Origin: an uncultured archaeon
GTDB taxonomy: Archaea > Asgardarchaeota > Lokiarchaeia > Sigyniarchaeales > Promethearchaeaceae
Reading direction: 5' to 3'
Length of the DNA: 23,793 bases
NCBI GenBank assembly: GCA_964426185.1
Contig: CAYRPF010000051.1
Coordinates: forward strand, 1 to 23,793
This document shows positions 1-23,793 of the stretch, one piece after another. The position numbers and the translations under genes are program-made. Positions within the stretch are counted from its first letter, which is position 1. Every line of letters starts with the position of its first letter. The notes below the pieces were generated by a model. The model worked only from the letters and a program-made list of their open reading frames with translations, was not told the origin of the DNA and searched no databases.

Positions 1-55
1 AATCGATCGTTTGGAGGATTATCAAATACCTGTTTTGGAGATCCTCTATATATAA
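1..55 (+). CDS. 3' end of a gene entering from the left edge (partial)
   Basis: Frame 2 is open from position 2 to TAA at 53-55 (IDRLEDYQIPVLEILYI*) and converges on the GTPase gene; too short to identify. Confidence 0.3.
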   Translation, partial: IDRLEDYQIPVLEILYI

Positions 56-78
56 CCTCTCCCGAGTCTATGAATATT

Positions 79-1503
79 TTAAATTTCGTCTAAAGAATCG
101 GGATTTTCACATAAAAGATATTGATAAAGAATATTCTTTAAATCTCCTACAGACACCTCAAACTTCTCTTCTTTTAATAGATTTTTATATAAATCTAAAA
201 TTTTATTAAAGGAGATTTTGCTCCTACTTTGATAATGTGATTTTATGATCATGTCGAAAAACTGAATTTTTTGTTCAAGCTGCTTAATTATTTCAGGATC
301 GGTAATAAATTCACCTTTAAGTATATTATCTTCAATTACTTTATAATTTGCTTCATGAAATCTTTTAAGAAAATCATAAAACCTTATCCATAATCCTTTA
401 TCCATATCAACTCTATCTATAATATAAATCCCGATAAGTTCATGATATACCCTTGCAATTATCCGAGTATTTTTACCGGATAAAAAAAATGAATCTAGTC
501 CATTATAATCCATTTTCTCCCCAAATTGCACGGTTTTGGCAAAATATTTGGATATCTGTTCTTGGTTTGATTCAGAATTTGTTTTTGAAACAAGAGAATC
601 AAAAAAGTTAGGAGTACTTTCATATGAAAACAGTATAATTCCCTTCAAATTTGCTAAGATAAATCCTTTCACATAATTCTTTTCAGTTAATAGCGTATCT
701 TTTAGTTTGGAAATGTAGGTAGTATCAATGAAATTAATTATTTGTAATCCTTTCTCACTTAATTTTGTTATTTTCTGATTATTTTCCTTAACAAGAATTC
801 CATCACGAATAAGAATATTGAAAAATCCGACAATTTCAATTGGTTGTATACGCAAACGATGTTTTAATTCATCATAATCTGGCTTTTTGGGCTTTTTAAA
901 ATGGCGCATGAGCTCAGTTTCGATAAAAAGATCGTAAAAATCAAAATTCTCGTTGTTCTTATAGACACTTACCAAAGTTCGTAATATTGCGAAAATTGTT
1001 TCATTAATAAATTGCGGTTGGTTACTCGTTGTAAAGAAATCTATATTTATTCTTGATTCTTTTCTAACTTCTTGTAAATTTCTCTTTAAATCGTTCAATT
1101 TTTGGACAGTTAATAAATCAATTTTATGTAATAATATCCCTATACTCGCATTTATGTGATGTTTTCTTACATTTTCATCAAATTGTCTAATAACATCTAG
1201 ATTTTCATACCATTCATCTGTAGCTTCAAGAATTAGAAAAACCACATCTATATTGTCTAATAAGCAAGAATCTTCATCAAACCACTGAGATAGATTTGGC
1301 CCCGGTAAATTGCATACTAATAGTTCTGTTTCGACATCATTTTTTTGTTTAACTTTTTTTTGCTTAACTGCTTTTTTTTTTTGCTCAAATGCTTGTTTTA
1401 ATACATTTAGAGGATTAACTTTATCGAAAAAGATCTTTCTTATGGTATTTTTTCCTGAACCCGCTCTGCCAATGAAAGCAATTCTAACTTTGGGAGATTC
1501 CAT
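79..1503 (-). CDS. Rag/Gtr1-like small GTPase domain (degenerate) fused to a winged-helix and a longin/roadblock-like domain
   Basis: N-terminal P-loop GRAGSGKN, G3-position NLPG, Rag-type G4 HKID, G5-like TTS. Central wHTH-like segment (ELKHRLRI...FFNILIRDGILVKE...KLSEKG). C-terminal VKGFILANLKGIILFSY beta-hairpin typical of longin/roadblock folds. Confidence 0.7.
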   Translation of the reverse strand: MESPKVRIAFIGRAGSGKNTIRKIFFDKVNPLNVLKQAFEQKKKAVKQKKVKQKNDVETELLVCNLPGPNLSQWFDEDSCLLDNIDVVFLILEATDEWYENLDVIRQFDENVRKHHINASIGILLHKIDLLTVQKLNDLKRNLQEVRKESRINIDFFTTSNQPQFINETIFAILRTLVSVYKNNENFDFYDLFIETELMRHFKKPKKPDYDELKHRLRIQPIEIVGFFNILIRDGILVKENNQKITKLSEKGLQIINFIDTTYISKLKDTLLTEKNYVKGFILANLKGIILFSYESTPNFFDSLVSKTNSESNQEQISKYFAKTVQFGEKMDYNGLDSFFLSGKNTRIIARVYHELIGIYIIDRVDMDKGLWIRFYDFLKRFHEANYKVIEDNILKGEFITDPEIIKQLEQKIQFFDMIIKSHYQSRSKISFNKILDLYKNLLKEEKFEVSVGDLKNILYQYLLCENPDSLDEI

Positions 1504-1579
1504 AATACTATTAATTAAAGGAACAACCTAAATATATTCGTAAATTTAATATAGAAATAGAAAAAAACATTGCATATCA

Positions 1580-2245
1580 TTACATATCGAGTTCTTTCTT
1601 CAATTTTTCGATCTCTTTCTTCAAAGTATCGGAATCTTTCTTCTCACTAGCGGTTTCTGGCTCGGAACTGTAAAGAGAAATACTTTCCATCTTCTCTTCA
1701 GGTGTCTCCGGAAGTTGCCCTGCATCTTCGAGCATTAACTCTGTCTCTAATTGGGAAAGATCTTCATCAATATCTATGCCCATATCAACTTCTGGATCCC
1801 CAGCAAATAGCTCACCGGCTTCATTGATTTGTTCTATGCTTTCTTCAGCTTCTTCGGTGATTTCAAGTGCGCGCTCTGCATTAACAGTGGTAGCAGCAGC
1901 CTTTAATTCTGTAGCGGCGGTTTCCATAGTTCCAGCAACATCAGTAATAACATTTGCTTGCTCCAAAGCATCGAGCTGACGTTCAGCACGCATAATCATT
2001 GCATTGTATTGCAAGATTTTGTTTTGAAACTGCTTATAACGAATAAGCATGGTCTTTGCGGCTTTCTGGTTTCCCATTTTTAGGAAACTTTTTGCTTTTG
2101 ACCGGCATAATTGAGCTTTATTTTCATAATCCTTAATTTTCATATCCAATTTATGTGTAAGGGTCTTTAATTGAGCTTCAGTGGTTAATTTTTCACTTTG
2201 CTGTTTTTTACTGGGGAATAATTTACGAAAAACCATAGCATTCAC
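1580..2245 (-). CDS. ESCRT-III Snf7-family protein (Vps20/32/60-like); ATG at 2236 is a likely start
   Basis: Basic helical N-terminal half (AKSFLKMGNQKAAKTMLIRYK...QLDALEQA) and acidic C-terminal half (IDEDLSQLETE, LPETP, terminal amphipathic helix EIEKLKKELDM). Confidence 0.88.
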   Translation of the reverse strand: MNAMVFRKLFPSKKQQSEKLTTEAQLKTLTHKLDMKIKDYENKAQLCRSKAKSFLKMGNQKAAKTMLIRYKQFQNKILQYNAMIMRAERQLDALEQANVITDVAGTMETAATELKAAATTVNAERALEITEEAEESIEQINEAGELFAGDPEVDMGIDIDEDLSQLETELMLEDAGQLPETPEEKMESISLYSSEPETASEKKDSDTLKKEIEKLKKELDM

Positions 2246-2264
2246 TAATGTTTTAGTATTTTTT

Positions 2265-2311
2265 TATATATAATAATTAACTATAAGCGTTTCTATATAT
2301 AATAATTAACT
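2265..2311. repeat. Direct repeat TATATATAATAATTAACT x2 in the divergent snf7 / DHQS-II promoter region
   Basis: Identical 18-mers at 2265-2282 and 2294-2311 (29-nt period). Confidence 0.8.
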
Positions 2312-2343
2312 GTAGACCATTCTTTTTAAATGGAGTTAATCAG

Positions 2344-3543
2344 ATGAAACATATCATCATAAATGTATGGCAAATTTCGGAAGAATCTAAGTTGCAAAGT
2401 TTAGTTCAAACCGCATTAAACAAGGGATTTTCCAATTTTCTGATAAATTCATCCCAACGAGCCAAGTTTCATGCATACCCTAATATTACGTTATTTGAAG
2501 TTGATGATAATTTTCCTACAGCCTTAGAAGGAAAGTATTTACGTGTTATAAGTCCAATAAATCCATCCGAAGATGGCTTAATTCAAAATTCTAAAAAAGA
2601 ATCAAATCAAATTTCCGAGAATGAATCAATTAATTCTCAGAAAAGCCTTTATCTTGAGTTCAATCAAGAATTAAGCACACAACAGATGGAAAAAATTCAA
2701 GAAGCACTAAAAAATCATGTTTTTGCAGTCATTCTCCAACCTAATGATTGGAAAGTAATACCTATTGAAAATTTAATCGCTTTATTTCAGCAAGCATCGG
2801 AGCCAAAACCCCTACTTATTGTCAATATCAGTTCTCAATTACAGGATTATAAGTTGGTTACAAATATCTTGGAACAAGGTGCTGATGGAGTGTTATTTTC
2901 TCCAAAAACTCATGATGACTTAGAAAAAATTGGCGAATTACAACACAATCGATTTCAACTGCCTCTAATTACCGGAAAAATATCCAAAATTAAATTAATT
3001 CCTACTGGTGATCGGGTCTGTGTGGATACTTCATCTTTATTGCAACCCGGTGAAGGATTGTTGGTAGGAAATACTGCAAAAGGATTCGCATTGGTAGAAG
3101 CAGAAGTTAATAAATCAGAATTTGTTGAACCTCGTCCATTTCGAATTAATGCTGGAGATGTCTCTGAATACCTTTTAATTCCAAAAAAGGGGGAAAACGG
3201 AGAAATGGACTTATCCACAAAATATTTGGTGGAATTTAAGGCAGGGGATCAGATTTGGGTATTCAACACTAAAGGTTTTTGCCGTAGCGTTGCGGTTAGT
3301 CGAGTGAAAATCGAAAATCGCCCCTTATTGCTTTTTGAAATTTCGGTAAAATTATCTGATACCAAAGAAGAAATTACCTTTCCAGTAACTTTTCAATATG
3401 CTGAAACCGTACGTTTATTTAACTCTAAAGGTAATTCTATTCCCGTCTCGGAGTTGGCAATAAATGATGAAGTTTTAGTCTGTATTGGACCTTCTGCTAC
3501 ACATTTTGGGATGCCAATTCGCGAAAAAATTATTGAAAAATAA
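2344..3543 (+). CDS. aroB': 3-dehydroquinate synthase II (archaeal alternative shikimate-pathway entry)
   Basis: Motifs DWKVIPIENLIA, LEQGADGV, GDRVCVDT, GEGLLVG, PRPFRINAG, VKIENRPL, QYAETVRL, THFGMPIREKIIEK. Confidence 0.93.
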   Translation: MKHIIINVWQISEESKLQSLVQTALNKGFSNFLINSSQRAKFHAYPNITLFEVDDNFPTALEGKYLRVISPINPSEDGLIQNSKKESNQISENESINSQKSLYLEFNQELSTQQMEKIQEALKNHVFAVILQPNDWKVIPIENLIALFQQASEPKPLLIVNISSQLQDYKLVTNILEQGADGVLFSPKTHDDLEKIGELQHNRFQLPLITGKISKIKLIPTGDRVCVDTSSLLQPGEGLLVGNTAKGFALVEAEVNKSEFVEPRPFRINAGDVSEYLLIPKKGENGEMDLSTKYLVEFKAGDQIWVFNTKGFCRSVAVSRVKIENRPLLLFEISVKLSDTKEEITFPVTFQYAETVRLFNSKGNSIPVSELAINDEVLVCIGPSATHFGMPIREKIIEK

Positions 3544-3642
3544 AAATCATAATAAATCAATAAATAAATAAGAGAAAAGAAGGAGGTGTGTTTAATCCCC
3601 CTTCTTAATATATAAAAAGCTTACTTTATCTATCTTATTTTT

Positions 3643-4239
3643 TCATTTTCGATAAATTTTGACATTTATTAAGCCATTATCAGCTTTAACTTCGACGTCT
3701 TTCTTTGGTTCGAAGGGTAAATGAACGCGTTTTTCATAGAATAATTTATCACGCTTGCCAGTAACGGTTAAAATTTCATTTTTAATTTCTATATCAAGAT
3801 CTTCTTTGCCAATCCCTGGCATTTCGAAGGTATAAATTTTTTCAGATGGAATTTCTTTTTTGGTTTCTGATTTTTTAGATTTACGTGATTTTCCAGATAG
3901 TAAGTGCTTGATTTTTTTGCTGGGTAGTTTTCTAAAACCTCGTCCATAGCGATTTTCAATGCTTTTCACGAATTTTTCCAACGTTTCATCATCTACATTG
4001 CCTTCAATTGTAATTTCAGGTTCAGCCATACCAGTTTCATATTTATATGTCAAAGCATAGCTCTTGCTATCATCATTGGAATCAAAAAAGTTTTCATAAT
4101 GAGAGGTGTAGTGATAAGTGTTCTTGTCGTCTTTCGCTTTTTCAAATAATTTGTCAAATTCATCATCAAATTTGTTCCATTCATCAAAAATTTTGTTGAA
4201 TTGTTTGTCAAACTCGTCAAAAATGTCCGGTAGCTTCAT
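3643..4239 (-). CDS. Hsp20 / alpha-crystallin small heat-shock protein
   Basis: C-terminal FEMPGIGKEDLDIEIKNEILTVTG...VHLP...KADNGLINVKI; Phe/Asp-rich N-terminus; GGAGG SD (complement of 4249-4253). Confidence 0.85.
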   Translation of the reverse strand: MKLPDIFDEFDKQFNKIFDEWNKFDDEFDKLFEKAKDDKNTYHYTSHYENFFDSNDDSKSYALTYKYETGMAEPEITIEGNVDDETLEKFVKSIENRYGRGFRKLPSKKIKHLLSGKSRKSKKSETKKEIPSEKIYTFEMPGIGKEDLDIEIKNEILTVTGKRDKLFYEKRVHLPFEPKKDVEVKADNGLINVKIYRK

Positions 4240-4281
4240 GGTATCACGCCTCCTTCAATGGTTGGTTTGAATAATGTAAGG

Positions 4282-4360
4282 ATTTGATTATTTGTTAACT
4301 TTATGTTAACAATGAATCAAATTCAAGTAAGTAATATTATTCTGAGTATTTAAATGTTTT
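4282..4360 (-). promoter_or_regulatory. hsp20 promoter: TATA box with BRE-like purines, plus a downstream palindrome
   Basis: Minus-strand AAAACA-TTTAAATA at 4347-4360. Imperfect inverted repeat ATTTGATT-at-TTGTTAAC-N5-GTTAACAA-tg-AATCAAAT at 4282-4322. Confidence 0.55.
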
Positions 4361-4566
4361 GTATCATCTACTACCAACAACTGGTGTTAACTAAACAAAT
4401 ACTATTTTCAACAAAAGAACAAACCTAACAAAATTCATGTATAAGACGTAAACTTTTTCACTTTAAAATCATTCAACTATTCTAACTCTTGGTAGGTTTT
4501 AACAATTATTCTCAAGCCCATAAATTTAAGAGTTAGGTATGCTTAGCATCATTAGGTTTACCGTTT

Positions 4567-5436
4567 ATGTATTTGCGCCAAGTATATGCCACCAAACATC
4601 CTGCAATTTCATTTGAAATTTTCCCACCGAAGGGTAATTATCCTATCAACCAACTACTGGAACAATTGGAAATTTTCAGTCAATTAAAACCAGATTATAT
4701 AAGCGTAACTTACGGAGCGGGTGGTAGCACTAAAGATAAAACCATAAAAATTGCAGGTATGATTAAAGAAAATTTTCAAATTGAGCCTCTTGCCCATTTA
4801 ACTTGCATAACTTCCACCAAAGATCAAATCCACAGCATAATCTCCGATCTGAGCAATCATGATATTGAAAATGTGTTGGCATTGCGCGGAGATATACCGA
4901 CGGATCCAAATTTTGTTTTTCCTACTCCTTTACATTTTGAATTTGCAAGTGATTTGATTCGGGAACTAAGAAAGGAACGAAAATTTTGTATTGGAGCGGC
5001 TTTCTACCCGGAGGGTCATATCGAAGCACCCAATCGAGAAATCGACTTCAAGAATGTGGCCTATAAGGCAAAACAAGGAACCGACTTTTTAATTTCTCAA
5101 ATGTTTTTTGACAATGCATATTTTATCAAGAGTGTAAAGAAATTGCGCGAAATGGGAGTTAATCAACCAATTTCTGCAGGAATCATGCCGATTACCAACA
5201 TCAAACAAATACAGAGAATAGCAGATTTATGTGGTGCAACGTTTCCCCCAAATCTTTTGAAAGAATTGAAAACACGGGCAGATAATCCAAAACATGTAGA
5301 AGATTTCGGTATTCAATATGCTACCGATCAAATTGCAGATCTTTTGAATAGTGGGGTGGAGGGAATCCATATTTACACCATGAATAAACCCAGAATTGCC
5401 GAAAAAATCATTCAGAATATCAGAAATTTACGATAG
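4567..5436 (+). CDS. metF: 5,10-methylenetetrahydrofolate reductase
   Basis: SFEIFPPK, SVTYGAGGS, AHLTC, NVLALRGD, FYPEGH, SQMFFDN, AGIMPI, GIHIYTMN. Confidence 0.96.
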   Translation: MYLRQVYATKHPAISFEIFPPKGNYPINQLLEQLEIFSQLKPDYISVTYGAGGSTKDKTIKIAGMIKENFQIEPLAHLTCITSTKDQIHSIISDLSNHDIENVLALRGDIPTDPNFVFPTPLHFEFASDLIRELRKERKFCIGAAFYPEGHIEAPNREIDFKNVAYKAKQGTDFLISQMFFDNAYFIKSVKKLREMGVNQPISAGIMPITNIKQIQRIADLCGATFPPNLLKELKTRADNPKHVEDFGIQYATDQIADLLNSGVEGIHIYTMNKPRIAEKIIQNIRNLR

Positions 5437-6205
5437 AGAGTGGATTAAACTGATCATCACACCATACAAATTGTTACCTGAAGTAAAACGATATTTGGGT
5501 GGTTTAAATCATCAAGAAATGGATTCCGAAATTTTGCAGATTATTGAAGAAGTCATCCAAAAATCTCGACCTCAATTTCTGTTAAAATTTTTTCCAATTA
5601 ATGTTTCAATGGAATCAGTCAAAGTTTGTATAGAAGATTCAGATATTTGCTTTAAGTCAATGGATTTGGCAAAATTATTATCAGAAAGCAGAGAATGTGG
5701 AATTGTTGCAATCACATTAGGGCATGAAATCGACCGTCAAATAGCATTATATAATAAAACTGACTTATCCCGTGGAATTATCTTCGATGCCGCCGCAAGC
5801 GCATATGTTGAAGCAGTATGTGACAAAAGACAGCAAGAAGTTGAGCAAAAGTACCGAGAAAAAAGATTAGGGTTTACATTTCGTTTTGCACCAGGGTACG
5901 GAGACTTGAATTTAAGCATTCAACCAATTTTACTCAATCTTCTAAATGCTTCAGTAAAAATTGGGATTTCCGTGTCAAAATATTATACTCTCTATCCGCG
6001 AAAGTCAATGACAGGCATATTTGGAGTTGTACTGCAAAAAAACATGCAAAACCAAATTGATTTTCAGCAAAAATCGGGAAATTCATCAAAATATCAACGT
6101 CCTAAGAAAACTGACCATCCAAAGTGTCATTCATGTTTAAATTATAAACATTGTATATATTTAAGTGAGGGAACATATTGTGAATATCGAAAAAGAAATC
6201 TATGA
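5396..6205 (+). CDS. Stand-alone B12-dependent methionine synthase reactivation domain; true start probably near 5450-5471
   Basis: EVKRYLG, AITLGHEID, DAAASAYVEA, RFAPGYGDL, PRKSMTGIFG, C-terminal Cys cluster CHSC-x4-C...C. Lies between metF and metH. Confidence 0.88.
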   Translation: MPKKSFRISEIYDREWIKLIITPYKLLPEVKRYLGGLNHQEMDSEILQIIEEVIQKSRPQFLLKFFPINVSMESVKVCIEDSDICFKSMDLAKLLSESRECGIVAITLGHEIDRQIALYNKTDLSRGIIFDAAASAYVEAVCDKRQQEVEQKYREKRLGFTFRFAPGYGDLNLSIQPILLNLLNASVKIGISVSKYYTLYPRKSMTGIFGVVLQKNMQNQIDFQQKSGNSSKYQRPKKTDHPKCHSCLNYKHCIYLSEGTYCEYRKRNL

Positions 6206-8627
6206 CCATTTATGCTTTTTTGACGGGGCAATGGGAACAACCTTACAGCAAAAAGGCTTAAAAACCGGTGAAATACCTGAAAAATTGAATTTTACCCACC
6301 CAGAACTGATAAAAAGCATCCACCAAGAATATTCTGAGGCGGGTGCAGAAATGATCAAAACTAATACCTTTGGAGCCAATAAATATAAATTACATCCAAC
6401 TGGCTTAGAAGTAGAAAAAACTATTGCTCAAGCCATAAAATTGGCTCGTGAAGGCGCAAAAGGAAAGTTGATTGCTTTAGATATCGGTCCCATTGGCCAA
6501 ATGCTTGCACCAGTTGGACCATTAGATTTTGATGAAGCCTATGAAATGTTTAAAGAGCAGATCTTGGCCGGAGTAAAGTATGGAGTGGATTTAGTGTTAA
6601 TTGAAACGATTTCGGATCTTTACGAGGCGAAAGCTGCGATTCTAGCTGCCAAGGAGAATTCATCACTACCAGTTTTCTGCACTATGACTTTTCAAGAAGA
6701 TGGGAGAACACTAACTGGAACGGATCCTGAAACTTTAGTATCAGTTATCGAAGGCTTGGGAGTAACGGCTTTGGGGGTTAACTGCTCTTTGGGACCCGGA
6801 GAAATTTATCCAATTGTGGAACAAATAATGCAGTACACTTCAATTCCGGTAATTGTACAGCCAAATGCAGGACTTCCCGTATTAAAAGATGGAAAAACGG
6901 AATTTCTGATAACTCCAGAACAATATGTAACCCAAATGACTAAAATACTTGATTTGGGTGTTCATATAATTGGAGGATGCTGCGGCACCACACCTGAATT
7001 TATCCGTCAAATGGTCTCGAAATTTAAAAATTTTACCCCCCCTCCAGTTAGAAGCCAACTACGAACCACTTGTGCATCACCATGCCATACTGTTGAAATT
7101 GGAAAAGATATTGTCATAATCGGAGAAAGAATTAATCCTACGGGTAAAAAACAGGTTAAGGAAGCTTTGAAAGCAGGTAATCTTGATTATTTACTCCAAG
7201 AAGGAATCCGTCAGAAAGAAGCGGGAGCCCATGTTTTAGATGTGAATGTAGGTTTGCCAGATATCGATGAAATTGAAATGTTACCCCGCATTTCTCGGGA
7301 ACTACAAGAAATTCTCGACATTCCTTTGCAATTCGATAGTTCTAATATAGAAGCTTTAGAAAAAGCATGTCGATATTACAACGGAAAACCGATTATTAAT
7401 TCTGTTAATGGAAAGACCAGTAGTATGGAAAAGCTTTTTCCAATTGCAAAAAAATATGGATGTTTAATGGTTGCACTCTGTTTAGACGAACGAGGGCTTC
7501 CAAAATCAGTCCAAGATAGGATTGAGATTGCAGAAAAATTAATATCAACCGCACAAAAATATGGTATTCCAAAAGAATTCCTTCTGATAGACTGTCTTAC
7601 TTTAACTGCCTCTGCTCAACAACAAGCAGTGAATGATTCATTGGAAGCAATGCGTCAGTTAACGGAAAAATATCAAGTGGTCACGGTTTTAGGGGCAAGT
7701 AATGTTTCTTATGGATTACCTGCAAGGCCTTTAATAAACAGAACCTATCTAGCAATGGCCTTACAATGTGGTTTGAAAGCACCAATTACGGATCCTCTCT
7801 CATCAGATGTGATTGAAACTATTGATGCTTTTCGGGTATTGGCAAATTTAGATAAAGGAAGTAAAGATTTTATCGATAAATATAAAAACTATACATCACA
7901 TACCAATCTTTCTTCACCGTTCTCAGCGAAATCAGCGAAAAATTCAGTTTATTTTGAAAATTCTAAAATTCAAGCCGAATCTTCAATGTCATTCCCATCA
8001 AAAAGTAAAGAATTGGAAGATATTATTTTGAAGGGTTTAAAAAACCAAGTTGTATCCGTTACCCGCACCATACTACAAGAAATTTCTCCGATGGAATTGG
8101 TTGATTCGATTTTAATCCCTGCTCTGGATGAAGTAGGACGTCGCTATGAAACTCATGAAATATTTCTACCTCAACTAATACGGTCAGCTGAAACGGTGAA
8201 AGTAGCCTTTGAATTAATCAAAGAACGACTGATTCAAACTCAAAAAACACCAATATCCAAAGGAACGATCATTTTAGCCACAGTAGAAGGAGATGTGCAT
8301 GATATTGGTAAAAATATTGTTAAAATCCTCTTAGAAAATTATGGATTTCAAGTTATTGATTTAGGTAAAGATGTCAGTGTAAAGAAACTAATATATGCTT
8401 TACATGAAAACCATGCCCCATTAGTGGGTTTAAGTGCATTAATGACCACCACGGTGATATCGATGGAAAATATCATTAAAACAATTCATAAAAATAAAAT
8501 ATCGTGTAAGATAATGGTAGGTGGAGCAGTATTAAACCCAGAATTTGCCAAACAGATCGGGGCAGATTTCTATGGAAAAGATGCTAAAGCCGCGGTAAAA
8601 ATAGCGCAAGATGTTTTTCGGGCCTAG
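6180..8627 (+). CDS. metH: B12-dependent methionine synthase (Hcy-binding, pterin-binding, cap and cobalamin domains; no reactivation domain)
   Basis: FDGAMGT, TNTFGAN, GVNCSLGP, GGCCGTTP, IGERINPTGK, GDVHDIGKNIV, GLSALMTTT, VGGA. GTG at 6180 is preceded by a GAGGGA SD-like sequence. Confidence 0.93.
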   Translation: MNIEKEIYDHLCFFDGAMGTTLQQKGLKTGEIPEKLNFTHPELIKSIHQEYSEAGAEMIKTNTFGANKYKLHPTGLEVEKTIAQAIKLAREGAKGKLIALDIGPIGQMLAPVGPLDFDEAYEMFKEQILAGVKYGVDLVLIETISDLYEAKAAILAAKENSSLPVFCTMTFQEDGRTLTGTDPETLVSVIEGLGVTALGVNCSLGPGEIYPIVEQIMQYTSIPVIVQPNAGLPVLKDGKTEFLITPEQYVTQMTKILDLGVHIIGGCCGTTPEFIRQMVSKFKNFTPPPVRSQLRTTCASPCHTVEIGKDIVIIGERINPTGKKQVKEALKAGNLDYLLQEGIRQKEAGAHVLDVNVGLPDIDEIEMLPRISRELQEILDIPLQFDSSNIEALEKACRYYNGKPIINSVNGKTSSMEKLFPIAKKYGCLMVALCLDERGLPKSVQDRIEIAEKLISTAQKYGIPKEFLLIDCLTLTASAQQQAVNDSLEAMRQLTEKYQVVTVLGASNVSYGLPARPLINRTYLAMALQCGLKAPITDPLSSDVIETIDAFRVLANLDKGSKDFIDKYKNYTSHTNLSSPFSAKSAKNSVYFENSKIQAESSMSFPSKSKELEDIILKGLKNQVVSVTRTILQEISPMELVDSILIPALDEVGRRYETHEIFLPQLIRSAETVKVAFELIKERLIQTQKTPISKGTIILATVEGDVHDIGKNIVKILLENYGFQVIDLGKDVSVKKLIYALHENHAPLVGLSALMTTTVISMENIIKTIHKNKISCKIMVGGAVLNPEFAKQIGADFYGKDAKAAVKIAQDVFRA

Positions 8628-8632
8628 ATTTC

Positions 8633-9544
8633 CTATATTTTTTCCATTTCATTTTTCTTATCATATATAATAGGATTATGGTGAAGCAAATCTTTCATAA
8701 TTGGCAAAAGTCCAGGACAACCTGCAATCAAATCAAACCCAGTTTGAAGAGTAAAGATCTGATCACTTAAAGGAGCACCAGTGGCATCTAACAGAAAACC
8801 CCCTGCTTCCGATAGGATCAATAATCCTGCAGCGAAATCTATAATCCGCAATACTCCTCGAACATCAAAATATAAATCCATATTCCCATTAGCAATAAAT
8901 CCCAATTCTAAGGCGCAAGATCCCAGAATACGGCGTTTTGATACGGCACGAAATAAATTTTCATTCTCTACTATAAGTTCTTTGCACTTTTCAGAAGAAT
9001 CGAGATCTGTTCCCATAAAAGCTTGCGAAATATCTGAAATTGATGAACAATGTAGAGGTTTTCCATTAAGAAATGAACCTTTACCTTTTTCTGCCACATA
9101 TTCATCCCCAGTTTGAAGACTAATTAAAACACCAACTTCAATTTGAGAAATCCTCGGCTCTTTCGCTACTGCTATTGAAACACATGAAAAAGGAATCCCT
9201 CGTATGGCATTACTTGACCCATCAACAGGATCGAGTATTATATAGGAAGAAGGATATTCAGATAATGAAATCTGGCGCAAATCTTGAATGAAGGTACGTT
9301 TTTGCCCATCCCAGTTATATATTCCAATTTCTTCAGAAATCATAACAAATGGTTTTCCTATCTTTTCAAGTTCTTTAATGATTATATCTTCTGCAATTTG
9401 ATCAATCTTAGCCGTGATGTCACCACCAGCCCCTTGAGAGATAGGTTGACACGCAAATTCACTCCCGTATATCTTACTCAATTCTTTGTAAGCTTTTTTT
9501 CCAGCAGCTATCAAATAAGGAGTCCAAAATGAATTATTTACCAT
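8633..9544 (-). CDS. Archaeal bifunctional inositol monophosphatase / fructose-1,6-bisphosphatase
   Basis: GAGGD, DQIAE, ISEE, LDPVDGSSNA, RILGSCALEL, DFAAGLLILSEAGG. Confidence 0.9.
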   Translation of the reverse strand: MVNNSFWTPYLIAAGKKAYKELSKIYGSEFACQPISQGAGGDITAKIDQIAEDIIIKELEKIGKPFVMISEEIGIYNWDGQKRTFIQDLRQISLSEYPSSYIILDPVDGSSNAIRGIPFSCVSIAVAKEPRISQIEVGVLISLQTGDEYVAEKGKGSFLNGKPLHCSSISDISQAFMGTDLDSSEKCKELIVENENLFRAVSKRRILGSCALELGFIANGNMDLYFDVRGVLRIIDFAAGLLILSEAGGFLLDATGAPLSDQIFTLQTGFDLIAGCPGLLPIMKDLLHHNPIIYDKKNEMEKI

Positions 9545-9586
9545 TATTCAACCATCCAAAAAGAAAAATATCAAATAAAATTGAAA

Positions 9587-11911
9587 TTATGAAAACAACC
9601 CAGGTTCTTTAAACGGTGCTGCTGCACGCACCCGTTGCCGGGATAAAGTTTGGGAGATTTCATCATATTTTTGAAGTAAATCAGAGGTAAGTGAAGGCGG
9701 GATTTTCGAAAGAGCGAAATTTAAATGCGAAAGTTCAATTGTCTCGAAATTTTCCAATTTTTCTCGAATTGCTTGCATACCTGCCTCCCGAATAACATTT
9801 TCTAAATCAGCCCCAGAATATAATTCGGTTTTTCTAGCAATTTCAGACAGACTAACTTGAGCTTCCTCAGAGAGTGGCATTGACCGAGTATGAACTTCCA
9901 AAATTTTCTTGCGAGAGTTGAAATCCGGCGCAGGAACATACACCAATCGATCAAATCTACCCGGGCGTAACAAGGCTGGATCAAGAATATCAGGGCGGTT
10001 GGTAGATGCTACCACTATTACGCCTTTCCTATCTTCAATTCCATCCATTTCAACCAATATTTGATTTACAACCTGCATGCCTACGTTAGAACCTGAAGAT
10101 CCCATACCGCCACCGCGATTAGCTGCAATTGCATCGATTTCATCGAAATAAATAATGGAAGGTGACGCAAGTCGTGCTTTTCGAAAGATTTCTCGAATTG
10201 CTTTTTCACTTTCCCCAACCCATTTAGAGAAAATTTCCGGTCCTTTCACGGTCAAGAAATTCAACTCTGATTCGGTTGCTACGGCTTTTGCAAGAAGTGT
10301 TTTTCCACATCCAGGAGGTCCGAAAAGTAAAACACCGTTTATGGCTCTGATTCCTGCTTTTTTATAGAGATGTGGATATTTCAAAGGCCATTCTATGCTC
10401 TCCTTTAATTCTTCTTTAACACTTTCTAATCCACCTACATCTTCCCATTTGATATCTGGAACTTCTATCATTACTTCACGCATTGCACTTGGTTCTACAA
10501 GGCGTAGTGCGCTTTGAAAATCATCATCCACAATACGCAAGTCTTCGAGTATTTCTGGAGGGATAGGCTTATCTAAGTCAATCTTAGGTAAGATTTTCCG
10601 TAATGCAGAAATAGCGGCTTCACGTGCAACTGCCATAATATCCGCGCCAACAAACCCATGGGTTACACGAGCATATTCATTCAAATCCACATCTTCACCC
10701 AAAGGCATTCCACGAGTATGAATTAGAAAAATTTCTTTTCTACCATCTTGATCGGGCACTTTCAGTTCAATTTCACGATCAAAACGTCCTGGACGGCGCA
10801 AAGCTTCATCAATAGAATTTACTCGGTTAGTCGCACCGATAACAATAATTCGCCCACGGCCTTTCAGACCATCCATTAAACTTAGTAACTGAGCAACCAC
10901 GCGTCGTTCAACTTCTCCAGATACATTCTCTCGTTTTGGTGCGATAGAATCTATTTCATCAATAAAAATAATGGTTGGTGCCTTTTCTTCAGCTTCTTTA
11001 AAGATTTTCCGAAGTCGTTCTTCAGACGCTCCATAAAATTTACTCATAATTTCCGGTCCATTAATCGTAATAAATGTAGCATTTGCCTCTTGGGATACGG
11101 CTCTTGCCATTAATGTTTTACCAGTACCTGGTGGTCCATGCAGAAGAACTCCTTTTGGTGGATCAATATTAACGCGATGGAAAAGTTCGGGATGTTTTAA
11201 AGGTAATTCAACCATTTCGCGCACACGTTGAATTTCTTCTCCCAATCCACCAATATCATCATAGGTTGTAATTTCTCCCATTGAATTAGTTGCTACAAAT
11301 CCTTCTTTTATGTCAATTTTGGTGGAGTTTTGTACTTGAACAATTCCCTTAGGGCTGGTTTCAACTACAGCAAATTTTACTTCTCCAATAGATACAGTAG
11401 GACTTTTCAAGAAAGGCATCATTTCACGCAGTTCACGATAAGGTCCCTCTTGGGCTTCCTTCTTTGCTAAGTTTGAGCCGGAAATATTAATTATATCCCC
11501 AACTTTAAGGGGTTTATTAAGTAAATTTAATTTTATTTGCTGACTTGTTGAAGATAATTTTAAATCTGATTGAATCAAACTCAAAACAACCTTATTAGCA
11601 ATTTTATAATAACATTTACGTACTTTTACATACTCTCCAATGCCCACACCTGCATTTCGACGCGTTAAGCCATCAATTCGGATCACATCCTTCTCTTTTT
11701 CAGATGAAGGAAATAATATCGCCGCTGTGGTCTTCTTTCCAATAATTTCAATAATTTCTCCAGGTGTTAAACCTAATTCTCTAATAACTGATGTATCAAT
11801 TCTACACATGAACCTTCCCGCTGAAGATTTTGCAATTTCTTCAACTCGGAGAGTTTTCATCGGCCGATCATCTTCAGTCGAAGCCATTCCACTTAATGCC
11901 ATATATCTCAA
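9587..11911 (-). CDS. cdc48: CDC48/VCP/VAT AAA+ ATPase
   Basis: N-domain followed by two AAA modules: GPPGTGKT / IFIDEID / ALRRPGRFDRE and GPPGCGKT / IYFDEID / ALLRPGRFDR. Confidence 0.96.
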   Translation of the reverse strand: MRYMALSGMASTEDDRPMKTLRVEEIAKSSAGRFMCRIDTSVIRELGLTPGEIIEIIGKKTTAAILFPSSEKEKDVIRIDGLTRRNAGVGIGEYVKVRKCYYKIANKVVLSLIQSDLKLSSTSQQIKLNLLNKPLKVGDIINISGSNLAKKEAQEGPYRELREMMPFLKSPTVSIGEVKFAVVETSPKGIVQVQNSTKIDIKEGFVATNSMGEITTYDDIGGLGEEIQRVREMVELPLKHPELFHRVNIDPPKGVLLHGPPGTGKTLMARAVSQEANATFITINGPEIMSKFYGASEERLRKIFKEAEEKAPTIIFIDEIDSIAPKRENVSGEVERRVVAQLLSLMDGLKGRGRIIVIGATNRVNSIDEALRRPGRFDREIELKVPDQDGRKEIFLIHTRGMPLGEDVDLNEYARVTHGFVGADIMAVAREAAISALRKILPKIDLDKPIPPEILEDLRIVDDDFQSALRLVEPSAMREVMIEVPDIKWEDVGGLESVKEELKESIEWPLKYPHLYKKAGIRAINGVLLFGPPGCGKTLLAKAVATESELNFLTVKGPEIFSKWVGESEKAIREIFRKARLASPSIIYFDEIDAIAANRGGGMGSSGSNVGMQVVNQILVEMDGIEDRKGVIVVASTNRPDILDPALLRPGRFDRLVYVPAPDFNSRKKILEVHTRSMPLSEEAQVSLSEIARKTELYSGADLENVIREAGMQAIREKLENFETIELSHLNFALSKIPPSLTSDLLQKYDEISQTLSRQRVRAAAPFKEPGLFS

Positions 11912-11953
11912 AATAATAAAGAAATGAAAGAGTTAAAGTTTTTGGGATGATTT

Positions 11954-13009
11954 TTATAATAGTTTTCTCAAAAATAGAAATAATTTATCGGGATTAGAAA
12001 ATTTCTGATCTGTCATTTGAATCCAATGTAGAAAAAATTTCCTCTGTGAAATAAAAAATTCACTTAATGTAGAAGAAAGATTTAATTTAGAAAGCTGAGA
12101 AAAATCTGGAGGGACTTCTTTTGAAGAAACTGTTGAAAAATTCGAAGAAGTAAGTTTAGAAAGTGATGAATTATTATCGTTTATTGTTGTTTCTTTACTG
12201 CTTACATATTTCTCCATTAATAAAGCGTACAATTTTGCTTGATCTTGAAGCGAAATTTGACCTCTTATTATACGCCCCCACAAACGGCGGGTTTGCAAAT
12301 CAAGATCTTGCAACTTGGTGGTGACGGTTGATGGAGAGTGTGAAGACCCCCCATTCAAAGATTTTTGCACCTTTATTGATGATTTTGCGGATTTAATAGA
12401 GTTCTTAACAATTTGACGGATGTTGGTTTCAAGCAAAGTTAGAAAATTATTAAGATCATCGCATTTAGGTGAAAATGTCAAAGTCGGCCGATCCCATGCA
12501 TATTTTTTTCCGGGATAATCAAATTTCTCTTCAATCTTTAAGAGAACCGATGGAGGAACTTGATTCTCTTTGTTTCGTTCTTTATTCCACTTGATACATA
12601 GTTCCAATGGAGTAGAAAGATAAATAGACATATAATAAGCATGTAAATCGCCCGCAATCTTACGAATATCTTGCCGCATTGATGTTAAATAATGCAAGTC
12701 ATCTAAAATTAGAAGGGGTAACTTTTTGGAAGTAGAATTTTGTGGATGTGCATGTTGCTGGATAAATTGCTGAATAAGATGCTTTTTTTCCTTGATAACC
12801 AAGGCTTCATTCTTGGGATTAAACTCGGATCCGAACAGATTTAGGCGGAGTTTATCAGTGTCAATAACTTGAATAGGATAGCAATGTATACGAATAGATT
12901 CTTTTTGAACTATCTCTTTTGCCAGCCTACTTTTGCCGCTAGCTGGCCGTCCAATTAGGCATATTATAATAGCATTATAGTTTGTTCTGACTTTCTCCTT
13001 CGTGTTCAT
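11954..13009 (-). CDS. pstK: O-phosphoseryl-tRNA(Sec) kinase (PSTK/KTI12 family)
   Basis: CLIGRPASGKS, DTDKLR, LILDDLHYLTSMR, IYLSTPLELCIKWNKER, KFDYPGKKYAWDRP match the archaeal PSTK pattern. Confidence 0.75.
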   Translation of the reverse strand: MNTKEKVRTNYNAIIICLIGRPASGKSRLAKEIVQKESIRIHCYPIQVIDTDKLRLNLFGSEFNPKNEALVIKEKKHLIQQFIQQHAHPQNSTSKKLPLLILDDLHYLTSMRQDIRKIAGDLHAYYMSIYLSTPLELCIKWNKERNKENQVPPSVLLKIEEKFDYPGKKYAWDRPTLTFSPKCDDLNNFLTLLETNIRQIVKNSIKSAKSSIKVQKSLNGGSSHSPSTVTTKLQDLDLQTRRLWGRIIRGQISLQDQAKLYALLMEKYVSSKETTINDNNSSLSKLTSSNFSTVSSKEVPPDFSQLSKLNLSSTLSEFFISQRKFFLHWIQMTDQKFSNPDKLFLFLRKLL

Positions 13010-13307
13010 TCTGACTCTCTCCTTTACTCATACGATTTTGAAATTCATTCACCAATTCCCATTTTTTTTCCGACGATAATTGCTTAATTGCATATTCTCG
13101 CTTCATTGCCTCGCTTCGGGTGAGATAGGTCTCAAAAAAGGCTAATTCAAGCTTTTTTCCCCGAGTATAGCGTGCTCCTTTTCCTTGTTGATGTTGGGTA
13201 AAGCGGATCATTAAATCTTGGGTGGAACCTGTATATAATGAAATTTCTCCACTGCTCCGATTTATGCATTTAAGGATATACACATAATAAAGAGTCATTC
13301 TAATCAT
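12975..13307 (-). CDS. Small GIY-YIG nuclease (UPF0213/YhbQ-like)
   Basis: YYVYILKC...LYTGST.DL..RF.QH..GKGARYTRG...EAMKRE..IK. Confidence 0.92.
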   Translation of the reverse strand: MIRMTLYYVYILKCINRSSGEISLYTGSTQDLMIRFTQHQQGKGARYTRGKKLELAFFETYLTRSEAMKREYAIKQLSSEKKWELVNEFQNRMSKGESQNEHEGESQNKL

Positions 13308-13315
13308 TTGGTAAA

Positions 13316-14218
13316 TTAATTGGTATTTCGAGATGGAAGGGAAAAGAATTGTTCCGCGTTGCTGGTGGTTTGGCGTGCAACCATTTCCAAAGAAATTTCT
13401 TTTAAATTGGCAATTTCTTGTGCTCCATAAACCACATACTGTGGTTCATTGCGGGGTAGATCAGGATACGGCTTTAAGAAGGGAGAATCGGTCTCCAAGA
13501 GAATTCTATTTATTGGAACCTTTAAGGCTAAAAGTCGGTGAATTTTCTTATGCACCACAGAAGTGGGCACAGTAAACATCCAATTTTCCCGCGCTAATGC
13601 CATTTCCAAATATTTCTGCGAACCTCCAAAGCAATGAAGTAATACTCCAGGGATATCTTGATAGATATTTTCTTGTAATATTTTTAAAGCTGGTTTTTCC
13701 GCATTTCGACAATGAATGACCACTGGTTTTTCCAGTTCTACAGCCAATTCTAATTGTCGACGAAAAAAAATCTCTTGTTGCTTCCGTAGATCGGCCTCCT
13801 TAGTTTCCCAATAATCCAATCCAATTTCTCCGATTCCAACGAATTTATCCGCATTTTCTCTGATTTTTAATTCAAATTGCTCCCAGTTTGCATCCAGTTT
13901 GATTGTTTCTTCGGGATGCAACCCAACCACATGAAAAACACTGTGAAATTCGGTGGGAAATTTCAGAATAGTATTGAGATCTTTCAGATTTATGCCAATA
14001 TTGACAATTCTATTAACACGCACTTTTTTCGCTGCAGATAAAATTTGTGGAAGATCAGAGATAAGGTTGGGCCATAAAAGATGTGCGTGTGCATCTATAA
14101 AACTAACATCTGCGGGAAATTGGACAGTTTCAGGTAAGGGGGGTGTTTTTCGATTGGACAAGGCTACATTCAAACTCCTCGAAAGGTATGGAATGATTAA
14201 AATGATTTCCCATTTCAC
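13316..14218 (-). CDS. tatD: TatD family nuclease (start uncertain)
   Basis: DAHAHL, GLHP, IGEIGLDY, VIHCRNA, LHCF, LLETDSPF, RNEP. Confidence 0.93.
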   Translation of the reverse strand: MKWEIILIIPYLSRSLNVALSNRKTPPLPETVQFPADVSFIDAHAHLLWPNLISDLPQILSAAKKVRVNRIVNIGINLKDLNTILKFPTEFHSVFHVVGLHPEETIKLDANWEQFELKIRENADKFVGIGEIGLDYWETKEADLRKQQEIFFRRQLELAVELEKPVVIHCRNAEKPALKILQENIYQDIPGVLLHCFGGSQKYLEMALARENWMFTVPTSVVHKKIHRLLALKVPINRILLETDSPFLKPYPDLPRNEPQYVVYGAQEIANLKEISLEMVARQTTSNAEQFFSLPSRNTN

Positions 14219-14321
14219 TTTACTCTTAAAACAAGTTTTACGGAAATTATTAGCTGGGAATTTTAACCATTAAGATCCTTTAATTTTTTTTTAGGTAAAT
14301 CCTTTAGGATCTACAACGTAT

Positions 14322-15218
14322 TTGTTCTTAAGGGAGAGCATTGTGCCACGCGGAATAGTGATTATTGATTGGGATGCGTTTGAAGGAGGTATAATATCCT
14401 TTAAATACCCCGAAACGCTTGATGTACCAACTAACTTAGTTCAGTTACTCCAAATATCTCACACATTTAGCGAAGGATTGCTTACCATTAAAGATGGACT
14501 ATTTCATGCTGTTTCCATAGGTAATGAACCGCTTCAAAAAGTGATTGTGCTTATTCTTTCTGAATTTGAGGATGAAAATGACTTCTTTGATATAGTAAAT
14601 ACTATGAACAGCGTGGTTACTGACGTTCAAGATGATAAACAGCTGCAAAATCAATTGGTACGGGTATTTCAACTCTCTCAATCTGTCTTTAAAGCTCGTG
14701 ATGCAGTATTAACAAAATTGGCTGAAGAAATCACGGAATTGAAGAATAAAGAAATAGACATTCGCCAATCATTGGAATGGCTAATAAGACATGAAGAATC
14801 TATCGAAAGATCTATAATTTTCCTTTTAATGCGGTATGGCCCATTAGATCCAGGACATTTGCTTCCTTATCTTAATAAGTATCAACTTCAACTAAGACAG
14901 CAAAAGGACGCAATCTTGAAAAAAAATATTTCATTAAGAAAGGGTAAACCATCTACATCTTCTTCTCCAACGTCCGCTTCCACCATATCAAATTCACCCG
15001 CATCCATTTCTGCTACTATCCAGAAAGAAGCATCGATTAATTATAAACGAAGAGCAAATAGTTCAAGGGGAACACCTCTAGAAATAGAATTTCACCCACC
15101 TGCACCTATTTCCATGAAAGAATTAGATGAAACTTTGAAAAAAATGACGGAAGATAACATAATAAAACAAGATTTAGAAGGACGTTGCCATCTACTTATT
15201 CACTATGGTTTTGATTAA
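14322..15218 (+). CDS. Hypothetical protein with a uDENN/longin-like N-terminus, coiled coil and probable C-terminal wHTH; GTG at 14343 is a likely start
   Basis: PRGIVIIDWDAFEGGIISFKYP resembles the start of the uDENN/longin fold. Heptad region LTKLAEEITELKNKE; Ser/Thr-rich linker; GGGAG upstream of 14343. Confidence 0.55.
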   Translation: MFLRESIVPRGIVIIDWDAFEGGIISFKYPETLDVPTNLVQLLQISHTFSEGLLTIKDGLFHAVSIGNEPLQKVIVLILSEFEDENDFFDIVNTMNSVVTDVQDDKQLQNQLVRVFQLSQSVFKARDAVLTKLAEEITELKNKEIDIRQSLEWLIRHEESIERSIIFLLMRYGPLDPGHLLPYLNKYQLQLRQQKDAILKKNISLRKGKPSTSSSPTSASTISNSPASISATIQKEASINYKRRANSSRGTPLEIEFHPPAPISMKELDETLKKMTEDNIIKQDLEGRCHLLIHYGFD

Positions 15219-15219
15219 G

Positions 15220-15248
15220 AAGAAAAAATAGATTTTTTTTCTACTTCA
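15220..15248 (+). terminator. Probable terminator (A-rich/U-tract hairpin) after the 14322-15218 gene
   Basis: AGAAAAAA...TTTTTTTTCT immediately after the stop codon. Confidence 0.4.
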
Positions 15249-15411
15249 ATCATAGTTGAATTGCAATAAATTAATAATCCCATTTCGCTAATTCTCTTAG
15301 TTAATACCTTTCTTAGTAATAGTAAACCAATTACTATCGCTTAGTAGTTCATGGTCGAATAACACCATCATGTTAAACCGTTAATGTGCCTCTCTACAAA
15401 TTACGGAAAAA

Positions 15412-15427
15412 GCCCTAACTCACTATG
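15412..15427 (-). repeat. Copy 1 of the 16-bp element CATAGTGAGTTAGGGC (inverted relative to copy 2)
   Basis: GCCCTAACTCACTATG at 15412-15427 is the exact reverse complement of 19763-19778. Confidence 0.85.
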
Positions 15428-15449
15428 AGAAAGATTAAAAGAAGAAAAA

Positions 15450-16211
15450 TCAAGGTGCATTCAAAGATTTGATTGGAACTAAAATGGTAAAATGTGATTT
15501 GTACAGATCACCATGGCTTAATTCTGTTATTTCATCTAAAAGATCCATTTCCATGGTCCCTTCTTTCATTCTGATAAAAGTATGGTCTCGATATTTATGT
15601 TCTTCATCCACAAATACGTCCACCATTTGAATATGATCAGCATCCATATTGGGATTGAAAGAAATATTCATGGAAAATAAAATATCCGCGGTGGGATCTT
15701 CCATCAAAAAGAGAAATTTGGCTTGCTGACTGACAATCATTTCCGCTAAATCAAAAAATAATGATTCCACACCTGTAACAATTGGTTTACTAGCATTTTT
15801 ACCTTGGAGAATGCTTTGAGTATAATCTGCAACTTCGGGTGTGAGAATTTTAAAATTGCCTGGTAATAGATTCTTCCGCTCATAAGTAGAGAGAAATTTG
15901 GTAAATAAAGGAGAAGTGGCTTCGTTTAGAAACTCATCGGAAAGTTTCTTAGATTTATGATAAATCATCATTTGATTATGATAGGATAATCCAGACATTA
16001 CTTTTGTATAGTAAAAATGTTTTTCTGGATCGTACGGAAGAATAACTTTTCTCTTTGCTCCCATTCCAAGTTGTTGCATCATCGCTTCGGGGCCTCCGGC
16101 ATCTAGATTTAAAATTAATAATAAAAACTTGCGAAAATCTTCTATTTCTAAGTAATTATGAAATTCTGCAAATTTACCCACTGCAAATTGATATTTTTCT
16201 TCGGAATTCAT
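15450..16211 (-). CDS. Hypothetical protein
   Basis: 253-aa ORF with normal protein composition and no recognised motif. Confidence 0.75.
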   Translation of the reverse strand: MNSEEKYQFAVGKFAEFHNYLEIEDFRKFLLLILNLDAGGPEAMMQQLGMGAKRKVILPYDPEKHFYYTKVMSGLSYHNQMMIYHKSKKLSDEFLNEATSPLFTKFLSTYERKNLLPGNFKILTPEVADYTQSILQGKNASKPIVTGVESLFFDLAEMIVSQQAKFLFLMEDPTADILFSMNISFNPNMDADHIQMVDVFVDEEHKYRDHTFIRMKEGTMEMDLLDEITELSHGDLYKSHFTILVPIKSLNAP

Positions 16212-16285
16212 AGGATAAATAATGCGGGATCTCTTTAAAAATATAGGAAAAAATCTTGATAATTGAAGAAATCAACTTTTGAGTG

Positions 16286-16900
16286 CTAAAAATCACGTTT
16301 TACTATTGGGAGATCTTTTACATGAGTATCTATTTTCATATAAGGTAGTTTTCTTGCCAATAAGGGAGATTCTCGGTTATCAATCCAGTATTCTAATAAT
16401 ATTGTTGGCATGCAGCCACCATATTCTGCAAAGTATCTCACTCGATGATGTCCATCATGACAAACGTAATTGTATCGGCCATCATCTTTAATTAACCAAA
16501 TAATTACAGGAGGGATTGGTTTATTTGTTTTTTGTATGTATGGTATCGCCGCTTTCAACATTTCATAAGTATCATAATCTAATGTGTCTTCATTTGCCCA
16601 AACTAAATTAGGATTGACATAAGTTTGTTTCCAACTTAAGCCAGTTCCTTCAAAAAGGGGGAGTTGTAGTTGCATAATGACTTTTTTAATGCCTCGTTCA
16701 ATATTAAAATCAACGCCCCACATGCTGTGTTGTATAAAGGAAAGATAAGCTAATTCAGGCACCATCGGATCTTTTTCACGCAGAAACATTTTTCGAATGT
16801 CATTTATGGTGAAATGTTTCATGTGTTCAACTGTGAACTCTTCTACATTAATATATTGCCAGTTAATATTTGGTGGATGTGATGCCATTATTCTTTCCAT
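16286..16900 (-). CDS. ParB/sulfiredoxin-like domain protein
   Basis: IPPVIIW...YVCHDGHHRVRY; no HTH follows. Confidence 0.72.
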   Translation of the reverse strand: MERIMASHPPNINWQYINVEEFTVEHMKHFTINDIRKMFLREKDPMVPELAYLSFIQHSMWGVDFNIERGIKKVIMQLQLPLFEGTGLSWKQTYVNPNLVWANEDTLDYDTYEMLKAAIPYIQKTNKPIPPVIIWLIKDDGRYNYVCHDGHHRVRYFAEYGGCMPTILLEYWIDNRESPLLARKLPYMKIDTHVKDLPIVKRDF

Positions 16901-16989
16901 CTTTATTTCTTAATTTTTTCTTTTTTTATCTCAACTTTCTTTTTTTTTTCCACTCTCTTTTTTTTTCAATTTTTTCTTACAAATTTTTC

Positions 16990-17562
16990 TTATGAGATGA
17001 TTACTGAAAAATCTCGAGTTCGAGAAACGGGTAAATCTATCACTCGCTTTTGAATTTGAAACGCATATCTAAATTTGTCTTCCACGATATTATAATTTCC
17101 AATAGGTTCGAGCAATACCACTTGAACTCTTTTACGTATTCGATGATAAAAATAGGCTCTATGATGCCCATCATGTATAATCATCCGCATCTTTTGAGAA
17201 TCAAAAAAGTTCCAGACTACTATTGGAGGAAATTGATCTCCGATACTTTGGATATATTTATAAGCGGCTTCAACCATTACAAGTTTGGCGCTTTCTAATC
17301 CATCTTGTGAAGCCCAAAGAAATGCCGGTTCCACATATTTCAAACTAACGATGACGTCTCGTTCTTTTACATTTAACTGTTGGCATGCATATTTTTTCAA
17401 ATTTTCTGGAGATTTTCCCGTTAACCAATGCGTTCGTCTAAGAAACGCTTCGTAACCCACTTTGTTTTCAATAGGATTTTTCGAGATCAATAATTGATAG
17501 ATTTCTTTGGGGCTTTTAATTGGTTCATTTGAAGATAAAAACGGGGCTGGTGGAGGCATCAA
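16990..17562 (-). CDS. ParB/sulfiredoxin-like domain protein, paralog of the downstream gene
   Basis: FPPIVVW...IIHDGHHRAYF. Shares P..L/VWA, PYIQ/KYIQ and V.DLP motifs with 16286-16900. Confidence 0.72.
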   Translation of the reverse strand: MMPPPAPFLSSNEPIKSPKEIYQLLISKNPIENKVGYEAFLRRTHWLTGKSPENLKKYACQQLNVKERDVIVSLKYVEPAFLWASQDGLESAKLVMVEAAYKYIQSIGDQFPPIVVWNFFDSQKMRMIIHDGHHRAYFYHRIRKRVQVVLLEPIGNYNIVEDKFRYAFQIQKRVIDLPVSRTRDFSVIIS

Positions 17563-17805
17563 CTAACTTCCTTTGCAGATTTAATGAGATAATAATTGAG
17601 AAATTTACATAATATTTGTTTTTTCTCTTTATTAGCTTATTTAAGCATTTTTTCGATTTTCACTCTTCTGTCATGTAATTAATATAGAATAAAGAGTTAA
17701 TCCAATAACTGTTAATTCTGATATAATTCTGAGCAAAAGTTTATATTATTCTCTTAACTGGGCGATTTATTCTGATTTAATGCCGTGAAAGAGAAAATAA
17801 TACAA

Positions 17806-19164
17806 TTATAATCTTCTAAGCCAAAAATCTAAACGGCGTTGTTTCTTTATATAGGGCAATAGCTGACTTGAGTGGGTCCAATATTCCAACGGAATTGAGA
17901 GCTTGCTAGCCACGCGAGATAATGCTGAATCCAATGTTTCATGAATCTTTACATTTGGCCCTTTCCATCCTTGAGCAAGTGCTTGTTTTACAGTTTCACG
18001 AATTACCCACACACCTAAAGGAACGATATATCCTCCCGAAACTTCCCGAAAAACAATTACACGTGCTTGCTTTCTGCTGTCATATAAAAATTCCTCAATT
18101 TCTTTTCGGGCGGCATAGTATGCTCCAGTTACATTACCAGCGTATTTAGTTCTCCCCTTTTCAAATTCATAATCGGTGACAATCACTGGTTTTGTGGTTT
18201 GAACTGGTGGAAAAATTCCTTCCACTTTTTGATTCCAGATTGATGACTGATTCCAACATTCATTCATTTCATATGCCCACGGTCCTGGCATAAATATAAT
18301 GACAAATTTATTATCGAGATATTCACCAAAAAATGAGTAATATTTATCGATAGATGGAAAATGTTGCAGTTTAGTTTTCAAATATTTACCAATTATATCG
18401 TCAACTGCAGTTATACTCCAACGAGTAGGTACGAGCCGCCGATTCTGTTTTACACCTAGAAGACCAGCAGAAAAAATCCGCTGAATGCTAGTGATACTCA
18501 GATCCTCAGCTCGGTATAAGTATTCTTCAATGGCGTCAGCCGCTTTCAAATCAGTGTCACTCACTGCTTTATCAACAGGTTTTAAAACTTTTACATTATC
18601 AACAATTTCGATTTTTTCCGCCCGACCACTGGGTCCTTGAGGTGGAGAATGTGTCCCGTAAAGCATTCCTACCCTTACGCGATTAAGTTTTGCTTCAGTA
18701 TCAACGGAATTTGAGGCTAATGTCAATTCTTGTGTAGCTTTCAACAGCTTTAGATTGGTTCGTGGAAGTTCTTTCTCCAATTCCATTAAGGGTAGGTTAT
18801 ATTTAATATTCATTTTGAAGTTAGATCTTACCAAACCTGAGCGAAAAGCAATGATTTCATTAATATCTTTTCCAAACCAACTTTCAGGTGAATCTAAATA
18901 GCGCGTGTCTTTTTGCGCTGAGAAATTTCCTATGGGAATCAAAGGGCCGATATTTACATATGGATAACCGACATGTCCAACGAAGACTGCAGGTGGTGAA
19001 GCGCCGAAAATATCTTGCTTGCCTTTGAATTTTCCTGGATCCACTGATAATGTACTCTTGAGAATGCTGTATTTTACTAAAATCGGACATTTTGCCTTAC
19101 CGCAGAGAAGTCGTGCTCCTTTACACCGTACGCAAATATTATCCGAAACTTGAGGTCGAACCAT
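17806..19164 (-). CDS. nreA: Nre family archaeal DNA repair protein
   Basis: N-terminal CVRCKG..LLCG...CP, SPPAVFVG..GYP, RRLVPTRWSITAVD, GAYYAAR, PLGVWVIRE, and a C-terminal PIP-box QRRLDFW. Confidence 0.92.
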   Translation of the reverse strand: MVRPQVSDNICVRCKGARLLCGKAKCPILVKYSILKSTLSVDPGKFKGKQDIFGASPPAVFVGHVGYPYVNIGPLIPIGNFSAQKDTRYLDSPESWFGKDINEIIAFRSGLVRSNFKMNIKYNLPLMELEKELPRTNLKLLKATQELTLASNSVDTEAKLNRVRVGMLYGTHSPPQGPSGRAEKIEIVDNVKVLKPVDKAVSDTDLKAADAIEEYLYRAEDLSITSIQRIFSAGLLGVKQNRRLVPTRWSITAVDDIIGKYLKTKLQHFPSIDKYYSFFGEYLDNKFVIIFMPGPWAYEMNECWNQSSIWNQKVEGIFPPVQTTKPVIVTDYEFEKGRTKYAGNVTGAYYAARKEIEEFLYDSRKQARVIVFREVSGGYIVPLGVWVIRETVKQALAQGWKGPNVKIHETLDSALSRVASKLSIPLEYWTHSSQLLPYIKKQRRLDFWLRRL

Positions 19165-19515
19165 GGAAAATTCCTCGTATTTTTATCAAATTAAGTGCTT
19201 CATTATCATTACTTTAAAGTCGAACATATAACTAAATAGGAATCAGCTTATTTGAAGATGTTCTTTCTAAAAGTTTTTACTAATAAAAAGCTAAATAAAT
19301 TATCTAGTGGTTAATAGGTGATCTTCGTTCTATTTAAAGTGTTAATCTAACCCATACATCTACTCACCATAATCTTTAATAAGATTCCCGACAAAAAAAT
19401 AGTATTGATGATTCGTTTAGACATCAATCGAAAGATTTAAAACTTATCAACATTCGAATCTTTTACCAAGAAACATTACAAAATTTCTCCAAATTTAAAG
19501 GGGGGTTATAAAAAT

Positions 19516-19728
19516 ATGAAGATCGTAACAATCAATATTCCAGATCAATATTTAGATGGTATTGAAACATTGGTTAACTTAGGTTATTTTCCATCACGCA
19601 GTGAAGCAGTACGCCAAGCATTGAAGAGTTTTTTAGCTCGTGAAGCGGAATTCAATGAAGATTTAAGTTCTGATAAGTTTTCCAAATTGAAGCAATTCCA
19701 ATTAGATACTTTGATGAACTACAAGTAA
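19516..19728 (+). CDS. Ribbon-helix-helix (CopG-family) transcriptional regulator
   Basis: MKIVTINIP..YL..IE.LV..G.FPSRSEAVRQAL; G-rich SD-like run upstream. Confidence 0.9.
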   Translation: MKIVTINIPDQYLDGIETLVNLGYFPSRSEAVRQALKSFLAREAEFNEDLSSDKFSKLKQFQLDTLMNYK

Positions 19729-19762
19729 TTTTATTTACCTAATATCCAGCTTAAAATTATCC

Positions 19763-19778
19763 CATAGTGAGTTAGGGC
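19763..19778 (+). repeat. Copy 2 of the 16-bp element CATAGTGAGTTAGGGC, followed by a T-tract
   Basis: Exact reverse complement of 15412-15427; 22 of 24 positions match when extended (19760-19783 versus 15407-15430). Confidence 0.85.
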
Positions 19779-19827
19779 ATTTTTTTTGAGTGAAAAAATT
19801 TTTATTTTTTATAAGGTTAATTTCATT

Positions 19828-19917
19828 ATGATTGCGTCTGAACCAATCCTTTGTATCTCTATTCTAACGGAGTTGTTTAAGATCATCTCGGGCGCTATTA
19901 TTCCGATTATTGCATAA
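19828..19917 (+). CDS. Putative Ile-rich leader peptide of ileS (MIASEPILCISILTELFKIISGAIIPIIA)
   Basis: ATG at 19828 to TAA at 19915-19917. 10 of 29 codons are Ile, with three Ile-Ile doublets in the last 11 codons. Directly upstream of ileS on the same strand. Confidence 0.6.
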   Translation: MIASEPILCISILTELFKIISGAIIPIIA

Positions 19918-20139
19918 TCTCTCTTCAGAGGCCGCATTTTATTTCTTGTTTCAGACGCAAGATTCATTTTAACTTTTGTCAAGAAAGTGGCTTTAATTAA
20001 AGAAAAAGGGAGATTCTTGGCCAATGGTAATTTCGATAGGTCAACAACAACAATTTAATTCAAATATCTTTTTTGGAGATGAAAATTTGTTCATCTTATT
20101 ATACGTTCACAATATTAAATCAACAATGAGGAATATCTT
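19828..20139 (+). promoter_or_regulatory. Structured ileS 5' leader (candidate attenuator)
   Basis: Perfect 11-bp stem 19832-19842 / 19950-19960; stem 19978-19985 / 20014-20021; hairpin 20077-20083 / 20090-20096 next to a T-tract at 20069-20074. Confidence 0.55.
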
Positions 20140-23100
20140 ATGAAAACATTAGGCAATCTAAACTTACTCAAAATTGAAGAAAAAATCTTGAAATGGTGGG
20201 ATAGAGAAAAGATCTATGAAAAAATAAAAGCACAAGAACCCACTGATGAAGCGCAAAAATTTCTCTTCTTAGATGGACCGCCATACACAACTGGAAATGT
20301 CCATATTGGTACTGCTTGGAACAAAATTATGAAAGATCTTGTCATAAAATACAAAAGAATGCAAGGATTCAGAGTAACTGACACTCCGGGCTATGATACG
20401 CACGGTTTACCAATAGAAGTGGTCACCGAGAAGAAATTAGGAATCAAGAACAAACAAGAAATTATCGAATTTGGATTGGATAAATTCATATCCGAGTGTC
20501 GAGCTTATGCCGAAAGCAAAATTCCAGATATGAACGAGCAGTTCAAGCGTCTCGGATGCAATTTTTGGAACTGGGAAAATCCTTATATCACTTTAAAAAA
20601 TACTTATATTCAAGGCATCTGGTGGACATTAAAGCGGGCTTGGGAAAACGGTTATCTCTATAAATTCTATAAACCCCAGAATTGTTGCCCACGTTGTGCT
20701 ACCGCGCTGGCTAAACACGAATTTGAATATCATGATATAACTGATACCGCGATATTTGTGAAATTTCAATCGGTTGATGATCCTAAGACTTTCTTTGTAA
20801 TTTGGACCACAACACCATGGACTTTAGTCTCAAACACAAATATTATGGCTAATCCTGATGTAGAATACGTTAAAATGCGCGTGAAGGATGAAAATTGGAT
20901 CATGGCGATTGCAGCTACTTCAGATTTGTTGCAAAATAAATTAAGTTTAACTGTAAACGCTGATGACGGTTTTTCCTACGGCGAACGCTATACTGGATAT
21001 GATTTGGAAGGGAAGCGGTATATTCATCCATTTGCTGATCTGGTTCCAAAACAAAAGGAATTAGAGAGAGAACAACCCTTGGTTCATACAGTGCTATTAT
21101 CCAGGGAATATGTGCAAGAAACAGGTGGAAGTGGATTGGTTCACACCGCTCCTGGACACGGGCCAGAGGATTTTGAGGTTGGAGTATCGTACAACATTCC
21201 AATCTATTCTCCAGTTGATATGGATGGGCTCTATACCGAAGAAGCAGGCAACTACTTTAAAGGGAAATATGTACATGAAGTAAATCGAGAAATAATTGAT
21301 ATGTTACGCGAGCGCGGTACTTTAGTTTATGAAGAACCGATTAGTCACGAATATGCCCACTGTTGGAGGTGTAATACAAAATTGGTATATCGAGCTACGG
21401 AACAATGGTTCTTTAAAACATCTTCTTTACGAGAACAAATGTTAAAGGAAAATGATGAAATATTTTGGATTCCAGAATATGCTGGTGCTACTAATTTTAA
21501 ATCATGGTTATCTTCACTGCAAGACTGGTGTATATCAAGACAGCGTTATTGGGGTATTCCACTTTCTATTTGGACATGCGATAACCCAAAATGTGAAAAT
21601 TTGCATGTTATTGGTTCTATGGATGAATTAAGAGAAATGGCAGGCACTTGTCCGGAAGACATTCATAAACCTTGGATCGATGAAGTTACATGGAAATGTA
21701 GTAAATGTGGAGGTACTATGAGACGTATTCCTGATGTAATGGACGTTTGGTTGGATTCAGGTTCTGTCATGTGGGCTTCACAGAAATTTGTAGATGGGCA
21801 TGAGCATTATGATACTTGGCAGCCAGCAGATTTTATCATTGAGGGAAAAGATCAAATTCGGGGTTGGTTCAATTCTCTTTTATGTAGTGCTATGGTTTCT
21901 TCCAAGCGACGGAATTATAATGCTTGTTACATGCACGGATGGACCACTAGCCATGGAACAAAAATGTCAAAATCACTTGGTAATGCACTCGATCCCCAAG
22001 ATATTATTGAAGGTAACATCGAAATTTTGACAGAACAGCAGAAAAATTATCTACGCGAACTAGCATCTGCCGAAAAAACATCAAAATTTGATAAAACCAA
22101 AAAAATCACCATTAAACACAAGAAAAAGTGGAAACCCAAATATATCAAAGATGATAAACGATGGTCCATGATTAAAGGAATTGAGACATTTCGATTTTAC
22201 TCCGTAATGGGCACTCCACCGGGCAAAGATTTGAATTTTGACTATAAAGAATACACTGATACCTTCAAAGTTATAAATACACTGTGGAATCTCTATAAAT
22301 TTGCTCAAGAAAAAATGGAACTTAATGGATTTAAACCAACAGAACACCGCATCGAAGTCAATTCGTTAAAAGGCGCTGATAAGTGGATATTAGCCAGAAC
22401 TAACACATTAATCCGAACGGTCACCGATTATTTTGAAAGATATCAACTACCATCGGTTCCTGCTGCTATTCAAGAGTACATTTTCGAAGATTTATCTCGC
22501 TGGTATATTACTTTGATTCGGGATACGGTGGAAGTTTCAAATAAAGACGATGGAAAATTTCAAACCTTGGAAGTACTTTGGCATGTTCTTTATCAATTGC
22601 TTTTATTACTGGCGCCAATTAATCCCATGCTGACCGAAGAAATATATCAAAATATCTTTCGAGATGAATTACAAGATAAACTCAAAGTTTCTATTCATCT
22701 AGAACATTGGCCTTCTCCAGTTCCAGAATATGACAATCCTGAAATAGAAGTTGAAATGAGAAGAGTTAGGAAAATAATTGATGAAGTTCGCTCATTAAAG
22801 GCTGATAACAACATCAAACTTCGATGGCCCACTCAAGGATTAATTATAGTTCCAAAGGGTGAATCTCCCAAGCCATCCTTCCCAGATTTAATCCGAGAAA
22901 TGAGTAATGTGAAAGAATTAAAAATTCGGAAAACAAAACCGAAGAATCCCGATTTTTTATCTACAGAATGGAATGAATATGCTATCTTTCTTGATATGCA
23001 AGAATCGGAAGAAATTCACCAAGAACGCATTTTACGCGATCTACTTCGGACCATTCAATTTTTGCGTAAAAGCGCCAAATTACAAACTGGTGAAATAGTA

Positions 23101-23409
23101 GAATTACATTTAAGCTCAGAAAAAAAATTTCTACAGCAAACTATCGCAAACCATGCTGAAGCCATTCGTATCAAAGTTTCAGCTGATCCTTTAGTATTTT
23201 CTCCAGTTGAAGAGCAGGATAAAAAAGCAGATGGATGGACAAGTCATAATATGCATTTCTGTATGCATGAAAATTGTTTTGCTGTAGTGCGTGAGAAGAA
23301 TGCACTGGCAATTAAAAAGGGAGAATCCTATACCTGTGGATACTGCAAAAAACCCGTAACAGTAGCAAATATGGGCATAATTCAAATTTCTTTTAAAAAA
23401 ATTAAGTAA
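20140..23409 (+). CDS. ileS: Isoleucyl-tRNA synthetase (archaeal type)
   Basis: FLDGPPY, HIGTAWNK, GYDTHGLPIE, WTTTPWTL, GLVHTAPGHG, HCWRC, DWCISRQRYWG, EGKDQIRGWF, KMSKS. Confidence 0.97.
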   Translation: MKTLGNLNLLKIEEKILKWWDREKIYEKIKAQEPTDEAQKFLFLDGPPYTTGNVHIGTAWNKIMKDLVIKYKRMQGFRVTDTPGYDTHGLPIEVVTEKKLGIKNKQEIIEFGLDKFISECRAYAESKIPDMNEQFKRLGCNFWNWENPYITLKNTYIQGIWWTLKRAWENGYLYKFYKPQNCCPRCATALAKHEFEYHDITDTAIFVKFQSVDDPKTFFVIWTTTPWTLVSNTNIMANPDVEYVKMRVKDENWIMAIAATSDLLQNKLSLTVNADDGFSYGERYTGYDLEGKRYIHPFADLVPKQKELEREQPLVHTVLLSREYVQETGGSGLVHTAPGHGPEDFEVGVSYNIPIYSPVDMDGLYTEEAGNYFKGKYVHEVNREIIDMLRERGTLVYEEPISHEYAHCWRCNTKLVYRATEQWFFKTSSLREQMLKENDEIFWIPEYAGATNFKSWLSSLQDWCISRQRYWGIPLSIWTCDNPKCENLHVIGSMDELREMAGTCPEDIHKPWIDEVTWKCSKCGGTMRRIPDVMDVWLDSGSVMWASQKFVDGHEHYDTWQPADFIIEGKDQIRGWFNSLLCSAMVSSKRRNYNACYMHGWTTSHGTKMSKSLGNALDPQDIIEGNIEILTEQQKNYLRELASAEKTSKFDKTKKITIKHKKKWKPKYIKDDKRWSMIKGIETFRFYSVMGTPPGKDLNFDYKEYTDTFKVINTLWNLYKFAQEKMELNGFKPTEHRIEVNSLKGADKWILARTNTLIRTVTDYFERYQLPSVPAAIQEYIFEDLSRWYITLIRDTVEVSNKDDGKFQTLEVLWHVLYQLLLLLAPINPMLTEEIYQNIFRDELQDKLKVSIHLEHWPSPVPEYDNPEIEVEMRRVRKIIDEVRSLKADNNIKLRWPTQGLIIVPKGESPKPSFPDLIREMSNVKELKIRKTKPKNPDFLSTEWNEYAIFLDMQESEEIHQERILRDLLRTIQFLRKSAKLQTGEIVELHLSSEKKFLQQTIANHAEAIRIKVSADPLVFSPVEEQDKKADGWTSHNMHFCMHENCFAVVREKNALAIKKGESYTCGYCKKPVTVANMGIIQISFKKIK

Positions 23410-23423
23410 AAGTAAAAGGAAAT

Positions 23424-23440
23424 CTTTTTTTTCAATATTT
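23424..23440 (+). terminator. Oligo-T terminator after ileS
   Basis: T8 tract about 15 nt after the stop codon, in a convergent gene junction. Confidence 0.4.
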
Positions 23441-23691
23441 TATCTTCTATATTTATCAATAATGACTTTACTTAAGGAATATGCATATTTTTTTAAATCC
23501 AAAATTAATTTTTGTTGAGTTAACTCTCTCAATACTGAAACATATAAGGAATTAAATAATTGCTCTAATTCTTCTATTTTTTCAAAAATTTCAGTAATTT
23601 TTTTCCAATCCGCCGCCCATTCTTCATCCCATGCTTCATCATACACTGTTTTATAGGGAAAGACCATAGTTGGCATAACTTCGGGTGTCAT
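23440..23691 (-). CDS. Small hypothetical helical protein
   Basis: 83-aa ORF with amphipathic helices; TATA-like TTTATA/TATAAA at about 23717-23730. Confidence 0.65.
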   Translation of the reverse strand: MTPEVMPTMVFPYKTVYDEAWDEEWAADWKKITEIFEKIEELEQLFNSLYVSVLRELTQQKLILDLKKYAYSLSKVIIDKYRR

Positions 23692-23793
23692 CGTTCTTTC
23701 ATAGTACTTGATTGACTTTATACATATAAATGTATCTATCTCTTGGAATAGTCGAAAAATAAAATATCTATGCGCCTTTGTTAGTTGAAAATA

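Follow-up and report, generated by a model that had tools for sequence, protein, structure and literature searches.

Does the isoleucine-rich short open reading frame (uORF) in front of the isoleucyl-tRNA synthetase gene (ileS) of a Lokiarchaeial genome act as a ribosome-read sensor of charged isoleucine tRNA? The question was raised by a first-pass annotation of a 23,793-nt stretch of DNA (contig CAYRPF010000051.1 of assembly GCA_964426185.1, considered here at its full length and called the window), which proposed that ribosomes stalling on the Ile codons of the uORF control ileS expression. In bacteria, the sensing of tRNA charging by leader peptides is textbook knowledge. Full-text searches on archaeal leader peptides, attenuation and uORFs yielded no report of an archaeal amino-acid-sensing leader; the matches obtained were bacterial attenuators, bacterial ileS T-boxes, mycobacterial leaderless polycysteine sORFs and archaeal Ribo-seq surveys, which describe 5'-UTR sORFs with no sensing role.

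If true, such a leader would represent attenuation-type control in the domain closest to eukaryotes, with an output unlike the bacterial hairpin terminator, and it would show that, among the prokaryotes most closely related to eukaryotes, gene expression can be directed by translation of a nascent leader. It would also offer a natural probe of archaeal transcription-translation coupling and termination, and a comparison point for eukaryotic uORF-based amino-acid control. Candidatus Lokiarchaeum ossiferum carries the element and grows in enrichment culture, so direct testing is possible.

Genomic features of the ileS locus

The window genome belongs to the genus Harpocratesius (Lokiarchaeia), in keeping with the Asgard-like host proposed earlier. 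The features of the locus were as follows.

19516..19728, + strand: gene for a ribbon-helix-helix (RHH) protein, 70 aa, CdrS-like below the cut-off; upstream neighbour
19750..19787, + strand: 5' motif of a repeated non-coding family, in a copy that closes with a T8 run; 5' boundary of the leader
19797..19806, + strand: TATA-like octamer by sequence, centred about 26 nt before the uORF ATG; putative promoter
19828..19917, + strand: Ile-rich uORF, 29 codons, 10 Ile; Ile codons 19-20 and 24, 25, 27 and 28 flank B1
19834..19844, + strand: segment A, core GCGTCTG invariant, in uORF codons 3-6; alternative partners B1 and B2
19888..19895, + strand: segment B1, codons 21-23, directly 5' of the terminal Ile run
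19948..19958, + strand: segment B2, core CAGACGC invariant, 31-41 nt past the uORF stop
20058..20105, + strand: proximal block, with a T6 run (20069-20074), an ATG, a 7-bp hairpin (20077-20083/20090-20096) and TTATTATA
20128..20132, + strand: Shine-Dalgarno (SD) sequence GAGGA of ileS, kept in the three uORF-bearing genomes
20140..23409, + strand: ileS, 1089 aa, the sole isoleucyl-tRNA synthetase gene found in the window genome

The uORF was confirmed as first described, with its ATG at 19828, a TAA at 19915-19917 and 29 codons on the + strand. It contained 10 Ile codons (6 ATT, 4 ATC and 0 ATA), clustered as II-SGA-II-P-II at the 3' end, and 6 of the 10 lay within the last eleven codons. The distance from the uORF stop to the ileS ATG (20140) was 222 nt, and the TATA-like TTTTTATT (19799-19806) and an AAGGT (19813-19817) were located at the positions given in the first-pass annotation. 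The AAGGT had been offered as an alternative SD; the motif is present in the window and is not conserved in the relatives. The ileS product was a true IleRS (TIGR00392, 809 bits against a cut-off of 621), and no tRNA or Rfam family matched in the spacer between the RHH gene and ileS.

Two other open reading frames in the region were rejected: a 71-aa ORF on the minus strand (19809-20024), the frame of which was closed in the relatives, and a longer, TTG-started form of the uORF (43 aa), the start of which was not conserved.

The synteny of the RHH gene and ileS was kept in three genera: in Harpocratesius, L. ossiferum and the genus g6, the RHH gene is the immediate upstream neighbour of ileS. 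The RHH protein (19516-19728) resembled CdrS, a haloarchaeal regulator of cell division, only weakly (at 43 bits, under the cut-off).

A family of non-coding elements of about 200 nt was also observed; they have a 5' motif (TTAAAT..CATAGTGAGTTAGGGCATTTT) in common, and their conserved body closes with an A/T run. Its members were found in the window (15225-15452, minus strand) and elsewhere in the same genome (C23:11917-12120, C9:3145-3340 and C70 near 13351), and none of them had an Rfam match. The family possibly represents small-RNA genes with their own promoter, or a terminator-like module. At 19750-19781, in the gap between the RHH gene and the uORF, only the 5' motif of this family recurred; the copy at 19750..19787 probably lies where the RHH unit ends, unless it is a shared promoter motif.

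Isoleucine content of the uORF

The background consisted of 2937 intergenic ATG-started ORFs of 15-45 aa from the window genome (34% G+C), in which Ile made up 10.2% of the residues. At this background the binomial probability of at least 10 Ile among 28 residues was 2.8e-4. Among the intergenic ATG-started ORFs of 25-33 aa, 2 of 738 had at least 10 Ile (an empirical tail of 0.3%); such a density, which the first-pass annotation had said would refute its reading if common among random short ORFs of this AT-rich genome, was thus rare. An Ile content of 34% was reached by 7 of the 2937 ORFs, and the two others of these with at least 20 aa were antisense or convergent to genes, hence no leaders.

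The choice of Ile codons also differed from the background. The share of ATA among Ile codons was 22% in genes and 33% in intergenic ORFs, while the three orthologous uORFs contained 0/10, 1/9 and 0/8 (1/27 overall). The Ile richness of the window uORF is not due to chance.

Comparative analysis of ileS leaders

The regions upstream of ileS were compared in 28 Lokiarchaeales genomes. An orthologous uORF of 28-29 codons was found before ileS in two relatives, Ca. Harpocratesius repetitus FW102 (same genus, ileS 81% identical to that of the window) and Ca. Lokiarchaeum ossiferum B35 (another genus, 68% identical). The conserved Ile-rich uORF with synonymous variation that the first-pass annotation had said to look for in other Asgard leaders was thus present in two other genomes. 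The signature ATG-NNN-GCGTCTG, followed after 80-130 nt by CAGACGC, occurred once per genome in the three, each time before ileS; it was found in none of 151 other Lokiarchaeales genomes and not in the reversed control. A covariance model built from the three leaders retrieved those three alone (E 1e-30 to 1e-35), and its weaker matches (E >= 0.006) were discarded as noise, none being near ileS. The 46 metagenome loci with relatives of ileS gave no further member, and the closest of them (74% identity) had a different upstream gene.

The uORF frame was the sole one of six open in all three genomes. The ATG and the frame were conserved, with lengths of 29, 29 and 28 codons and Ile totals of 10, 9 and 8. 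Five Ile positions were common to the window and L. ossiferum, and the others were lost in one and gained elsewhere in the other. Codons for the conserved Leu8, Ile12 and Lys18 differed synonymously between the orthologues, while the nine bases GCTATTATT were invariant, third positions included, which could point to a constraint at the RNA level. Outside the Ile and the stem-encoded residues the peptide was poorly conserved (11 of 28 identical), and the L. ossiferum peptide contained His, Gln, Lys, Asp and Arg and was polar or charged over its first 22 residues. The spacers of Harpocratesius and L. ossiferum could not be aligned apart from the uORF element and the proximal block, and the distance from uORF to ileS in the uORF-bearing genomes was 222-316 nt.

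On the ileS tree, Harpocratesius branched outside the pair formed by Lokiarchaeum and the genus g6; the element hence predates this split and is old. It was lost in g6, where the spacer between the RHH gene and ileS was about 140 nt, and in a second Lokiarchaeum-like genome, whose upstream region is rearranged.

Alternative helices in the leader

Two helices that share arm A, and are thus mutually exclusive, were conserved in all three genomes. The A:B1 helix had 8 bp, with 96% of cells paired as against 25-54% with a slid partner, and showed 1 compensatory pair and three one-sided changes that preserve pairing. The A:B2 helix, which was recovered by RNAalifold, had 11 bp, with 94% of cells paired as against 15-42% when slid, and showed two A-U to U-A compensatory pairs. 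At alignment column 24, L. ossiferum had U in place of A in arm A, and A in place of U at the partner positions in B1 and in B2. Duplex energies were -10 to -14 kcal/mol for A:B1 and -17 to -21 kcal/mol for A:B2. B1 lay between the Ile pair (codons 19-20) and the Ile run (codons 24-28), 1-9 nt 5' of the run.

The covariation is suggestive and not proof, because the three genomes amount to two independent lineages and the shuffle controls gave 51-172 of 500. The perfect inverted repeat around the uORF spans 11 bp and includes five G/C pairs; no such repeat arose when the spacer was dinucleotide-shuffled 300 times, and some 11-bp inverted repeat was obtained in 7.7% of the shuffles. Minimum free energy folds with ribosome masks were inconsistent over the three genomes, with a clean switch of A from B1 to B2 in H. 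repetitus only.

Elements that could convert the switch into an output were also sought in the leaders. A partner for B2 ('segment 4') was found at no conserved place in the three leaders and did not exceed the shuffles in two of the three. The search for a hairpin-plus-U-tract terminator in the leader found none, no helix sequestering the ileS SD was conserved, and the ribosome masks changed the accessibility of the SD little.

Promoter-like block and transcription

Eight genomes from three genera had a homologue of the block at 20058-20105 ahead of ileS, whether or not they carried the uORF; the block was present in Harpocratesius, both Lokiarchaeum-like genomes and the genus g6. All three uORF leaders contained a T6-T7 run 55-120 nt before ileS, and the invariant ATG of the block opened a mini-ORF of 6-16 codons in each genome. 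The block can be read as a promoter, an oligo-T terminator or a second tiny uORF. It is likely to be the core promoter of ileS and/or an oligo-T stop for the leader transcript; in the genomes without the uORF there is little else that it could be than the core promoter of ileS or some feature of its 5' UTR.

Because relatives that lack the uORF have the block too, ileS may possess a separate start site downstream of 19917, and may be transcribed mainly from there. A start in that position had been named in the first-pass annotation among the observations that would refute its proposal. If the block is a promoter, the uORF RNA would be an upstream unit linked to ileS by read-through or interference. 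On the 5' side, the TATA-like motif, centred about 26 nt upstream of the start codon, would make the uORF leaderless or nearly so. Both relatives had a similar T5AT motif 24-55 nt upstream of the start codon, and no SD in front of the uORF was conserved in the three genomes. The TATA position profile over 291 genes was flat, with no peak.

Four metatranscriptome runs from one 2025 study contained 89-100% of the sampled 31-mers of the L. ossiferum locus; one contig was placed there, over the RHH gene.

A second ileS and other synthetase genes

A second, non-orthologous ileS was found in two Lokiarchaeales genomes of another family (G037:C94 and G023:C41). Its product was an IleRS (TIGR00392, 810 bits), 33% identical to that of the window. 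This gene was preceded, at about 160-250 nt, by a 24-codon uORF that ends in four Ile codons. An arm just 5' of the AUG paired before the Ile run (-14 to -16 kcal/mol) and had an alternative partner 40-55 nt past the stop (-19 kcal/mol). The two leaders thus resemble each other in having A, a B1 before the Ile run and a B2 after the stop, in the similar energies and in a T-rich block before the gene. They differ in the paralogue served, in the unrelated stems, in the position of A (5' of the AUG in the second leader) and in length (24 codons as against 28-29), and the covariance model of the window element gave no match to the second-ileS leaders. That two different ileS genes are preceded by one and the same design is difficult to account for if the design does not serve ileS.

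The first-pass annotation had suggested a scan of other aminoacyl-tRNA synthetase genes for uORFs rich in the cognate residue; no cognate uORF was found before valS, thrS or leuS (archaeal and bacterial type) in the three uORF-bearing genomes. The top matches of a blind genome-wide scan for residue-biased uORFs preceded non-cognate genes. To judge from these scans, the candidate uORF device is tied to ileS in these genomes.

One further short ORF, Phe-rich and of 19 codons, was observed 29 nt upstream of the non-cognate alaS in the window genome (C26:7791-10863); it is probably a by-product of T-rich DNA. Both Harpocratesius genomes contained a bacterial-type LeuRS alone (TIGR00396, above cut-off; C89:8064-10430 in the window genome), with no archaeal-type leuS at E<=1e-100, and L. 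ossiferum had both LeuRS types.

Proposed mechanism

There is good support for a conserved candidate Ile-codon sensor ORF that is coupled to two alternative helices at ileS. On balance, the uORF probably serves as a cis-acting, ribosome-read gauge of charged tRNA-Ile(GAU) at ileS, in which a stall at the Ile codons would switch the fold of the leader. An open frame, a maintained Ile content, covarying helices and a recurring layout are the signatures that would be expected of an Ile-tRNA sensor tied to ileS. For this model we infer where transcription starts, that the uORF is translated and that ribosomes stall on it, which of the folds is 'on', the output step and the attenuation of ileS transcription by the leader.

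The transcript would begin at or just before the uORF AUG, and the uORF would then be translated. When Ile-tRNA is scarce, the ribosome would stall at Ile codons 19-20 and 24-28. With an Ile codon of the run in the A site, it would cover about 12 nt upstream and about 15 nt downstream of the P site and hide B1; because the Ile codons flank B1, the footprint of the stalled ribosome would cover it. With B1 withheld, segment A would be free to pair with B2 past the stop. When Ile-tRNA is plentiful, the ribosome would reach the stop, B1 would emerge first, exposed before or as B2 leaves the polymerase, and A:B1 would form, with B2 unpaired.

Archaeal polymerases stop at oligo-T runs, and the factor FttA/aCPSF1 terminates untranslated RNA. 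Given this mode of termination and the T6-T7 runs in all three leaders, premature termination would be the likeliest output. The two folds would then decide whether transcription reads through or stops early at the oligo-T block, 110 nt farther downstream, so that low charging would give more ileS mRNA. It could be the fold of the leader that tunes such termination, or the stalled ribosome itself, as in tnaC.

The original proposal of control by Ile-codon stalling is thus upheld in part. The conserved frame, the maintained Ile content, the two alternative helices and the parallel at the second ileS argue for it, while the lack of a terminator hairpin with U-tract and of an SD-sequestering helix, and the promoter-like block between uORF and ileS, argue against it.

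It is plausible, if short of probable, that Asgard archaea have a family of such gauges, in which cognate-codon uORFs with an A:B1/A:B2 switch steer archaeal termination or mRNA fate. The window element would then serve the native archaeal-type ileS and would have been inherited from the ancestor of Harpocratesius, Lokiarchaeum and their sister genus.

Alternative explanations

The uORF could instead be an independent gene for an Ile-rich micropeptide of 28-29 aa, with its own promoter, an oligo-T terminator and a folded mRNA, comparable to type I toxin mRNAs with 5'-3' fold-back, and adjacent to ileS by accident. The conserved ORF and the hydrophobic window peptide would suit such a gene; however, the peptide is poorly conserved beyond the Ile and stem residues, and the L. 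ossiferum version is not membrane-like. A TATA-like motif about 26 nt before the ATG, together with the T6-T7 run and the promoter-like block before ileS, suggests separate units. Against this stand the turnover of Ile positions under a maintained total and the Ile-run uORF with the same RNA layout at another ileS, which accidental adjacency leaves unexplained. We consider the micropeptide gene unlikely, both as such and in its toxin-like form.

For a structured non-coding RNA or an RNA- or protein-binding element (riboswitch-like or tRNA-binding), the open frame would be incidental. This reading, which we rate as rather less likely still, draws on the invariant blocks GCGTCTG, CGCTATTATT and CAGACGCAA, an Ile run without synonymous variation, the two conserved helices and the lack of a conserved SD before the uORF. 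It does not accord with the retention of frame, ATG and length in otherwise unalignable spacers, with the avoidance of ATA and the gain of Ile at new positions, or with the second-ileS leader, which likewise keeps an ORF ending in Ile codons; nor did any leader match an Rfam family. Very improbable is a product of chance, that is, an AT-rich, Ile-rich ORF with a fortuitous inverted repeat, or a mobile-element relic with terminal inverted repeats. The single copy per genome, always at ileS, the retention across genera with compensatory changes and the empirical tail of 0.3% are against it, even with a G+C content of 34% that favours Ile codons and an element absent from several close relatives. 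Some 11-bp inverted repeat did arise in 7.7% of shuffles, and a G+C-containing repeat of that length in 0 of 300.

Known classes of element were also screened. A T-box riboswitch was rejected (no Rfam match at E<=10 in the window and none at gathering score in the relatives), as were a C/D box sRNA or known ncRNA (no Rfam match; box-like strings not conserved in L. ossiferum), a type I toxin-like hydrophobic protein (L. ossiferum orthologue polar; the 11/28 identities mostly Ile or stem-encoded) and a MITE or mobile element (single copy per genome).

Comparison with known systems

The bacterial leader-peptide attenuators include E. coli trpL, ilvL, thrL and hisL, with pheM before pheST as the synthetase example. 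Like these transcription attenuators (general background in PMC2965389), the candidate ribosome-read gauge at ileS has a small reading frame that precedes a gene serving the same amino acid and carries a run of cognate codons towards its end. It also has mutually exclusive helices, one of which could be masked by a ribosome stalled on the cognate codons. The cognate codon cluster and, in two independent lineages, the exclusive helices are those of a leader-peptide attenuator; an intrinsic terminator or SD-sequestering helix was not found. Unlike them, it has an archaeal host, and the shared arm A is 5' of the sensor codons, so that the trp-type logic is permuted. The window leader further differs in having no terminator hairpin with U-tract, a spacer of 222-316 nt and a promoter-like block before the gene.

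In mycobacteria, ribosomes stalled on leaderless polycysteine sORFs block an mRNA duplex that hides the next gene's ribosome-binding site (bioRxiv 10.1101/834739). The likeness to the window leader lies in a short ORF, possibly leaderless in the window, that has a tract of cognate codons, in the proposed block of an mRNA duplex by stalled ribosomes and in a design found at several loci. The window leader differs in having no conserved pairing with the ileS SD and in the distance of its gene, which is more than 220 nt away.

Bacterial ileS is regulated by tRNA-Ile charging through T-boxes (PMC1262725). The gene and the signal are the same as those proposed for the window leader, whereas the T-box binds the tRNA directly and without an ORF.

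The tnaC-tnaA system of E. coli uses Rho-dependent attenuation, and tnaC senses free Trp through its nascent peptide. The window leader shares with it a uORF and a spacer of about 220 nt, and in tnaC-tnaA factor-dependent termination is controlled by a ribosome near the uORF end. Unlike tnaC, the window leader is proposed to sense tRNA charging and has no recognisable factor site. If termination by FttA/aCPSF1 or at oligo-T is the output, tnaC would be a workable analogue.
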